Source: a virus (lineage: Duplodnaviria; Heunggongvirae; Uroviricota; Caudoviricetes). From it: DNA of 64,000 nt. Below the pieces are notes generated by a model, which worked only from the letters and a program-made list of their open reading frames with translations, was not told where the DNA came from and ran no database searches. The stretch lies in IMG/VR virus record IMGVR_UViG_2537561978_000005. One strand, written 5' to 3'. Of this stretch, positions 1 to 64,000 are shown in pieces. Position 1 is the stretch's first letter. The number at the start of each line of letters is the position of its first letter. Position numbers and translations under genes: made by a program.

Positions 1-385
1 ACCCCATCGCCTCGCGAAGGACCTGCAAATAGAAAAACGGGAAGAATCCAGGGTGGTTGTCAACGATTTGGTCATAGTTATTGATTGCATGACCAGACCC
101 AATGTCAAAATTACCTGCGTAATGAGAAAAACTTGTACCATCCTGCCGTGAAAGCAGATCGCGCCCTGTATCCACTTTTCGCCCGTCGTCCCATCCACGG
201 ATAAACTCACCGCGTAAATCGGGAAGACGGAGGGTCGGGTAGACTCTGGCCAGAACAGGATATTGTTCTTTTGTAAAGGTGCGCCCGTCGCACTTTAACC
301 AGCCTGCTGGCGGTGTGGCAGTGGGCCACGGAACAGGTACACCAACGGGCAGCGCCGAGCCTTCCCCCAAACCAACGTTTATCTC
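1..385 (-). CDS. Tail-fibre variable C-terminal segment (alternative copy inside invertible segment); partial, continues past window start
   Basis: Minus-strand frame open from 385 down to 1 with no stop; translation ...GLGEGSALPVGVPVPWPTATPPAGWLKCDGRTFTKEQYPVLARVYPTLRLPDLRGEFIRGWDDGRKVDTGRDLLSRQDG... carries tail-collar motifs; frame begins inside the crossover site; absent from ORF track because it has no in-window ATG. Confidence 0.6.
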
Positions 386-387
386 TC
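362..387. other. Candidate inversion crossover site (cix/gix/hix-like) for the adjacent invertase
   Basis: TTCCCCCAAACC-AA-CGTTTATCTCTC; left half fits the TTnnCnnAAACC half-site pattern of Gin/Hin/Cin sites; 55 bp upstream of invertase start and at the point where the tail-fibre frame opens. Confidence 0.45.
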
Positions 388-441
388 AAATCCTCCCCAC
401 ATTATCTCAGTACTTTAACCACTCAAAAGGGAGTATTTTTA

Positions 442-1014
442 ATGCTGATTGGCTACATACGTGTGTCAACAAATGACCAAAACACAGATTTGCAACGCAA
501 TGCATTAATGTGCGCAGGATGTGAACAGATTTTTGAGGACAAAATGAGCGGAACCAAGTCGGAACGACCAGGCCTGAAACGCGCTTTAAAGTGCCTTAAA
601 AGAGGGGATACATTGGTGGTCTGGAAGCTGGATCGGTTGGGTAGAAGAATGAAACACCTCATTGCTCTCACAGAAGAGTTACGCGCAAAAGGTGTCAATT
701 TTCGCAGTCTGACGGATTCAATCGATACCAGCACTCCGATGGGAAGGTTCTTTTTTCATATGATGGGTGCACTGGCAGAAATGGAGCGTGAACTGATAGT
801 TGAGCGCACGCTGGCAGGACTGGCTGCTGCGCGAGCACAAGGAAGAGTTGGAGGACGTCGCCCGAAACTGACGAAGGAGCAGCATGAGCAGATCGCAAGA
901 TTGCTCCAGAAAGGGTATGACAGAAAGCGGCTGGCAATTATCTATGATATTGGACTGTCAACGATCTACCGCTATCACCCTGTTGGGACTGTCATAACGC
1001 AACCTGAAATGTAA
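442..1014 (+). CDS. cin: Serine recombinase, DNA invertase of the Cin/Gin/Hin/Pin family
   Basis: N-terminus MLIGYIRVSTNDQNTDLQ with catalytic Ser, VVWKLDRLGRR, DSIDTSTPMGRFFFHMMGALAEMERE and C-terminal HTH are near-canonical invertase motifs; RBS AAGGGAG 8 nt before ATG 442. Confidence 0.9.
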   Translation: MLIGYIRVSTNDQNTDLQRNALMCAGCEQIFEDKMSGTKSERPGLKRALKCLKRGDTLVVWKLDRLGRRMKHLIALTEELRAKGVNFRSLTDSIDTSTPMGRFFFHMMGALAEMERELIVERTLAGLAAARAQGRVGGRRPKLTKEQHEQIARLLQKGYDRKRLAIIYDIGLSTIYRYHPVGTVITQPEM

Positions 1015-1230
1015 TTCTTTTTCAAATAATGAAACGCCGCGTGGATGCCATTTATCGCACAAGATAGAGTGCATTTATCGCGCGGCGCATCATCATTTGT
1101 TGATATGCGAATGTATCCAATAAGCATATGTCTCCCTTGTATGCTAAGGATACGATCCTAGAAGATGTCCTGTAAGGAAATAACAAACTGACTAAGTTAG
1201 TGGCGCATTAGATGTTATTTCTGGAGGGGT

Positions 1231-1557
1231 ATGTTTGCAGATTATGAAAATCTGGCTGTAGTAGTCATAACATCCCTACTAAGTGGAACCGGCGTATTCC
1301 TTCTCGGAGTTAGAGACGGGCGCATTTCTGCGTCCCTGCTCAATCTTGCGAGTGAATTGTTTACTGCGGTAACAGCCGGGCTTGCGGGGTATGGGGTGGC
1401 GGTTAGCCAAGAATGGCCTGAAGGTATCATTTTCTGCGTTGTTCTGATTGCCAGTAACAACGGTAGTGAAATTTTACAGGGCTTGAAGTCCAGAGCTAGT
1501 TACGTCTTGAATCTCTTAAGCGTAATAGCGAATGGGGGAAAAGGTGGAGAGAAATAA
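1231..1557 (+). CDS. lydA: Holin-like small membrane protein (LydA-like)
   Basis: 108 aa, three hydrophobic segments plus charged C-terminus; position directly after cin and before a dar-like operon as in P1; assignment by synteny and size only. Confidence 0.5.
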   Translation: MFADYENLAVVVITSLLSGTGVFLLGVRDGRISASLLNLASELFTAVTAGLAGYGVAVSQEWPEGIIFCVVLIASNNGSEILQGLKSRASYVLNLLSVIANGGKGGEK

Positions 1558-2003
1558 TGGGTAACTTTGGAAATTATTTCATTTTTATCATGGCATTTGT
1601 TGCCATCATTGACCGTTTCATTTTTCGTCGCAAGAGTGTTGAGATTTTGAGTATTGGTGACGCTGTAGTGAAAGAATCCGCTATAGCATTTCCTGTTTCG
1701 CTACGTGTTAAGCGAAGCTGGGTCAGCAATGCTCAAATCGAATATTGGTTGCAAGACCTGAAAAATCCATCTGTGGTTATTTCAGGGAAAACGCGACCAG
1801 TTGACGCCTCAAAACGCGGTGAGAGAGAAGAGTATTTGCTCATCGATACGAAATATCTTGAGCCAACGAAGTGGGATCTGAAAGTCACATTGACTAACGG
1901 TAACTGCCGACTGAATCCGCTTTATCGCATTTTCCCTATCAATGACTGCATAGAGCGCCAGTTTACGATCGAAAAGCGTAAAGGAGACTGGGATGTCAAA
2001 TAA
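1557..2003 (+). CDS. lydB: LydB-like protein with N-terminal signal-anchor
   Basis: 148 aa; start overlaps lydA stop (TAATG); hydrophobic N-terminus; synteny-based. Confidence 0.4.
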   Translation: MGNFGNYFIFIMAFVAIIDRFIFRRKSVEILSIGDAVVKESAIAFPVSLRVKRSWVSNAQIEYWLQDLKNPSVVISGKTRPVDASKRGEREEYLLIDTKYLEPTKWDLKVTLTNGNCRLNPLYRIFPINDCIERQFTIEKRKGDWDVK

Positions 2004-2613
2004 GAATAATTATGTTCTTCTTAATTATGATGAGTTAAACGAAAAGGGGCTGGCAAAACTCGTCAAAGAAATCAGCAAAGGTGGTTACAAGATAGCGAGG
2101 GTGATCCCTGCAAGTAATGGCAGGAAGAAAGATGGGATCATGACGCGCACGTTTACCCTTATTGGTATTGATGAACAGACAATGGAAGTTCAGGTTAACG
2201 ATACCGGTGATATATCTGGGATCAAACTGAATGGTAAAACAGTACCGTTCAAGCCAGTAAAAACAATGTCGGCTTTGGGGCAATCTCTTGCGGCTTTATT
2301 TAATCGCGGAGCAACTTCTTTCCAGAAGTCATTAGCTCGAAAACTTGCTCGTGCAGCAAAAAATATTGATGACGGAAATAAGAAGCGGCAGGGAGTTAAA
2401 TCTAACGCTCAGAAATTAGCTGAAGCGAAAGAATCACGTGATGCACTCCGTGAAGATATCGCTAATGCTAACGACAAACTGTCTAAACTCCAGAGCAAGT
2501 CAGACAAAGTAATGCAAGATACGGGTAACGTTAAAGCTGCCTTGTCTCAGGAAGTAGCTAAGACACGTGCTCTTAAAGAAGAAATCGCGCGCCTGGAGGA
2601 TGAGCATGATTAA
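1993..2613 (+). CDS. Hdf-like coiled-coil protein of the dar operon
   Basis: 206 aa, Lys/Ala-rich coiled-coil C-terminus; AGGAG RBS 7 nt upstream; size and position match P1 hdf (recollection). Confidence 0.35.
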   Translation: MSNKNNYVLLNYDELNEKGLAKLVKEISKGGYKIARVIPASNGRKKDGIMTRTFTLIGIDEQTMEVQVNDTGDISGIKLNGKTVPFKPVKTMSALGQSLAALFNRGATSFQKSLARKLARAAKNIDDGNKKRQGVKSNAQKLAEAKESRDALREDIANANDKLSKLQSKSDKVMQDTGNVKAALSQEVAKTRALKEEIARLEDEHD

Positions 2614-4531
2614 CAATCCTTTACGAATTAATATTCAGTCTACTTTTGCTGATACGATCCCCGGCTATGTGCCAAGTCGCTGGTCTTCAGAAGAATTAAG
2701 CGAAGATGACCTGATTTTTGAGGCGGCGACCTTAGAAGATATTGAGCTTGCCTATATGGGCAATGAAATTCTGGTTGTGTCTGACGAAGCTATGTTTGAG
2801 TCCATAACTACAACCAGAATTCGGTTAGCTCAAACAATGCGAGCTTTCGTCCGTGCGCTGAATCGTGGCCTGAATGGTACGAATATTATGGCAGGGACTG
2901 ATGAAGCCGGGACCGATGAAAATGGACGTAATTGTATTGGTGGTGCGATTATCGGTCGTGTACGTCGGGTAGCTAATATCCCTGTTTTGACCGCGCAGAT
3001 ACCGCTTACTGACGGGCAGAGTACAAGCATAATTTTCCACTCTCCAACAGCTGACGGGGCAAAAATAAAGAGTAACGACGAGCTTGTTGCATTTCAGTTT
3101 TTACTTAATAAGCGTAACGTAACTCACGTTGTCGCCCCGATTGGTGGGAGAGATGTTTCTTTAAGCCAGGTATGCCAGGCGCTATCTAATTTGATTGAGC
3201 GTAACAGCGAAAAATTTAAGAAAGCAAAAGAGCGCCAGGACAAAATGAAGGCAGATATTGAGAGTTATCTCAATGAAGCAGATAAACTGGCAGAAGAACG
3301 GTCAATAATGATTGATCAGGTGGACGTTGCGCAACGTGGGCTGACTGAAAAGCGTGCTGCTCTTACGGAGATGCAAAAAAAACTTGATGCCCAGAAAGCC
3401 ATCAACGAGGAATTACAAGAAAAACGCGATAAATTGTTGTCTGCTAAAGGTGAAAAAACGAAGGAACGAGCGTTTAGTGACCAGCTGCGACATGTAAAAC
3501 ATAATCTTGCCATTGACGGAAAAACAGTGCTGGATAATGGCGCTGAAGTTAATTATATCACGTCCGGCAGTGACAATTTCGTTACGATAGTAGCACCTGA
3601 AGGTAAATTCAGTATTGATGCCAGTGCTGTCAAAGGAGGCAGTTTGGCAGATGCTGCAACCAAATTACTTAAAGCCTACCGAGAGCATAACGCAGATAAA
3701 TATAAAGTTGATGTGTTACCAGGCCAGCAGGAAGACCCCGAACCACCACAGACAGACCCCGAGACGAACCCAGTATCACAACCAGAGAGCCAGGATGTAG
3801 GTAAATACCACTATGCACTTCAATCTCGCCCGGCTGGTGTTGGTGCTGTGCCGGATGGAAATAAAGCCGTGCTTGATCGTCCTGACCAGGCTGATCAGTA
3901 TTACGAATATGCTCGTCACGGTATCATTACGTATGACCGTAAACTGACAGATGAAGAAGTCAGCCAGTACGAGTTGCTCTATCTTCCTGATGAAGATGAG
4001 CTGAAAGATTTTGCAGGCCAATTGGTTGTGTCCAGCATGTCGAAACATATTGATGGCTATGTAGACCTGTTTGGCAGTGACCTGAAAACATTCAAGGCGC
4101 AAGTGAAAATTCTTTTCCGCAAAGCGTTTCCAAACGTGGCGTATCCACTTGGTGATGGGGAGAACCTTTTCATTATGGACGTGTATAACGCCCTTCAAAA
4201 TCATTCAAGCGAAGTAAAAACAGAGCATGTGGTTGAGCCGGAATCACAACCACAACCAGCACCAGAACAGGAGCCGGAGCCAGAAGAAGCTGGTGAATCA
4301 GCAAGTGAAGCTGATCAGGAGGCAGATAAAGCACTGGAGTACCTGAAATCCGTGCCGGAGCAGTTTACATCCCGCGATCTGACGGTCATCAGTGCTGAAC
4401 TTGATCATGTGCAGGAAGCAGCAAACGCTCTAATCAGCGCAGGTCGATACGACGAGAACGAAGCCACTGTTGGTGCAGCAGTTGACTACCTGATCAACAT
4501 TCTGGCTGAAATTCAGCAGGGAGGTGCTTAA
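2606..4531 (+). CDS. darA: DarA-like capsid-internal antirestriction protein
   Basis: 641 aa with acidic Pro/Glu-rich linkers; GGAGG 6 nt before ATG 2606 (track start 2567 is an upstream in-frame extension); size and operon position match P1 DarA. Confidence 0.5.
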   Translation: MINNPLRINIQSTFADTIPGYVPSRWSSEELSEDDLIFEAATLEDIELAYMGNEILVVSDEAMFESITTTRIRLAQTMRAFVRALNRGLNGTNIMAGTDEAGTDENGRNCIGGAIIGRVRRVANIPVLTAQIPLTDGQSTSIIFHSPTADGAKIKSNDELVAFQFLLNKRNVTHVVAPIGGRDVSLSQVCQALSNLIERNSEKFKKAKERQDKMKADIESYLNEADKLAEERSIMIDQVDVAQRGLTEKRAALTEMQKKLDAQKAINEELQEKRDKLLSAKGEKTKERAFSDQLRHVKHNLAIDGKTVLDNGAEVNYITSGSDNFVTIVAPEGKFSIDASAVKGGSLADAATKLLKAYREHNADKYKVDVLPGQQEDPEPPQTDPETNPVSQPESQDVGKYHYALQSRPAGVGAVPDGNKAVLDRPDQADQYYEYARHGIITYDRKLTDEEVSQYELLYLPDEDELKDFAGQLVVSSMSKHIDGYVDLFGSDLKTFKAQVKILFRKAFPNVAYPLGDGENLFIMDVYNALQNHSSEVKTEHVVEPESQPQPAPEQEPEPEEAGESASEADQEADKALEYLKSVPEQFTSRDLTVISAELDHVQEAANALISAGRYDENEATVGAAVDYLINILAEIQQGGA

Positions 4532-4899
4532 TGACCATCTCTGTTTTAGACCGCCTGAAATTAGGTAAAGAGCTATCAGATCTAATGCAGGCGCAGAAAA
4601 CGGCGCCAGTATTGCAACGCGTCACCATTGGTAAGCAGATTGTTGATGTGATGCTGAAATTGGGCTTGGGGACTGCCGCGCAACCGGCAGCGGAACCGCA
4701 ACAACAGACTGATCCTGTTGTAGATGAAGTTCCTAAGATAGTGACTGACTTCCTGGGCGGTGTGTTCACAAAGTCCACACAAATGGAATTTATTGATGCG
4801 CTGCGTGGGATCTCAAACTATGTTGGCGAGTTCCTTACGTTGGAACAGGCAAAAGAGCAGACCATAAGCTGGGTGAAAGCCAACGGTTATGCAGGGTAA
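4531..4899 (+). CDS. DdrA-like small protein
   Basis: 122 aa, start overlaps darA stop (TAATG); synteny. Confidence 0.35.
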   Translation: MTISVLDRLKLGKELSDLMQAQKTAPVLQRVTIGKQIVDVMLKLGLGTAAQPAAEPQQQTDPVVDEVPKIVTDFLGGVFTKSTQMEFIDALRGISNYVGEFLTLEQAKEQTISWVKANGYAG

Positions 4900-4904
4900 T
4901 CAAA

Positions 4905-4930
4905 GGGGCTGAAATGCCCCTTTCACTTTC
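4905..4930 (+). terminator. Rho-independent terminator-like hairpin
   Basis: GGGGC-tgaaat-GCCCC followed by TTTCACTTT. Confidence 0.45.
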
Positions 4931-4992
4931 CTGTAAGTCCATAAATCACACACTTTTTACACTTCCTGCTTTCTATGTAAGGGGAGTGTATT

Positions 4993-6378
4993 TTGAACAA
5001 ATCAGTTACTTCTGCGCTTTCCGAGGCCGCAGATATTAACAGCGTCATTGCTCTGGTTTCTTCATTAGAGAGGAAAGAAACACGCCTGGGGCGAAGTAGC
5101 TACGTAGTCACCAGCAAAGGTGCAGAGGTAAAGACGGCTTTTAAGGTCGTTGATGCCAGCAGTCTGATCATTTCGAACAACCTTGACGGTATGATTAACC
5201 CGGCCTTCCCGGAAGAACTCCAACCACGAGATCGTACCCGGCTATCCAGCAAACTCCAGGTTAACCGTATTGCCTCCAATTTACGCCCGGCACAATTAAC
5301 GGATTCCGGTATGAGCAGCCACGGAGCGCCGATAGTTGGTCCGGACAACGTTGTTGAATCCGGCAACGGAAGGAGTATGGGTATCTGGCGTGCCTATGAG
5401 CAAGGACAGGCGGATGAGTATCGCCAGTACCTGATCGACCATGCGAAAGAGTTTGGTCTGAATCCTGACGAAATTTCGCAAATGTCTATGCCCGTACTAG
5501 TGCGAGAAAGACTCACAGATGTAGACCGCGCTCAATTTGCCCGCGATTCAAACATTAGCGATCTGCAAGAGATGGCAGCAAGTGAAAAAGCGTATGCGGA
5601 TGCGCAATTTCTCACTGAGAGCGTCATGGCGCTATTTAATCCTTCAGATGATGGAAATCTGCTGGCGCGGTCCAATGATGCGTTTATTCGTGCGTTTTTG
5701 CGCGAAATTGGCGATACAGCGACGGCAGGCTTGCTTACTGCCGATGGGCGTCCCACGAAACAGCTTATCGATCGCATCCAGAATGCAATTTTTGCCAAAG
5801 CGTACAAGGATGAAAGGCTTGTTCGGCTAGTGTCGGAAGAGCCAGATCCGGAAATGCGTAATATCCTGACCGCATTAAATACGGCAGCCAGCGATTTTGC
5901 GCAAATGCAGTCGCTGTCTGGCGACGCTCACCATGACGCAGTAACAGGCTTAGTGGACGGTATAGAGCAGGTTAATGGCCTGGATAAACAGGCTATTGCA
6001 GCGCTACAGGAAGCAATTAACCTTGTTCGTGAAGCAAAAGATAACGGTCAGGCAGTAGAAGAGGTGATCGCACAGCGTGGATTGTTTGGAGATAGCACTC
6101 CGGAAGCAGAAGCGCTTGCTCTGTTTATTGTTGCCAACAACCGAAGCGCTAAGCGAATGGGGGCCGCTTTCAAGAAACTGGCGCAAAAAATTAACGATGA
6201 ACTTATTCACCAACAACAAGCGTTAGGCGATATGTTCGGCGGCGGAGATGTCGATCTGCGTAGCATTTTATCTGCCGTTTCTGATGAAATTGAGGGTGAA
6301 TTTGGCGAAGGGAAAGGTCTGAACTTTGCTATGTTTGAAAATTCTACAGTTCTAAATAATTGCAGTATGGAAAACTAA
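4993..6378 (+). CDS. DdrB-like protein, first of two ORFs covering the ddrB position
   Basis: 461 aa, TTG start with AAGGGGA RBS; followed after a 64-nt gap by a second ORF; together they occupy about 3.1 kb. Confidence 0.4.
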   Translation: MNKSVTSALSEAADINSVIALVSSLERKETRLGRSSYVVTSKGAEVKTAFKVVDASSLIISNNLDGMINPAFPEELQPRDRTRLSSKLQVNRIASNLRPAQLTDSGMSSHGAPIVGPDNVVESGNGRSMGIWRAYEQGQADEYRQYLIDHAKEFGLNPDEISQMSMPVLVRERLTDVDRAQFARDSNISDLQEMAASEKAYADAQFLTESVMALFNPSDDGNLLARSNDAFIRAFLREIGDTATAGLLTADGRPTKQLIDRIQNAIFAKAYKDERLVRLVSEEPDPEMRNILTALNTAASDFAQMQSLSGDAHHDAVTGLVDGIEQVNGLDKQAIAALQEAINLVREAKDNGQAVEEVIAQRGLFGDSTPEAEALALFIVANNRSAKRMGAAFKKLAQKINDELIHQQQALGDMFGGGDVDLRSILSAVSDEIEGEFGEGKGLNFAMFENSTVLNNCSMEN

Positions 6379-6442
6379 GCCAACCGCTGAAATCACATAC
6401 TGATTATGCTGCCGCAAAACTGGAAACAATTTGCGGTGATTC

Positions 6443-8125
6443 ATGGCAACGAAAGACAAAAACAAAGGCTTTCTGTCAGCATTGAAGAAAGCCTTCAACG
6501 GTGGTGATGTTACGCCCGCCGATCCGGTCGTTTTTACGAGCGGGCATAGTGTCGTTGCTCGTTCCGGCCTGTCTGCTTTACGTCCAGGTATACTGGGGAG
6601 CAACAGCGATGGCATGACGAGTGCAGCAGATTCAATTTCTTTATCCGCTGAACTGCCCGGCGAGCGCCTGCAAAAGTACAACATCCTGGAAACGATGGCT
6701 AAAAGCCCGACTATCTCGACGGCTTTAAACATTCACATTGCACATGCGCTTGCGCCTTCAAAAAAAACCGGACAAGCATTCATCCTTTCGCCAAAGGATG
6801 GTTCCGATGCTGAGGCAGTAAGTAGATGTGAAGAGTTAACCGCTGATTTGGGGGCGATGATTAATGACGGACTTCCTTCATGGGCCATGATTATGGCTAT
6901 CTTTGGGGTGTCTTATGTCCGACCTTATGCTGAACAGGGCAGGGGGATAACAGGCATTGAGTCCAGTTATTACACTCTGCCACACTTCGTCCAGGAGTTT
7001 TATCGTGGTAGCCAGCTGGTAGGTTTCAGTGGTGATTACATTCTGGATACGCATAGTTTGCGCAGAGTAATAACCGAACCGTGGAATCTGGTTTCCATGA
7101 AAAATCCCTATTGGACGCCACAGCATAAAGTTATTCCGGTTAGCTACGGCACAAAAGGGTACTCACTGTTAAGTGATCAGGCTGATAAGCCGTTAATGGA
7201 GACGCAGAATTACGGAACTTCATTCCTGGAATACAGCTATGAACCTTACCTTAATTTATGTGCTTCGCTCGCCGCGCTGAAATCAACGCGAAATAATGCA
7301 GCCAAAATTGACCGCCTGATTGCTCTTACGACGAACACACTGGACCCGGTTAATGCGGCGAACTATACGCGTGGCGTCAGCCAGGCATTGAAGCGTCATA
7401 GTGACCTGGTGGCGCAAAGGTCGATTAATGCCAACGCTATTCCGACTGTGCTTAACCATCTGATACCTGTTATGGGAGACGGGAAGAACGGCATCACCAT
7501 TGATACGCAATCCATACCCGCAGATATCAGTGGTATCGAAGACGTTATGTTTCACCTCCGGCAGCTTGCTGCAAGCCTCGGCATTGACGCAACAATGCTT
7601 GGCTGGGCTGATCAGATGAGCGGAGGGCTTGGAGAAGGCGGCTGGCAGCAAACTGCTATCCAGGCTGCATTGCGTGCGAACTGGATCAGACAGGCCGCCC
7701 AGCGAACTATTTATCGGCTTCTGGACATTCACCTCGCTTATAAATACGGCAAGGTTTACACCGAAACAAACCGCCCTTATGACGTGCAATTCAACTCAAT
7801 GAACACTGCTATCCAGGAAGAGGAAAACCGAGAACTGGATGCACGCGCCAACTTTGTTGCTGTCATCTCCCAAATTATGGACCAGATCCAGAACAACCCG
7901 AAACTGGCTGGTAGCGACGCGTTTATGCGTTATCTGTTCACTGAGCAGTTGCACATCGACGATGACACTCTCAACACCATGATCAAAGAGTTTAAGGCGA
8001 ATGAATCAGAGCAAAACAACGAGCATGGTATGTACGAATCCGCGCCGTTGTCGTCCGGTGACGATCCGGAAAACTGGACGCCAGAACAGTTAATAAACTT
8101 TGCAAAATTTGTGATGAGCAATTAA
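6443..8125 (+). CDS. DdrB-like protein, second ORF
   Basis: 560 aa; ATG 6443 preceded by weak GGTGA; separated from the upstream ORF by a stop and a CCGCAAA...TTTGCGG stem-loop. Confidence 0.4.
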   Translation: MATKDKNKGFLSALKKAFNGGDVTPADPVVFTSGHSVVARSGLSALRPGILGSNSDGMTSAADSISLSAELPGERLQKYNILETMAKSPTISTALNIHIAHALAPSKKTGQAFILSPKDGSDAEAVSRCEELTADLGAMINDGLPSWAMIMAIFGVSYVRPYAEQGRGITGIESSYYTLPHFVQEFYRGSQLVGFSGDYILDTHSLRRVITEPWNLVSMKNPYWTPQHKVIPVSYGTKGYSLLSDQADKPLMETQNYGTSFLEYSYEPYLNLCASLAALKSTRNNAAKIDRLIALTTNTLDPVNAANYTRGVSQALKRHSDLVAQRSINANAIPTVLNHLIPVMGDGKNGITIDTQSIPADISGIEDVMFHLRQLAASLGIDATMLGWADQMSGGLGEGGWQQTAIQAALRANWIRQAAQRTIYRLLDIHLAYKYGKVYTETNRPYDVQFNSMNTAIQEEENRELDARANFVAVISQIMDQIQNNPKLAGSDAFMRYLFTEQLHIDDDTLNTMIKEFKANESEQNNEHGMYESAPLSSGDDPENWTPEQLINFAKFVMSN

Positions 8126-8138
8126 CCGGAGGGAAATA

Positions 8139-9137
8139 ATGCAATCACTGAATACTGTTACGGATCGCTTCTCCCTGGTAGAGAAAATCCGCAAACACAC
8201 ACCGCAGAACAACCGAAATTACGTCATTCAGTCGGTACGAGACACATTCAACTCGCCAGAAACAAAAGAGCGTATCGCGCTGGGTGAGATGTATGGTTAT
8301 TACGGTCATGGTCGCCGGGCGATGCACTATAACAAAACGAAAAGCCTGAACTTGCCGGAAGTCTCTGTTGTGATGGTAGATGGGAAGCCTGTTGTATTGG
8401 AGAACGTGCCGTCAAACAGGACTATCGACATTTCGATTGACGACAACGGCATTGTTACTCATACGCAGGAAATACTGGATACAGACACCGGGCGTATTGT
8501 TCAGGGCATGATTAATTCTGGTGCTGGTGGTTGGTCGTGGGCTACATCTGGTCCAGATTCATCGGTATCCCTGGTAAAGTCTTTCCACGGCTTTGATTAC
8601 GTAACTGTGCCTAACTATATCAGCCTCGACAAGAAAAGCCTGATGCTTGAATCAGCAGAAGAGCGCGATGCGGCTATTCATGCAGCACTTATCGAACAAG
8701 GTTTTACCGATAACGCTGCTACGGATCTGGTTCACCACTTTTCAGCAATGAAAAATCAGCAAGCCATGCTCGAATCTGCACATCGTGAAGCCCTGGAATC
8801 AGAATTGATGCTCCTTGAAGTGGAAAACATACAGCTTCGAGATAAGCTGCGCGCTCAAACAGCGATGATGGAAAGCCAGGGGGAAAATGCAAAGCAATAC
8901 CGCCGGATTTTGCGTGAAGCTATCCAGGAAATGCCTGTTTTTATCAGCGCAGAACAGCGCCGGGCGCTCTGCCGTATGCAGTCTGAAGATGATGCCCGCA
9001 TAGTGGCTGCGATGCTTGAATCTCTTGGGGCAAATGCTACTTATGGCTTACCGGTATCAGGCAAGAAAGAACCAGAGTTATCACCGAAGGAGAACAAAAA
9101 CACTACCCCGTTACTCTTCGTTTCCAGAAGGGGGTAA
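8139..9137 (+). CDS. Hypothetical protein with coiled-coil C-terminal half
   Basis: 332 aa ORF, strong RBS CCGGAGGG before ATG. Confidence 0.6.
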   Translation: MQSLNTVTDRFSLVEKIRKHTPQNNRNYVIQSVRDTFNSPETKERIALGEMYGYYGHGRRAMHYNKTKSLNLPEVSVVMVDGKPVVLENVPSNRTIDISIDDNGIVTHTQEILDTDTGRIVQGMINSGAGGWSWATSGPDSSVSLVKSFHGFDYVTVPNYISLDKKSLMLESAEERDAAIHAALIEQGFTDNAATDLVHHFSAMKNQQAMLESAHREALESELMLLEVENIQLRDKLRAQTAMMESQGENAKQYRRILREAIQEMPVFISAEQRRALCRMQSEDDARIVAAMLESLGANATYGLPVSGKKEPELSPKENKNTTPLLFVSRRG

Positions 9138-9151
9138 TCGCCTTGTTAAGT

Positions 9152-9168
9152 TAAATTTCTAACATAGT
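9152..9168 (-). promoter_or_regulatory. Operator-like motif (TGTTAGAAA family)
   Basis: TTTCTAACA at 9156-9164, between terminator-flanked genes and upstream of the 9338 gene. Confidence 0.4.
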
Positions 9169-9253
9169 GTATTTATATACACTGTTGATCCTGGTGGATG
9201 GGATCGAGTAGGATCGCGGTCACTGCTCCGGTAGCGACTGCCAAAAAAGCAAA

Positions 9254-9276
9254 AGCCGCTTCTCAGCGGCTTTTTG
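9254..9276 (+). terminator. Rho-independent terminator
   Basis: AGCCGCT-tctc-AGCGGCT followed by TTTT. Confidence 0.6.
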
Positions 9277-9337
9277 GGTGTATAAATCCACTGCCATAGA
9301 TTTATACGGTAGATAGATTTTTTCACGGAACTATCTG

Positions 9338-10300
9338 GTGAGTATTTTAAATTCAGTTTCAGTAACTTTCAACACTTCTGAGTATAAAAACAACACTGAA
9401 TACCACAAAAAAATCAAAGGTCATCAGTTGAGTTTTTTTGCTCGTCATAGCGGTCTTCTTTCCCCTTCACATAGCGCCATTATTGCCGAGTTCGCCAACC
9501 TGGCAGGGTCTACCGATGAATACATGATCCGTCGCTCATATGCTGATATGTCCGAGATTACAGGACGCAGTATTTCTACTGTGCGCCGGGCATTTGCTGA
9601 AGCGACGAAGTGCGGAATGCTTGTTAAGCAACATCAGGTAGCGAATAACAATGCCCAGGTGTGTAACGTATATCGGTTTACGACACAATTTCTCCACTTC
9701 ATTCATGTAGCAATGGAGATAGGGGGTAAGCAGGGCATCAAATTTGCCAACGCCACAAAACTGGTTAAGCAGTTGATTTCAAAGGTTCGTTATTTTTTTG
9801 AAACTGGGAACCCCCTGTTCAAATTGAACAAGTCCCCCCATGTTCAAAATGAACAGCCAATAGAAAATAAGAGTCACTCTATAGCCAAAAGAAGAGAAAG
9901 ATCATGCGCGGTTCAGCCAAAGGCTTCACCTGCAGATAGTTCTCAAACGGATAACGGGGTACTGGATAAAAAACCAGTAATCAGGGAAGAACATACCAAC
10001 CACTGCCTGGCGGCGGCAAAAGCGAGAGCTGCAAAGCGTCGTTCAGACGAGGGGCACGCAAAACGGCAGGCTCTGTATCGTACCGCTGAAAATCTGGCAA
10101 AAAAATTTGCATGGATACGTAGTGCCGCTACCGCAGTGAATAAGCCTAAACAATCCAGTGCCCTAGATTTCTCAATGGATTATTCTGGCTCCCAGGGGTG
10201 TGCAACCATTGGTGAAGCCTTTGACCTGATGAAACAGCGTGGCTATCGGTCTGAATTTGACCGTGAGGATTGGTCAATCCCTGCGGGATTTAGGGGATGA
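9338..10300 (+). CDS. Hypothetical DNA-binding protein (HTH-like segment ITGRSISTVRRAFAEA); possible replication or kil-type function
   Basis: 320 aa ORF, GTG start, basic C-terminal region; operator-like motif about 180 bp upstream. Confidence 0.5.
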   Translation: MSILNSVSVTFNTSEYKNNTEYHKKIKGHQLSFFARHSGLLSPSHSAIIAEFANLAGSTDEYMIRRSYADMSEITGRSISTVRRAFAEATKCGMLVKQHQVANNNAQVCNVYRFTTQFLHFIHVAMEIGGKQGIKFANATKLVKQLISKVRYFFETGNPLFKLNKSPHVQNEQPIENKSHSIAKRRERSCAVQPKASPADSSQTDNGVLDKKPVIREEHTNHCLAAAKARAAKRRSDEGHAKRQALYRTAENLAKKFAWIRSAATAVNKPKQSSALDFSMDYSGSQGCATIGEAFDLMKQRGYRSEFDREDWSIPAGFRG

Positions 10301-10350
10301 CCTGTGTGTCTACAAAACATCCCAATGATCGGAAAATGCTCGGCCGATTA

Positions 10351-10367
10351 TTTATGTTAGAAAATTA
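10351..10367 (+). promoter_or_regulatory. Operator-like motif
   Basis: TGTTAGAAA at 10355-10363. Confidence 0.4.
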
Positions 10368-10369
10368 AT

Positions 10370-10397
10370 TTGCTGTTTCTAAAACGGAATGTATGAT
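10370..10397 (+). promoter_or_regulatory. Candidate sigma70 promoter overlapped by operator
   Basis: TTGCTG (10370-10375), 16-nt spacer, TATGAT (10392-10397). Confidence 0.3.
10372..10388 (-). promoter_or_regulatory. Operator-like motif (variant TTTCTAAAA), inverted partner of the previous one
   Basis: TTTCTAAAA at 10376-10384, lies in the spacer of a candidate promoter. Confidence 0.3.
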
Positions 10398-10438
10398 CTG
10401 CATCATCGACTGAAGTCATCCATTGCTGAAATTTTTAG

Positions 10439-10467
10439 TTGATCTTCCATGTTTTCAGGCTTATATT
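10439..10467 (+). promoter_or_regulatory. Candidate sigma70 promoter for the immI-like module
   Basis: TTGATC (10439-10444), 17-nt spacer, TATATT (10462-10467). Confidence 0.35.
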
Positions 10468-10599
10468 CATGCCGTCGTAGCAAATTCTGCGACCGGGTTT
10501 GACAGCCTGAATGTTAGTGCGGACAACCGCAGATTTCCGATATTGCGGTATTTTTGTGTCCGTAAACCGCGTTACGCCCGAATTATGGTGGGGCGTGAT

Positions 10600-10690
10600 G
10601 GGGAGGCTTCGGCCTGCTGGTTTCACTAACGCCAGTCTGTCAACCCTGTCACGTCCTGCCACCTGTTTGACAGCGGGTGGCAGGTTGTTA
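10600..10690 (+). ncRNA. Candidate c4-like antisense regulatory RNA
   Basis: Nested inverted repeats (CCTGCCACC 10655-10663 with GGTGGCAGG 10676-10684; CTGTCAA with TTGACAG); TCACTAAC at 10623-10630 is complementary to GTTAGTGA at 10696-10703 covering the SD of the downstream icd-like gene. Confidence 0.3.
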
Positions 10691-10713
10691 AACCTGTTAG
10701 TGAGGCCGTAACT

Positions 10714-10938
10714 ATGGTTAATGCCAATCCTTGCTCACGTCCAGAATTCATCTGGCGTTTCCACTCCCTGCAAAAACGCTGCGATCACTTCGCAATTGCC
10801 GCAACCGAAAAAGAAGCCCGTTCTCTGATCCCTGATCAGCATGGTGTTCTTACTGGTCGTTTCTCTACTTCCCCACAACCAAACACTAATCCCTGGTATC
10901 GCAATATTACCAATCCCGGCATTGCGGAGGCTCACTGA
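10714..10938 (+). CDS. Icd-like small protein (first gene of immI-like operon)
   Basis: 74 aa; paralogue of 49462..49677 (shared EFIWRF, AATE.EARS); SD GTGAGG 8 nt upstream. Confidence 0.5.
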   Translation: MVNANPCSRPEFIWRFHSLQKRCDHFAIAATEKEARSLIPDQHGVLTGRFSTSPQPNTNPWYRNITNPGIAEAH

Positions 10939-11645
10939 TGGGTATCTGCATTCTCGAAAAACTATCAATGACCAGCATTGAGATTGCGGAGCTGGTGGGA
11001 AGCCAACACTCTGACGTTAAACGTAGTATTGAGCGTATGGTTGCTCGAAGCATTATCCGAAAACCGCCAATGGCTGTTTTCGAAAAAATCAATAACTTAG
11101 GATTGCGTCGTGGCGTTGAGGCTTACGTCTTCGAAGGCGAGCAAGGCAAACGAGACAGCATCATTGTCGTCGCGCAGCTCTCTCCCGAATTCACCGCCCG
11201 GCTGGTGGACCGCTGGCGCGAACTGGAAGAACAAGTACGCCAGCCGTTGACCGAAATAGAGATGATCGCTGCAATGGCTGCGAATGCAGTTCAGCAGCAA
11301 AAGCTGATTCATGCTGTTGAGTCAAAGGTTAGCCAGGTCGCTGAAACCGTCGAGCAAATAAAGAAAGGCAATATTCCGGAAGGCTACATTGGCTACCGCC
11401 AGTTGGCGGCGAAATGCGGCCTGACTGAAGCCAAATGCCGAAACCTTGTCAACGCTTACCGGATTCCCACCGATACACATGAGTTTTTGACTCCAGAGGG
11501 GGTATTGTCGCGTCGTTCCATCGTGGCCTTATCTCCCTTCATGAATGCTTTTAACCGGATGATGTCGGAGGCTGAACACCGAGGAAAACGCTGGTATCAC
11601 CCCAAAATGGGGCAATTCCAGGTGATCGGTTGGGGAGGTGAGTGA
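10938..11645 (+). CDS. Rha-family antirepressor (Ant-like), N-terminal 235 aa ending at a premature stop
   Basis: MTSIEIAELVGSQHSDVKRSIERM is the phage pRha N-terminal motif; start overlaps icd stop (TGATG); paralogue 49677..50618 is 313 aa and continuous. Confidence 0.6.
   Translation: MGICILEKLSMTSIEIAELVGSQHSDVKRSIERMVARSIIRKPPMAVFEKINNLGLRRGVEAYVFEGEQGKRDSIIVVAQLSPEFTARLVDRWRELEEQVRQPLTEIEMIAAMAANAVQQQKLIHAVESKVSQVAETVEQIKKGNIPEGYIGYRQLAAKCGLTEAKCRNLVNAYRIPTDTHEFLTPEGVLSRRSIVALSPFMNAFNRMMSEAEHRGKRWYHPKMGQFQVIGWGGE
11133..11237. repeat. About 105-bp patch about 95% identical to 49873..49977
   Basis: Direct nucleotide comparison of the two ant paralogues. Confidence 0.8.
11341..11496. repeat. 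About 156-bp patch about 95% identical to 50101..50256
   Basis: Direct nucleotide comparison; flanking sequence is much more diverged. Confidence 0.8.
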
Positions 11646-11841
11646 TGGACATCATGCAGGCGGTAAAAAAATCAGGGAAGGACAGGCTGAAGTGTGCCGC
11701 CGTAAAGCATGGAGTGTTGGTGTATGGGCCTGGCCTGATAATTACTCTACTACCGGATGGTTTTGTATTAATGGACTCCAGATCCGGGAAGTTGATTTAT
11801 CGACGGCTGATATAGTCGGTAATGATTGGATCGTGACTTGA
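11638..11841 (+). CDS. Ant C-terminal fragment in +1 frame (homologous to C-terminus of 49677..50618)
   Basis: EVCRRKAWSVGVWAWPDN and VDLSTADIVGNDWIVT align with IVCRRASWPEGVWVWPEG and IDLAPEDVVATDWIVS of the intact paralogue; GTG start overlaps upstream stop. Confidence 0.5.
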   Translation: MSDGHHAGGKKIREGQAEVCRRKAWSVGVWAWPDNYSTTGWFCINGLQIREVDLSTADIVGNDWIVT

Positions 11842-11850
11842 AGCGTGATG

Positions 11851-11875
11851 CCCCGGCCTGGCCGGGGCTTTTTTC
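11851..11875 (+). terminator. Rho-independent terminator between convergent genes
   Basis: CCCCGGC-ctg-GCCGGGG followed by CTTTTTT. Confidence 0.6.
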
Positions 11876-12359
11876 ATGCCTCATTAGTTGAGGTTGCTGC
11901 GTCTCCGACTGGTAACAGGGCGGTATTGCGTGGTTCGCCAGCAGGCCAGCGATAGCCAGACACTCTTGATGTTGGGAATGCGCGAATATTAACCGCATCC
12001 CCCTGGTTCCCACCCAGGACAAGCAGATCGCCATTGGCGCGGCGTCCGACAACGAAGCCTACGTGCCCACCGCCTACGCGGGTAAATACAACGATACATC
12101 CGTATGCCGGTGTATCTAATTTCTCGCCCCAATCCAGATAGGATTTTGCCGACTCAAATCTTGTTGAGCGAATGCCTACACGTTCCAGCATTGCACCGAC
12201 AAATGCTGCGCACCACGGCGTTTCATCGTCTTTAATTCCGCCGCGCTTGATGTCGCGCCAGAACTGAACGATTTCAGGGTTGTGTTTAGCGCCTTTTATT
12301 TCAGTCAAGCCAATGTGCTTACGGGCTTCAATTAGCCAGCGAGGTTCAATGTTTGCCAT
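11874..12359 (-). CDS. Papain-like (CHAP/NlpC-P60-type) putative cell-wall hydrolase
   Basis: 161 aa with conserved Cys (ETPWCAAFV) and His (GGHVGFVVG) spaced as in CHAP amidases; RBS GGGAGA. Confidence 0.5.
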   Translation of the reverse strand: MANIEPRWLIEARKHIGLTEIKGAKHNPEIVQFWRDIKRGGIKDDETPWCAAFVGAMLERVGIRSTRFESAKSYLDWGEKLDTPAYGCIVVFTRVGGGHVGFVVGRRANGDLLVLGGNQGDAVNIRAFPTSRVSGYRWPAGEPRNTALLPVGDAATSTNEA

Positions 12360-12510
12360 ATTTTTCTCCCGGTCATGGGTTAATAAGTAGGCAAACTATG
12401 GGGAGTATGTGATTTTGACGGTAGTATCGTCCCCCTGAAAATAACATTCTCCATACCCTCTCAACCGTACCGCATAGCGGAATTTTTTACGGTTTAGAGG
12501 GGGAAATCCT

Positions 12511-15500
12511 TTGGACAAACTACTTCATTCAATCAGTGAAGCCTCCAGCTTAGGCGAACTGATTGAAATTGTTAGTCGGTTGCATAAATTACGTGCTGTT
12601 GCGACCTTTGGCGTCAGGAAAGCCGATGGCGTCAGTATTCAGAAAACACGCCGGGCAGCAAACAATGCCGCAGTAAATCTTCTTAATTCCCTTCCGCCCG
12701 GCTTCGATGGGGCGAAATTAACTGACGAACAACGTCAGATTCTTGCTGGGTATACCGGTGAAGGCGGCCTGACAGATGGTGAGGGCAGCCAATACGAATA
12801 CTACACGCCACAGTTTATGGCTGAAGGTATATGGGAGCTGTTTGCTGACTACGGTATTGATGGCGGTCACGTACTGGAACCATCAGCTGGCACGGGTATT
12901 TTCCAGGAGACAAAACGGCAGGGAATGATAATGACCAGCGCCGAGCTGTCTCCGATCTCCGGTCGAATCAACCAGCTGTTGCACCCGGAAGACGATGTGA
13001 ACATTGGGGCGTTTGAGGCTCTGGCGGCGAAAGACGCAATGTATGACCACGCTGTTGGTAACGTACCGTTTGGCGAAGGCCGTTCCGGCGTTGCAGGGCT
13101 TGATCCGGCATATGCAAACGAGAAGAACGTTGGCAATTACTTTGTGCTGCGCACGATCGACAAGGTTAAACCTGGTGGGCTTATCGTATTGGTGGTGCCG
13201 AATGGCATGACTGATGGTACGAAATACAAAAAATTGCGCGATAAAGTCAGCCGTAAAGCGGAATTTTTGGGCGCGCATCGTATGCCTTCCGGTACGTTCA
13301 GTGAATCAGGTACAGATACCGTGGTGGACGTATGGGTATTGCGTAAACACCCGGAAGCCTTCCTGGAGATGATCCCCGATACGGATGATTCGACGCTCAA
13401 ATCGGCAAACGTCCTTTGGGTTACCTTCCTCAAAGGGAAATGGTTTACAACCGAAGGGAAGCGATTTGTTTACGGCGACATGGAACGTACCAGCTTCCGC
13501 AATACCCTAGTGGTGAAAAAAGACGGTCGTGTATCCAATGAGTCGATGAAAACCGCGCTATCTCGTCGCTTTGATAGTCGCATCAATTGGGATTTGCTCG
13601 GCGTAACTACTCAGGCATGGCAGGGCGCGAAAGTGGGCGATAAACGCCTTGTAGGCGGTATCTGGCATGAGTTTGATGGTCTGAAATGGGTTCAGGACAC
13701 GACAACCAAATCCTCCGCGCTTGATGTAAGTCGATATGGTGTTTCGACGTTTGGCGATCTGCAGATCGCGTTCCAGTCAACAAACGGGATTCTGGCTTTG
13801 TCATGGGACCAGATATCGGCGATCGCGTCCGACTATCCATCGGTTGTCAGTGATGAAGTGGCAGCAATGATTCGCTTTGCTGGCAAGCAGCGAGAAAAAG
13901 ACAGGGAGCGCGTTATGCGCGGTGCACTGATAGGTCAGTTGATCAACAAGGCACTTGATTTGCGTAACCTGGGGGTGAACGTTGATGACAAACTGGCAGA
14001 TGCATCCCGCTTGGCGGCAGCAGAAGTTGCGAAGTATGGACCACCGCACGCGATTAAGCTGAATGGGCTTGCTGAAGCTGGCGCTAAAAACTGGATGACG
14101 TTCACTGGCAATGTGAAACAGGATGGTTCCACTTCTGACCTTCTGGCAGGGCGACTTGATGTAACGGATGGTGCTGCCGGTATTGACTTTACGCGTCCTG
14201 AACAAGTGATAGCACATCTTTTTAGTGATGTAGCCCTTAATCCTATAACGCTGGGCGACTTTCGTGAGGCGTTTGCTGGTGAACTGCCAGAGGACGACGA
14301 CGCGGTCCTTGAATACCTGGCGAAATTTGATGATATCGCTATTGATGGGTATGGCTGTCTGCTGCCGATGGACCGCGCCACCAGCGGCGATGTTGCAACC
14401 AAAACAGCACTGCTGGTGGGCTGGCGTGATGCGTCAACAGGTGAGCAGAAAGCGAACTTTGAGCGTCAGTTGGCGAAAATCGAAGAGAAACGCATTTTCA
14501 CGCCACTAAATAAAGTCACCGTTAATCTGAATGCCCGCTGGCTGGATCGCCGCTTGATAAAAGAGTTCCTGGCAGAGCAGGGCTATGACGAGTTTAAGTA
14601 CACTGAACCTGATCTGAAGGTCGTCGATGGCATTCTGGTATCTCCGGACGATTACGAAGGTAAGGACGGGGTATTTACCGGCTATCAGCTACGAACCGTA
14701 AACGGCAAAAACGGGAATGAGTTCAAGAAGGCCAACAATAAAGACGGCTTCCTGAACCAGTTAGAAAACTACCTGAACGGTGTTAAACCGCGTGGGCAGA
14801 ACGCTAACGAGTACCTGGATAAAATTGCTCAACTGGAAGTTAGCTTTAACGACTGGTTACGCACCCACCCGCAGGCGGATCAGATAGCCCGTGACTATAA
14901 CGACGCATTCAATGGTTTCATTCCGTTCACACATTCTGACGCACCGCTTGGCCTGGAAGGGATTAGTGGAAAGCGCATTCCTCTGACTTATCAGAATGAA
15001 GAAGTTCGGCGCTTGTCAGAAGATGGGCGTGGCATCATGGGATTTGGTACCGGGCTGGGTAAAACCACGACCGCGCTTGCGCTTGAGGCGTATAACTTCG
15101 AAACAGGTCGCACTAAACGCACGTGTATTGTTGTTCCGAAGGCGGTTTATCAGAACTGGTATCACGAGGCACAGAGTTTCTACAGTGCTGATGCCTTCGC
15201 CAATATGATGTTTATCGGTTTGGATGAAGTTCGTGATGACAGCGGAAATATTCTGACCGCGCCGGTGCTTGATGAAAATGGCGAACCACGCCTCGACAGT
15301 AACGGGCAGCCTCTTACCAGAAATGTTGTGAAAGAGTCCTCCAGCGCCGTTATCGTTCAGCGTATGAACATGATCCCGTCGTCAAATTGGCGAACGGTCA
15401 TCATGACAAAAGAACAATTCGCGTCTATCCCGCTACGAGAAAAAACCATCGAGGAGAACTCACAGCAAGCTGTCTTTAATGCTGTGGAAATGGGGCGTCT

Positions 15501-18500
15501 TGACCTGGCGTCCGGTAAACACCGTGATGCGCAGAAGAAGAACAAGATTAAGGATCAGGCCGCGAATACCGGTACAACGAAGAAGCAGAATATCCCTTAC
15601 TTTGAGGATATGAACTTCGATAGCGTGATTGCCGACGAGGGGCATAACTACCGCAACTCCTTTAATGCCGGGCGTGAAGCGGGACAACTGGCATATTTGC
15701 CTAACCCGGCAGTATCCAAGATGGCCCGCGACATGGCTGTAAAAGCTGCGTACATGATGAAACGCAACAACGGGCGTGGTGTAGTCATGCTGACGGCAAC
15801 ACCGCTGGTGAACAGTCCGATTGATGCCTTCAACATGCTGTCTACTGTCATTCCGCAGGAAGAGTGGATGCGTATGGGCATCATTACGCCTGATGATTTC
15901 GTTCGTGTGTTTGGCAAAACAGCCACAGTTCAGGTCCAGAAAATTTCCGGGGAAGTGGAAGAGAAGCAGGGGCTGGTGGGCTTCCAGAACCTTGACGGCC
16001 TGCGTGGTATTTTCCATCGTTGGACCACTCTGAAGACTGCTGCAGATGTCGGAGCGACGGTTAAAATTCCCGACATCATCGAGAACACCTTGCAGATCCC
16101 GATGACAGGGGAGCAGGAGACTGCTTATGAAGAGCTTCGTAAGCGTGCTCAGGAGTTAAGTCGCAATGATGAGCTGACAGTCGATGAAAACGGGCATATC
16201 ACTAACGACAAACCGGATGATTTCATCTTCTCCATCATCCGTGACATGGATAAGGTTGCTATAGACCCGGATCTGTATGCCAGTGCGATTACATTCCAGT
16301 TCCCCGTTGAGCTTGCAGACCAGGTAAAAGCTATTGCTGATGCCTTGCCAAAAGTAGCTGGCGGTAAAGTGGCAGATGATGTTGATGAGGCCGAGGAAGA
16401 CGGCGCTGGCGGGCTGGTCAGTACGCGTACCAGCAAGGTAGTGAAGACCGCTTTTAGTGAACATCCGACGCATGTTGAAATACGTGCCAGCATTGAACTG
16501 GAAGCTGAAATACTGAAGGCCATTGCGGCTGCCGGCATTGATATGCAGCAGGTGTCGCACCCCATCCCGCCGAAGTATGCCGCGCTGATCGAAAATCTTC
16601 GTGAAGGTCTGAAGAACGGTAAGCAGATCGTCTTTATTGATGAAAAAGCCCAGCACCAGAAGCTGCGCCGTATTATCGCCAGTGCACTGCAAATGCCGGA
16701 GCAGGAGATTGGCATTATCAATGCGACGACAGTTAGCCAGGCTGGTGGCATCAAGCTGAAGAAGGTGAATAAGCCGACCGAACCTACTCCAAACAAAAAC
16801 GGTGAATACAAAGAAGGGGCATGGGAAACCTACTACAGCAAACTTGCCCAATATGAGGATTATCTCTCCGCTAAAAATGATGCTGGCCTTGAGGGCATGG
16901 AAGGTATTGCCGCCGACTATAACGAAGGTCGCACGCGCATCATAATCTGTAACAAGAAGGCTGAAGTAGGTATTAACCTGCACATCGGGACAACCGATAT
17001 CCACCACCTGACACTACCCTGGACACCAGCCAGTATCGACCAACGAAATGGGCGCGGTGCGCGCGTAGGTTCACCGCAAGAAAAGGTCAATGTTCACTAC
17101 TATTGTGGCAAAGGCACATTCGACGACTTCCGTCTGGATACGCTGAAACGTAAGAAAGACTGGATCAAGATGGTGATGACATCCGACATGTCAGAGATCG
17201 CCAATGGTGATGCGGATGATGCTGATGAACGCGCCATTATGCTGGCGGCAAACCCGGAAGAACGCCGCGCAATCATGGCTCGCCAGGCGCAAGAGCGTGA
17301 AGAACGTCTGAAACTGAAAGCACAGCGCGAGGCCAACAATGCTCTCGATATCTACCTGAAAGCGGCAAACGCCGCCGGAAAAGATATCGGCATGATGGAG
17401 ACAGAACTGAAAAGCGCGATGGAACAGATAGAGTATTACCAGCGCAATCTTGACGACCTGATAAAAGCGGGTACGAACAGGAATGGGCAAAAATACGCGC
17501 TTGAGCAGTTGAGTAGCTACAGAAAACGTGCGCGGGTGCTGCGGTTTGCGATCACCAGGGCAAAAGACGCGGATACCATAATGAAACGCTCTCGTGGTGA
17601 TGTGGAGCGCGCTATTAAGTCTGGTGTGCTGGATATCAGTATCGATGTTATTCAGAACCCACAGGAATATATGCGCACTGACAAGAATATCCTGTTGCAT
17701 AAAGGTAGTTATTACCGTGCAGTCATTGATGATCGCGAAACAACAGCGATTGTCCGGGTGGAAAAAATTGACGGTGAAAAAGCACAATACCTCTGCCGTA
17801 TCGCCTGGCTGGATAGAGCAAGTCGTTACGCTCGAGCACCGGGGTCAATCGTTACATTGCCGTTTGACTCTGTGATTGAAGCGGTAACTTTTGAAGAGGG
17901 GGTAGCTGAATCGCGCGCAACGGCTGCGCGTGGTGTTCAGTGCCACCAGCTATCAACAATACTTACTCGCGATCAGTTCTATGATGCTATTCGCAATGGG
18001 GTAATGAATGTTATTGCTGGTAAACCTGGTAATGCATGGGGCGGTGGGTCAGCTATTAAATACTGGGCATATCGCACAGATGATGGTCAGATCGCGCTGT
18101 CATCGGCCTATGATGGCGTGATAGGCCAAAAAATCGGGCGAGCATCGGATATAGCACCTGAGCGATGGATATATCCTGATGGCAACGACGAGGCGCTGAA
18201 GCGTGAAGTGGCAAAAATACAAGCCAGTGATAACCCGCTGAATATCGTGGACGGCGAGGGATTCCTCCAGGCATTGTATGGGTATGATTACACCCAGGGA
18301 ATGCAGGCATGGGGCGCACAGGCAACGATGGATGATGTTGCCCATGAGTTCGAAAACTGGATGGCTGGGCGTGGTCTGTCAGGTCGTTCGCTTAATAAAG
18401 TCACTTCTGAAGATATTCTTAGCTTGTTCCGCAAACCGTCCGGAGAAGGTCTGGAATCATTCTGGAGGACCGTGCTGGCATACCGTTTATTCCAGGGCAG

Positions 18501-19347
18501 GATGAAAGCCTTTAGCAATATCGATGATATTGAACGGATGTTTAATCAGGTCAAGATCGCGAAAATTAAGGCGAAGATCGAAAAAACACGTTCTGCGCTG
18601 GTGGCCTGGCGCGATGCATTGTTTGAGCAATATAAATCACTCAGTGATGCAGATGGATGGGCGGCATTGGAACAGCTGGCGAATAATGGGGTAGATGGAG
18701 CGAAACTCGCCATTGTTCAGGCTGATAACCCCCTGGAATCACCGGCAGCACAGTGGATTAAGGTGGGGGCTGTCATCAATGCATTTGATGAAAAACACAT
18801 TAGTAAGGACGATTTTGCTGATGCTGTTTCTGTTAATCGCCTGGTAGAAATGGCTACCCGCCGCGCCCGTGAGTTGAAAGACGGCGACTATGTGAATGAG
18901 TTGCCGGATACGCTCAAATCGGCAACGTGGCAGGACTATGTATCGCTGAAAAACGGCGGGGCCACTGAATCAGAGATCGCGGAAAGGCTTGAGCAGGCTG
19001 AAAGCAAAAGAGAAGAGCAGGCGGCAGTGGCTGAAGCCAGAGCTGATGAAGCGGCGAATGATGACTATATCATTGTGGTTAATGATAAGCCGATTCGCGC
19101 TAAGGCGCGTGTTCGCGGGCGCTGGTGGAGCGTCAGCGAGGACGTTGGCGCGGTTTATCTCATTGCCGACCAACCAGGTTCCTCGACAATACGGAACGCC
19201 AAAGACGCGATTAAGAAGATTGGCGGACGTTTCTGGAATTTTGAAGCAAACCCGGTTGCTGATGTGAACTTTGACCGTCCTGCATGGATGGTATCTACGC
19301 GTTACTCGGTAGATGAACTGCGTAAAATAATCGCCGATGCGGCCTAA
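12511..19347 (+). CDS. darB: DarB-like giant methyltransferase-helicase fusion protein
   Basis: 2278 aa; N-terminal SAM-MTase motifs (VLEPSAGTGIF, GNVPFG); helicase motifs GFGTGLGKTT (Walker A), VIADEGHNY (DEGH), LTATPLVNSPID; TTG start with AGAGGGGG RBS. Confidence 0.55.
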   Translation: MDKLLHSISEASSLGELIEIVSRLHKLRAVATFGVRKADGVSIQKTRRAANNAAVNLLNSLPPGFDGAKLTDEQRQILAGYTGEGGLTDGEGSQYEYYTPQFMAEGIWELFADYGIDGGHVLEPSAGTGIFQETKRQGMIMTSAELSPISGRINQLLHPEDDVNIGAFEALAAKDAMYDHAVGNVPFGEGRSGVAGLDPAYANEKNVGNYFVLRTIDKVKPGGLIVLVVPNGMTDGTKYKKLRDKVSRKAEFLGAHRMPSGTFSESGTDTVVDVWVLRKHPEAFLEMIPDTDDSTLKSANVLWVTFLKGKWFTTEGKRFVYGDMERTSFRNTLVVKKDGRVSNESMKTALSRRFDSRINWDLLGVTTQAWQGAKVGDKRLVGGIWHEFDGLKWVQDTTTKSSALDVSRYGVSTFGDLQIAFQSTNGILALSWDQISAIASDYPSVVSDEVAAMIRFAGKQREKDRERVMRGALIGQLINKALDLRNLGVNVDDKLADASRLAAAEVAKYGPPHAIKLNGLAEAGAKNWMTFTGNVKQDGSTSDLLAGRLDVTDGAAGIDFTRPEQVIAHLFSDVALNPITLGDFREAFAGELPEDDDAVLEYLAKFDDIAIDGYGCLLPMDRATSGDVATKTALLVGWRDASTGEQKANFERQLAKIEEKRIFTPLNKVTVNLNARWLDRRLIKEFLAEQGYDEFKYTEPDLKVVDGILVSPDDYEGKDGVFTGYQLRTVNGKNGNEFKKANNKDGFLNQLENYLNGVKPRGQNANEYLDKIAQLEVSFNDWLRTHPQADQIARDYNDAFNGFIPFTHSDAPLGLEGISGKRIPLTYQNEEVRRLSEDGRGIMGFGTGLGKTTTALALEAYNFETGRTKRTCIVVPKAVYQNWYHEAQSFYSADAFANMMFIGLDEVRDDSGNILTAPVLDENGEPRLDSNGQPLTRNVVKESSSAVIVQRMNMIPSSNWRTVIMTKEQFASIPLREKTIEENSQQAVFNAVEMGRLDLASGKHRDAQKKNKIKDQAANTGTTKKQNIPYFEDMNFDSVIADEGHNYRNSFNAGREAGQLAYLPNPAVSKMARDMAVKAAYMMKRNNGRGVVMLTATPLVNSPIDAFNMLSTVIPQEEWMRMGIITPDDFVRVFGKTATVQVQKISGEVEEKQGLVGFQNLDGLRGIFHRWTTLKTAADVGATVKIPDIIENTLQIPMTGEQETAYEELRKRAQELSRNDELTVDENGHITNDKPDDFIFSIIRDMDKVAIDPDLYASAITFQFPVELADQVKAIADALPKVAGGKVADDVDEAEEDGAGGLVSTRTSKVVKTAFSEHPTHVEIRASIELEAEILKAIAAAGIDMQQVSHPIPPKYAALIENLREGLKNGKQIVFIDEKAQHQKLRRIIASALQMPEQEIGIINATTVSQAGGIKLKKVNKPTEPTPNKNGEYKEGAWETYYSKLAQYEDYLSAKNDAGLEGMEGIAADYNEGRTRIIICNKKAEVGINLHIGTTDIHHLTLPWTPASIDQRNGRGARVGSPQEKVNVHYYCGKGTFDDFRLDTLKRKKDWIKMVMTSDMSEIANGDADDADERAIMLAANPEERRAIMARQAQEREERLKLKAQREANNALDIYLKAANAAGKDIGMMETELKSAMEQIEYYQRNLDDLIKAGTNRNGQKYALEQLSSYRKRARVLRFAITRAKDADTIMKRSRGDVERAIKSGVLDISIDVIQNPQEYMRTDKNILLHKGSYYRAVIDDRETTAIVRVEKIDGEKAQYLCRIAWLDRASRYARAPGSIVTLPFDSVIEAVTFEEGVAESRATAARGVQCHQLSTILTRDQFYDAIRNGVMNVIAGKPGNAWGGGSAIKYWAYRTDDGQIALSSAYDGVIGQKIGRASDIAPERWIYPDGNDEALKREVAKIQASDNPLNIVDGEGFLQALYGYDYTQGMQAWGAQATMDDVAHEFENWMAGRGLSGRSLNKVTSEDILSLFRKPSGEGLESFWRTVLAYRLFQGRMKAFSNIDDIERMFNQVKIAKIKAKIEKTRSALVAWRDALFEQYKSLSDADGWAALEQLANNGVDGAKLAIVQADNPLESPAAQWIKVGAVINAFDEKHISKDDFADAVSVNRLVEMATRRARELKDGDYVNELPDTLKSATWQDYVSLKNGGATESEIAERLEQAESKREEQAAVAEARADEAANDDYIIVVNDKPIRAKARVRGRWWSVSEDVGAVYLIADQPGSSTIRNAKDAIKKIGGRFWNFEANPVADVNFDRPAWMVSTRYSVDELRKIIADAA

Positions 19348-19383
19348 CAGATAAGGAGCGGCCCCAACTGGGGCCGAATTTGA

Positions 19384-19818
19384 ATGACGACATTAATTGA
19401 CACTGTAAAACCGACGGAATCCTACCTTGAGGACATTTTGCCGCAGGCGCTCAATGGCAGGAGTGAAGAGGCGTTTCTGGATGCATATCTGAATGGCATG
19501 GTGGAAAGGCTGAAACGAGATCCACAGCTTTATCACCTTTATGGGCCGTGGTGGCCTGCGCTTAAAACGTTATTGCTGGAGCGCGGCGACATATCATTTG
19601 GACAAGTTGTAGATAGTGATGTGGCAGAGATCTACAAAATGAGTCGCCCGGCGCTTACGGTTTTGGCTGGGCATCTGTATTCGAGCGATCGCCTGGAAAA
19701 TGACGCGGTATACAATCCTGTTCATGCTCTGGAAGTCGCACCTTATGCCGATGATACAGAGCCATACGTGTACACAAGTTACGACGAGTCTATAGAGAAA
19801 TATCGAATTATGGGGTAG
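19384..19818 (+). CDS. Hypothetical protein
   Basis: 144 aa ORF after the darB hairpin. Confidence 0.5.
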   Translation: MTTLIDTVKPTESYLEDILPQALNGRSEEAFLDAYLNGMVERLKRDPQLYHLYGPWWPALKTLLLERGDISFGQVVDSDVAEIYKMSRPALTVLAGHLYSSDRLENDAVYNPVHALEVAPYADDTEPYVYTSYDESIEKYRIMG

Positions 19819-19820
19819 CC

Positions 19821-20081
19821 ATGCGAAAGAATCGTAGGTTTACGGTCGAAGACCTAAAGGAATATTCCATATCGAAGGGGTATATCCTTGAGTTCCACCG
19901 ATACAAGAAGGTTTTTACGCTGCGAAAAGCAGAAAACCCTGCGAACTGGAGCTGGATATACTTTCCTCACACCGATGATAAGTTGGTAGAACTTGTTGAT
20001 GATTTAACCTATGAAGGTTGGTTGATCGCAATCGACAAGACAATCAAAGAATTATCCGAACAGGATAAAATAACCCTTTAA
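19821..20081 (+). CDS. Hypothetical protein
   Basis: 86 aa ORF, coupled 3 nt after upstream stop. Confidence 0.45.
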   Translation: MRKNRRFTVEDLKEYSISKGYILEFHRYKKVFTLRKAENPANWSWIYFPHTDDKLVELVDDLTYEGWLIAIDKTIKELSEQDKITL

Positions 20082-20251
20082 AAATAACAGGTTGGGTAAA
20101 TGCCATGCGATTTACCCTCCTTGTTGATTAAGGTCACTCTTTACTCTAAAAGCAAATCCGACCTGTTGCATATAGACCATCCTTGAGTAGTATCTCTCTT
20201 GTTTTACAAATCTAACGTTGTTGTTATTATTTCGCATATTTACTATCAATG

Positions 20252-20268
20252 GGTGTGTTAGAAAAATA
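20252..20268 (+). promoter_or_regulatory. Operator-like motif
   Basis: TGTTAGAAA at 20256-20264; lies inside the 5' extension of track ORF 20218, arguing that extension is not coding. Confidence 0.35.
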
Positions 20269-20403
20269 GCGCGAAAGAGAAGGCGTCGTAGTGAATATTC
20301 TGAAACATCCCCACATGCCGCAGCTCTTAGAGAACTGGAGAAAAACCCAGATCTAATCAAAAGGAACCATGAGCATTACGAGCAGGTTCGCGTCCTGGAC
20401 TGG

Positions 20404-20712
20404 ATGTATCGCAATATGCGTTATGTGTATGAGCATACTCACGCCACTCCAAACGGTGGCCTGCGAGGCATAAGGACGGCAATAAAAATGGTGGCAGAGG
20501 GCCAAAAGAAGGGATATCCCGATCTTTCTATAGACCTTGCTTGTGGGGGATACCACGGAATGCGCATTGAGATGAAACATGGGAGAAATCGCCTGACTCC
20601 CGAACAACTCGTCTGGATGACTCGCCTCACAGAAGCCGGTTACTACTGCTTTGAGGCGCGCAGTGCCGCTGAAGCCATAAAAGCTATCACGGAGTATGTT
20701 TGTCTTGATTAA
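20404..20712 (+). CDS. VRR-NUC domain nuclease
   Basis: GYPDLSIDLACGGYHGMRIEMKHGRNRLTPEQLVWMTRLTEAGYYCFEA matches the VRR-NUC signature; start taken at first in-frame ATG after the operator motif. Confidence 0.55.
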   Translation: MYRNMRYVYEHTHATPNGGLRGIRTAIKMVAEGQKKGYPDLSIDLACGGYHGMRIEMKHGRNRLTPEQLVWMTRLTEAGYYCFEARSAAEAIKAITEYVCLD

Positions 20713-20726
20713 ACGGAGAAATCGTT

Positions 20727-20927
20727 TTGCGGTTACTTAACGTGGCAGAACTTATCCCTGCAGGAACTAATGCTATCGCTCGTCGTCGCTCATGGCAGCA
20801 GGCTCTATGTATTGAGATCTCGAAACGTATCAATGGAAGTTTTGAAGCTCGCAATATTGTTACTGGCGATAAGGTTCACATAACCCCGGAAAGTGCAAGC
20901 GCTGATGATTGGGAGTTTGTACATTGA
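20727..20927 (+). CDS. Hypothetical small protein
   Basis: 66 aa, TTG start 8 nt after GGAG. Confidence 0.35.
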   Translation: MRLLNVAELIPAGTNAIARRRSWQQALCIEISKRINGSFEARNIVTGDKVHITPESASADDWEFVH

Positions 20928-21223
20928 GCAAAAAATATTATGTGAGTCTGGCGTTCGCTGACGATGCGGGGAGGACGCGGAGTATCACGTTGAGCACACC
21001 GGTTAAGGCTGTGACAGCGCCGTTAATCCGTGAAGCTCTCAGAGAGCTGGAATTGGGGGAAAACTCGGCACTGTTGTCGGTTAGTTGGTTCGGGAAAATG
21101 TCAGAGAAACAATACGTGGATGGAGTTACCCCAATAACAGTAATGAGGCTACTTTCATTGCTGCAATGGGCCATCGTACCTGTATTTATCGCGTATCTTA
21201 TTTATCAGGCTGCAACACAGTAA
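20909..21223 (+). CDS. Hypothetical protein with C-terminal transmembrane helix
   Basis: 104 aa, C-terminal LLSLLQWAIVPVFIAYLIY; followed by terminator. Confidence 0.4.
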   Translation: MGVCTLSKKYYVSLAFADDAGRTRSITLSTPVKAVTAPLIREALRELELGENSALLSVSWFGKMSEKQYVDGVTPITVMRLLSLLQWAIVPVFIAYLIYQAATQ

Positions 21224-21234
21224 TTGCATAAAAA

Positions 21235-21256
21235 CCCGCCAATTAGCGGGTTTTTT
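21235..21256 (+). terminator. Rho-independent terminator
   Basis: CCCGC-caatta-GCGGG followed by TTTTTT. Confidence 0.65.
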
Positions 21257-21294
21257 GTTTATTGCATCTTTCGATACTGTCATCAAACTAATAA

Positions 21295-21311
21295 AATATG
21301 TTAGAAAAATA
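21295..21311 (+). promoter_or_regulatory. Operator-like motif
   Basis: TGTTAGAAA at 21299-21307, 30 bp upstream of ATG 21337. Confidence 0.4.
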
Positions 21312-21336
21312 ATTTAACAAAGTAACGGGAATAGCA

Positions 21337-22545
21337 ATGAGTCAACACACTGATACTTCTAATCTGGAAATTATCTCGACAGCAATTGAAACGCTGCGCA
21401 CACAAATCGCTCTTATACAGAAACGGAATCCGGGTGATGACCTGTCAAAGCGACTGCACGAGAGTGTCATTGCCACTACAGATAACCTGGTGGCGGAAAT
21501 CAACAAGCTGCTTGATGATGGGGCAGTTGATTACAATAAGCTGGTGGATCAGTTTGAGGAATACCAACAAGCAGTTAATGATGGCTTGATCCGTTTTTCA
21601 CAAGTCACAGGCGTATCAGCGACAGTTGAAAGCCTGGGTGATGCAGTTAATCAATTTGCCGCGAATATGCGTAATGAGATCGGCAATCTGGAAGCGCGTC
21701 TTGAACAGGCAAATACACTGCGTAAATCTGCCGAAGCCGATTTGAACCGTTACAAAAAAGACTATCCGCCAAGCCTGACAAAGCGGCTGGATGTTGCGGA
21801 GAAGGATAACCGCACGCTGAAAAGAGAGCGCCGGGAACTAAAAGAGCGTTTAACCAAGCTCAATCAGCAATGCATTGATTATCAAGGCGAAGGCGTCACA
21901 CTGCGTAAAAAGTTGGCTACAGCGCAGAGCATTATCGAAACATTAAAGCGAGAGTGCTCACAGCTTGGTCACGATCTGAACCGTGCTTGTGGCATGGGAC
22001 AAAGACCAGAGACATTTCCACTTATGTATGATGGAAGGGATGCCATTGCCTACATCCATGAGTATCCGCACGGCCTGGTTGCGGAAACTGGGCAGCGTGG
22101 CGAAGCACTGCTGACGGCTAATTACCATCAACAAATCAGAACCAATCGCCTGTTAACGATGGATGTGATCCCATCGGTATGGGGAACGCCGCTTTACTAT
22201 CGCCTGCCGGGCTTCGAAAAGGACTGGAATACCGACATAGACGAATGTCTCGCAGATAAAATTATGGCGTATCTGGAGACGGATTTTCCGCGCTTATATC
22301 GCCGGATTATGGACTCTAAGGATGCGCCAATCGATGAATTAAAAATGCGTCCGGAGACGCTGGAGGCAATCAAGCAGACGGAGTTTGATACTGTATTCAG
22401 TGTGGCCTGCATTCCAAGCTGTTTCCATGAAAGCATCCCGTTCATGCAAGGAGATCGTCGTCAGGAAATCATTGACGCTTGCCGGGTATGGGCGAACGAA
22501 TGGGATAAGAAGAATGGGGGTGTAGAAGATCTTTATGGGAAATAA
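21337..22545 (+). CDS. Hypothetical protein with N-terminal coiled coil
   Basis: 402 aa ORF, RBS ACGGGA. Confidence 0.6.
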   Translation: MSQHTDTSNLEIISTAIETLRTQIALIQKRNPGDDLSKRLHESVIATTDNLVAEINKLLDDGAVDYNKLVDQFEEYQQAVNDGLIRFSQVTGVSATVESLGDAVNQFAANMRNEIGNLEARLEQANTLRKSAEADLNRYKKDYPPSLTKRLDVAEKDNRTLKRERRELKERLTKLNQQCIDYQGEGVTLRKKLATAQSIIETLKRECSQLGHDLNRACGMGQRPETFPLMYDGRDAIAYIHEYPHGLVAETGQRGEALLTANYHQQIRTNRLLTMDVIPSVWGTPLYYRLPGFEKDWNTDIDECLADKIMAYLETDFPRLYRRIMDSKDAPIDELKMRPETLEAIKQTEFDTVFSVACIPSCFHESIPFMQGDRRQEIIDACRVWANEWDKKNGGVEDLYGK

Positions 22546-22560
22546 TGTGTTAGAAATCTA
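22544..22560 (+). promoter_or_regulatory. Operator-like motif
   Basis: TGTTAGAAA at 22548-22556. Confidence 0.35.
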
Positions 22561-22700
22561 AAATCACAATTCGAATGTATTGATTGTGAAGATAACTTAA
22601 CATAGAATTTTCCTTGCTGGTGGGCGGTACCCACGTTTCGCTTGCTGGGCTTGATAGTCACTTATTGGTTATTGTTCGCCCACCAGCATTTAACAAATTA

Positions 22701-22717
22701 AAGTGTTAGAAATGTAT
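22701..22717 (+). promoter_or_regulatory. Operator-like motif
   Basis: TGTTAGAAA at 22705-22713. Confidence 0.35.
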
Positions 22718-23295
22718 AGTAATGCAAGAGCACGCTTTGGCACCGTGCAGGCCAAAGTTCAGCAGGTTTAGTGCGGAAAGTGGTTTCAGAGAGAGCACTT
22801 TGCGGAGTAAACGACAATACATGTTGAGCCACGGAAGGTCTTTTTAAGGTGTTCATTGATGATGGTCCGGCAGAGAGTAACGGTACATGCTGCATCTAAT
22901 CATCAATGCACATCTTCAACATTAAGGAGGCATAGGGATTTTTGTGGCGGTTACCTTTTGCCCTGAGTCTCCTTAATGTTGCGGTAATGCACCTATGCGG
23001 ATGTGGCCTTGCATTGTGTCTTGAAAGAATGGGGTAAGGCCGGGGATATCCCCAGGGGGAGGCACCCCCGCTGCAACGAACAGCCACAGACGGCAGTCGA
23101 GTGATGGAAACGTGTAAAGACTTTAAACCTCGTTACGGCTGGCGTGGCAAACGCGACAACCGAGACAGAGCGGTGACGGGCGGAGAGAGTGCCGCATCAA
23201 GAAAGAAGCCGACTTGTGATCCCTTTCAGCGGGCATTTGAAAGTGAATCCAGCTCAGGCAGTCGGCTTCTTTCTTGTGTGAGATGTAGCGTATTT

Positions 23296-23319
23296 GCCCA
23301 TCTTCGGGTGGGCTTTTTT
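23296..23319 (+). terminator. Rho-independent terminator in non-coding region
   Basis: GCCCA-tcttcggg-TGGGC followed by TTTTTT. Confidence 0.5.
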
Positions 23320-23780
23320 AGGGTTTTCGTCATGGTTAGCGACTTTGCGGCGGTTTAGAAACTGACCATTAAAGTAAATGCAAACGATGATCTGATGATG
23401 GTAGCGGCCTAAGAAGCCAGACGCCACGGGGTATGAGTCGTCCCCCGTCAAAAAAATCGACCGCAGAGTGTCCCCGTCTGTGTATTAGGGAACGGGGAGG
23501 CATAACAGGCAAGGGCGCTGGTGTGATTAACCAGATGAATGAGAAGGGTCAGGTCTTTCTGGTCAGCGCCCTTACCTGTTGCGTCCTTCCCGCGTAACAG
23601 CCATTGCTTAATGGCATCCTGGGAGAACTTCTTGTAACGGGTATATCCCGTCATGCTGAAGGCGCTAATCACGCTGGAAGCCAGGGTTGTGCATCCCCTG
23701 TTACCGAATTGCAGCCAGGGCGCGGTGCGCCGAAAAGCATACGGAGGTGGAAGCCCTCGCCGGAGACGTACCCGGCAAGT

Positions 23781-23855
23781 GATGGTGTAGCTCAGCGGTA
23801 GAGCAGTTGGCTGTTAACCAACTGGTCGGTGGTTCGAATCCACCCACCATCGCCA
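23781..23855 (+). tRNA. tRNA-Asn (anticodon GTT)
   Basis: Cloverleaf folds by hand: acceptor GATGGTG/CACCATC, D stem GCTC/GAGC, anticodon loop CTGTTAA, T arm GGTGG-TTCGAAT-CCACC, 3' CCA encoded. Confidence 0.85.
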
Positions 23856-23860
23856 ATTTA

Positions 23861-23947
23861 GGGGAGTTAGTCCGTAGGGGTAGCGGGGTAGACTGTAAAT
23901 CTACTGTCATTGCGACTCGGGTGGTTCGACTCCATCACTCCCCACCA
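23861..23947 (+). tRNA. Type II tRNA-like, probable tRNA-Tyr (anticodon GTA)
   Basis: Acceptor GGGGAGT/ACTCCCC, anticodon arm GTAGA-CTGTAAA-TCTAC, long variable arm, T arm GGTGG-TTCGACT-CCATC, CCA; D arm did not fold cleanly by hand. Confidence 0.5.
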
Positions 23948-23951
23948 AATT

Positions 23952-24027
23952 GCCGGTTTAGCTCAGTTGGTAGAGCAGTCGCTTTGTAAGCGAATGGTCA
24001 GCGGTTCGATCCCGTTAACCGGCACCA
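23952..24027 (+). tRNA. tRNA-Thr (anticodon TGT)
   Basis: Acceptor GCCGGTT/AACCGGC, D arm GCTC-AGTTGGTA-GAGC, anticodon loop TTTGTAA, T loop TTCGATC, CCA. Confidence 0.8.
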
Positions 24028-24481
24028 ACACAACAGGTAAGAGCATTTGTAGAGTTCGACTCTCTACCGTGGGCTTTTTCCCGCGATGCGAGCCATAAAT
24101 GCTCTTACCGTTGTGATGAAGTGCAGCTCTTTGAAGCAACCAGAAGATAAGCATCTGGCTTCACAACATAAACCGCAGGAACGACCAATAAACGGTAGTC
24201 CGTATGGAGAACACCCCGTTGAGGAAGAGGTCTGGCCGGAACCGTAACCGGCACTACAACGTTGAGAACACTGGCGTAACGGGGTCATATCCCAATCTAC
24301 GAATAAATGTTGCGTTGCAGCGTGACAACCAGTGTTCTCAACATTGTGGTGAATGCGCAGGCTGATGCGCGAAAGACATTGCAGCTATTGCGGAAAAGAG
24401 CTGTTCGGCGGGGCAATTAAACGCCCGTGAGAGTCTGAAATAACCGCAAGCCGGAGATCAGCACCGGTCGCCACAATAACG

Positions 24482-24568
24482 GGAGAGTAGGGAGCATGGT
24501 GCTCAAGCGGTCTTGAAAACCGTCCCATTGCGCAAGCGATGATGGTTCGATTCCATTACTCTCCGCCA
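24482..24568 (+). tRNA. Type II tRNA-like, probable tRNA-Ser (anticodon TGA)
   Basis: Acceptor GGAGAGT/ACTCTCC, anticodon arm CGGT-CTTGAAA-ACCG, long variable arm, T arm GATGG-TTCGATT-CCATT, discriminator G, CCA. Confidence 0.5.
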
Positions 24569-24859
24569 GTGCAACATTAAGGGTATTTGGCTAATTAAGC
24601 GAATGCCGGAAGCAGAACCGGATCACCAAATGCGTACAGGCGTCATCGCCGCCCAGTCAGCCAAATGCTCTTACCATTGCGGTGAATGCGGCTAAGCGCA
24701 CGCGGAACAGTTAAAACAGTAAAGGTGGTCTTTTTACTGGCGTAACGAGAATCCATAAGTGATCCGGCGTTAATTGTTAACTGGTTAACGTCACCGGGAG
24801 GCGCCCGGCACCGCAACCTAACAGCAATGGCGTTTTGTCTTAAAAGGTGGCTGCAAGTG

Positions 24860-24988
24860 ATGGATTTTTGGGCGTTTGCCGATAAAAACCCGGAGTGGAC
24901 ATTATTGTTTCTGCTGGTGGTTGCATACGGGGTAGAGCAAGCGGCAAAAGCCTTACGCGGTTCTGGCAAAAAGCGTAAGCGTAATTAA
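24860..24988 (+). CDS. Small hydrophobic peptide (42 aa), hypothetical
   Basis: ATG 24860 preceded by AAGGTGG at 9 nt; MDFWAFADKNPEWTLLFLLVVAYGVEQAAKALRGSGKKRKRN; below the ORF-track size cutoff. Confidence 0.3.
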   Translation: MDFWAFADKNPEWTLLFLLVVAYGVEQAAKALRGSGKKRKRN

Positions 24989-24997
24989 CAGTAATCT

Positions 24998-25073
24998 GGC
25001 CCTTTAGCTCAGTGGTTAGAGCGGGCGACTCATAATCGCACGGTCACCGGTTCAAGTCCGGTAGGGGCCACCA
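24998..25073 (+). tRNA. tRNA-Ile2-type (anticodon CAT, lysidine-type; formally also readable as Met)
   Basis: GGCCCTTTAGCTCAGTGGTTAGAGCGGGCGACTCATAATCGC...GGTTCAAGTCCGGTAGGGGCCACCA closely resembles E. coli ileX from memory. Confidence 0.8.
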
Positions 25074-25525
25074 CATTTGGTTGTAACACGGCGTATGGCA
25101 CATGCGTCGTTAGCGGTCTGGTGTAGCTGTTAGGTACCTTTTACTAACACTGCATGGGCACACCAGGTAGCCGGAATGTGCAAGCCCCGTTCATAGCGTC
25201 GGACTGCGGATTCACCATCCTGGCGATTCGGTGTGACAGCCGGAAGAGCACGGCGCACAACAGGAAAAGGCGTTTAATTAGCGTGAGCGCCGTTTCCGTT
25301 GTGGTAATTGCGGCTATGCGCTCGTGACGAAGCCATTTTCATTCACTACGTTCTGATAAGTGACGTCGCCAGGAGTGGCTAACCTGGCAGGTGGAGGCAC
25401 CACCGCCACAACTCCTTTCAATTCATCATATAGCCGCTCAGGCTGTACCCCTTAATTAATACGAAGTTACGACATCACTACCGGTACTTCCGGGGGATAG
25501 TCGCGCGTGTAAAAAAGGAAACGTT

Positions 25526-26101
25526 ATGTTAATGGCGAACGATAACGCATATACAGAAGAAGATCTCATTTTGAGTGACTTCATAGGGAAGCGTGAACGC
25601 TGGACCCAAAAGCGAGAGGAAATTTACGCCTCATTAGTTCGCAAAGGCGTCAATATCGAAACCGCACAGAGCGGCGATATGACAGTGGTAAGCGTTGGAT
25701 TGCACGGTGTAAGCGTGTCAGCAATCAATCATGAGCCATACGTTGCGTTATCCGAGTCAATGGTAAGGTTAGTTAAGTTCCTGAAATACACAGAAGCGAA
25801 TAATGTAATCATTGGCAAAAAGAATATCCCTTTTTCCTCGGCTTTTTACTGGATGATGAAAGGGCTTGATGCCCGGCGGACATCATGGCCCAAAGGGAGC
25901 TATATATCGATGTTCCGTGGCAGTATTGGCAGCAAAGAAAAGCTCTTCGAATTCTTGCCGGAAGAGGCATTCGATATTGTGGAAGGGTGCGATGTGATGG
26001 TGATGCCTCGCCTGGTAATGATGAATGGGGATTTACAGGCGCAGACAGACTGGTTTGCAACTGGTGTGGATATTATCGCGACTGACTGGGAGGCTTTCTG
26101 A
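25526..26101 (+). CDS. Hypothetical protein with DUF2829-like C-terminal region
   Basis: 191 aa; C-terminal TDWFATGVDIIATDWEAF and W..KG..RR.SW resemble the DUF2829 pattern seen more clearly in 33748..34188. Confidence 0.35.
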   Translation: MLMANDNAYTEEDLILSDFIGKRERWTQKREEIYASLVRKGVNIETAQSGDMTVVSVGLHGVSVSAINHEPYVALSESMVRLVKFLKYTEANNVIIGKKNIPFSSAFYWMMKGLDARRTSWPKGSYISMFRGSIGSKEKLFEFLPEEAFDIVEGCDVMVMPRLVMMNGDLQAQTDWFATGVDIIATDWEAF

Positions 26102-26493
26102 TGTACGGGACTACCAAATTAAGCACTCAACAGGCCACCAATATGGAGTGGTCTATCGCTAACTGTAAGATCGAGTCATGCAATGCCACGCGTACTGATG
26201 TGGGCCATAAAAGCACTATAACAGGCTATCTAGTAATGACCACCAGGGGGATAAGGGTTAGATTTCGCTGGAAAGCAGAGCAAGTAACCCCATTCAGAGA
26301 GCCATCAATGCCGCTGCAGGTTGAGCAGGATTATCTATGTTTACCAGAAATAGATGGAGGAATGCTGGTGGAGTCTGATGGTAGTAAGGCTGATTTTGAA
26401 GCCAATTTGAAGCTGGCACAGGCCGTAATCAATAGTTATCGCGGACAGTGGATCGCAAAAGTGAAACATGTTGTTCGTTTGTCTCGCTGGTAG
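26101..26493 (+). CDS. Hypothetical protein
   Basis: 130 aa, start overlaps upstream stop (TGATG). Confidence 0.5.
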   Translation: MYGTTKLSTQQATNMEWSIANCKIESCNATRTDVGHKSTITGYLVMTTRGIRVRFRWKAEQVTPFREPSMPLQVEQDYLCLPEIDGGMLVESDGSKADFEANLKLAQAVINSYRGQWIAKVKHVVRLSRW

Positions 26494-26510
26494 CATTAGA
26501 TATTTAGTAT

Positions 26511-26527
26511 TAATTTTCTAATACATT
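26511..26527 (-). promoter_or_regulatory. Operator-like motif (variant TTTCTAATA)
   Basis: 26515-26523, about 80 bp upstream of the 26602 gene. Confidence 0.3.
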
Positions 26528-26601
26528 CATCTTTTTACCAGTCTATACAGTTTTAACATTCTCATTATCATCCCCTCGGTCATTTCCTGCCCGGGGGATT
26601 A

Positions 26602-26994
26602 ATGGAACAAATCAGCAGCGCAGAAATTGCGGATATCATGATCAGGGCTGACTGCTATCTGACAGTCACTGAAATTACCACTCTCGCCAAAGAAAAATAC
26701 CCTCATCTCCATGTTTCACGAGTAAGTGTAACTAACATCATTCGTCATTTTGTTCGTTCAAGCAGGGCAATCTGTGAGCTTGATGATCGTGTTTACCCAC
26801 GAAAATACTGGTTGCATGGCCTGAACGGATATCAGTTCAAGGTGCGTGGGCGAACCCCTGAATATGGCAGTTTACTGGTTAAAAACTGTAGCAGGAAATC
26901 AGTCGAACAGGCGCGAAAAGAGCAACGAGAGCTGGTGGACATGGCGAATAAGCTGTGGAATGCCGCCGTTAAAAAGCGTGGTGTTGCTTTATGA
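26602..26994 (+). CDS. Hypothetical DNA-binding protein immediately upstream of pacA (position of a late-gene activator such as Lpa)
   Basis: 130 aa, RBS GGGGGA; synteny only. Confidence 0.3.
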   Translation: MEQISSAEIADIMIRADCYLTVTEITTLAKEKYPHLHVSRVSVTNIIRHFVRSSRAICELDDRVYPRKYWLHGLNGYQFKVRGRTPEYGSLLVKNCSRKSVEQARKEQRELVDMANKLWNAAVKKRGVAL

Positions 26995-28355
26995 GTCTGG
27001 TTAATTGGGAGGAGCACCGCGCCCGCTTTATAGCGTTGCGTGAAGAAAAAGGGATCACTGTAAAGGAATACTGTGAGGAGCATGGCCTTAGCTTCAATAC
27101 AGCCAGAAAGCATCTCAATATGAAAAAAAATGAGGTGCGGTCGCAGGTAAAGACAACAAAAAAAAGCACCAAATCACCTGAAAAAAAACGGGCGGGAAGA
27201 GCAACAAAAAAGCTGGAAGAGGGTGCAGAAAAAACAAAATTTACAGAAATTGACAATTCGCAGGGCGCAGGTTCTTTCCGAAGTATGCCGAGAAAGAAAA
27301 CTTCGGATCATGAAAATAATTCAAATAATAACAATGAGATAAAAGAATCTGTCAGGAGATCATTGCGCGAAAAAATGGCGAAAATGATCCCCGAAGAAGA
27401 TAAAAACGCCCCAAAAATTGAGGGATCTTCTGCAATGATCCCTGACGGTGCTGTGCAGCGTGCCACATTGCCAACTACGAATGTGGCTCGCGATATGATG
27501 AAGAACGGCGCAGAAGAACACCTGCGGTTAGCAATTCAAATGGCGCAAGAGCGCGCACTTCAGTATCAAAGCATTGTTGATCAGGAGGCCGAACGTCTAC
27601 AGGCGGAAATAGACGCCTTGGGCGATAAAGAGCCAGAAGGAATGCACCCTGGGCAGCGCCTTCTCGGTCTAATCAGTGACGCGGCCTACTACATGAATGA
27701 TTTTATCAGTAGGTTGGCAGCTATATATCAGTCCGAACAAAAGCTGCGACAGGGGGATGAAAAGCTTCGTCAGAGCGCTCGCCAGCAAGCATTCAAAGAG
27801 GCTGAGGCCAGAGAAAAACTCGAATTAGCACGCCTACAGGCCGAACAGCGTGGCAAAGAGATTGAATATCGCATTGGCGCTGACGCACGCGCAGCCAGAG
27901 TTATCGCCGCCGCTATACGTATGCGTGAGCGCGAGGAACTGGATGATATCGGTGTTGCTGAATACATCGAGCGCCAGGGTGTCAGCGTCCCGGCTATCCT
28001 CGCGGCGCGCGCGGCGAAAGCTATCACTCTTCTCGAACCACCTGTTTCTGACGTCAATGATGTTGATGATGAACAGCTGGACAAAGAGGCAAGGGAGTTT
28101 GCAACGCTTCAGGCTAACCATCCGCAATGGCTGGCAGAGCGCCGGGCGGATGTGGCAACCATTGTTGAAGAATTGGGGTGCGGAGATTACGACCGCAATG
28201 GCGAGCGTAAAGCTGGAGAATTCGAGGCCAACGACGAAGAGCTGGATATTGACCCTTCGGCAACGGCTGAAATTTACGGTGATTATGATGCATCTGATGC
28301 AGGGTATGACGCCGGAGATGATGATATCGCGATAGAACCGCCGGAGGATGATTAA
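26991..28355 (+). CDS. pacA: Terminase small subunit (PacA-like)
   Basis: 454 aa, N-terminal HTH-like region, Lys-rich linker, acidic C-terminus; overlaps the terminase large subunit start; GATC cluster in its 5' third. Confidence 0.6.
   Translation: MSLVNWEEHRARFIALREEKGITVKEYCEEHGLSFNTARKHLNMKKNEVRSQVKTTKKSTKSPEKKRAGRATKKLEEGAEKTKFTEIDNSQGAGSFRSMPRKKTSDHENNSNNNNEIKESVRRSLREKMAKMIPEEDKNAPKIEGSSAMIPDGAVQRATLPTTNVARDMMKNGAEEHLRLAIQMAQERALQYQSIVDQEAERLQAEIDALGDKEPEGMHPGQRLLGLISDAAYYMNDFISRLAAIYQSEQKLRQGDEKLRQSARQQAFKEAEAREKLELARLQAEQRGKEIEYRIGADARAARVIAAAIRMREREELDDIGVAEYIERQGVSVPAILAARAAKAITLLEPPVSDVNDVDDEQLDKEAREFATLQANHPQWLAERRADVATIVEELGCGDYDRNGERKAGEFEANDEELDIDPSATAEIYGDYDASDAGYDAGDDDIAIEPPEDD
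27300..27585. other. Candidate pac site region: cluster of GATC-containing hexamers
   Basis: GATC at 27306, 27386, 27424, 27437 and 27579 (TGATCC/TGATCA forms), 5 in about 280 bp against about 1 expected. Confidence 0.35.
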
Positions 28356-29863
28356 TGGCTGGCGGGCGCAAGATTAAATGCGTCACCAGCGATCCACGCT
28401 GGCGCGATATGGTAATCAAATACCGCTACAACTTTACCCAGGCTGTAGTCGATATTTTTGGGATGTTCCCCTCCCACCAGCAGCAGCAGATCATTCAGTC
28501 AGTGCAGGAAACGGGGAGTAGGACGACCGTCACGTCCGGACACGGAACGGGGAAGTCGTCCCTTACCGCGATGTTGCTGTTGATTTTTATGATCCTGTTC
28601 CCCGATGCCCGTGTCATCATTGTTGCTAACAAGATAGGCCAGGTAAAAACAGGCGTATTCAAATACGTTAAACAGTATTGGGCGAATGCAGTTAAGCGTC
28701 ATGGGTGGTTGCAGACCTATTTTGTCCTCTCTGACACCATGTTTTATGAGCGCTCCCGTAAGGGGATTTGGGAAGTTCTCTGCAAAGGTTATCGACTCGG
28801 CAACGAAGAAGCGCTGGCGGGGGAACACGCGGCACATTTGCTTCTAATTCTGGATGAAGCATCTGGTATATCTGATAAGGCGATCGGCGTAATGACCGGT
28901 GCTCTTACTGAAGAAGATAACCGGATGTTGATGCTATCCCAGCCAACAAGGCCAAGTGGTTATTTCTACGATTCGCACCATTCTCGAGCAAAAACCCCAG
29001 ACAACCCGAAAGGGATCTGGACAGCAATTGTTCTTAACTCGGAAGAATCACCGTTCGTCACACCACAATTCATCAAGGAGAAGCTTCTGGAATATGGTGG
29101 GCGCGATTCTATTGAGTACATGGTCAAGGTGCTTGGTCAGTTCCCACGAGAAATTAACGGCTATTTGCTTGGTCGTGATGAATGCGATCGCTCTGCTCGC
29201 CGCAAGGTGTTGTTGGAGAAAAACTGGGGATGGGTGGCAACGGCTGACGTTGGTAATGGGCGAGATAAGTCGGTCCTCAACATCTGCAAGGTATCAGGTC
29301 ACAGGGATAAGCGGCGCGTTGTTAACTTTAAGGTAATGGAGATGCCTGGCACTATGGACCCATTGGCCTTTGCTGACTTCATATATAACGAATGTACGCC
29401 GGAAAAATACCCGAATATAACAATCGCGGTTGATGCTGATGGTTTTGGTTCTGATACGTGTGCGCAGTTGGTGCGTCGTGGTGCGAACCCGGTACGTATT
29501 CGGTGGGGAAAACCCATGTTTGCGAACAAAGACAGGGAGCGATTTGTTAATCAGCGTGCCTACGCAAATATTATGGCGCGAGATGCCATAAAGTCAGGGC
29601 GTATGCGGATAGACAGTGACCCTAAAACGGCAGAGCAAGCGTCAAAAATCCCCTTTTTACTGAATGAAGAAGGGAAAATGGCGATGATGCGCAAAGAGCA
29701 CATGCGGCAAAAGCTAAACATCAAATCGCCTGACCGATGGGATACCTACTGCTTCACTATGCTGGTGGACTATGTGCCTGCTAATGAAGATATTGGTGCC
29801 GAAATGGCAACTTTCCGAGATCAGGTTCTGGCGGATATCGAAATGCCGGATCTGGATATATAA
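28355..29863 (+). CDS. pacB: Terminase large subunit (PacB-like)
   Basis: Walker A SGHGTGKSS, Walker B LLLILDEASGI, start overlaps pacA stop (TAATG), GGAGG RBS. Confidence 0.75.
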   Translation: MAGGRKIKCVTSDPRWRDMVIKYRYNFTQAVVDIFGMFPSHQQQQIIQSVQETGSRTTVTSGHGTGKSSLTAMLLLIFMILFPDARVIIVANKIGQVKTGVFKYVKQYWANAVKRHGWLQTYFVLSDTMFYERSRKGIWEVLCKGYRLGNEEALAGEHAAHLLLILDEASGISDKAIGVMTGALTEEDNRMLMLSQPTRPSGYFYDSHHSRAKTPDNPKGIWTAIVLNSEESPFVTPQFIKEKLLEYGGRDSIEYMVKVLGQFPREINGYLLGRDECDRSARRKVLLEKNWGWVATADVGNGRDKSVLNICKVSGHRDKRRVVNFKVMEMPGTMDPLAFADFIYNECTPEKYPNITIAVDADGFGSDTCAQLVRRGANPVRIRWGKPMFANKDRERFVNQRAYANIMARDAIKSGRMRIDSDPKTAEQASKIPFLLNEEGKMAMMRKEHMRQKLNIKSPDRWDTYCFTMLVDYVPANEDIGAEMATFRDQVLADIEMPDLDI

Positions 29864-29864
29864 A

Positions 29865-29881
29865 GCCCCGCGATGCGGGGC
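29865..29881 (-). terminator. Hairpin between convergent genes, T-rich on the minus side
   Basis: GCCCCGC-gat-GCGGGGC; on the minus strand followed by TTTATAT. Confidence 0.45.
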
Positions 29882-29890
29882 CGGTTGTGA

Positions 29891-30928
29891 TTACCAGAGC
29901 TTCGCGGCGTACTGCGTTTGGGGGAATGTGTATCCGTAACGTTCTTCGATTGCTTTGCCGTATTTTTTACGAGCTTCATTCAGTTTTATGCCGGTCAGGT
30001 CGTCTCCAGAGGCCATCATTACGTCTAACAATTCCAGATCCATTTTATCCAGCCTTGCCATTGCTTCACGTGATGTACGTATCTTACGCTCAATGATATG
30101 GCGAATAGCCGGATCGGCATCCTCCAGCATCTTAGCGGATTTCTGCTTAAGGCTTTCATTGCGAATATCGATGTTCCTTAAGATGTACGACTTCGCAACG
30201 TAGCTTGGCTGGTGTTTTTCCAGGTCACGAACACGATATAAGTTAAAATCGCCGAGAAGGCTGCAAGGTACCGATTCGACGCCAGAATAAATTGTAATGC
30301 TCCGGCGCTCACCAACATTATTGACAACGGGGATCGTTGTCTTCGGTAGTCTTGCGAAAACCAATGCGCCATGTGCGCCAACTCTAAAGCGAGAAAGGGC
30401 ATTGCTGCCTTCGATGTTTGTTGTCAGCACAACATCTGTATATGCCTCTTTACGCGCCCGGTAGATCTCGCCTTCAGGCTCAGCTTCAAAGAAGCGCTGT
30501 TCTTCTTCAAGAGCACCTACGATTTGAGAAAAAACCCTATTTTTCAGGCTTTTCTTTATGATTTTGTCGTATTTTTTGAGCAATTGTTCACGTGTAAATG
30601 TACGTGTTGTTGTAGCGCTTTGCACAACAACATGCGTGCTTTGATTGGTGTCCTCAATGATGAATGGGATCGGAGAATATACAGACTCAACAATGTTCGA
30701 CGCTTTGCCGTCGGCATCGCGGCACATGTCAACGAAGGCTTTCCATTCAGCAAGACATTTTTCAGCTTCTTCTAATATGTTTTGGTCATGCGTTAATGCA
30801 ACATGGCGGAATTCCTCGCCAGCATAACTGGTATCATGGAAAACAGAGTTTGCGACCACCAGCTCTTTCCACCGTTCAGCGGTTTGCAGGAACCGTTTGT
30901 ACTCTTTCTCGATCGACTTCTTACTCAT
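29891..30928 (-). CDS. Hypothetical protein; candidate master repressor by position and by operator at its own start
   Basis: 345 aa; sits between pacB and lox-cre where P1 carries c1; operator-like motif 20 bp upstream of its ATG; no sequence-level match asserted. Confidence 0.5.
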   Translation of the reverse strand: MSKKSIEKEYKRFLQTAERWKELVVANSVFHDTSYAGEEFRHVALTHDQNILEEAEKCLAEWKAFVDMCRDADGKASNIVESVYSPIPFIIEDTNQSTHVVVQSATTTRTFTREQLLKKYDKIIKKSLKNRVFSQIVGALEEEQRFFEAEPEGEIYRARKEAYTDVVLTTNIEGSNALSRFRVGAHGALVFARLPKTTIPVVNNVGERRSITIYSGVESVPCSLLGDFNLYRVRDLEKHQPSYVAKSYILRNIDIRNESLKQKSAKMLEDADPAIRHIIERKIRTSREAMARLDKMDLELLDVMMASGDDLTGIKLNEARKKYGKAIEERYGYTFPQTQYAAKLW

Positions 30929-30943
30929 TATTCCTACTCGATT

Positions 30944-30960
30944 TAGTTTTCTAACATAAA
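30944..30960 (-). promoter_or_regulatory. Operator-like motif
   Basis: TTTCTAACA at 30948-30956, reads ATGTTAGAAAAC on the strand of the downstream gene. Confidence 0.4.
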
Positions 30961-31137
30961 ATTACTATGACAAATTTATGTCGAATAACAGAGTGAGTAA
31001 AGGATCGAACTGTGATTTTTTGTCATCAAATTTAGAAAACCAACTGTATAAACCACGCTTCGCAAATTAAAGACCATGAAGGCAACGTGTTACTGGTCAG
31101 AATCAATCTGTGATGGATTAAAAAAAATCGCCATTTT

Positions 31138-31171
31138 ATAACTTTAAATAATTGGCATTATTTAAAGTTAG
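31138..31171. other. lox-like recombination site (13-bp inverted arms, 8-bp spacer)
   Basis: ATAACTTTAAATA-ATTGGCAT-TATTTAAAGTTAG; arms match each other 12/13 and match loxP arms (ATAACTTCGTATA) at 10/13; 150 bp upstream of the Cre homologue. Confidence 0.7.
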
Positions 31172-31322
31172 GCTATAATTATGGGTAGATGATCAGTATT
31201 GACATCACTGAAAATACGCGCCTCGAATCAAAGGCTTGAATCTTGAAAATTAACTTATAGCTACCCTGTCATTTTTATATTTTTCGCGTAGCGTTATCTG
31301 TATATAGAGGTTAAATAGTTTC

Positions 31323-32351
31323 ATGAGTGAATTAATTATCTCTGGCAGCTCCGGTGGTTTTCTGCGCAACATTGGCAAAGAGTACCAGGAGGCCGCAGAA
31401 AACTTTATGCGGTTCATGAATGACCAGGGGGCTTATGCGCCGAATACTCTGCGCGACCTCCGGTTGGTGTTTCATTCATGGGCGCGCTGGTGTCACGCTC
31501 GCCAGCTTGCCTGGTTTCCGATCTCACCAGAAATGGCCCGCGAGTATTTTCTTCAGCTGCATGATGCCGATCTGGCTTCGACCACCATTGATAAGCACTA
31601 CGCCATGCTGAATATGCTGCTTTCGCATTGTGGCCTTCCGCCACTTTCGGATGATAAAAGTGTTTCTCTGGCTATGCGGCGCATCCGGCGCGAAGCGGCA
31701 ACTGAAAAAGGCGAACGAACAGGCCAGGCTATACCGCTTCGGTGGGACGATCTGAAACTGCTCGACGTCCTGTTGTCCAGGTCAGAACGGCTGGTGGACC
31801 TGCGCAACCGGGCTTTTCTCTTTGTTGCATACAATACGCTGATGCGTATGTCGGAAATCTCGCGTATTCGTGTAGGAGATCTGGATCAAACAGGTGACAC
31901 TGTCACGCTACATATTTCACACACGAAGACAATAACGACCGCCGCCGGGCTTGATAAGGTGCTTTCCCGTCGCACTACCGCTGTGCTGAATGACTGGCTG
32001 GATGTTTCCGGGCTTCGCGAACATCCTGACGCAGTGCTGTTCCCGCCGATACACCGTAGCAATAAGGCCAGGATCACGACAACGCCCCTTACTGCACCTG
32101 CAATGGAGAAAATATTCAGCGACGCCTGGGTGTTGCTGAATAAAAGAGATGCTACGCCAAACAAAGGAAGATACCGGACGTGGACCGGGCATAGTGCACG
32201 CGTCGGGGCCGCTATTGATATGGCTGAAAAGCAGGTGTCTATGGTGGAGATCATGCAGGAAGGAACCTGGAAGAAACCGGAAACACTTATGCGGTATCTT
32301 CGCCGTGGCGGCGTGTCTGTGGGGGCTAATAGCCGCCTGATGGATTCGTAA
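31323..32351 (+). CDS. cre: Tyrosine recombinase, divergent Cre homologue
   Basis: 342 aa; alignable along its length with Cre from memory (WFP, VSLAMRRIRRE, RNRAFLFVAYNTLMRMSEISRIRVGDL, WTGHSARVGAAIDMA, C-terminal catalytic Tyr in RYLRR region); roughly 45% identity. Confidence 0.75.
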   Translation: MSELIISGSSGGFLRNIGKEYQEAAENFMRFMNDQGAYAPNTLRDLRLVFHSWARWCHARQLAWFPISPEMAREYFLQLHDADLASTTIDKHYAMLNMLLSHCGLPPLSDDKSVSLAMRRIRREAATEKGERTGQAIPLRWDDLKLLDVLLSRSERLVDLRNRAFLFVAYNTLMRMSEISRIRVGDLDQTGDTVTLHISHTKTITTAAGLDKVLSRRTTAVLNDWLDVSGLREHPDAVLFPPIHRSNKARITTTPLTAPAMEKIFSDAWVLLNKRDATPNKGRYRTWTGHSARVGAAIDMAEKQVSMVEIMQEGTWKKPETLMRYLRRGGVSVGANSRLMDS

Positions 32352-32353
32352 AT

Positions 32354-32370
32354 TAAATTTCTAACACATC
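32354..32370 (-). promoter_or_regulatory. Operator-like motif
   Basis: TTTCTAACA at 32358-32366 just after the cre stop. Confidence 0.35.
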
Positions 32371-32424
32371 TTTTTAGATTAACGCCTTTGCTGTAAAGTA
32401 CCCTCGCCTATTTAGGAGGGTGCT

Positions 32425-32769
32425 TTGCAGAGTCAAATCACGGAATCAAGACGCTTCAAGGTGGATGGTTACACCGTAACCTTCGCCGCTGGTGTTAAGA
32501 ACAGTCATGCTGTCGTTGTGTTCGGCATCATGACCGGGCTTGAGGCCGTCCCTGTGTTTACCCTCGAAAAAAACTGGCGAAATCTGGAGGAAGCAGAAAG
32601 CTACGTCCGGAAAGTAACCATCATTGCCGCCGAAAAACTCCTGGCCCACTATCAGGAAAATTATCGCACTATGGTCGAGAAGATTAATCTCGCTTTCACT
32701 CGCCCCACTACCGGCTTTATTGCACCGGATACTAATGCCGGTCGATATCCTGCAAGGGGGTGTCGGTGA
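32425..32769 (+). CDS. Hypothetical protein
   Basis: 114 aa, TTG start after AGGAGGG. Confidence 0.45.
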   Translation: MQSQITESRRFKVDGYTVTFAAGVKNSHAVVVFGIMTGLEAVPVFTLEKNWRNLEEAESYVRKVTIIAAEKLLAHYQENYRTMVEKINLAFTRPTTGFIAPDTNAGRYPARGCR

Positions 32770-33242
32770 AAACTTATTACCCATCTCTGAATTGTTACCC
32801 GTCTTCCTATCCAGAATTATCCGGGAAGCTGTTAGCTCTATTAGCTAAAGCACCTACGGAATGGTTTAAGCCAGTCGTTATCAATCCACACTTCCTGGGT
32901 TACGGATCTGTTCGCACTCGTAACGAACTCAAAAACCTACTGGCGCATGGATTCATTCGACACCGTGCCGGGAAAGGCTATCAGTTAGCGATTGCGCCAG
33001 AAGAGGCCGTGCGGCTATTCGCATATCGTGACAGCCAGACAAAAACTCGGGTAATAGCTCAAATACTTCATAACGGCAGCACCTATGCCCGCCAGTTTGG
33101 CGGCGACACGTCGCAGTTCTTGCGGGCGGTGCGATCGCTGGATGAGCAAGGAGTTATTGAAAGTTCCTGTCTTCCTGTTCCTACCGTTCCACATATCAAA
33201 CGTCGGGTTTACACCTTCACGCAGAGAGCTAAAAAACAATGA
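32766..33242 (+). CDS. Hypothetical protein
   Basis: About 158 aa; GTG 32766 chosen over track start 32760 for SD spacing. Confidence 0.45.
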   Translation: MKTYYPSLNCYPSSYPELSGKLLALLAKAPTEWFKPVVINPHFLGYGSVRTRNELKNLLAHGFIRHRAGKGYQLAIAPEEAVRLFAYRDSQTKTRVIAQILHNGSTYARQFGGDTSQFLRAVRSLDEQGVIESSCLPVPTVPHIKRRVYTFTQRAKKQ

Positions 33243-33733
33243 TTTACGTAAAAGTGAAACGCCTACATCCGGCAGCAAAACTTCCAGCTTATGCCACCTC
33301 CGGATCGGCGGCGATGGATTTTGAGGCTGTTGAAATAAAACCATGCGTCGATAGCAATGGTGCAATTTCCTCAAGCTGGTGGGTGTATACCGGACTGGCT
33401 ATGGAGATCCCGCCCGGCTGGTGTCTGAAACTCTATCCGCGATCAGGATTGGGCTGCAAAAAACATACTCGCCTGGCTAACTGCGTAGGAATTATCGACT
33501 CCGATTATCGCGGCGAAATCATGGCAAAACTGATTACTGATCCCGGCGGGGAAGGCGTTTGTCTCAAGCCTGGAATGGCTGTCATGCAAGGAATTTTTGA
33601 GCGTGTTGAACAAGTCTCACTAGTCGAGGTTGAGGAACTCAACGAAACGGAGCGTGGTGCTGGTGGCTTTGGTAGCACATCGGAAGGCCACTTTGAAATT
33701 AAGCGTTCACCGCTTCAGTACGAAAAGTTATAA
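33239..33733 (+). CDS. dut: dUTP diphosphatase (dUTPase)
   Basis: Motifs AAMDFEA, RSGLG, IDSDYRGE, RGAGGFGSTS in canonical order. Confidence 0.8.
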   Translation: MIYVKVKRLHPAAKLPAYATSGSAAMDFEAVEIKPCVDSNGAISSSWWVYTGLAMEIPPGWCLKLYPRSGLGCKKHTRLANCVGIIDSDYRGEIMAKLITDPGGEGVCLKPGMAVMQGIFERVEQVSLVEVEELNETERGAGGFGSTSEGHFEIKRSPLQYEKL

Positions 33734-33747
33734 GCAGAGAAAAGACT

Positions 33748-34188
33748 ATGAATAACATGGCAACGAAAGAGCTTTTTAAGTTCCGTCCCAAATACAAAGC
33801 TCACAAAAAAAATGGAACCACGGTCATCATTACGGATGACAACGGCGTGATGATTAATCTTACCGGGAGCGTAACTATTTCTGCTGGTGGCATCACCACC
33901 CAGCAAGAAGAAATCGACCTTGAAGCAGCCGACTTTTCAGACGCGCTGATGTGGCTGAAGGAAGGCAAGAAAGTTGCTCGACGCGGGTGGAACGGCGAAA
34001 ACCAATTCTGCTGGCTGGTTCCTGAAGGACAGTACCCGGCACGAATGGAAGCCATTAAGGGATATTTCCCCGGCGACCTCGTTCCGTATGGTGCTTATTT
34101 CGCCTTAAAAAATGCACAAGGTGTAGTTGTTCCGTGGGTGCCTTCAGTTGGCGACCTGCTGGCCTGTGACTGGTTTGTTGTGGAGTGA
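33748..34188 (+). CDS. DUF2829-family protein (Tad2-like candidate signal-sponge fold)
   Basis: ALMWLKEGKKVARRGWNGENQF ... GDLLACDWFVVE matches the DUF2829 pattern as I recall it. Confidence 0.45.
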   Translation: MNNMATKELFKFRPKYKAHKKNGTTVIITDDNGVMINLTGSVTISAGGITTQQEEIDLEAADFSDALMWLKEGKKVARRGWNGENQFCWLVPEGQYPARMEAIKGYFPGDLVPYGAYFALKNAQGVVVPWVPSVGDLLACDWFVVE

Positions 34189-34194
34189 TTTGAC

Positions 34195-34962
34195 ATGGAA
34201 AGCACTAAAACAATTCAATACCGCTTGCGTAATGGCCTGCTGGTGGCTGTTAACGCCGACATGTCACTGCCGTTTGACACGATTGAACGCACTATCATGA
34301 CGTATCTCGGCTTTAATGAAGAGCTGAATGAAGAGCATGGCGTAGCTATATGGAGTGATGCAGACAGCGGCGTTCGTCGTTACATCACCGCCAGGGGCAA
34401 AGACTACTCTCTGGAAGAACTGTTTGCCCTTGCGCAGTCTTTCGAATGTGTAGCATTAGACCTGTTTAATGATCCTGCTATAGCGCAACGACTTATACGC
34501 GAGCTTGGGCTATCCGTTACACCAATTATATTTAAAAATGGCAGCCTGACTGGCACATGGCGCGTAGAACGCATCTCAAACTACCTTCCATATAACCGAC
34601 AGTTAAATGGAGTAATCTCCGGCGTTAACCAGCCCGTAGCGTGTGAAAATGTAAACCTAGTTGTCGCTGTTTTGGCAACCGCATGTCGTGTTATCGGTTT
34701 GGCTAAACAGGCATTTATTCATTTCCCAAATGGTGCAGAAGGTAGCGCAGAGATTATCGCGTGTGATTTCGAATTTACCTGGATGCTACGCGAATATCTG
34801 GACCAAACAGTATTCCGTGCCGAAGAACTGGATATGTATATCACGTCAACGATTCCAGACGATGTGCGAGCTGAAGCAATCGCTACAGCCAGGGCGAAAT
34901 GCCGTGCGGCGATTGCAGAACAGGCCAAAGAAGAAGTTAAGGAAGTGGCAGATGGCGACTAA
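34195..34962 (+). CDS. Hypothetical protein
   Basis: 255 aa, RBS GGAGTGA. Confidence 0.55.
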   Translation: MESTKTIQYRLRNGLLVAVNADMSLPFDTIERTIMTYLGFNEELNEEHGVAIWSDADSGVRRYITARGKDYSLEELFALAQSFECVALDLFNDPAIAQRLIRELGLSVTPIIFKNGSLTGTWRVERISNYLPYNRQLNGVISGVNQPVACENVNLVVAVLATACRVIGLAKQAFIHFPNGAEGSAEIIACDFEFTWMLREYLDQTVFRAEELDMYITSTIPDDVRAEAIATARAKCRAAIAEQAKEEVKEVADGD

Positions 34963-36046
34963 GAGCAATATTTATAAAGATCCGCGCTGGCTGTCGCTGG
35001 TGGAGAAATATAAAGACAATTGGGTACTGGCAGCAAAAGAATTGTTTGATATTGATTTAAGCCACCAGCAACAACAAATTGTTGAAGCTATACAGCCCAA
35101 TAATGCAAAAGCTACTGTCACCACTCCGTATGGGATCGGACGACCGCAAGTGCTTGCTGTTATTAGTACCCTTTATACGATTATGTATCCTGATTCCCGG
35201 ACAGTAATTGTTTATCCAAAATCAAATGTTTGCAAAAGAGGAATTGTTGCATATGTGTGGCAATGTTGGGAGGCATTGCTGAAAAAACAACCTTTTATCA
35301 TTGAGTATTTTAAGGTCGGTGATAGCGGTCTGATGTTCAATGAATTTTGGGGAATGTGCTTTTGTAACTTCCGCCTTAACTATGAAGATAGCATTGCAGG
35401 TCACTACGCCGACCATCTTTTATTCATTATTGTGGATTCCGCACATATCAGCGATCGGGCATACAGCATTGTGTGGGCAAGCATGACTAGTGGTGATTCA
35501 CGCATATTGCTCACTTCAATTCCGTCACCAGAGGAAATAGGCTTTTTTTATGATTCACATCATGGACGTGCTTTAGCTGAAGATAATCCGAGTGGTGTAT
35601 ATAAAGCCATTAAGCTGAGTGCGGAGGATTCACCATTTATTACCCAAGAATATCTTGATCATTTTGCCGAAAGGTATGGCGGGCGAAATAGTGATGACTA
35701 TCGTCGTATGATTCTTGGTGAGTTCCCTGGTATTAGGGAGGCTGTTCTTGAATCAGATATGCCGAAGACAATGCGCTTTTCGATGCCTGATGGTAGTGAA
35801 TGGACAATACCATTACGAGTGATAGCCCGGCATCATGCGCAGCACCACGCCAAAAAACATGGCGTCACGACATTAGAATGGTTGAAATCGCACACCATTC
35901 CACTCTTCACTGCAGATCACAATGCTATCGTTGAGTGGGCAAAAACAATTCCGTGGGAGAATGTCGCTGAATACGCCCACATGCTAAAACCGCCGAAAGA
36001 CAGGCAAGAAATTAGCTGGCTGACAGCAGAAAAAATCATTGAGTGA
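34952..36046 (+). CDS. Terminase-large-subunit paralogue with degenerate ATPase motifs
   Basis: Aligns with PacB N-terminal half (DPRW, HQQQQI, FYDSHH, DNP.G, SPF, EYGGR, LG.FP) but Walker A SGHGTGKS is TPYGIGRP and Walker B LDEAS is VDSAH; track start 34661 is an upstream extension, ATG 34952 follows GGAAGTGG. Confidence 0.55.
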   Translation: MATKSNIYKDPRWLSLVEKYKDNWVLAAKELFDIDLSHQQQQIVEAIQPNNAKATVTTPYGIGRPQVLAVISTLYTIMYPDSRTVIVYPKSNVCKRGIVAYVWQCWEALLKKQPFIIEYFKVGDSGLMFNEFWGMCFCNFRLNYEDSIAGHYADHLLFIIVDSAHISDRAYSIVWASMTSGDSRILLTSIPSPEEIGFFYDSHHGRALAEDNPSGVYKAIKLSAEDSPFITQEYLDHFAERYGGRNSDDYRRMILGEFPGIREAVLESDMPKTMRFSMPDGSEWTIPLRVIARHHAQHHAKKHGVTTLEWLKSHTIPLFTADHNAIVEWAKTIPWENVAEYAHMLKPPKDRQEISWLTAEKIIE

Positions 36047-36050
36047 TAGT

Positions 36051-36080
36051 AAGAAGCCCGCCTGGTTGAGCGGGCTTCTT
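36051..36080 (+). terminator. Rho-independent terminator between convergent genes
   Basis: GAAGCCCGC-ctggttga-GCGGGCTTC followed by TTTT. Confidence 0.6.
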
Positions 36081-36081
36081 T

Positions 36082-36462
36082 TCAAATATTGGAACCATAT
36101 AGTTCACGTAGTTTTTTCGCTACTGAAGATACGGGGATTTCACCAGTTGCAGCCCCCACTGCAAGCTCCACCAGCACGGGATCATCATATACCTGTATAC
36201 CGTTACGGCGTAGAAATAGCAGCGCACTGTTTAGCGCGGTACGCTTATTGGCATCATTGAATATATGCCCTCTCGCCGTAGCCACCAGGTAGGTGGCGGA
36301 GACTTCGAAAAGGTCGGTGATCTCTTCGTAGGCAACTCTGGCCTGAACTCTCCCGATAATGGCCTCTGCCCTACCCGGATCTGACATTCCCGGCAGGCCG
36401 CCGTAGCGGCTTATATTCGCATCATGAAGCGCAATAAGTTCTTCCGGTGATATATGCCTCAT
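36082..36462 (-). CDS. doc: Doc toxin (Fic/Doc family)
   Basis: 126 aa, Fic motif HIFNDANKR; essentially the P1 Doc sequence as I recall it. Confidence 0.9.
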
Positions 36463-36683
36463 TATCGGTTAACCAGTTCCTTGTTGGTGGAGTCCAGGGT
36501 GTCAAACAGGGATGCAAATTCGGCATCCAGCGCCGCTTTTTTGTAGGCTTCAAAAGTAGCCTTGCTGACAATTACTGCTGGCTCACGGCCTCTGCGGGTG
36601 ATTTCAACCTCTTCCCCGGCTTCAACATTGTTGAGCACTTCAGAAAGGTTGCCGCGCGCGGTACGGAAGTTAATGGATTGCAT
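36462..36683 (-). CDS. phd: Phd antitoxin
   Basis: [73 protein letters not shown], 73 aa; stop overlaps doc start. Confidence 0.9.
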
Positions 36684-36791
36684 AAACACCTCGTGTGCTC
36701 GTTATGTGTACGCAATTATAGGTTTTAATGATGCTGAATACCACTTCTTGGTGCCTTAAATCCTCGAGATGCAGTCTTGCAATTGCTGGGA

Positions 36792-37214
36792 TTAAGCAGA
36801 ATAAGTGGTTGGAATTCTGAGCAGTAATCCAATCTTGGCTATGTGCTCATATGGCAGCTCTCCGGTTTTACCATCATGTATCGAGGCTATCAGATTCAAT
36901 TCTTGCGCCGCTTTACGAATTTCAGTTTCTGATGGAACAAGGCGAAAACCGATGTGTAACATTTTGATATAGAAAGGTAATAGTTCGTACTTCACCCGTA
37001 ACTGTGCTGCCGCATCTTTCAAATCATGGATGATTTCTTGTTTTAAGTCAGAGCGGGGATTCGATAGCTTTGCTTGGTTAGACAATAACAGATGCGATAT
37101 TTCCCCCAACTGTTCCTTGAATGAAATGTAAGACTCAACCCCCTTGATGATGAGTCGACCTAGGACAAAAACGCTTACTCCAGTGACAACAGTGACAAAA
37201 GCAGACGAACTCAT
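36792..37214 (-). CDS. Hypothetical membrane-anchored protein between humD and phd
   Basis: 140 aa, N-terminal TM helix VTVVTGVSVFVLGRLII. Confidence 0.5.
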   Translation of the reverse strand: MSSSAFVTVVTGVSVFVLGRLIIKGVESYISFKEQLGEISHLLLSNQAKLSNPRSDLKQEIIHDLKDAAAQLRVKYELLPFYIKMLHIGFRLVPSETEIRKAAQELNLIASIHDGKTGELPYEHIAKIGLLLRIPTTYSA

Positions 37215-37348
37215 TCGCGTACCTAAAAAGAGAATTATAACCTCATCTTATCTTCAAGTGAGTAACCGCGTCTAATGGGAGGAATCATTTAAATGGCCAG
37301 GGCGATATAGATCCAGTCATGCCTCTCTATGGTTTCTCTGAAAACAAA

Positions 37349-37738
37349 TCATATAGCAGGACTATCATCAAATTCACCGCCCCTGGCGTCATTGATAATG
37401 TGGGTGATCACACCAAAAACAGCATTACTACCCGTGTAACCATCGTCATCTACTGGTAACGCCTCTTTCTTCCCGGTGCTTAAATCCTCCAGGTGCTGGC
37501 GCGGATACTTCCGGTATCTTTTTACGCGATATTCTCCCTCCATAGCGCACACAAGCAGCGAACCATCAACTGGAGTAAGCGAAGAATCAACCACCAGCAA
37601 AGCACCCTGCAATATTCCCTCACGGTGATGGCTGTCTGCCGCCCGCATGAAGTATGTCGCTGATGGATGCCTGATTAGTTGCTGATCAAGAGAAATTCGG
37701 CTTTCAACATAGTCCGCCGCAGGAGAAGGGAAGCCCAT
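37349..37738 (-). CDS. humD: UmuD'-like protein (HumD-like), pre-processed form
   Basis: MGFPSPAADYVE start corresponds to the post-cleavage N-terminus of UmuD'; LexA box 20 bp upstream. Confidence 0.7.
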   Translation of the reverse strand: MGFPSPAADYVESRISLDQQLIRHPSATYFMRAADSHHREGILQGALLVVDSSLTPVDGSLLVCAMEGEYRVKRYRKYPRQHLEDLSTGKKEALPVDDDGYTGSNAVFGVITHIINDARGGEFDDSPAI

Positions 37739-37757
37739 AGCGTTTTCACCTCAATAA

Positions 37758-37777
37758 TACTGTTCATTTATACAGTA
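37758..37777. promoter_or_regulatory. LexA (SOS) box
   Basis: TACTGTTCATTTATACAGTA fits the CTGT-N8-ACAG consensus. Confidence 0.7.
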
Positions 37778-37985
37778 TACATTAAAGAGACACATTTGGT
37801 GCAAACGCGTTACGTACATCAACCACCGCAGATGATTTTGTGCGCTTTGCTACTATTCATCACCAACGAATCAGCGTAACCTCGTTGCCCGGATTAGAGA
37901 AATGCAAAACGATAATAAAGGCTAAATCGAGGTAGAAAACACATTGTTTAAGGCCACTAATTGTGACCTCAAAGGGGAGAGATGC

Positions 37986-38510
37986 TTATTGGCTATGGCT
38001 AAAAATCAAATGAGACACTTCATGTGGTTGTAGCTCGTCAAGATCCGGGGCCACAAAACCTTTTCCGAAAGACTTCACAAGTGATTCACCAGCCGCATCA
38101 TTGTCACCTATTACGCGAAAGTCATACGGCAGCATCGCAAGTTGACGGCGTAATCCTGCGGAGAAAGTTGAACCTAACAGCGCCCACGAATTGCCGCCCG
38201 CGTTGTGTACAGCTGCGCTCTTAAAAATAGACTCAGTTATCCATATTGGGCCATCTTTTAAAGGAAGATAGGTTCCCCAAAGTAACTGTCTGCCGTGTGA
38301 TCGCGTGAAATACCGGGCCATCTTCGGATTGCTATGCTGCTTAGGTGCACCTGGTCTATATGTCTGATACCCAGCCAACATCCCATCAAACCTGTAGAGA
38401 GGGAATGTAACTACTCCTTCGCTTTCATCGATCCACTGTCTATATGGGTGTATATCATGGCGGTAGTTGCGAGTTAGCAAATGAGCTTCCAGCTTTCCAA
38501 ATTTTGTCAT
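37986..38510 (-). CDS. Hypothetical protein
   Basis: Track ORF 37986..38537; start set to ATG overlapping upstream stop (ATGA). Confidence 0.5.
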   Translation of the reverse strand: MTKFGKLEAHLLTRNYRHDIHPYRQWIDESEGVVTFPLYRFDGMLAGYQTYRPGAPKQHSNPKMARYFTRSHGRQLLWGTYLPLKDGPIWITESIFKSAAVHNAGGNSWALLGSTFSAGLRRQLAMLPYDFRVIGDNDAAGESLVKSFGKGFVAPDLDELQPHEVSHLIFSHSQ

Positions 38511-38812
38511 ATTCCGTTCTTCCTGCATACTGGGCATGTGTTCTCTGTGAAATATGGGAAACTATTATCCAGCTCATCTACCCACTGTTTATGGTCGAAG
38601 CAGAAAAATATCTCCCACGGCATTCCATATTCTTCCATCCATAGGCGGATCTGCATTTCTATTGGAATCGGCGGTATTGCAGACACCATATCAACAGGAT
38701 AACAGTTCAGACGACGTTCCAGTTCTTCTACTCTCTTCTGGAGATGAAATATCCGATCCAGATGCACACGCCGCTCCCGTGCCATTTTAAAATAAAGCTC
38801 GCCGGTCATCAT
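38507..38812 (-). CDS. Small Cys-rich protein, paralogue of 38812..39096
   Basis: Shared C-terminal PWE.F.C.DH..W.DELD.SFPYF....CP.CR motif. Confidence 0.5.
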   Translation of the reverse strand: MMTGELYFKMARERRVHLDRIFHLQKRVEELERRLNCYPVDMVSAIPPIPIEMQIRLWMEEYGMPWEIFFCFDHKQWVDELDNSFPYFTENTCPVCRKNGI

Positions 38813-39096
38813 TAACGCCTACATTCAGGGCAAGAGTTCCCTTCTGCAAAATAGGGGAAACTGCTATCAAGCTCATCACACCATCTGCGATGGTCGTAGC
38901 ACCAAAACGCCTCCCACGGTGCACGGAAATACTTCATCCACCAGGACACTCGATCAGGTATATCTGCTGGTGGCAGTTCTTCTGGCAATAATTTGCCTGA
39001 TAATTCCCTTTCCGCCCGCGACAGCATTTTTTTGAGGCTCGCGTTCTCTTTTTCAAGCTCATCTACGCGCACCTGTAATTCAGCTTTCGTTGGCAT
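38812..39096 (-). CDS. Small Cys-rich protein, paralogue of 38507..38812
   Basis: Start MPTKAEL after SD GAGGTG; same C-terminal motif. Confidence 0.5.
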   Translation of the reverse strand: MPTKAELQVRVDELEKENASLKKMLSRAERELSGKLLPEELPPADIPDRVSWWMKYFRAPWEAFWCYDHRRWCDELDSSFPYFAEGNSCPECRR

Positions 39097-40600
39097 GGTC
39101 CACCTCATGCTTTTCAGCCACCAGCGGCAATAAAGCCCTGGCCATCTTATGAACCAATAGTGCATCAATAATGCCAAGCGTATGCCCCGGCTTAATGTTT
39201 AATGCCGCCTCAAGGCGACACCTTTCCAGGCCACTTTTCTCGGCTTGTTTATGATGATCTGGTGTAATAACGTCGCCCAAAACACGGCTAATTCTTTCTC
39301 GTAATTGCTGGGTGCCAGCACACTTGATCGCTGTATCGTGGAGACGGTTAACCAGTTCGCGATAAACATGCGGCTTAATGCGGATACGTTCACCGGTGAC
39401 GCCCTTTCCTGGCGCTGGCACCGAACTATCCGGAATATCCGGATAGTTGCCTGCCAGTCTACGCAACACAGCCTTAACGGCCTCAATACGGTCATCATCG
39501 CAACTTTCCGCCGTATCTATGCGGTCGAGCATGATGATGGCGTTATCAATATCAGGATTGCCGGTCCACTCATTACCGCGATTGGATTCGGCAGACTGGT
39601 TACCAGATGCGGGTTGATTGTCGGCCTTACCCAGCCTGTCGTCGCTGCATGAATGCCCTTCCAGCCAGGCCAATGCTTGTCGCATGAAATACGCAATATG
39701 CTTGCCGTGGTAATCGTCTTCATCGATGTGAAAAGCGATACTGCGGATATATTCAATTGCGTTTTCAATGGCCTCCGGCGTTACCGGTGCTGACATATTT
39801 TGATTTTGGAGTGCCAAGACGCGGCTGGCATCCTCTACGCCTTTAACTGCATCTGCGCAGTAGTTATAGCGATTGCATTCCACTAACTTCTGCTTGAGAT
39901 TTTCAATTGCTTGCGCGACATCAGCCTGTATTGGCGGAACGGCTGTTTGCTCTCGAACGTCATTAGTCGCTATCGGTTCTGCTGCCAACTGACTGGCATA
40001 TTTGTTAATGGTAACGATAAGCTCTTGCTCGGCCTCATCCAGACAATCACCGATACCTCGCCTGTCACCGTCAAAATCATCGAAATCGGCACGAACTCTG
40101 GCAAACTTCAGGATTGCTGACAACACCTCACTAGGAATTACCGGATAGTTGGTTGACGTTTCCGCGATTTCCCGAAAATTATTGGTTGACGAATTCTTGC
40201 TTTCCCGAAAGTTTCCGGACTGAAGCATGGCGGTGCGGCAGGCGTTCCATATTTCGGCAGCAATATCGCGCTCGCTATCGGTTAATTTGTACGTGGAAAC
40301 ATAGCCAGAGAGCATTTCTACGTTTTCCGGAGTTGCTTCTTCCGGCACTACCGGCGCTGGCGGGGCGATGCGTCCAAGCAACTTATTTACCTCTTTCGCC
40401 ATCGCGTCATATTTATCTAAATGGCGATTAGCTTCTAAGCAGACTCGGCGCATCTGATCTGAGTTAACTCGTTTAACTGGATCTGCTTCCAGCGATGCCA
40501 GCGCAATCCGTGCCAGTTCCATTTGTTCACCACGGGTAAGCCCGTTTTCAAGCGGATTTTTAATGAACAATTCAATACGTTCTTTGGTAATAGTGGTCAT
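39080..40600 (-). CDS. Hypothetical protein
   Basis: 506 aa ORF. Confidence 0.6.
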   Translation of the reverse strand: MTTITKERIELFIKNPLENGLTRGEQMELARIALASLEADPVKRVNSDQMRRVCLEANRHLDKYDAMAKEVNKLLGRIAPPAPVVPEEATPENVEMLSGYVSTYKLTDSERDIAAEIWNACRTAMLQSGNFRESKNSSTNNFREIAETSTNYPVIPSEVLSAILKFARVRADFDDFDGDRRGIGDCLDEAEQELIVTINKYASQLAAEPIATNDVREQTAVPPIQADVAQAIENLKQKLVECNRYNYCADAVKGVEDASRVLALQNQNMSAPVTPEAIENAIEYIRSIAFHIDEDDYHGKHIAYFMRQALAWLEGHSCSDDRLGKADNQPASGNQSAESNRGNEWTGNPDIDNAIIMLDRIDTAESCDDDRIEAVKAVLRRLAGNYPDIPDSSVPAPGKGVTGERIRIKPHVYRELVNRLHDTAIKCAGTQQLRERISRVLGDVITPDHHKQAEKSGLERCRLEAALNIKPGHTLGIIDALLVHKMARALLPLVAEKHEVDHANES

Positions 40601-40610
40601 GTGTTACTCC

Positions 40611-40874
40611 TTAACCCGCAGTGCTTTCAACTGATGAGGGGAACAAAATCTTTTCATCAAACCCTGCATTCATATCATGAACAGCAACACACCAATCCAT
40701 CGACGAACGATTATCAAGAGTCTCCATGATTTCATCCATGCGGCGCAGGTCATACAGGTAAATGCTTTTATCGCCAATGGTGTAAAAACCAATTTTTTTC
40801 GGTGATGGACAGCGATCAAGAACGTCCTGTAATTCGCTCAACCATGCTTGTTCTTTTTTTGTCAAAGTTGCCAT
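40611..40874 (-). CDS. Hypothetical small protein
   Basis: 87 aa ORF. Confidence 0.45.
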   Translation of the reverse strand: MATLTKKEQAWLSELQDVLDRCPSPKKIGFYTIGDKSIYLYDLRRMDEIMETLDNRSSMDWCVAVHDMNAGFDEKILFPSSVESTAG

Positions 40875-40875
40875 A

Positions 40876-41514
40876 TCACTCTCCTTTGATGCGAATGCCA
40901 GCGACGCGGATTGCAGCGATGACTTCAGAAACTTTGTATGCCATTACCGTTTGGTAATCCTCGTGAAAATCTGTTCGATGAAGCATGCTGCTACGTTCTG
41001 GGAGCGATATTTCCCGTGCTTCCAGTTCTGCAATGCGCTTCTCTGCGGATTCCAACGCCGCAACCAATTCGTCTACAGTTCCGGCAGCTTGCAGTGCGTA
41101 ATCGGTAATAGCCATCTCATGATCAATTTCAGTACCGTTCTCATTCGTTGAGGTGATAGCAAAATAATCAGAGTCGATTTCGTTATCAGCTAAGTGGCGT
41201 AGCGTATCGGCAACAAGCCGGCCGTTTTCGATTAGCAGCTTCCCTACCGTAAGCGCAATATCCTCGTTCTCCTGGTCGCGAGATTTGATGTATTGCTGGT
41301 TTCTTTCCAGTTCATCCAGTAATGCCAAAGCAACCTTTGGATTAAAGGCAGCAATAAATTCAGCGTTGTTTTTCAGAACGTGTTGCGCAATGGCCTGACC
41401 ACTTAGTCGGACCTTATAACCACGTGCGCCACGGTGTGGTTTATATGAGTCCCAGTCTCCCCACGTTGCTTTCTCTGCCGCCTCACGCAGTGCCTGGTAA
41501 TTAATTTTGCTCAC
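40876..41514 (-). CDS. Ead/Ea22-like protein
   Basis: N-terminus MSKINYQALREAAEKAT and AAFNPKVALALLDELE typical of lambdoid Ea22-like early proteins. Confidence 0.5.
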   Translation of the reverse strand: MSKINYQALREAAEKATWGDWDSYKPHRGARGYKVRLSGQAIAQHVLKNNAEFIAAFNPKVALALLDELERNQQYIKSRDQENEDIALTVGKLLIENGRLVADTLRHLADNEIDSDYFAITSTNENGTEIDHEMAITDYALQAAGTVDELVAALESAEKRIAELEAREISLPERSSMLHRTDFHEDYQTVMAYKVSEVIAAIRVAGIRIKGE

Positions 41515-42046
41515 TGACTGCCTCCTTCTTAATCAGTTTACACAGGTGCTCCACAGCCACAGAGAGTGCATCCACCGCTCGTTTATCCAGACGCGGGGCC
41601 AGAGCAAGCAGTTCATTTATTGCAATCTGAATACCATGCTCCGCCGCCAGCGCCGCGCGATTGCTCTCCAGCTCTGCAATGCGCTGTTTTGCGGTATCAA
41701 GTTCAATCGATAATTTTTCCAACTGCTCTTTATGCTTCTTGTATTCCTGATATGCGTGCCAGGACTGACCTTTGCGCACACTATCAGTAATATCAGTAAT
41801 CTGTTCTGGTGTTAGAGTGGTCAGTGGCTGTGCTGGGAAAATCAGCACTTTCCCGGAATCCCAATCAAAACCAGCGTGAATTGACTGAACCTCAACTGAG
41901 GGTGTTGAACCAATGCTGCCAGGCGAATGAACAACGATCGTTACATCCATATCGCGACGATGGCTGTGGTTGTTGGACAAAATACGATTCAACAAAATAC
42001 GATTCACCAACTCAGAAAATTTGGAGAATTTCATGCGGAGCCTCAA
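41501..42046 (-). CDS. Ea22-like paralogue (C-terminal domain type)
   Basis: Coiled-coil IAELE/NRAALAAE segment shared with neighbours. Confidence 0.4.
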   Translation of the reverse strand: MRLRMKFSKFSELVNRILLNRILSNNHSHRRDMDVTIVVHSPGSIGSTPSVEVQSIHAGFDWDSGKVLIFPAQPLTTLTPEQITDITDSVRKGQSWHAYQEYKKHKEQLEKLSIELDTAKQRIAELESNRAALAAEHGIQIAINELLALAPRLDKRAVDALSVAVEHLCKLIKKEAVSEQN

Positions 42047-42453
42047 TATGCAAAATAGACCGTTGCCACGCCGTTATAGTGATCAAACGATACGGCGTTT
42101 ACTTCATAACTGGCCGGGAGCTTCGAGCCAAGAACGTATCCGGGCCACGTTTTCCATGGAATTTCTCTATTCTCACTACCCCCATATACCGTACATCCAA
42201 GTGAACCTACAGCTTCATTAGAACGCGTGCCGCACGTTATGAATCCCAGATTTTGCTTACTGCTCTTAATGGTGATTGAGTGAACGCTGGCTGATGCATT
42301 AGCAGCACGCTGTGCCTGTTGGTTTGCGATATTCGCAGAGTTCGCAGCAGCTACAGCAGCCGTAGTCGCGGCGGTAGAGGCTACAATAGCTGCTGAAGCA
42401 TGCACTTGTTGGATATTCACCAACAATGCCGCGATAAAAATCATCTTCTTCAC
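42043..42453 (-). CDS. Secreted hypothetical protein
   Basis: 136 aa, N-terminal signal peptide MKKMIFIAALLVNIQQVHA. Confidence 0.5.
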   Translation of the reverse strand: MKKMIFIAALLVNIQQVHASAAIVASTAATTAAVAAANSANIANQQAQRAANASASVHSITIKSSKQNLGFITCGTRSNEAVGSLGCTVYGGSENREIPWKTWPGYVLGSKLPASYEVNAVSFDHYNGVATVYFAY

Positions 42454-43172
42454 TTGTCAGCTCCTTTGCGAATCTGTTCCGCCCATTCTTCAAGGGATTT
42501 CTCCGCATATTCACCAGACAGGCCATCAATCGGATGCGCTTCATTAGCCAACTCTTCTTTCGCTGACAAAATCATGCGTGTAACGTCGAAAACTTCACGC
42601 AAAGACTTATTGATAAATCCGTGATTGAACGCAGCAGCAAGACGGCTGGCGGTATAGTTAACTCCCTCGTTGCGTGCTTCCGCACGAATTTCAGCCAGAA
42701 AAGCATCGGTGGCTGGCATATTTCCTGTTGCCTTCATGGCCTCCAAAATAACCAGAACGCCATCTCGCCCAACCTCCTCAGCGATAACCTCGGTGTTGTC
42801 GCCAACAACATCGCAGAATGCCTGAACTGCCTTACGAGCCAGTTCATTCTCCGCCGCCAGCGCCGCGAGATTAGTCTCAAGCTCTGCAATTCGACACATA
42901 GCATCAATATTTGTGTCCTCCAGGCGCTTAATTTCACCAAGAAGCTCCAGTGCAACCTTTGGGTTGAACGCGGCAACATAACGAGCGTTGTTCTCTGCAT
43001 TTTTCTGTCCATCAAAGCCGGTCCATTTGATAACGTCTTCACATCGTTCATCACCGGGCGTGTGCACCGCATAAGTACCAGTATCCGTCGAAATAAATGC
43101 GACCCATTCGTCTGGTGTTGCCTTTTCTGCCGCCTCACGCAGTACCTGATAGTCAATTGTCATTCTCGCCAT
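42450..43172 (-). CDS. Ead/Ea22-like protein
   Basis: MARMTIDYQVLREAAEKAT ... AAFNPKVALELLGEIKRLE. Confidence 0.5.
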   Translation of the reverse strand: MARMTIDYQVLREAAEKATPDEWVAFISTDTGTYAVHTPGDERCEDVIKWTGFDGQKNAENNARYVAAFNPKVALELLGEIKRLEDTNIDAMCRIAELETNLAALAAENELARKAVQAFCDVVGDNTEVIAEEVGRDGVLVILEAMKATGNMPATDAFLAEIRAEARNEGVNYTASRLAAAFNHGFINKSLREVFDVTRMILSAKEELANEAHPIDGLSGEYAEKSLEEWAEQIRKGADK

Positions 43173-43804
43173 CCTTCACAGTTGTAATCACGACAGCCTT
43201 CAAAATCATATGGGCTGTACTGCCAGGTTATTTTTCCGCAATGCGGACAATTCCAACGCACCTTCCCGCTTCGCGACTTCTTTCTTCTGTTCTGCTCTTT
43301 CAACCAGTCAGGCATGACCAAACCTGCGCCCTGAACCATTGTTCTGCGGTTAAAGTTATTGATATTGAACGTCCGGCGCTTTGCTGCATCAGCAATGGAA
43401 AATGGCAACCAAACTATTCCTGGTTCGTTTTTGTTGGCGAAGCTAAAGATGGTCGCTTTACTGAAGTCATCTGTTGGCAATCCACCGTGTTGAAGCCAGT
43501 AAACATCGTTGCCGTTCCAGCTACCTTTTTTGTAGGCCACATACTCAGTGCAATCTGACTCAATCAGGCTTTCTGTAGGGATGTACTGGCAATCAACGTG
43601 CCACACAGCCATTGCATCCACACTATCGGCACAAACAGGCTGATCGATATCTCGCCCACAATTCCAGGCTTTTTGGGCTTCTTCCAGCGTGTAAATATGA
43701 GCGCGATCGATATCAGAACTGTAACCATTGCCGTTATGGCAATGGAATGAGGCGTTATTACCCACAGTTTCACGCAAGCACATCATGTAAAAGCGGTTAT
43801 TCAC
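43160..43804 (-). CDS. Hypothetical Cys-rich protein
   Basis: 214 aa; CPHCGK and CEGW motifs. Confidence 0.5.
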   Translation of the reverse strand: MNNRFYMMCLRETVGNNASFHCHNGNGYSSDIDRAHIYTLEEAQKAWNCGRDIDQPVCADSVDAMAVWHVDCQYIPTESLIESDCTEYVAYKKGSWNGNDVYWLQHGGLPTDDFSKATIFSFANKNEPGIVWLPFSIADAAKRRTFNINNFNRRTMVQGAGLVMPDWLKEQNRRKKSRSGKVRWNCPHCGKITWQYSPYDFEGCRDYNCEGWRE

Positions 43805-44090
43805 TGGTTGCCTCCGCTTCCCACGTTTTCAGACTTTCACCACAGAATGGGCAAAATGAAACTCGAATAGGCGATTTAGAAAATTCACCAGACCGCAGCA
43901 TGATCAGGTCTTGTGAATGAATTAATTCATGGTTATAGATTTTGTATTTCAGCAGACCTTTCCGCGTCGTGTATTCAGCATCCTGCTCCAGAGATTGTGC
44001 CAACGCCGCGCACGGTTCTATTTTTTTGTCATTAATCAAACAAGTGGAGATTCTGCACTTTGCAGCTCCGTCACCATTACCTTGACTCAT
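43797..44090 (-). CDS. Hypothetical small protein with zinc-ribbon-like CPFCG
   Basis: 97 aa. Confidence 0.4.
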   Translation of the reverse strand: MSQGNGDGAAKCRISTCLINDKKIEPCAALAQSLEQDAEYTTRKGLLKYKIYNHELIHSQDLIMLRSGEFSKSPIRVSFCPFCGESLKTWEAEATSE

Positions 44091-44103
44091 TGCATTGCTC
44101 CCA

Positions 44104-45099
44104 TCAGTTATTGAACGTGATCACTCCGCGCTCAATGGCGAAGTCGAAAAGCTGGTTAGCGGCTACGTAAAGGCGTATGCCATGTGCTTTTTCCCATGCC
44201 CGGACATCGTTTTCTGCGCTTCTGGCGCAGTCATCGCAAAGAGGAACAGTCCAGCGGTCGTGTTCGTTTAACGAGCGGGCGCGGTACATGAATGGGTGAT
44301 TAACCTTGCCGCCGCAGCCTACACACGGGCGAGACACCACAAACCGGAGATAAGCCGGGCTTTTTCCGAGTAAGGTTTTTGGACGGCGCATATATAGGAG
44401 GCCAGAATCTTCATCGACGGACAGATTGACGATCTGCTCTGCGGAAATATCCACCAGCTCGCGGGTACTATGCTCCCAAGTAATATCCGACTCTTTCAGA
44501 GTGCCGGTAGGGATTTCAGTTTTTGGCTGACAAAATGCAATGCGACCAGCTTCATCAGGCAGTTCGTCTTTAAGATTCCGGCGAATGGCCCAAAAGGTGA
44601 GTTCAACCATGCTCAGATCGCGATCTGGCGGAAGTTTTAACTCGCTGGCAGCCCAGTTCATAATCCAGTTGGCGCGATTCAGTGACAGTTGGTCTTCCAG
44701 CTTGCCGTATCCCTTCATCATGTATTCCGCATCATGCTTCCAGCACAGGCGAACGGCAGAACCGTTATAGAAATGGGTGGTTAGCTGGTGGCTGCAATCG
44801 CGCTTATCATGCACCTGGCAATCGTGAATGTTGGTGCTAACCCAGTGAACGAGAGAATCCTCACCACCTAACGCGTTAAATACGCGCTCACTTTGAAAAA
44901 AGGGTGCCAGTGACTGGTTGGCAACCAGTGAATAATTCAGGTCAACGACACCATCAGGGGTGTTTTCAGCCTGTTCACGCGGCAATGGGGATATAAGAAA
45001 ACGGCGTCCTGCGCCGATGTAATTGCTGGTGGGCTTATCTACAGGAAAGACAGCCACACCAGTTTCATTTACGACATATGGGGTGATTATTGCACTCAT
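44104..45099 (-). CDS. Hypothetical protein with C-terminal Cys cluster (CVGCGG...CDDCAR)
   Basis: 331 aa; first gene of the leftward block, operator motifs upstream. Confidence 0.55.
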   Translation of the reverse strand: MSAIITPYVVNETGVAVFPVDKPTSNYIGAGRRFLISPLPREQAENTPDGVVDLNYSLVANQSLAPFFQSERVFNALGGEDSLVHWVSTNIHDCQVHDKRDCSHQLTTHFYNGSAVRLCWKHDAEYMMKGYGKLEDQLSLNRANWIMNWAASELKLPPDRDLSMVELTFWAIRRNLKDELPDEAGRIAFCQPKTEIPTGTLKESDITWEHSTRELVDISAEQIVNLSVDEDSGLLYMRRPKTLLGKSPAYLRFVVSRPCVGCGGKVNHPFMYRARSLNEHDRWTVPLCDDCARSAENDVRAWEKAHGIRLYVAANQLFDFAIERGVITFNN

Positions 45100-45137
45100 A
45101 ATGCATACCGACTCTGTTTTGTTCCGATCGGTAAAAT

Positions 45138-45154
45138 AATATGTTAGAAAACTA
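45138..45154 (+). promoter_or_regulatory. Operator-like motif
   Basis: TGTTAGAAA at 45142-45150, with a second degenerate copy TGTTCTAAC at 45162-45170. Confidence 0.4.
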
Positions 45155-45327
45155 AAATCAATGTTCTAACGTGATTTTGAGTGCGTAAATGATTTGATCA
45201 GACTTTAAGCTGCCCTCCCTTCACCTGCATTAGCGTCAGATTTCCGCTAAAAACCGCGCCCGTGTCTAGTTTCTATAGCCAGAACCATCAATACGGCTAT
45301 ATAAATTCACTTCATGCAGAGCCTGGG

Positions 45328-45639
45328 TCATGCGGCAACCTTCTCACGCAGCCAGATACAAACCGGACCATCTTCAGTGTCATGAATAGAGCCAACAAAC
45401 CAGCCTTCACCCTCTGGTCGCTCCGGTTCCCAGGCGGCAATATCGGGACCAGCTGCGTCCAGATCAAAATCATCTTCATCCATACTGCGAATAGTCCACT
45501 GAAGATTATTTTCCTTCATCCAGGCGTCAAATTCCTCAGTGGAAATATATTCACGACCTGCGCAAAACTTCTCATACTCCGGATGTGTCCAGCAGCCATA
45601 TTCATCACGTTCTACCGGCATTTCTTTAATTGTGTTCAC
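45328..45639 (-). CDS. Hypothetical acidic protein
   Basis: 103 aa. Confidence 0.45.
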   Translation of the reverse strand: MNTIKEMPVERDEYGCWTHPEYEKFCAGREYISTEEFDAWMKENNLQWTIRSMDEDDFDLDAAGPDIAAWEPERPEGEGWFVGSIHDTEDGPVCIWLREKVAA

Positions 45640-45860
45640 TCTTCATCCTCCAAATCAGCAACCGCGTCCATCACATCAGAACCGCGAATAACTTCAAAAG
45701 CGCGGCAGGCCATTTGAAATACCCGTTGCTCTTGCGGGTGCGGAGACTCCCAATATTTGAAGCCTGGGCGATGCGTGTACCCCATCATGGAATAAAAATC
45801 GCCAGCAAGTTCAATCGCGGCATCAACAAGTTCGCGATTTGTCATCGTCTGTTCTGTCAT
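45636..45860 (-). CDS. Hypothetical small protein
   Basis: 74 aa, coupled to neighbours. Confidence 0.4.
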   Translation of the reverse strand: MTEQTMTNRELVDAAIELAGDFYSMMGYTHRPGFKYWESPHPQEQRVFQMACRAFEVIRGSDVMDAVADLEDEE

Positions 45861-46132
45861 TTGGTTTTCTCCTGTCTGAACATCACTATCATCAGGTCGC
45901 CTTTTGTCGCTATTCTGGCTGTTGTGCCTGGTTCAATGCGGCTAAGTTCAAATGCGTCATAGAACGCTTCTAATGCCTTCTGGCGTAGTTCCTGTTTGCG
46001 CCGTTTTTTCCACTCTTTTAGGAAAATGGAACCCAGCCATCGCCAGGTACGGGACATGATGTAAAGCCAACCAAGAAGTGCCAGACCGGTATTTAGGGCC
46101 GTATCGAGCGTTATCGTGGTGTCGATATTCAC
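45857..46132 (-). CDS. Hypothetical small membrane protein
   Basis: 91 aa, TM helix LNTGLALLGWLYIM. Confidence 0.4.
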   Translation of the reverse strand: MNIDTTITLDTALNTGLALLGWLYIMSRTWRWLGSIFLKEWKKRRKQELRQKALEAFYDAFELSRIEPGTTARIATKGDLMIVMFRQEKTK

Positions 46133-46377
46133 TGTGGTGGTTCCTGCTTTTCTGCCTTCAATACCATGCGAGAACCATCATCCAGCTCCCAATTAATTTC
46201 ACCGCCTTCTGCCATGACCAGATGCCAGACGAGTTGAGCGGCCTCGTTGGTTACATCACGACCGCGATCATTGCCAACACGACGTTTTGTTCCATCCCCT
46301 AAGTCACGCATTTTTGCCAACACGATGGTTTTTGATAGCGGTGAAAAACCAAGCTGTAGTCGTGCGGTATTACTCAC
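46129..46377 (-). CDS. Hypothetical small protein
   Basis: 82 aa. Confidence 0.4.
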   Translation of the reverse strand: MSNTARLQLGFSPLSKTIVLAKMRDLGDGTKRRVGNDRGRDVTNEAAQLVWHLVMAEGGEINWELDDGSRMVLKAEKQEPPQ

Positions 46378-46380
46378 TGT

Positions 46381-46884
46381 TTACCTTCCTTTTCTAAGCT
46401 GTTCGGCGATATCTTCGAGAACGCCATCAGAGAATGAGCGGTCAAAATCGCCTTCCCGCGCATTAGCCATAAACTCAGTAGAGGTAAGAATCATCCGGGC
46501 AATATCCGCGGCGTTCTTCGCAGTATCATCAATAAAACCAGCTTCCCAAGCAGCCAGCATCCTGTTCGCCACAAAGTAAGCGCCCTCCTTGCGTGCTTCA
46601 GTCTTCACTTCATCCAGGAAAGTGTCGGTCGCAGGAGTGGTTTTTTGTGGTGATAGGGCGAGACGAATTGTTTCGAGAGCTGGATCTATTTCCACTGTTG
46701 GCACCTTGATAAAGCCAAGCTGCACGCCATTCATAATGAACGTGCGGCGATCCTCACATATCGCATTCAGTCTCGCATTCTCCGCCGCCAGCGCAGCACA
46801 CGCTTTCTCAAGTCGGGAAATTTCCGTTACATACTCAGCGTTACGCTCTGCCAGTTGTGCTGGCGTTAAACCTTCAGACTTCAT
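46381..46884 (-). CDS. Ea22-like paralogue
   Basis: Shares ALAAENARLNA-type coiled coil and C-terminal region with 42450..43172. Confidence 0.45.
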   Translation of the reverse strand: MKSEGLTPAQLAERNAEYVTEISRLEKACAALAAENARLNAICEDRRTFIMNGVQLGFIKVPTVEIDPALETIRLALSPQKTTPATDTFLDEVKTEARKEGAYFVANRMLAAWEAGFIDDTAKNAADIARMILTSTEFMANAREGDFDRSFSDGVLEDIAEQLRKGR

Positions 46885-47191
46885 GTACTCTCCTTTCGAA
46901 ATAAACGTACTGATTAATCATGCCCAGGGGCATTTCGAGTTTTTCCGCGATCTCACGGCGGGGAACACCACACTGATGAAGCTGCCGCGCCAGTTCTATA
47001 TCGCTCTGCCGGAATTTGGCTGACGGATGAAAGTCTCCTTTCAGAATCATGCTGATCCCCAACTCCCGCGCTTTAGTCCTGACGGCATCACCGGTACGAC
47101 CGATCAGCTTCCCAATACTCTCGACCGTCATAGTTCCGGCGCACTGGCGGAGTATCATGATTTCTGCCCTTCCCCATCCCCGCCAGCTCAC
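46874..47191 (-). CDS. Hypothetical HTH-containing small protein
   Basis: 105 aa. Confidence 0.4.
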   Translation of the reverse strand: MSWRGWGRAEIMILRQCAGTMTVESIGKLIGRTGDAVRTKARELGISMILKGDFHPSAKFRQSDIELARQLHQCGVPRREIAEKLEMPLGMINQYVYFERRVHEV

Positions 47192-47799
47192 GCAGAACTC
47201 CTTCTAACCAAAAGAACGCCATCTTCAGAAACAACGTTGCAGGACTTCAGGTAATTCATTGCCTCTTTCGGTAATGGATTCTTTGGATCGGCGTTTGCCA
47301 GGGATTTCGATAACCTCATGATAAATTTGATCATTACCTTCTGGCGGAGCTTGTGCTCATGAGATAAAGACAGGTAATAGGAAATGGTATGGGCTAAACG
47401 CTCACGAAGCTGTTCTGTGCCGTGATATACAGCAGCGATATCACGCAGTGCATTGACCAGTTCCCGGTAAATATGCGGAGCAACCTGGCATTCAATGTTG
47501 GTTGGTGACTCATAAATTACAGTCAGCCCCAGCTTTTCAGCCAGCGCGTGCTCTGCGCGAGCACCAACCGATTCTTCCCATCGATTGAGCAAGTAGATCG
47601 CATCAGCAGAACGCACCATTGCCAGGCAAATATCCATGTATTCACTCTGACAAAGGCCACCAGGTAACATAGCTGGATTCAGAACGATATGCCCTTCAGC
47701 CATCAACTCGCTCGCTTTCGCATTAAACGCCGCACGGTTGTAATCTGGATAACCAGTCATCGGCCCCGCGATGTAAATTTTCAAAACACGTTTCACCAT
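47188..47799 (-). CDS. Nucleoside 2-deoxyribosyltransferase-fold protein (DUF4406-like)
   Basis: N-terminal KIYIAGPMTGYPDYNRAAF...GHIVLNPA motif; start set to MVKRVLK ATG overlapping the stop of the upstream small ORF (TGATG) rather than track start 47826. Confidence 0.35.
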   Translation of the reverse strand: MVKRVLKIYIAGPMTGYPDYNRAAFNAKASELMAEGHIVLNPAMLPGGLCQSEYMDICLAMVRSADAIYLLNRWEESVGARAEHALAEKLGLTVIYESPTNIECQVAPHIYRELVNALRDIAAVYHGTEQLRERLAHTISYYLSLSHEHKLRQKVMIKFIMRLSKSLANADPKNPLPKEAMNYLKSCNVVSEDGVLLVRRSSA

Positions 47800-47951
47800 C
47801 AAAATTTCCCCAGAATCGTGACGCAAAACATAAGCACTGCGAAAAGCTCAATACCAAGCTCAAGTAGCGCCAACGCCCCGAAAAACAACACATAGAACAG
47901 GCCAATCTCATTCACAGATGGCTGGTGGATCGCACTTAAAGCTATAAGCAT
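47799..47951 (-). CDS. Small hydrophobic peptide (50 aa), hypothetical
   Basis: GGAGGA SD then ATG; MLIALSAIHQPSVNEIGLFYVLFFGALALLELGIELFAVLMFCVTILGKF; below track cutoff. Confidence 0.35.
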   Translation of the reverse strand: MLIALSAIHQPSVNEIGLFYVLFFGALALLELGIELFAVLMFCVTILGKF

Positions 47952-47989
47952 CATGTCCTCCAAACAGTTATCAGGAATGATATTAATGT

Positions 47990-48006
47990 TTTGTGTTAGA
48001 AAATCA
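47990..48006 (+). promoter_or_regulatory. Operator-like motif in divergent promoter region
   Basis: TGTTAGAAA at 47994-48002. Confidence 0.4.
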
Positions 48007-48071
48007 ATTTTGAATATCTAACCATTTTGATCAATCATAGAAAAATCGTTGAAAAGTAAGAGACTGCCATC

Positions 48072-48650
48072 ATGCAGAAACAGAGTTATTGGGAGAAACA
48101 GAGACAAAAAGCCATGCAAAAATTGGCTGACCCGGCCTGGCGAGAGGAACAAAGGGCAAAGCGCCTTCAACAAGCTCAACGCCAGCAGCAGCGAGCGAGA
48201 GAAAAAGCCGCATCGCCTGAATATCGGCAAAAGAAAATTGAAAAAGCAAAGCAATATGAACAGCGGAGAAAAGATAAAGCTGTATCCGCTCCGTCCAAAA
48301 AAACACGCACGTCACGCGGCCTGAAAGGCAGATCACTCACAGCCGATGAACGCCGGATACAGACCGCTATCGGTGCTCTCCCCTGCATTGCCTGCCATAT
48401 TCACGGGCAACATAGCCCAGTGGTATCCCTGCACCATATCTTCGGGAGAACGGCAGAGAACGCGCATAAATATGTCCTCCCTTTGTGTAAATGGCACCAC
48501 CAGTACGCAGCGCCAGCCGAGGTCAGAGAACAATATCCCTGGCTGGTCCCTGTTCATGCTGACGGAAAAATAGGCGGAAAAGCAGATTTCATGCGGCACA
48601 ATGCCGATGAAATGACGTTGTATCAGATGGCGATTGAGTTGATAAATTAG
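48072..48650 (+). CDS. HNH-type nuclease-like protein (Ref-like)
   Basis: 192 aa, basic N-terminus then CIACHIHGQH...HHIFGRTAENAHKYVLPLCKWHH His/Cys cluster. Confidence 0.4.
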   Translation: MQKQSYWEKQRQKAMQKLADPAWREEQRAKRLQQAQRQQQRAREKAASPEYRQKKIEKAKQYEQRRKDKAVSAPSKKTRTSRGLKGRSLTADERRIQTAIGALPCIACHIHGQHSPVVSLHHIFGRTAENAHKYVLPLCKWHHQYAAPAEVREQYPWLVPVHADGKIGGKADFMRHNADEMTLYQMAIELIN

Positions 48651-48664
48651 TTTTCTAACATTTT
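48648..48664 (-). promoter_or_regulatory. Operator-like motif
   Basis: TTTCTAACA at 48652-48660. Confidence 0.4.
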
Positions 48665-48981
48665 AAGTTGAATTGAAAAACTCTCCGATGTACATTCACT
48701 ACCGATTGGCACACCGGTCAACTTTTTGAGACAAACTGTTTAGTTTTTCGTATTATTGCCTCCGCCATACCTATGGCGGTGCAATATAGGTGGCTGAAAA
48801 GCCCCCGTTGACTCACGGTGTTCCAGCCTTTATTGCGCCGCCACCAGACCGTGGAACAGTCGATGGCGGCTCCGAAAGCAAGGAGTCACAACACTATGAA
48901 CAACTACAGTCTTTTCCCATCACTCGTCTTCCACCACTCACGCGATAATCTGCATTCTTTACTCGCGCTGGAGGTGTCAAA

Positions 48982-49149
48982 ATGACGGTTCGCTACCTCA
49001 ACTTTCAAATCAAGAACATTACTGGCGGTTGCTATGACTGGTTTGTCACTCTCGGAAAAGAAGTGATCACCGGGAAGCTGGATGAAGTGAAAGCTAAAGC
49101 AATGGCCTACGCCTGCAAGCAAGCCCGGAAGAAATCCGCCAAAGCATAA
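48982..49149 (+). CDS. Small basic protein (55 aa), hypothetical
   Basis: ATG 7 nt after GGAGGTG; followed by a strong terminator; below track cutoff. Confidence 0.4.
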   Translation: MTVRYLNFQIKNITGGCYDWFVTLGKEVITGKLDEVKAKAMAYACKQARKKSAKA

Positions 49150-49253
49150 AATACTGACTGTTGCGCCCTGGCATTATCGTGGGGTATATTTCTACGGCAC
49201 CTTAGAAAAACGGGTGCCGGGATTGAGACCCCGGATAATGCAAAAGGCGACAC

Positions 49254-49276
49254 AGACGCCGAAAGCGTCTTTTTTT
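49254..49276 (+). terminator. Rho-independent terminator
   Basis: AGACGC-cgaaa-GCGTCT followed by TTTTTT. Confidence 0.65.
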
Positions 49277-49324
49277 GTGTCATGCCATCGCACAGCCATA
49301 CGTAGCGTATAGCTCCAAGATCAA

Positions 49325-49400
49325 TGGTAGTGCTGGCTGGGCTGCCGAAAGGCAGGCCGGTTCCCTTTTGCGCCGGTAGTCTCAACCCAGCCAGTGCTAC
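49325..49400 (+). ncRNA. Candidate c4-like antisense regulatory RNA (second specificity)
   Basis: Perfect 16-bp inverted repeat GGTAGTGCTGGCTGGG / CCCAGCCAGTGCTACC enclosing CTGCC-GAAA-GGCAG hairpin; CCCTTTTGC (49362-49370) is complementary to GCAAAAGG (49442-49449) at the SD of the downstream icd-like gene. Confidence 0.35.
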
Positions 49401-49461
49401 CGCCATTGAGATTGAGACCTCACGCGGTAGCTCCTTAAATTAGCAAAAGGAGGCTGCCAAT

Positions 49462-49677
49462 ATGGCTACTATCCCTACCCCAACTCATTCTGAATTTATC
49501 TGGCGTTTCTATTCCTGCCAAAAGCACCTGTATATCTGCGTCATGGCTGCTACCGAATCAGAGGCGCGCTCATACCTTCCCGAAGAACCCTGCATTTTTG
49601 CTGCTCGCTTCACTCTTGATGCGATGGAGATCCTCAATTACTGGAATCTGCCGATGAACTGCGTGGAGGTGCGCTGA
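49462..49677 (+). CDS. Icd-like small protein (second copy)
   Basis: 71 aa; AAAGGAGG RBS; paralogue of 10714..10938. Confidence 0.5.
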   Translation: MATIPTPTHSEFIWRFYSCQKHLYICVMAATESEARSYLPEEPCIFAARFTLDAMEILNYWNLPMNCVEVR

Positions 49678-50618
49678 TGAATCTGTCCATCTCTCAAAAA
49701 GCGACAATGACCAGCATTGAGATCGCGGAGCTGGTAGGAAGTCGCCCAGATAGTGTGAAGAGAACTATCGAAACACTGGCTAAAAAGAGTGTGATCCAAT
49801 TTCCACAATCTGTGGAAATTGAAAATAAACAATCAGTTGGCCCTCGTCGATTTTCCAAGGCTTACATCTTTGAAGGCGAACAAGGAAAACGAGACAGCAT
49901 CATTGTCGTCGCGCAGCTCTCTCCGGAATTCACCGCCCGGCTGGTGGACCGCTGGCGCGAACTGGAGAATGCCCGGGTACAGTTAAAATCAAAAGCCGAA
50001 ATCCTGGCTGAAATGGCGCAAATGCATCTTGAGCATGAACGCCGGATCAACGCCGTAAATGCCCAGGTAGCCGAGGTATCAGCACAAGTATCGATGGTCG
50101 CTGAAACCGTCGAGCAAATAAAGAAAGGCAATATTCCGGAAGGCTACATTGGCTACCGCCAGTTGGCGGCGAAATGTGGCCTGACTGAAGCCAAATGTCG
50201 CAACCTGGTTAACGCTTACCGGATTCCCACCGATACGCATGAGTTTTTAACTCCAGATGGTTTGCTTGCGCGACGCTCCATTGTGGCCCTGGCCCCCTTC
50301 CGGAAAGCCTTTAAGCAGGTGATGTCAGAGGCAGAACCACGCAATAAACGCTGGTATCATCCAAAGATGGGGATGTTTCAGGCAATCCACCATCCTGTGC
50401 CTGAAAGTCCAAAGGCAAACCTGTCGTTGCATACCGCCAGAGAGAGGATTAAAACAGGCTATGCAATCGTATGCCGTCGAGCATCCTGGCCTGAAGGTGT
50501 ATGGGTGTGGCCCGAAGGTGGATCACGAAAGCACTGGCGCACTATCCGGGATGGGAAAATCCATGCGATTGATTTAGCTCCAGAGGATGTTGTTGCTACG
50601 GACTGGATTGTTAGTTAA
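49677..50618 (+). CDS. Rha-family antirepressor (Ant-like), intact
   Basis: 313 aa; MTSIEIAELVGSRPDSVKRTIETL pRha motif; start overlaps icd stop. Confidence 0.65.
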   Translation: MNLSISQKATMTSIEIAELVGSRPDSVKRTIETLAKKSVIQFPQSVEIENKQSVGPRRFSKAYIFEGEQGKRDSIIVVAQLSPEFTARLVDRWRELENARVQLKSKAEILAEMAQMHLEHERRINAVNAQVAEVSAQVSMVAETVEQIKKGNIPEGYIGYRQLAAKCGLTEAKCRNLVNAYRIPTDTHEFLTPDGLLARRSIVALAPFRKAFKQVMSEAEPRNKRWYHPKMGMFQAIHHPVPESPKANLSLHTARERIKTGYAIVCRRASWPEGVWVWPEGGSRKHWRTIRDGKIHAIDLAPEDVVATDWIVS

Positions 50619-50626
50619 TTACTGTT

Positions 50627-50648
50627 GCCCCGGCCTGTCCGGGGCTTT
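50627..50648 (+). terminator. Terminator-like hairpin
   Basis: GCCCCGG-cctgt-CCGGGGC followed by TTT. Confidence 0.45.
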
Positions 50649-50677
50649 AACTACTAAATAACCGGATTCTCCGCACG

Positions 50678-50965
50678 ATGAAGAAAATAGATTTCACTTA
50701 CTCTGCTGCCACAATCCAGCGACGTTTCAGTCTCATAAGGGAAGTGGAACTATCAAAAAACTGCTATCAAATTCTACTGGATGAAGAGTTTTCACTGATG
50801 GTTATAGCAGAAAAATTGGCTATGCCGAATGACCGACACAAGGTCATAGCCAGCCTCGATCTGGTGACAAACAGATACTGGGAGACAGAGGAACTACATG
50901 AAGCGGGAGTAATTCGTGGCCTGATGGAGAATTCCGTTCCCCGTCGTTATAGTGTGATGAGCTAA
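50678..50965 (+). CDS. Hypothetical protein
   Basis: 95 aa ORF, weak RBS. Confidence 0.4.
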   Translation: MKKIDFTYSAATIQRRFSLIREVELSKNCYQILLDEEFSLMVIAEKLAMPNDRHKVIASLDLVTNRYWETEELHEAGVIRGLMENSVPRRYSVMS

Positions 50966-51111
50966 AACTCACCTGCACACCGTCAGGCCCAACGCAAATA
51001 AATGAAACATCCCGCTCTTGGTGTTTCAGTGAAATAGCTCATTTTTAGCTTGGAAGCAACTTGATTATGAGCTAAGCCTGACATACACTTCAGCGAGAAA
51101 ATGATCAAGTT

Positions 51112-51153
51112 AAAGACACAAAAGCTCTGTTTTAACAGAGCTTTTGTGTCTTT
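51112..51153. repeat. Perfect 18-bp-arm palindrome (hairpin) at cargo boundary
   Basis: AAAGACACAAAAGCTCTG-ttttaa-CAGAGCTTTTGTGTCTTT. Confidence 0.8.
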
Positions 51154-51289
51154 AAAACATAGATATCATGCCATATATAGTGCCAAAATTAGTTTTAGAC
51201 ACTATATATATTATAAAGGTAAAAACCGCTTCTACTTTTAACATCCACAGAAAAAGAAAGCGGTTATAGATAAGGGAAAAGGAGGGGTT

Positions 51290-51595
51290 ATGCTCTATGC
51301 GGTTCCTCAGCAAGCTTCTGATTCTTTGAAGTTAATCAAGACTGTACTTCAGCTTATAGCATCTCAACAAGAAGTGTCACAGCAGTTAAAGTTACGGGTT
51401 TATGAGGTGATCAGAGAAGCCTCAAACTTAAGTGTAGATAAAGGTGATCAATTACAGATTCCTTCTCACAGAGAGTCCATCTCGCTCGCGGTAGAGATAC
51501 GCCACACTAAGGCGCTCGCCCAGGTGCTAACCAAAGTAACTAGCGAAGATATGTTAGAACCCGTAATGGCCCGGAATGTATTAGAGTACATTTAA
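51290..51595 (+). CDS. Hypothetical small protein, first gene of AT-rich operon
   Basis: 101 aa, strong RBS AAGGAGGGG; stop overlaps next start (TAATG). Confidence 0.6.
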   Translation: MLYAVPQQASDSLKLIKTVLQLIASQQEVSQQLKLRVYEVIREASNLSVDKGDQLQIPSHRESISLAVEIRHTKALAQVLTKVTSEDMLEPVMARNVLEYI

Positions 51596-52668
51596 TGCTT
51601 GCATTTACACAACTTACATTAGTTCGAAATAAGCTAAGGGAGATATCAGAATCTCCCTATTTTTCTAAAGACATGCATGAATATCTTGCTGTTCTACAAG
51701 AAGCGGTAGATAAGCTCTATGAAAACCATGTGAATGTTGCTGATAAAATAATTGCGGATTGTACTTTTTTTATCACCGATGCAGTTAATTTTTTCACTGG
51801 CAGTACTACAAAGAAAATTCCCTACGAGATTGTTTATTGCTTAAATGATGCCTGTAAAAAATGGATAAGTGAAAAAACACTTATAACCACAGCCCTATCT
51901 CCAGATATGCATGGGTTTTATTTTAAGTCTGTAAACAAGAATTTGTATTCTTTATTTGATGAAGTTTTAAATGTCAAATTCGAGGTCGAATTAATTCAGA
52001 TTTCATTACCTGAAATGTACAGAAGACGACCATTATGCTCTATACCTTTATATCACGAATTGGGACATTTCGTTGATATTAGCAAAGGTATTTCTGAGCT
52101 TGCCTGTCTTAACTATCGTTCCAAGGACAAAGGCACACTTCCAGGACCAGAATGGAGTAATCTACCTGATGTTATTTGGATAAATCATTGCAGAGAATAT
52201 TTTGCAGATCTATTTAGTGCCCAATTTATTGGAAAAAGTGGGGTAGATTTCTTATACAAATTAGCTGGCTCTCATCCTGCAAGCTATACTCACCCATCCA
52301 CAGAAGATAGAGTTAAAATTGTAAGCGACTTTTTGAACAAAGTGGAAAATCCAGTTGTTGGCATGTTCAATGCTGTGATATCAGCCTTACATAAGGGTGG
52401 GCAGATTATTTCTCCTTGTTTGACATTGCCGACACCTTTGCTTGATGTGAAATCAGCTTTTGATAATGTGCGTCCTTTTGTTATTCGCGACCACAATGAA
52501 ATGCATGCTTTTATTAACAGCAGCTGGCAGTACTTATGCTCTGAATGGGAAAAACCTACGGGTATATGGTCTGGGTTGTCAAAAGAAGCCATAGAAAAAA
52601 CTATAAATGATTTGGTTGAAAAATCGATTCGAAACGTAATGATTCTTGAAAAATGGAGTGCACAATGA
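51595..52668 (+). CDS. ImmA/IrrE-like (M78-type) HExxH zinc-metallopeptidase-domain protein
   Basis: 357 aa; PLYHELGHFVD followed about 40 residues later by HCREYFADLFSAQF, matching the HExxH...E..FA..LL arrangement of M78 peptidases; about 35% GC. Confidence 0.5.
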   Translation: MLAFTQLTLVRNKLREISESPYFSKDMHEYLAVLQEAVDKLYENHVNVADKIIADCTFFITDAVNFFTGSTTKKIPYEIVYCLNDACKKWISEKTLITTALSPDMHGFYFKSVNKNLYSLFDEVLNVKFEVELIQISLPEMYRRRPLCSIPLYHELGHFVDISKGISELACLNYRSKDKGTLPGPEWSNLPDVIWINHCREYFADLFSAQFIGKSGVDFLYKLAGSHPASYTHPSTEDRVKIVSDFLNKVENPVVGMFNAVISALHKGGQIISPCLTLPTPLLDVKSAFDNVRPFVIRDHNEMHAFINSSWQYLCSEWEKPTGIWSGLSKEAIEKTINDLVEKSIRNVMILEKWSAQ

Positions 52669-53282
52669 ATCTCCTAAGCAAAGCTGAATTGCTGCAATAT
52701 TATGAATCAGAAGAACCTGAGTCGTTGTTCATTGAACCTCTTCTAAATAAAAACCAAATTGGAAACTTCACCATAGACCTTAGACTTGGTTACGATTTTT
52801 TAGTGTCTATTATGACAAGGAAGCCGTCAATAGAGTTAATTCCCTCAAAAAACAATGATACTCATCAACCAATCAGAACATTTTTCCAGGAAACAAGGAG
52901 AGATCTTGGGGATAGGTTCATTGTTTACCCGAATCAAGTGGTACTGGCAACAACATTAGAATATGTTTGTTTGCCACCAGATTGCTACGCTGATGTATTG
53001 TCCAGAAGCAGCTATACAAGGCTTGGTCTTTCATTAAATACCATGATACAACCAGGGTACAGAGGCTGTATATCTTTAGAGTTATTTAATCATGGGAATA
53101 GCCCTGTAGAACTTATTGTTGGATCTCGCATATGTCAAATTCGTATATTCAAGAATGAAACTGTCGGTGAATACATAAGTCATGAGTCTCACAGGAAATA
53201 TTTCGGAAATGTGAGGCCAACCGTCTCAGCAGCAGAAAGTGATAATGAATTAAATATGCTGGAAAAGATCCGACAAAAATGA
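52653..53282 (+). CDS. dCTP deaminase-family (dUTPase superfamily) enzyme
   Basis: 209 aa; IDLRLGYDF, LATTLEYVCLP, SRSSYTRLGLSLNT, GYRGCISLELFNHGNSPVEL, RICQIRIF align with E. coli Dcd core blocks from memory; 16-nt overlap with upstream gene. Confidence 0.55.
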   Translation: MECTMNLLSKAELLQYYESEEPESLFIEPLLNKNQIGNFTIDLRLGYDFLVSIMTRKPSIELIPSKNNDTHQPIRTFFQETRRDLGDRFIVYPNQVVLATTLEYVCLPPDCYADVLSRSSYTRLGLSLNTMIQPGYRGCISLELFNHGNSPVELIVGSRICQIRIFKNETVGEYISHESHRKYFGNVRPTVSAAESDNELNMLEKIRQK

Positions 53283-53370
53283 AGACTTTAATGCTTTATA
53301 TTATAAAAACATACAGCGACAACGCAGCCACCAAGATGTGTTGTCGCCATGTTCAAAGTGCTAACACAGT

Positions 53371-53763
53371 TTAAAAATCACCTGCGCGCTGTTTTTCAAG
53401 CACAGATTTAACATTTGGCACTTTCCCTTTAAAAGAATGGAAAGTGCCACATTTTTCTGTTTTAACTTCGCGCAGAGCTTCGCCATCGGCGTTCTGCCAT
53501 TGATGGGATAATGTCATATCACCGCGAGAAGGAACATCCAGCGAGTACAGCGTGTAAGTTCCCCCCATCTCCGCATACTCCTGGAACACATAGCTCATTA
53601 CGTCAGATTCAGTTTTTCGGTGTACGTTATCAACCTTATTCCCATTCAGAAATATGGCATCTGGATAGATTTTTATATCAAACCGACCGCACTTAACTTG
53701 TAAATTTCCGGCGCTCGCGATCAAAGGGAAAGACGCCAGTAAAGCAATTGTCAATCTTTTCAA
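53371..53763 (-). CDS. Secreted hypothetical protein
   Basis: 130 aa, signal peptide MKRLTIALLASFPLIASA, TTG start after GGAGG. Confidence 0.5.
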   Translation of the reverse strand: MKRLTIALLASFPLIASAGNLQVKCGRFDIKIYPDAIFLNGNKVDNVHRKTESDVMSYVFQEYAEMGGTYTLYSLDVPSRGDMTLSHQWQNADGEALREVKTEKCGTFHSFKGKVPNVKSVLEKQRAGDF

Positions 53764-53783
53764 TTCTGCCTCCGCTGCGTAAC

Positions 53784-54407
53784 TTATTGCCCGTATTTTT
53801 TACACCATTGCTCTGCCATTTGTTTGGCTAAAGGCCCGGCTACTGCACTGTATTCTGCTGTTTTACTTTGCACACATGAAGCAGATGGTTTTTTATTTCG
53901 CTGCTCGGTTAGTTTGCGCTCATAAGCCATCATGCTATCGAACCCGGCAATATCACTTTGGCGAAGCATTCCCTTTTTAACCAAAAATTGCTGCCCCTCG
54001 GGCACCAACGCAAGCATAAAAAGTGGTTGCAATAACTCACCTAATCCTTGCTGGCGATACACTTCGAATTGCTGCCATCCCTGACTTAATCTGGAAAGAG
54101 TATCTTTGGTTGAATAACCTGTTTTTGTTATAGCTTTGTCCGTCAGATATGCTGTATATGCAAAAACGCAAAAGTCAGTTTTACCAATAAACTGAGTTCC
54201 AACAGGCCGTAATGGAATGCCCTCCCTCTTGCAAAAGTCCATAATGGCCGCTTGTGAATGATCCCCACCAGCATTATTCATAACCTGCTGCCCTGCCCTG
54301 AATTGTGCAGGTAACGCAGTTGCATTGGCAGTATTAGCAGATACGCATCCCAACATAGCCGCGAGCGCGGCCCCTAAAACCCTTAACTTCACTACACCAT
54401 CCTTCAT
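53784..54407 (-). CDS. Putative lipoprotein
   Basis: 207 aa, lipobox LGC after hydrophobic h-region (VLGAALAAMLGCVS). Confidence 0.55.
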   Translation of the reverse strand: MKDGVVKLRVLGAALAAMLGCVSANTANATALPAQFRAGQQVMNNAGGDHSQAAIMDFCKREGIPLRPVGTQFIGKTDFCVFAYTAYLTDKAITKTGYSTKDTLSRLSQGWQQFEVYRQQGLGELLQPLFMLALVPEGQQFLVKKGMLRQSDIAGFDSMMAYERKLTEQRNKKPSASCVQSKTAEYSAVAGPLAKQMAEQWCKKYGQ

Positions 54408-54623
54408 GTAAACAAAATGAAGTTTTATGTTATAAAAACAATTAACTACATCAACATGATTTAGGCCAAATTTCGGTCAAAAAATAAAATCCACAAAAAG
54501 TGGTTGACACTATTTTGGAAATCACAAACTGCACATAATCCATCGCGCTAACGGCTCCCGTTGAAGGTTCTTTTGACGATTAACTTTCAGCCGAAGCGCG
54601 GTAGGGAGTCATAACGCCAAAGC

Positions 54624-54649
54624 AGGCCGCCATGTGCGGCCTTTTTTTG
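54624..54649 (+). terminator. Rho-independent terminator immediately upstream of a gene start
   Basis: AGGCCGC-catgt-GCGGCCT followed by TTTTTTT; ends 27 nt before ATG 54676. Confidence 0.6.
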
Positions 54650-54675
54650 TATCCGTCATCCGTGGAGGAAGGAAA

Positions 54676-55329
54676 ATGGAAAAGATCGCAATATTCAGCC
54701 TGACCACCAGCAAGCCTCAAATGCTCACTGCAATACTGAAAGACGGTGCTCTCATTATTAACGAAGTAAAACCCCTTCCCGCGTCAGCATTGGAGCAAAA
54801 GCAAAAAATTCCTCCAGCTATAGCAGCCCTGCGGAAAAGCAAATTTAAGGTTCTAGTAGACGAAATTACGCCAACGATCTCCGCTGGCACCGGAGCAAGC
54901 CAGGTGACTCTCAAGACCCGTCATGCCGATGGTAGAGCAGCAATCATCGTTGGGATGGAAAGATACAGAGAGTTAAAACTCCAGAAACTATTATCCCTGC
55001 CGCAAAATAACAAAGGTGCTTTCGAAATCCCCGACTCTATCGTTGATACCGAATACAACGGTAACGGAGAAGAAGTCTACAGGGTGAACTGGCAGGATAT
55101 CAGGCCGGAGCATATTTTGATGATCCTGTGTTGCTACGCGACCGTATACCACAACGTTGCCAGTGCAGATTATGTAGAGCAGATGACCGGTACAGTCGAG
55201 AAAGAGCAAAAAACAGGCATACTCGCTTCGTTCCTGTCCATTATTGGGCATGAAAAAGTTAAAGCAGGCACCTCCCAGCCAAAGTCACTGGCTGGGAAAG
55301 AAGTTGATGAAGATACCGTGATACTTTGA
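54676..55329 (+). CDS. Hypothetical protein
   Basis: 217 aa from ATG after GGAGGAAGG (track start 54634 would span the terminator). Confidence 0.55.
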   Translation: MEKIAIFSLTTSKPQMLTAILKDGALIINEVKPLPASALEQKQKIPPAIAALRKSKFKVLVDEITPTISAGTGASQVTLKTRHADGRAAIIVGMERYRELKLQKLLSLPQNNKGAFEIPDSIVDTEYNGNGEEVYRVNWQDIRPEHILMILCCYATVYHNVASADYVEQMTGTVEKEQKTGILASFLSIIGHEKVKAGTSQPKSLAGKEVDEDTVIL

Positions 55330-55657
55330 TCACATTAGTAGCTTTGTTAACTCCCTCAATACCAGGTAGAAGAGTAACAAAAATATTGACGCGAGTATTT
55401 GAGTGGTCAATGAAGCGTTCATAAACAGATCAATTAGCATTAATAATTCGAATATAACATCCATGTCATTCACTCCGTTTAATTTTTAATCTAATGCCAG
55501 CAAATGAAGCTGGCCCCCGCACAAAGATTAATGAAAGTCACTTGTCACCAGTGAGGGGATTTATGAACCACATCCCCCTGAACTGGTGGCCTGTCTGTTT
55601 CTCACATTTCACACCCTGCATACAGTTTCCCCCAGGTTATGACTGAGAGGCTTTGTT

Positions 55658-55987
55658 ATGGGCTATAGCAGACTCGACGACAGGTACATTGAAGACGATA
55701 TTTTTCGTGCGCTGTTTCACCAGGAAATGATTAAGCGGGTATCGGAGTATCACTCTGATAATTTCCAGTACACGATAAAGATTGATGAAGTATATCGTTC
55801 AGACCTTGCAGCCTACCGGGCGTATGGCAATGCAGATTTGCGCTGGGTATTCCGGGTGCTGGTGGGCCATGAGTCAGAAATGGAAGAAATGCCCGCCGGG
55901 ACCACGTTAACTCTTCCTGATGTGGCATGGCTGAGGAACAAGATCCGTGATTACGCGAGCGCGGAACCGGAGATAGAAAATGCCTGA
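55658..55987 (+). CDS. Hypothetical protein
   Basis: 109 aa, RBS GAGAGG; overlaps next gene by 8 nt. Confidence 0.5.
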   Translation: MGYSRLDDRYIEDDIFRALFHQEMIKRVSEYHSDNFQYTIKIDEVYRSDLAAYRAYGNADLRWVFRVLVGHESEMEEMPAGTTLTLPDVAWLRNKIRDYASAEPEIENA

Positions 55988-57173
55988 TTTCCTGAAAAAC
56001 CAGGACGGGCGCTATATCACTGACGGCCTGTCCTCTAAGGACTTCACGCGTTTATTCGACCTTATCAGGAAAGAACAAACCCGTAAGCGCCGACAAGCTC
56101 ACCGGACGCTGACGCCAGGTAGACTGAGGAACAAATCCGCCGAAGATATTCTCAAGTTAGGGAAGAAAAAAGGCGGCACGTTCTTCACGCGAGACGACCT
56201 GAAAGGTTTCGAAAAGCTACGGAGTAAAACACGCGAAAAATATGACAGCAAGACGGCTGGCATCACATACGCCCAGCTGGTGGCATCCAGCCAGGCAATC
56301 GATATTAAGCGTGCAAATAACGCCGTGGATGACGGATCTGGTATCAAAAGAGCTACACCCGTATCTCTTCGCCACAACGTGATTAATATCCGCGTAGAAG
56401 CATCGGATATATCCGTCCACCAGCACCATATCGTCCGGATACGCTTTGAAGAATGGGATCAGATGGTTGATGACATCGCAGAAGACGATAAATCAGCTCT
56501 GAAAATCACTAAATCACTGTGCGCCGGGCGAGTGTCTTTCGATTGTGACTGTGGTCGTCATCAATACTGGTATCGTTACATCGCTACTGCGGGTAACTTT
56601 GCCCTGGCCCCGCCAAAAGAATACGCCTATCCAAAAGTTCGTAACCCTAAGCTACAAGGCGTCGCCTGTAAACACGTGATCCACTCAATGACGCGGTTAC
56701 AGTCCGCAAGTTGGCAAATGAGTATTGCTCGTGCACTACAAAAGGCTGCAACGCAAATTGCATTTGGTGACGATCGCCGACGTACAACCAAACACTTCTC
56801 AAAAGAAGACGAGAAGGAGTTTAATCGCAATCGTAGCAGTAAAACGAACGTTGAAGCCGCCAAACGCGAATGGAGACTCTATCAGAAGCGCCAGGCAGCT
56901 TTAAGTACAAAACTGGCAAAGGACAACGGCAAGATCGACAAACTACGTGACCAATTGACCAAGGCCAGAAAGTTGTCAGATGCACAGAAAAAACGGGCGG
57001 CAGCAAAAGAAGCGGCCTTGCAACGTGAGAAACAGAAAAACAAGGAGCTTCAGCAACGCCTTGCCGATCAGTTCGCACTGAAGAAGCAGGCGTTCATTGA
57101 TGCGCTTGTCATGGCTGGAACACCACCAGCACAAGCTGAAAAAATGTTCATGGAGTATGTAAAAAAAGCATAA
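55980..57173 (+). CDS. SWIM-type zinc-finger protein with basic coiled-coil C-terminus
   Basis: FDCDCGRHQYWY...LQGVACKHVIHS fits CxCxnCxH; 397 aa. Confidence 0.5.
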   Translation: MPDFLKNQDGRYITDGLSSKDFTRLFDLIRKEQTRKRRQAHRTLTPGRLRNKSAEDILKLGKKKGGTFFTRDDLKGFEKLRSKTREKYDSKTAGITYAQLVASSQAIDIKRANNAVDDGSGIKRATPVSLRHNVINIRVEASDISVHQHHIVRIRFEEWDQMVDDIAEDDKSALKITKSLCAGRVSFDCDCGRHQYWYRYIATAGNFALAPPKEYAYPKVRNPKLQGVACKHVIHSMTRLQSASWQMSIARALQKAATQIAFGDDRRRTTKHFSKEDEKEFNRNRSSKTNVEAAKREWRLYQKRQAALSTKLAKDNGKIDKLRDQLTKARKLSDAQKKRAAAKEAALQREKQKNKELQQRLADQFALKKQAFIDALVMAGTPPAQAEKMFMEYVKKA

Positions 57174-57183
57174 ACCACACATA

Positions 57184-57201
57184 GCCTAGCTGCCTAGGCT
57201 A
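57184..57201. terminator. Hairpin between convergent genes
   Basis: AGCCTAG-ctgc-CTAGGCT. Confidence 0.4.
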
Positions 57202-57206
57202 GGCTT

Positions 57207-57935
57207 TCATCTTTTTGAAAAATCAATTTCCGTTTTATCAAATAAATTTGAAATATCAGCAACCAATTTATTAAAATCATGATCGCCATTATAAAGCGAA
57301 GTCTTCTTTATTGCCATTACAAAATCATATAACTTTTCTGGGGAGTCAATACCAACCCCTCTACTTTTAAAAAGCTCAATGATAACTCCAACATCATCAT
57401 ATAATAATTTTATTGCCGCCATAATCTCTTTTTGCTGCCTAAGCAATCTCTCAAGTTCATTTTTATTTTCATCCATAATTCTTTTGTTGAATTGTGTATC
57501 ATTAATACTTTTTATTATTTCAGTCTCTTTTATTTGCAACGCCTTTCTTTTATTTTGATCCATGTCGGCATCCAAATACCTTATCTCTGTATATATTTTA
57601 CTTGTTAGCTTTGATACGCAAAGAGTGACAATCGGAGCTGCAATTGATGCAATAATTCCAAAAATAAATGGCAAGCAAAAATGATAAAACCAAGGAGACA
57701 AAACGCCTTCATAAACTAGAGGAATCTTACCTCCAACAAATGTTACAGATAAAGTATATAGGATATCATCCTTTGACTTCATCAATATTAGTATATCTTT
57801 CCAATTAATAATTAGAAAAGAAATGAATATATATGCAAACACTTTATTAAAAAGCTTGTCTTTTATGGCATCTCCAAAAGATACTTTGATTAGATCATTT
57901 TCAGTCAATTTTTCTGTTGATGAATCTGTATTCAT
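57207..57935 (-). CDS. AT-rich membrane protein, candidate abortive-infection-type effector
   Basis: 242 aa, about 29% GC; two TM helices then Lys/Glu-rich coiled coil. Confidence 0.55.
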   Translation of the reverse strand: MNTDSSTEKLTENDLIKVSFGDAIKDKLFNKVFAYIFISFLIINWKDILILMKSKDDILYTLSVTFVGGKIPLVYEGVLSPWFYHFCLPFIFGIIASIAAPIVTLCVSKLTSKIYTEIRYLDADMDQNKRKALQIKETEIIKSINDTQFNKRIMDENKNELERLLRQQKEIMAAIKLLYDDVGVIIELFKSRGVGIDSPEKLYDFVMAIKKTSLYNGDHDFNKLVADISNLFDKTEIDFSKR

Positions 57936-58076
57936 ATAAACTACCGTGATTTCTAATATCTATTTTATGAAAATTCATTTCCGGTTCGTTATCGAACATC
58001 GGTTCGACCGCACGCAGTGCGGCCTCATAATCTTGTTCTGTACGGATAGATTTAATGTTCATTAATTACAAAGGAA

Positions 58077-58102
58077 AGCCCACTTGCTAAGTGGGCTTTT
58101 TG
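58077..58102 (+). terminator. Terminator-like hairpin
   Basis: AGCCCAC-ttgctaa-GTGGGCT followed by TTTTT. Confidence 0.45.
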
Positions 58103-58118
58103 TATGTGTTTTACTATA

Positions 58119-58457
58119 TCAGGCTGCTTTTTTATTCAGGTTCCGCTGAGAAATAAATTTTTCAGCAGTATTGATACGACTTAACTCTTCCTGAACGCGC
58201 ATATCATTTTCGACTTCCCACAGGTCTACTGCGGTCTGAAGATTAATCCAAAAATCTACAGAAGTATCGAATGCTTTTGCCAGGCGATATGCCATATCCA
58301 TCGTTAGCTTACGATTATTATTAACAAGAGCACTTACGGTGTTACGATGAACATGAAGTATTTCTGCTAACTCGTTGATCTTCAGCTCTAACGGCTCCAG
58401 GTATTCGTACAGCAGGATATCACCTACGGTCGTCGGTTTTCTGGTTGCCTGTTTCAT
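58119..58457 (-). CDS. higA: HigA-type antitoxin (XRE-family HTH)
   Basis: 112 aa; HTH LAEILHVHRNTVSALVNN; downstream of the toxin as in higBA. Confidence 0.7.
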   Translation of the reverse strand: MKQATRKPTTVGDILLYEYLEPLELKINELAEILHVHRNTVSALVNNNRKLTMDMAYRLAKAFDTSVDFWINLQTAVDLWEVENDMRVQEELSRINTAEKFISQRNLNKKAA

Positions 58458-58527
58458 TTTTTGCCCTTACTAGCGTGCGTATTAAGTGGACTCTGGTCAG
58501 AACCCGGTCCGTAACCGGGTATCTGTT

Positions 58528-58830
58528 TTAGTATTTGTGAGGGTCGAGATACAAGTCCTCGGCCTTTCCGTTAACCCACCTAAAAATTAACCTATATTGC
58601 TTATTCACCCTTACTGATGAATAGCCATTTAGCTTCCCTGACAGTTCCTCATACCGATTACCTGGTGGTGATCTTAAATCCTTACAGGTAGTTGCGGCAT
58701 TGATAATGTCCAACTTCCGTGACAATGTCATATGAATATCAGGAGGTATCTTTCTATGTGGTGTTGAAAATTCAAAAAAATCATCAAGCCACGCATCCCT
58801 GAAATCCTTTATGTTAATTTTTTTGGTCAT
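58528..58830 (-). CDS. higB: HigB-type toxin (RelE/ParE superfamily)
   Basis: 100 aa; C-terminal GYSSVRVNKQYRLIFRWVNGKAEDLYLDPHKY resembles the HigB core. Confidence 0.65.
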   Translation of the reverse strand: MTKKINIKDFRDAWLDDFFEFSTPHRKIPPDIHMTLSRKLDIINAATTCKDLRSPPGNRYEELSGKLNGYSSVRVNKQYRLIFRWVNGKAEDLYLDPHKY

Positions 58831-58992
58831 TAGTCATTTGATCCTCCGTGATGATTACCGAATGCCATAACTATAGCGCACCGTTGCACTGTGCGCAAGT
58901 GCATTTTATGAATTCCCCCTCCTTCATCCAAAATCACAATCTCCAGAAAATCTTCCTTTCGATACCTGACAGATCGACCTTTGAGGATGCTT

Positions 58993-59784
58993 ATGGGCCG
59001 TTTTGACGAATGGTTTGCTGACGATGCAAACCTGGCAAGTAAGGAGTCAGAACATGACAGCACGCAGAGAGAAACGCCAGCGCCGATTGAAGCGAATGCA
59101 GGAGGCGCGCCGGAACATGGCAATACCGGTTCGGATTCATTCAGCATTCTGGAAGAGCAACCCGCCGCCAAAGCTGATAGCCATGATAATTTTGCTGATA
59201 GCAACGGTGGCCTTACTCCGGATGCTGGCGAATCAGATATAGCCATACTTCCATCTTCCCTGGCTGGCAGAGAACCGACTCCACAGTTAAAAGCACGCTA
59301 TAACGGGCATAAAGCCTTTAACGACCAAATCCGCGCAGACTGGATGCTGATTATTGAATCCAGCCCAGACGCGTTTCAGGCTCTCTTATATCGACCAGAT
59401 GTTGGCACATATGGGGTAGTCAGCGACGAAACAGGAGAAGAGTCATTCACCGAACTGGATAACAACCAACGCGAACTGACTTACCAGGAACCTGAAATCG
59501 TTTATGTGCTGGATAACCCTGACGGGCGTGACTCTTTCCATGCGATTGACGCAGACGGTGAGCAGGATGGCTTAACCGATGATGTTCTGATTCTGCGTAT
59601 TGCAGCAAATAACGTCCCCGTCGGCTCAATTCTTGAATGGAATGAAGAGATGGTAAACGGCGTAGCGCGCCGCTGGTGGTACGTGCACCGTATTTTTAGC
59701 TACGGCACACAGCATGTTGGTTCGCTTTACTACTGCATACCTGCCAGGAATTTTGATACGACTCAAAACGGAGTGATCGAATGA
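58993..59784 (+). CDS. Hypothetical protein (acidic N-terminal half), possible virion component
   Basis: ATG 58993 after SD GAGGA (track start 58981 is TTG); coupled to next gene. Confidence 0.5.
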   Translation: MGRFDEWFADDANLASKESEHDSTQRETPAPIEANAGGAPEHGNTGSDSFSILEEQPAAKADSHDNFADSNGGLTPDAGESDIAILPSSLAGREPTPQLKARYNGHKAFNDQIRADWMLIIESSPDAFQALLYRPDVGTYGVVSDETGEESFTELDNNQRELTYQEPEIVYVLDNPDGRDSFHAIDADGEQDGLTDDVLILRIAANNVPVGSILEWNEEMVNGVARRWWYVHRIFSYGTQHVGSLYYCIPARNFDTTQNGVIE

Positions 59785-60548
59785 CTTCAAATAAAACCCT
59801 CCTGGCGCGAACAGGTGAATGGCAAACCTCACGCACAGGAAAATTCCAGACCACGGGCTTTGAAAACGTGGATAACGCGTTTGCGACGCTAATCAGCAAC
59901 ATTTTTTCTGATATCTTACTGGTGGCCCCCGCGCCGGAAGAAAAACGCTTTGCGTCATTCCTGAATCGTCCACCAGCAGAGCGTGTCTATGTGGCCCGTT
60001 TCGACAATGCGATCGAGTTTCTTAAAGCAGTTCGTCGCGCAAATGCCGGGCAAGGGAGAAAACCTGAAAACCAGAACATTAACCGGGATGCTCTCCCCCT
60101 GGTCAATATCTCACGCAATATGGATATCAATTATATCAACGATGATCAGCAGATTGACCGCAAAAAAGTAGCCAGTTTTTGCGAACCGGATACCGGAATG
60201 CCTTTAGCAGAACTGGAATACACCCAGGCCATTCTGACGTATGACGTTACGTTAATGGCAACTGATAAAGCGACCATGAGTCTGATGTGTAATTCGCTGG
60301 GCGCACGGCTTCGCCTGATGACAGGTACACAATTTGAAGCAACCACTCACCTTGTTCGTGTCCCGGTCCCGCTGATTTGCTCGATACAGGATGCCAAAGA
60401 AGTCGGCTTTACGGATGTTTCAGCACCAATTGGAGAAGAGCGTATTTATGCCACACAAGCGCCGATAAGTGTGATTGCAGACGTGATCACAGCATGGGAG
60501 TTGGACGCAAAACGTATTATTACCGAAACCTCGATATCTATGGGGTGA
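59781..60548 (+). CDS. Hypothetical protein, possible virion component
   Basis: 255 aa, ATGA overlap with upstream gene. Confidence 0.5.
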   Translation: MTSNKTLLARTGEWQTSRTGKFQTTGFENVDNAFATLISNIFSDILLVAPAPEEKRFASFLNRPPAERVYVARFDNAIEFLKAVRRANAGQGRKPENQNINRDALPLVNISRNMDINYINDDQQIDRKKVASFCEPDTGMPLAELEYTQAILTYDVTLMATDKATMSLMCNSLGARLRLMTGTQFEATTHLVRVPVPLICSIQDAKEVGFTDVSAPIGEERIYATQAPISVIADVITAWELDAKRIITETSISMG

Positions 60549-60551
60549 TAA

Positions 60552-61532
60552 GTGGCCCAGGAGTTACAACAATATTTTCTACAGTCAGTGCTCATTAACG
60601 ATAACAAAGTGCCACGAGACTGGATTTTTACCGCAGTATATGTAGAAAAAACCAGCCTCAAAGCCCCTTTGCTAAAACTGGAAATTCATGACGCTACCGG
60701 CACCGTAATTGATGACTGGAAAGCCAAATACGGTGCATCGCTGGTGGCTGAAATGGGCGATCCAAACGGTAATGCCGGCACTTTTAAAACAGATTTCTTT
60801 GTTACGTCTGCAATGCTGGCTGGTGATGTTGTTACCGTTATTGCTGTCAGTGAAGACGTGCGCAGGTTTAAGATCCCCTCCCCGCGCACAAATTTACATA
60901 CCAACAAAACACCAGACGCTATATTCAAGGCATATTCCGGCAAGCTTAAAATTACCAGCAGCGTGCTAAAACGCGCAGTTACATATCATCTGAATGCCGG
61001 TGACAAACCGTCAAAAATGCTTTCGGAGATAGCGCGAGACAAAGGTGCATTATGTTGGGTATGCCGGGGGGAATTTAACTTTTACACCCTGGCTGATCTG
61101 ATGAAGCAAACGCCATCATTTACCTACGAGGGGAATAACCCTAAAGCAGAATACACTTTGTCCAAAATGCGCCTACTCCAACAGGAACATGCGACAACAG
61201 CAAAGAATCAATATCGTTTTGTTGGGTATTCCATGACCGATGGCTACGTCGAATATGGCGATAGCTCACTCCCAGTGCGTTATATATCCGACTCTGATAT
61301 GGAAACTCTTCGTAATATGCAGCTGTCTCTCGTCCCCAAAATGGATATAGAAGTCGCAGGCAATCCTGATATAAAACCGGGGATGGTGATAGAGATTATC
61401 GTATACCGCTATGACCAGGAAAACCGCATTGATGAATCAATGCCCCGTAAGCTGATAGTAAAAAATGTTGCGCACTTTGAAGACCGCGTAGGCTACACAA
61501 CACGAATGATATTGGGAGTGCCGAACAAATGA
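60552..61532 (+). CDS. Hypothetical protein, possible baseplate component
   Basis: 326 aa, GTG start after GGGGTGA; coupled to next gene. Confidence 0.5.
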   Translation: MAQELQQYFLQSVLINDNKVPRDWIFTAVYVEKTSLKAPLLKLEIHDATGTVIDDWKAKYGASLVAEMGDPNGNAGTFKTDFFVTSAMLAGDVVTVIAVSEDVRRFKIPSPRTNLHTNKTPDAIFKAYSGKLKITSSVLKRAVTYHLNAGDKPSKMLSEIARDKGALCWVCRGEFNFYTLADLMKQTPSFTYEGNNPKAEYTLSKMRLLQQEHATTAKNQYRFVGYSMTDGYVEYGDSSLPVRYISDSDMETLRNMQLSLVPKMDIEVAGNPDIKPGMVIEIIVYRYDQENRIDESMPRKLIVKNVAHFEDRVGYTTRMILGVPNK

Positions 61533-62182
61533 AGCGTAGAGCGCAAATTGTTGGAACTGTGCACCCGGCAGGGCTTATGCGTGCTCAAGTCCGTGTTTTA
61601 CCTGACTGGAATGGCGTTCCTGATGACGATCTACCCTGGGCGGAATACCTGTTACCCATCGGAAACGCTTTTGTACCCACAGTCAAAGGTGACCTGGTCT
61701 GGGTAGAGTTTCCTTATTTAGATGTTAACGGTCGAATAGACACCAGACGCCCAATGATAGTTGGTGCCGCTCAGGATGCACCGGGAGGAATTCCAAACGT
61801 TGCACCAGAAGCATCTGGCAAAGGCAACGGCTGGACGCCGCCGGAAGTAGATGGAGCACCTCCCCGCCCCCAAATCTCAGCAACGAAAGACTTCGTTATT
61901 CACCGCAACAATATTCTTGAAGTACGAACTGCTGGTGGCGGCTATGAAATTGCCAATACGGCAGCAGGCTCAAGGATTGGCATGAATGAGTCCGGGCAGA
62001 TATATATCATTGGTCCGGCTGATGTAATCGTGAATGCAGGAGGGAGTGTTAACGTCAAATCAACCAACAACATCAATGTTAAAGGGGAAAATATTGCTGT
62101 CACCGCTAACGGAGACATAGCTTTCAAGGCAGGAGGAACCTTTCAGGCCACTGCTGGCAACTTCGATTTCAAGAAAGGATAG
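61529..62182 (+). CDS. Baseplate spike-like protein with Gly-rich beta-helix repeats
   Basis: 217 aa; repeated NAGGSVNVKSTNNINVKGENIAVTANGDIAFKAGGTFQATAGNFDFK resembles gpV/Mu gp45-type spike repeats. Confidence 0.4.
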   Translation: MKRRAQIVGTVHPAGLMRAQVRVLPDWNGVPDDDLPWAEYLLPIGNAFVPTVKGDLVWVEFPYLDVNGRIDTRRPMIVGAAQDAPGGIPNVAPEASGKGNGWTPPEVDGAPPRPQISATKDFVIHRNNILEVRTAGGGYEIANTAAGSRIGMNESGQIYIIGPADVIVNAGGSVNVKSTNNINVKGENIAVTANGDIAFKAGGTFQATAGNFDFKKG

Positions 62183-62193
62183 AAAATGCACCC

Positions 62194-62210
62194 ATTTGTG
62201 TTAGATAATT
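62194..62210 (+). promoter_or_regulatory. Operator-like motif (variant TGTTAGATA), left arm of palindrome
   Basis: Part of CATTTGTGTTAGA (62193-62205) inverted with TCTAACACAAATG (62222-62234). Confidence 0.4.
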
Positions 62211-62215
62211 AATAT

Positions 62216-62232
62216 GTATTTTCTAACACAAA
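62216..62232 (-). promoter_or_regulatory. Operator-like motif, right arm of palindrome
   Basis: TTTCTAACA at 62220-62228, 14 bp upstream of the rdgC-like ATG. Confidence 0.4.
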
Positions 62233-62241
62233 TGGTGAGAC

Positions 62242-63147
62242 ATGAGATCAGTCGCTTTCAAAAATATCTTCATCTATCGTCTTTCACGCGAAGTTAGCTG
62301 GGATACTGCAGAAGTAAATGCAGCCCTTAGCAAGTTTGTGTTTACCCCATGCGGTTCTCAGGATATGGCTAAAGCTGGTTGGACCTCCGTTCTTGGTGAC
62401 AACCTCACCCATGAATACCAGGGTTTTCTTCTGATACAGCATAAACGAGAGGAAAAAATCCTACCTTCTCAAGTGCTCAAAGAAGAGTTACAGAAAAAAA
62501 TCCTGACACTTGAAGAAGAGCAAGACAGAAAGCTGAAGAAGACCGAAAAAGATTCGCTGAAGGATGAAGTGCTTCACTCTCTTCTTCCTCGTGCTTTCAC
62601 GAGAAAATCACTCGCCAAAATCCTGATCGACCGCAGCAACCATCTGGTATTCGTTGAGGCAAGCAGCGCCAAAAAGGCAGAGGACCAGCTGGCTTTATTG
62701 CGAAAATCGCTCGGCAGCCTGCCTGTCATTCCATTCACACCACGCGAACCGCTGGAAATTACAATGACCGAGTGGTTTAAAAACGGCTTCCCTGCCGGAT
62801 TTACAGCAGGTGAAGACGCCACATTAAAGGGTCTGCTCGATAATGGTGGTGCCGTTCGCTGCAACAAAGTTGATCTACAGTCCGACGAGATTATGTCTCA
62901 CATTGAGGCGGGGAAAGTAGCTACGACCGTTGCAATTAACTGGATGGACCGCGCGTCGTTCAGAGTCAACGATGATATGAGTATCAAAGCCCTGACATTC
63001 TGTGATGATCTCTATGACCAGAACGACGATATCGACCGGGAGGATGTAGCACAACGATTTGATGCTGATTTCGTGCTCTTTACGGGCGAATTATCTGCAC
63101 TGTTTAACGCGCTGGTGGAGGCCATTGGCGGTGAAGCAGAACGTTAA
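62242..63147 (+). CDS. rdgC: Recombination-associated protein RdgC
   Basis: 301 aa, alignable end to end with E. coli RdgC from memory ([84 protein letters not shown]). Confidence 0.85.
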
Positions 63148-64000
63148 CCTTAGATATGGTTCAGTTTGCAGTGGAATTGAAGCAGCGAGCATTGCCTGGG
63201 AACCGTTGGGTATGCGTCCGGCGTGGTTTGCTGAAATCGAGCCTTTTCCATCTGCCGTTCTTGCGCACCGCTGGCCCCATGTCGCCAACCTTGGCGATAT
63301 GACAAAACTTGCCAAAAAAGTCCTGGCTGGGGAAATCGAATCCCCTGATGTGCTCGTCGGGGGAACACCTTGTCAGGCATTCAGTATCGCTGGATTACGT
63401 GGTGGGCTTGATGATGAGCGTGGCGCGCTAACTTTAAAGTATGTGGAGCTTGCAAATGCAATTGACGACAAACGGGCTGAGTCATTTCTCAAACCAGCCG
63501 TTATCGTCTGGGAAAATGTCCCAGGAGTCTTGTCATCGGCAGATAACGCCTTCGGATGTTTCCTTGCCGGATTGGCTGGAGAAGATGCGCCATTCGAACC
63601 AGGTGCTCGACCTGAATCACGAAAAAGTAACGCGTTCTGGCGGTGGGATGTCAAAACCAGTTGCCATGCTCCAAAGTGGCCGCAGTGTGGTTGTATTTAT
63701 GGACCGCAGCGAAAAGTGGCCTGGAGAATCCTTGATGCCCAATACTTCGGAGTGGCACAACGACGCCGACGCGTGTTTGTTGTCGCAAGTGCTCGAACAG
63801 ACCTCGATCCCGCAACGATACTTTTTGAGTTCGAAGGCGTGCGCCGGGATATTGCGCCGAGCCGAAAAAAGAAGGAAATCGCTTCCGCCATTATTGCAAA
63901 TGGCGCTGCAATCAGTGGCGAAAGCCTAAATCCATGCCTACACGCTGACATTCCACCCGGTATGAAATCGACGAAAGCCGTAAACGCTTTCAGGATGGCA
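63131..64000 (+). CDS. DNA (cytosine-5) methyltransferase, Dcm-type; partial, continues past window end
   Basis: Motif [13 protein letters not shown], catalytic [24 protein letters not shown]; GTG start after GGAGG; absent from ORF track because no in-window stop. Confidence 0.8.

Follow-up and report, generated by a model that had tools for sequence, protein, structure and literature searches.

The window analyzed here (the whole 64,000-nucleotide stretch of DNA) carries, at positions 57207 to 57935, a gene for a membrane protein that is best explained as an autonomous single-gene phage moron on a D6-type phage-plasmid. Comparison with P1 shows this gene to be a reverse-oriented insertion of foreign composition in the late tail operon, and alignment of related elements shows that it is swapped like a cassette between genomes that are otherwise identical. 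The most likely job of its product, as an inner-membrane protein, would be to protect the lysogen from other phages; the case for a phage-exclusion role of any kind is evenly balanced.

A reverse-oriented cassette between two tail genes

In P1, genes 26-25-7-24-6-5 are contiguous, with only 3 bp between genes 25 and 7. In D6-type elements, an antisense cassette sits between these two genes, and the borders of this cargo site are readily recognized in the window (Table 1), where the gene-25-like product is 57% identical to P1 gp25. Two features mark the cassette as a moron, namely, its absence from the same junction in P1 and a composition distinct from that of the surrounding genome. The GC content of the membrane-protein gene is 29.2%, compared with 47.3% for the window, and the lowest-GC 729-bp stretch of the entire window begins at position 57211; a second low-GC island, at 50.7 to 53.5 kb, goes down only to 36 to 37%. 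These values bear out the sequence-only reading, in which this gene, at about 29% GC, was the most foreign one of the window.

Table 1. Features of the membrane-protein locus and of the tail genes that border it
Feature	Position	Strand	Details or basis
P1 gene-25-like tail gene (D6 orf74), one border of the cargo site, convergent with the membrane-protein gene	55980..57173	+	phrog_1722, E = 4e-197
Bidirectional hairpin between the stop codons of the membrane-protein gene and the convergent gene-25-like gene	57182..57205		Terminator-like on both strands; dG -15.5 kcal/mol, z -2.3
Membrane-protein gene, equivalent of D6 orf73	57207..57935	-	242 aa, ATG start; phrog_8191 member
C-terminal helical domain, residues 192-242, small, differing between allele classes	57210..57362	-	AlphaFold, alignments
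Long charged helix, residues 109-191, coiled-coil-like stalk, predicted cytoplasmic	57363..57611	-	AlphaFold, alignments
TM2, residues 84-108, with conserved P89, G93, and P101	57612..57686	-	Kyte-Doolittle, alignments, AlphaFold
Conserved core, residues 25-63: KDKLFNK motif, TM1, KSKDD-I-x-YTLS	57747..57863	-	Alignments
53-aa remnant of the orf72-type HigA2-like HTH antitoxin	57901..58062	-	D6 alignment; phrog_10398 and PD-Lambda-2_B N terminus
Junction of the 295-bp deletion relative to D6	57974..57975		orf72 codons 30-119 and the following hairpin and T-run gone
Hairpin separating higA from the orf72 remnant	58075..58099	-	dG -17.9 kcal/mol, z -4.7
higA antitoxin, 112 aa	58119..58457	-	PF01381, E = 7e-11; TIGR02607, E = 7.9e-30
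higB toxin of the PF05015 type, 100 aa	58528..58830	-	PF05015, E = 9.2e-35
P1 gene-7-like tail gene (D6 orf69), other border of the cargo site	58981..59784	+	phrog_1906, E = 1.6e-116

That this is a genuine gene and not a chance ORF is indicated by the full-length match to phrog_8191 (residues 1 to 242 of 242, E = 7.5e-115), by about 70 family representatives, and by dN/dS ratios of 0.16 to 0.28 within allele classes, which show purifying selection acting on the gene within each class. The window protein is 99.2% identical to the product of D6 orf73, from which it differs in 2 amino acids, and its frame is intact.

The site is occupied in almost all elements of this type: the locus was found in 114 plasmids, compared with 117 plasmids that carry a D6-type gp25 (∼97%). 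The gene is kept at this single tail-gene position even where its alleles are only 20 to 35% identical. Between elements with near-identical backbones, the flanking proteins are 96 to 100% identical while the membrane proteins are 36 to 60% identical, and the DNA identity falls only across the ORF of the latter. The alleles assort independently of the type of the upstream toxin.

Protein architecture and the wider family

Kyte-Doolittle hydropathy reveals hydrophobic segments at about residues 32 to 52 and 84 to 108, and a confident AlphaFold model built from 61 sequences (pLDDT, 87.6) has TM helices at residues 31 to 53 and 81 to 108; the two transmembrane helices seen previously in the sequence alone are thus recovered by both methods. 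In the model, the second TM helix runs on unbroken to residue 191, forming a 110-residue helix (residues 81 to 191) whose stalk portion is predicted with pLDDT of 95 to 99, and is followed by a C-terminal domain with helices at residues 199 to 210 and 219 to 234. The part after the membrane had been described as a long charged coiled coil. The long charged helix is solid, with 37% K/R/E/D, whereas the coiled coil is weakly supported by the 3.5-residue periodicity, with p of about 0.08 for the window protein and p<0.05 in 16 of the 61 family members. The density of K and R residues suggests, by the positive-inside rule, an N-in/C-in topology with about 135 residues predicted to be cytoplasmic; the helix and the C-terminal domain make up more than half of the protein, which is probably oligomeric.

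Conservation is distributed unevenly along the chain. Core residues 25 to 63 show 84 to 98% pairwise identity among the D6-like alleles and 33 to 38% family-wide. The stalk is the least conserved part (37% among the D6-like alleles and 14% family-wide), and the corresponding values for the C-terminal domain are 48% and 16%. Among the 61 sequences, Asn44 in TM1 is invariant and Trp45 is at least 90% conserved, as are Pro89 and Pro101 in TM2. All elements of the family motif, N-x4-Y-x3-S-x4-NW in TM1, SK-x2-I, and LP-x3-G-x7-P in TM2, are present in the window protein.

The wider family comprises uncharacterized phage proteins that combine two TM helices with a long helix. A profile search detected 70 representatives at E≤1e-3, 25 of them at E≤1e-10, and weak matches of phrog_13369 and phrog_4780 to the N-terminal two-TM region are in line with such a family. 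None of these three phrogs carries a functional annotation, so membership tells nothing of function. The window protein had zero matches in PADLOC-DB v2.0.0 at E≤1 and no family match in Pfam or NCBIfam; the homology search for Abi families that had been proposed as a check matched no Abi or Sie family in any of these three collections. Extending the searches to 34 relatives yielded only coiled-coil noise (TniB, Scy, LmuB, and JetC), and a match of one relative to the CBASS "2TM effector" model (E = 4e-4) was not reproducible across the family. A structural comparison found no structural relative. A second homology search, which used a word index and a broad alignment, was dominated by coiled-coil words and added little.

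Outside the D6-like loci, where members of the family have a GC content of 29 to 32%, their GC content is 31 to 42%, compared with backgrounds of 44 to 55% in most loci. Elsewhere the member is a lone gene at accessory sites of many unrelated phages; these sites lie beside P2 portal and terminase genes, beside terminase genes, or in an islet with a P4-type integrase, and the neighbors include TA modules, AbiTii, DNA methylases, and an AAA_21/AAA_15 ATPase (best PADLOC match, HEC-04), as well as, in one context, a GtrII conversion gene. One family member is found alone in an Enterobacter chromosome. The family members of these other phages show no association with tail genes, and no recurrent partner gene was found across the family contexts.

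Candidate functions of the membrane protein

That the TM core is conserved and the cytoplasmic part variable was counted in favor of a membrane effector with a variable specificity part. The conserved two-TM module, with Asn44 in TM1 and Pro89, Gly93, and Pro101 in TM2, would be the part that acts on the membrane; specificity would be set by the hypervariable part, the cytoplasmic helix with the C-terminal domain, which would sense a phage-derived cue. Once triggered, the TM module could open or disturb the inner membrane, and this disturbance would abort the infection. Such SieB-like abortive exclusion by a triggered membrane mechanism is the favored mechanism, put forward tentatively.

The SieB protein of P22 and lambda (PF14163), a single-gene system of abortive superinfection exclusion, offers several parallels. 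It is likewise encoded by a single prophage gene; in lambda, sieB is a plus-strand gene flanked by ral and N on the minus strand and so is likewise antisense within a phage operon; the protein also has hydrophobic helices at the N terminus and a cytoplasmic domain after them; and the presumed role, protection of the lysogen, would be shared. The window protein departs from SieB in its greater length, in its unbroken helix of 110 residues, and in its hypervariability among elements that are otherwise almost identical. Homology to SieB was rejected: hhalign against lambda SieB gave a probability of 1.3%, and neither the window protein nor any of the 34 relatives matched PF14163. RexB, the prophage-encoded inner-membrane protein of the lambda RexAB Abi system, has been described as having four TM helices and is thought to collapse the membrane potential on phage sensing. 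It shares its location with the window protein but has 143 aa and acts with RexA, whereas the window protein has no conserved partner; homology was rejected here as well (hhalign probability, 0.4%). Of the earlier suggestion of an Abi or superinfection-exclusion effector, the reverse insertion, foreign GC content, cassette exchange, and occurrence in accessory hotspots all fit, but no Abi or Sie family, no homology to SieB or RexB, and no structural relative came to its support, so that the function is one that we infer.

A wider proposal, made with similar reserve, is that this gene might be the founding example of an unrecognized family of single-gene phage-borne immunity cassettes, each combining a conserved two-TM effector with an exchangeable cytoplasmic helical sensor. 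The gene has its own slot in about 97% of D6-type phage-plasmids and is scattered in hotspots of P2-like and other prophages. The allele would set which competing phages are kept out, making this single specificity gene the main difference between closely related phage-plasmids, and in some lineages an upstream PD-lambda-2-like HigB/HigA2 pair could be tied to its expression or triggering.

Among clinical and livestock E. coli, Salmonella, and Klebsiella, phage-plasmids of the D6 and P1 types occur commonly, and they mobilize resistance genes. If the slot serves phage exclusion, one differing gene would decide which phages, possibly including rival phage-plasmids, infect the carrier strain, with a bearing on phage therapy and on phage-plasmid competition. 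If the role is defense, the family has been missed by the current catalogs (PADLOC and Pfam), and its conserved TM core and variable stalk would suit domain swaps. If it is not, one still has to explain why a tail operon keeps so hypervariable a membrane protein at a single site.

A role in the life cycle of the element itself, such as a lysis-timing or antiholin-like factor, an anchor for virion or tail assembly or for plasmid maintenance, or an envelope-altering factor of lysogenic conversion, is conceivable but doubtful. The near-universal occupancy of one fixed tail-gene site despite the divergence of the alleles speaks for such a role, the N-in/C-in two-TM topology with a charged C terminus is also holin-like, and a conversion gene, GtrII, lies nearby in one context. 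However, the gene is opposite in orientation and foreign in GC content to the operon that it interrupts, P1 makes the same tail without it, and in unrelated phages it takes quite different positions, besides standing alone in the Enterobacter chromosome. At 242 aa and longer, these proteins are much larger than holins; a class II holin has roughly 65 to 95 aa and two TM helices and is encoded beside an endolysin, whereas in the window the gene adjoins tail and TA genes rather than lysis genes. Hypervariability of the cassette would also be unusual for an assembly factor that fits partners with 96 to 100% identity.

Several inner-membrane proteins of phages and prophages, such as T4 Imm, P22 SieA, and HK97 gp15, block genome injection and protect against related phages. 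These entry-blocking Sie proteins are mostly short and membrane embedded, and some are morons among structural genes. Superinfection exclusion at entry, in which the window protein would block injection without killing the cell, is an unlikely reading of the locus. It shares the same moron geometry, the gene lying within the cluster of tail and baseplate genes of every D6-type element. The second half of the periplasmic loop is variable, with indels across the family, and among the closely related P0002-type alleles 9 of the 16 variable residues fall within residues 64 to 108 (the loop and TM2, 19% of the protein), a clustering that involves only 16 sites in a region picked after the data had been seen. 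An entry block has no obvious need for a cytoplasmic helix and C-terminal domain that exceed half of the protein and are hypervariable between allele classes; as T4 Imm, P22 SieA, and HK97 gp15 are generally described, the window protein differs from them in its about 135 cytoplasmic residues. Further, the gene is not tied to tail genes in other phages, and the window protein matched no entry-blocking Sie family in PADLOC or Pfam.

Neighboring toxin-antitoxin genes and transcription

The toxin-antitoxin pair reported next to the gene is a bona fide higBA, a RelE-fold HigB followed by an HTH-type HigA, and the truncated antitoxin-like ORF nearby proved to be D6 orf72 cut by a clean 295-bp deletion. 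The first 29 codons of this remnant are those of orf72, which encodes a 119-aa HTH protein; it then runs out of frame and overlaps the start of the membrane-protein gene by 35 nt. The same deletion junction recurs in the Salmonella plasmid pSa1423-160k, and none of 5,426 complete E. coli genomes has it. Full-length D6 orf72 matches PD-Lambda-2_B at positions 1 to 119 (E = 4e-43). The earlier reading took the TA pair as no more than a neighbor; the remnant, however, is the antitoxin that belongs to another HigB toxin, one related to PD-lambda-2, which precedes the gene in sister elements. The PF05015-type higB toxin of the window had no PADLOC match. The paper PMC6799933 names only higA-higB, as an addiction system.

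In sister elements, the order of a PF09907-type HigB, an HTH antitoxin, and a family member recurs in D6-like elements of E. coli (L002, L006, L025-27, L029, and L031) and Klebsiella (L030), in the IncFIB/HI1B copy of the latter (L008), and also in a ∼97-kb phage that is unrelated to these elements (L037). The IncFIB/HI1B copy was downgraded as an independent replicon case because the same cassette occupies the tail-gene site of the D6-like L030. PD-lambda-2 is a three-gene, TA-derived Abi system in which the HigB-like protein, the HigA-like protein, and the third gene are all needed, PD-lambda-2C being required for defense though not for neutralization (Vassallo et al. 2022; PMC9519451). Its layout, with an accessory gene downstream of the HigB and HigA-like proteins, is common to the sister loci, where the PF09907-type toxins match PD-Lambda-2_A (E = 1e-41).

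The membrane protein might accordingly be viewed as the third component, accessory or effector, of such a TA-derived defense module, orphaned in the window by toxin replacement and antitoxin decay, but this is very unlikely. At the same junction, the family member occurs alone (L034, L035, and L080), the TA pair occurs alone (L085), and mixed layouts exist as well. In 22 further contexts, there is no HigB or HTH pair, and the alleles are independent of the toxin type. Decay has struck the HTH gene on at least three or four occasions, leaving remnants of 53, 58 to 61, 65 to 66, and 68 aa beside an intact member, and in D6 hairpins separate the genes. The correspondence to PD-lambda-2 is also partial. 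A homolog of the HigB-like PD-lambda-2A is found in sister loci (L002 and others) but not in the window, where the PF05015 higBA replaced the PF09907 toxin. PD-lambda-2B combines an Xre HTH with an ImmA/IrrE peptidase in a 402-position model, whereas D6 orf72 lacks the peptidase. PD-lambda-2C, a P4-antitoxin-like protein, is absent here, the downstream gene being an unrelated membrane protein that resembles neither PD-Lambda-2_C (no match at E≤1 for the window protein and no consistent match for the 34 relatives) nor any other PADLOC model. An obligate HigB-HigA-membrane system was rejected as the main reading on account of the member-alone, TA-alone, and mixed layouts at one junction and the lack of a recurrent partner in the family; comparison of these loci shows a gene without an obligate partner.

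The solitary transcription unit proposed earlier could not be confirmed in that form. At the downstream end, there is a stable, terminator-like hairpin after the stop codon (Table 1). At the upstream end, a search of the window just ahead of the gene gave no sigma-70-like promoter, only a -10-like TAAAAT without a recognizable -35, and the 295-bp deletion removed the hairpin (dG -15.9 kcal/mol) that in D6 separates orf72 from the membrane-protein gene, making read-through from upstream possible. A P1-type late-promoter box at 58831-58839 was rejected, as it is one exact 9-mer in 64 kb versus ∼0.5 expected by chance, with a one-mismatch count equal to the shuffle expectation. A structured RNA at the locus was likewise dismissed, with no Rfam match at E≤0.1. 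TA-free relatives have a plausible promoter, TTGATT-17-CAAAAT.

It is extremely unlikely that the gene is a selfish or decaying passenger without current function in the window, for although truncated copies exist (L023 and L029), about 55 Klebsiella plasmids carry a copy disrupted by IS903B, and no promoter was detected in the window, its frame is intact with only the 2 differences from D6, purifying selection acts within the allele classes, and the key TM residues are kept across about 60 distant relatives.

The membrane gene and its slot in D6-type phage-plasmids

The low-GC membrane gene (see the table below) is real, and the observation made from the sequence alone was mostly right. Its physical description is correct, with two details (the transcription unit and the coiled coil) weaker than proposed. 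The ORF lies exactly where it had been placed, with three further genes upstream on the same strand. The GC content is 29.2%, compared to 47.3% in the window, and the lowest-GC 729-bp stretch within the whole window starts at 57211. A "solitary transcription unit" is only partly borne out: the stop codon is followed by a stable hairpin, but the sequence immediately 5′ of the gene has no recognizable sigma-70-like promoter, only a −10-like TAAAAT, with no −35 element, ∼30 nt from the ATG.

Coordinates of features in the window (nucleotides) and of predicted helices in the membrane protein (residues)
Feature	Position	Strand	Remarks
Membrane gene	57207-57935	-	ATG start, 242 codons
HigB toxin (PF05015)	58528-58830	-	Upstream of membrane gene
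HigA antitoxin	58119-58457	-	Upstream of membrane gene
53-aa ORF	57901-58062	-	Overlaps membrane-gene start
Hairpin	57182-57205		3′ of membrane-gene stop codon
Deletion junction	∼57974/57975		295 bp absent relative to D6
LP26-type "−22 box"	58831-58839	-	AAATGACTA; higB/gene-7-like junction
Two-ORF slot	53371-54407	-	130 and 207 aa
Three-ORF block	51290-53282	+	101, 357, and 209 aa
Helix	Residues 12-28		AlphaFold, 61 sequences
TM1 (two helices)	Residues 31-43 and 45-53		Kink at N44/W45; AlphaFold, 61 sequences
Short loop helix	Residues 58-67		AlphaFold, 61 sequences
TM2 plus stalk (single helix)	Residues 81-191		AlphaFold, 61 sequences
Two short C-terminal helices	Residues 199-210 and 219-234		AlphaFold, 61 sequences

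Escherichia phage D6, a P1-like plasmid prophage, matches this region at 99.3% identity; its copy of the membrane gene is orf73, annotated as a "hypothetical protein." It belongs to a minus-strand block of orf70 (higB), orf71 (higA), orf72 (a second HTH protein, 119 aa), and orf73, with tail genes resembling P1 genes 7 and 25 on either side. Given that the P1 genes 26-25-7-24-6-5 form one unbroken late operon, with genes 25 and 7 spaced by 3 bp, the D6-type block is a reverse-oriented insertion that splits this operon, the classic geometry of a moron. The locus is present on 114 plasmids, compared to 117 plasmids that carry D6-type gp25 at at least 80% identity, so occupancy is near-universal; a dedicated slot that D6-type phage-plasmids hardly ever leave empty is a new finding. 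The 9-bp "−22 box" of the P1 late promoter LP26 has one exact copy in the 64 kb, which was considered as a late-promoter signal and rejected, since a single match is consistent with chance.

Comparison of independent D6-like loci shows 96 to 100% identity for HigA and for the tail proteins on both sides, 88 to 99% for HigB, and 93 to 100% for the orf72 HTH protein; the membrane protein is only 36 to 60% identical, and its GC content stays at 29 to 32%. DNA identity to D6 is 97 to 100% until the end of orf72, ∼45 to 80% across the membrane ORF only, and again 95 to 100% from the stop codon of the convergent tail gene. This cassette-like allele replacement is also new. The alleles assort independently of the upstream toxin: both toxin types accompany the 42% allele (locus L002 versus L003) and the 36% allele (L025-27 versus L028 and L009). 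Within allele classes, dN/dS values of 0.16 to 0.28 (pairs with dS of 0.05 to 0.55) show that the membrane gene is under purifying selection.

The database gene call of one allele protein, P0005 (275 aa; L006, 5001-5828), begins inside the orf72 terminator hairpin (ATGACCGC...); this form is likely an over-extended annotation, and the true start is probably the internal methionine of MSTDSS, as in the 259-aa allele. Another variable slot lies close by, where the window has two ORFs with signal-peptide-like N termini, D6 has a 298-aa simB-like gene, and sister loci carry versions of 202 plus 130, 306, 291, or 294 aa.

The truncated antitoxin-like neighbor was recognized correctly, and its origin can be traced to a 295-bp deletion relative to D6 that takes out orf72 codons 30 to 119 together with the hairpin and T-run 3′ of orf72 and ends ∼40 bp 5′ of the membrane-gene ATG. 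An identical junction in the Salmonella plasmid pSa1423-160k (L084, NZ_MK356558.1) makes this a real lineage variant. None of 5,426 complete E. coli genomes has the junction; 93 of them contain the locus, always plasmid-borne, and the four with the window's allele all have orf72 intact. The shared deletion, absent from these E. coli genomes, suggests that the window derives from the pSa1423-160k sublineage. Without the hairpin, read-through into the membrane gene could rise; if orf72 exerted any repression, it would have been lost with the HTH domain.

Toxin-antitoxin neighbors

Five gene layouts were found at the D6-type gene-25/gene-7 junction ("member" denotes any protein of the wider family): (a) PF05015 higB, higA, orf72, and a member (D6, L003-5); (b) PF09907 HigB, orf72, and a member (L002, L006, L025-27, L029, and L031); (c) higB, higA, an orf72 remnant of 53, 58 to 61, or 65 to 66 aa, and a member (the window, L028, and the L007 group); (d) a member alone (L034, L035, and L080); and (e) PF09907 HigB and an HTH gene without a member (L085). 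In layout b, only 4 bp separate HigB from orf72, so these two form a true pair. The PF09907 toxin matches the PADLOC model PD-Lambda-2_A (E = 1e-41), and orf72 matches positions 1 to 119 of the 402 in PD-Lambda-2_B (E = 4e-43). PD-lambda-2 is an experimentally validated three-gene abortive infection (Abi) system of a HigB-like A, a B that fuses a HigA-like HTH to an ImmA/IrrE peptidase, and a P4-antitoxin-like C that is needed for defense (PMC9519451). Since the D6-type pair lacks both the peptidase and C, it is a relative of PD-lambda-2 that falls outside that system.

The order HigB, HTH, member is noteworthy for its recurrence, also in a Klebsiella D6-like element (L030) and in an unrelated ∼97-kb phage (L037), whose sister phage L038 keeps a 68-aa HTH remnant. 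This lineage-specific association of the family with PD-lambda-2-like HigB/HigA2 pairs is new; published work on D6-like plasmids names higA-higB alone, as an addiction system (PMC6799933). Nevertheless, the toxin-antitoxin (TA) and membrane modules look like separable cargo sharing a hotspot and not like an obligate system: each occurs without the other (layouts d and e), the HTH gene has decayed repeatedly next to an intact member, and the alleles assort independently. A TA-coupled function of the membrane gene is accordingly improbable.

Several related arrangements were seen at individual loci. In L038 (3779-4619), a TacA/GNAT (TacAT-type) pair takes the place of HigB and precedes the HTH remnant and the member, paralleling the toxin replacement in D6. 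In the K. pneumoniae IncFIB/HI1B plasmid NZ_CP104679.1 (L008, 5171-7765), a copy of the L030 cassette is IS-flanked and its member is disrupted by IS903B; ∼55 large Klebsiella plasmids have HigB, HTH, an IS903B-interrupted member, and IS elements at the borders. The 99% identity of the L008 TA genes to those of the L030 tail-gene-site cassette shows that the block moved between a phage-plasmid and a large non-phage plasmid, in one direction or the other. The Serratia marcescens locus L085 (NZ_LR890659.1, 2523-5467) is a D6-like fragment in a conjugative IncF plasmid, with mat-, 26-, and 25-like genes; its HigB-HTH pair directly abuts the gene-25-like gene, and no membrane gene is found at that junction.

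A family of single-gene morons

The window protein matches phrog_8191 (unknown function) over its full length (E = 7.5e-115). A word-indexed search returned only 17 clusters, all from E. coli, with 36 to 58% identity besides the near-identical ones; when 1.84 billion representatives were searched exhaustively with a HMMER profile, 70 proteins were recovered at E ≤ 1e-3, 25 of them at E ≤ 1e-10. The window protein has no match in Pfam, NCBIfam, or PADLOC (the gene is not represented in PADLOC-DB v2.0.0), and nothing consistent was found among 34 relatives. This family of ∼70 representatives without a characterized relative is new. All relatives, 200 to 470 aa long, begin with a common N-terminal module, after which come helical regions that differ widely in length. 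The module comprises a pre-TM basic motif, TM1 (with the invariant Asn N44 and the near-invariant Trp W45), an "SK..I" turn with a short loop helix, and TM2 with the conserved P89, G93, and P101. Among D6-like alleles, identity is 84 to 98% in residues 25 to 63, 37% in the long helix, and 48% in the C-terminal domain.

Hydropathy confirmed two membrane-spanning segments (residues ∼32 to 52 and 84 to 108). The K/R density, ∼0.2 per residue in the flanks N-terminal to TM1 and C-terminal to TM2 versus 0.08 in the loop, favors by the positive-inside rule an N-in/C-in topology with a cytoplasmic long helix. AlphaFold gave a poor model with 13 sequences (pLDDT 65) and a pLDDT of 87.6 with 61. The helix of the proposed coiled coil is confidently predicted, but its 3.5-residue periodicity reaches only p ∼0.08 in the window protein and is significant in 16 of 61 relatives. 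Foldseek found no structural relative in PDB (best E = 3) or BFVD (best E = 1.2), and a PDB sequence-profile search returned coiled-coil noise only.

A scan of species-representative genomes yielded one locus, an Enterobacter contig on which a lone copy sits amid housekeeping genes; scanning viral and metagenome sequences with subfamily alignments added ∼60 loci in ∼30 nonredundant contexts. Nearly all are single low-GC members (31 to 37%, up to 42% in L078) at varied accessory sites in phage DNA of 44 to 55% GC: adjoining P2-type portal and terminase genes (L050) or terminase genes (L051, L053, L055, and L056), after gpD of a P2-like prophage (L036), in a P4-type integrase islet next to ychF (L079), between umuC and an excisionase gene (L040), next to a Dcm methylase and an AAA_21/AAA_15 ATPase whose best PADLOC match is HEC-04 (L039), between two AbiTii genes and a resolvase gene (L043), or as a tandem pair (L077). 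A scan of 80 neighboring proteins turned up phage core and lysogeny proteins, and no partner recurred. Given these varied sites and the lack of a partner, the family is a single-gene moron of tailed phages.

In L043 (1-3708), the AbiTii paralogues (PF18864, E of ∼1e-36 to 1e-41) lie immediately 5′ of the member and, with the serine resolvase, make up a small mobile defense-type islet. The viral contig with the L077 paralogues (4015-5867; 304 and 301 aa) has 35% GC; ahead of them, on the other strand, is the gene for a 409-aa protein whose N terminus looks Xre-like.

Possible functions

The membrane gene is foreign, exchangeable, selected, and partnerless, and its product has a conserved TM core and a variable cytoplasmic part. 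The proposal of an Abi or superinfection exclusion (Sie) effector is strengthened by the comparative data and is plausible, albeit unproven; the suggested homology search for Abi families came out negative in Pfam, NCBIfam, and PADLOC. Conservation of the TM1 Asn and of the TM2 prolines and glycine, which a plain anchor would not need, suggests that the TM module may do more than anchor. It might oligomerize, make a pore, or bind a host membrane component that is itself conserved, with the variable helix and C-terminal domain as the natural specificity determinant; a triggered perturbation of the membrane would then result in abortive exclusion. This SieB-like mechanism is tentatively favored. 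SieB of lambda and P22 is the closest functional analogue, also a single prophage gene antisense within an operon, whose product has N-terminal TM helices and a cytoplasmic domain; hhalign detected no homology to it (probability 1.3%) or to RexB (0.4%).

A role in the life cycle of D6 itself is somewhat less likely and hard to square with the lack of the gene in P1 and with a hypervariable protein next to invariant tail proteins. Exclusion by blocking phage entry, the nearest rival, is rather unlikely. The best argument in its favor is that, among close P0002-type alleles, 9 of 16 variable residues fall within residues 64 to 108 (loop and TM2) and none in the C-terminal domain, although few residues are involved and the region was picked post hoc. 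A nonfunctional remnant is very improbable, given the purifying selection.

A second compositionally foreign block of the window, three tightly packed ORFs, lies in a 36 to 37% GC island at ∼50.7 to 53.5 kb. None of the three matches PADLOC; the 357-aa ORF has a HELGH metalloprotease-like motif and the 209-aa ORF is dCTP-deaminase-like (PF22769, E = 1.3e-30). The block could be another accessory or defense-type cargo, a candidate for nucleotide depletion.
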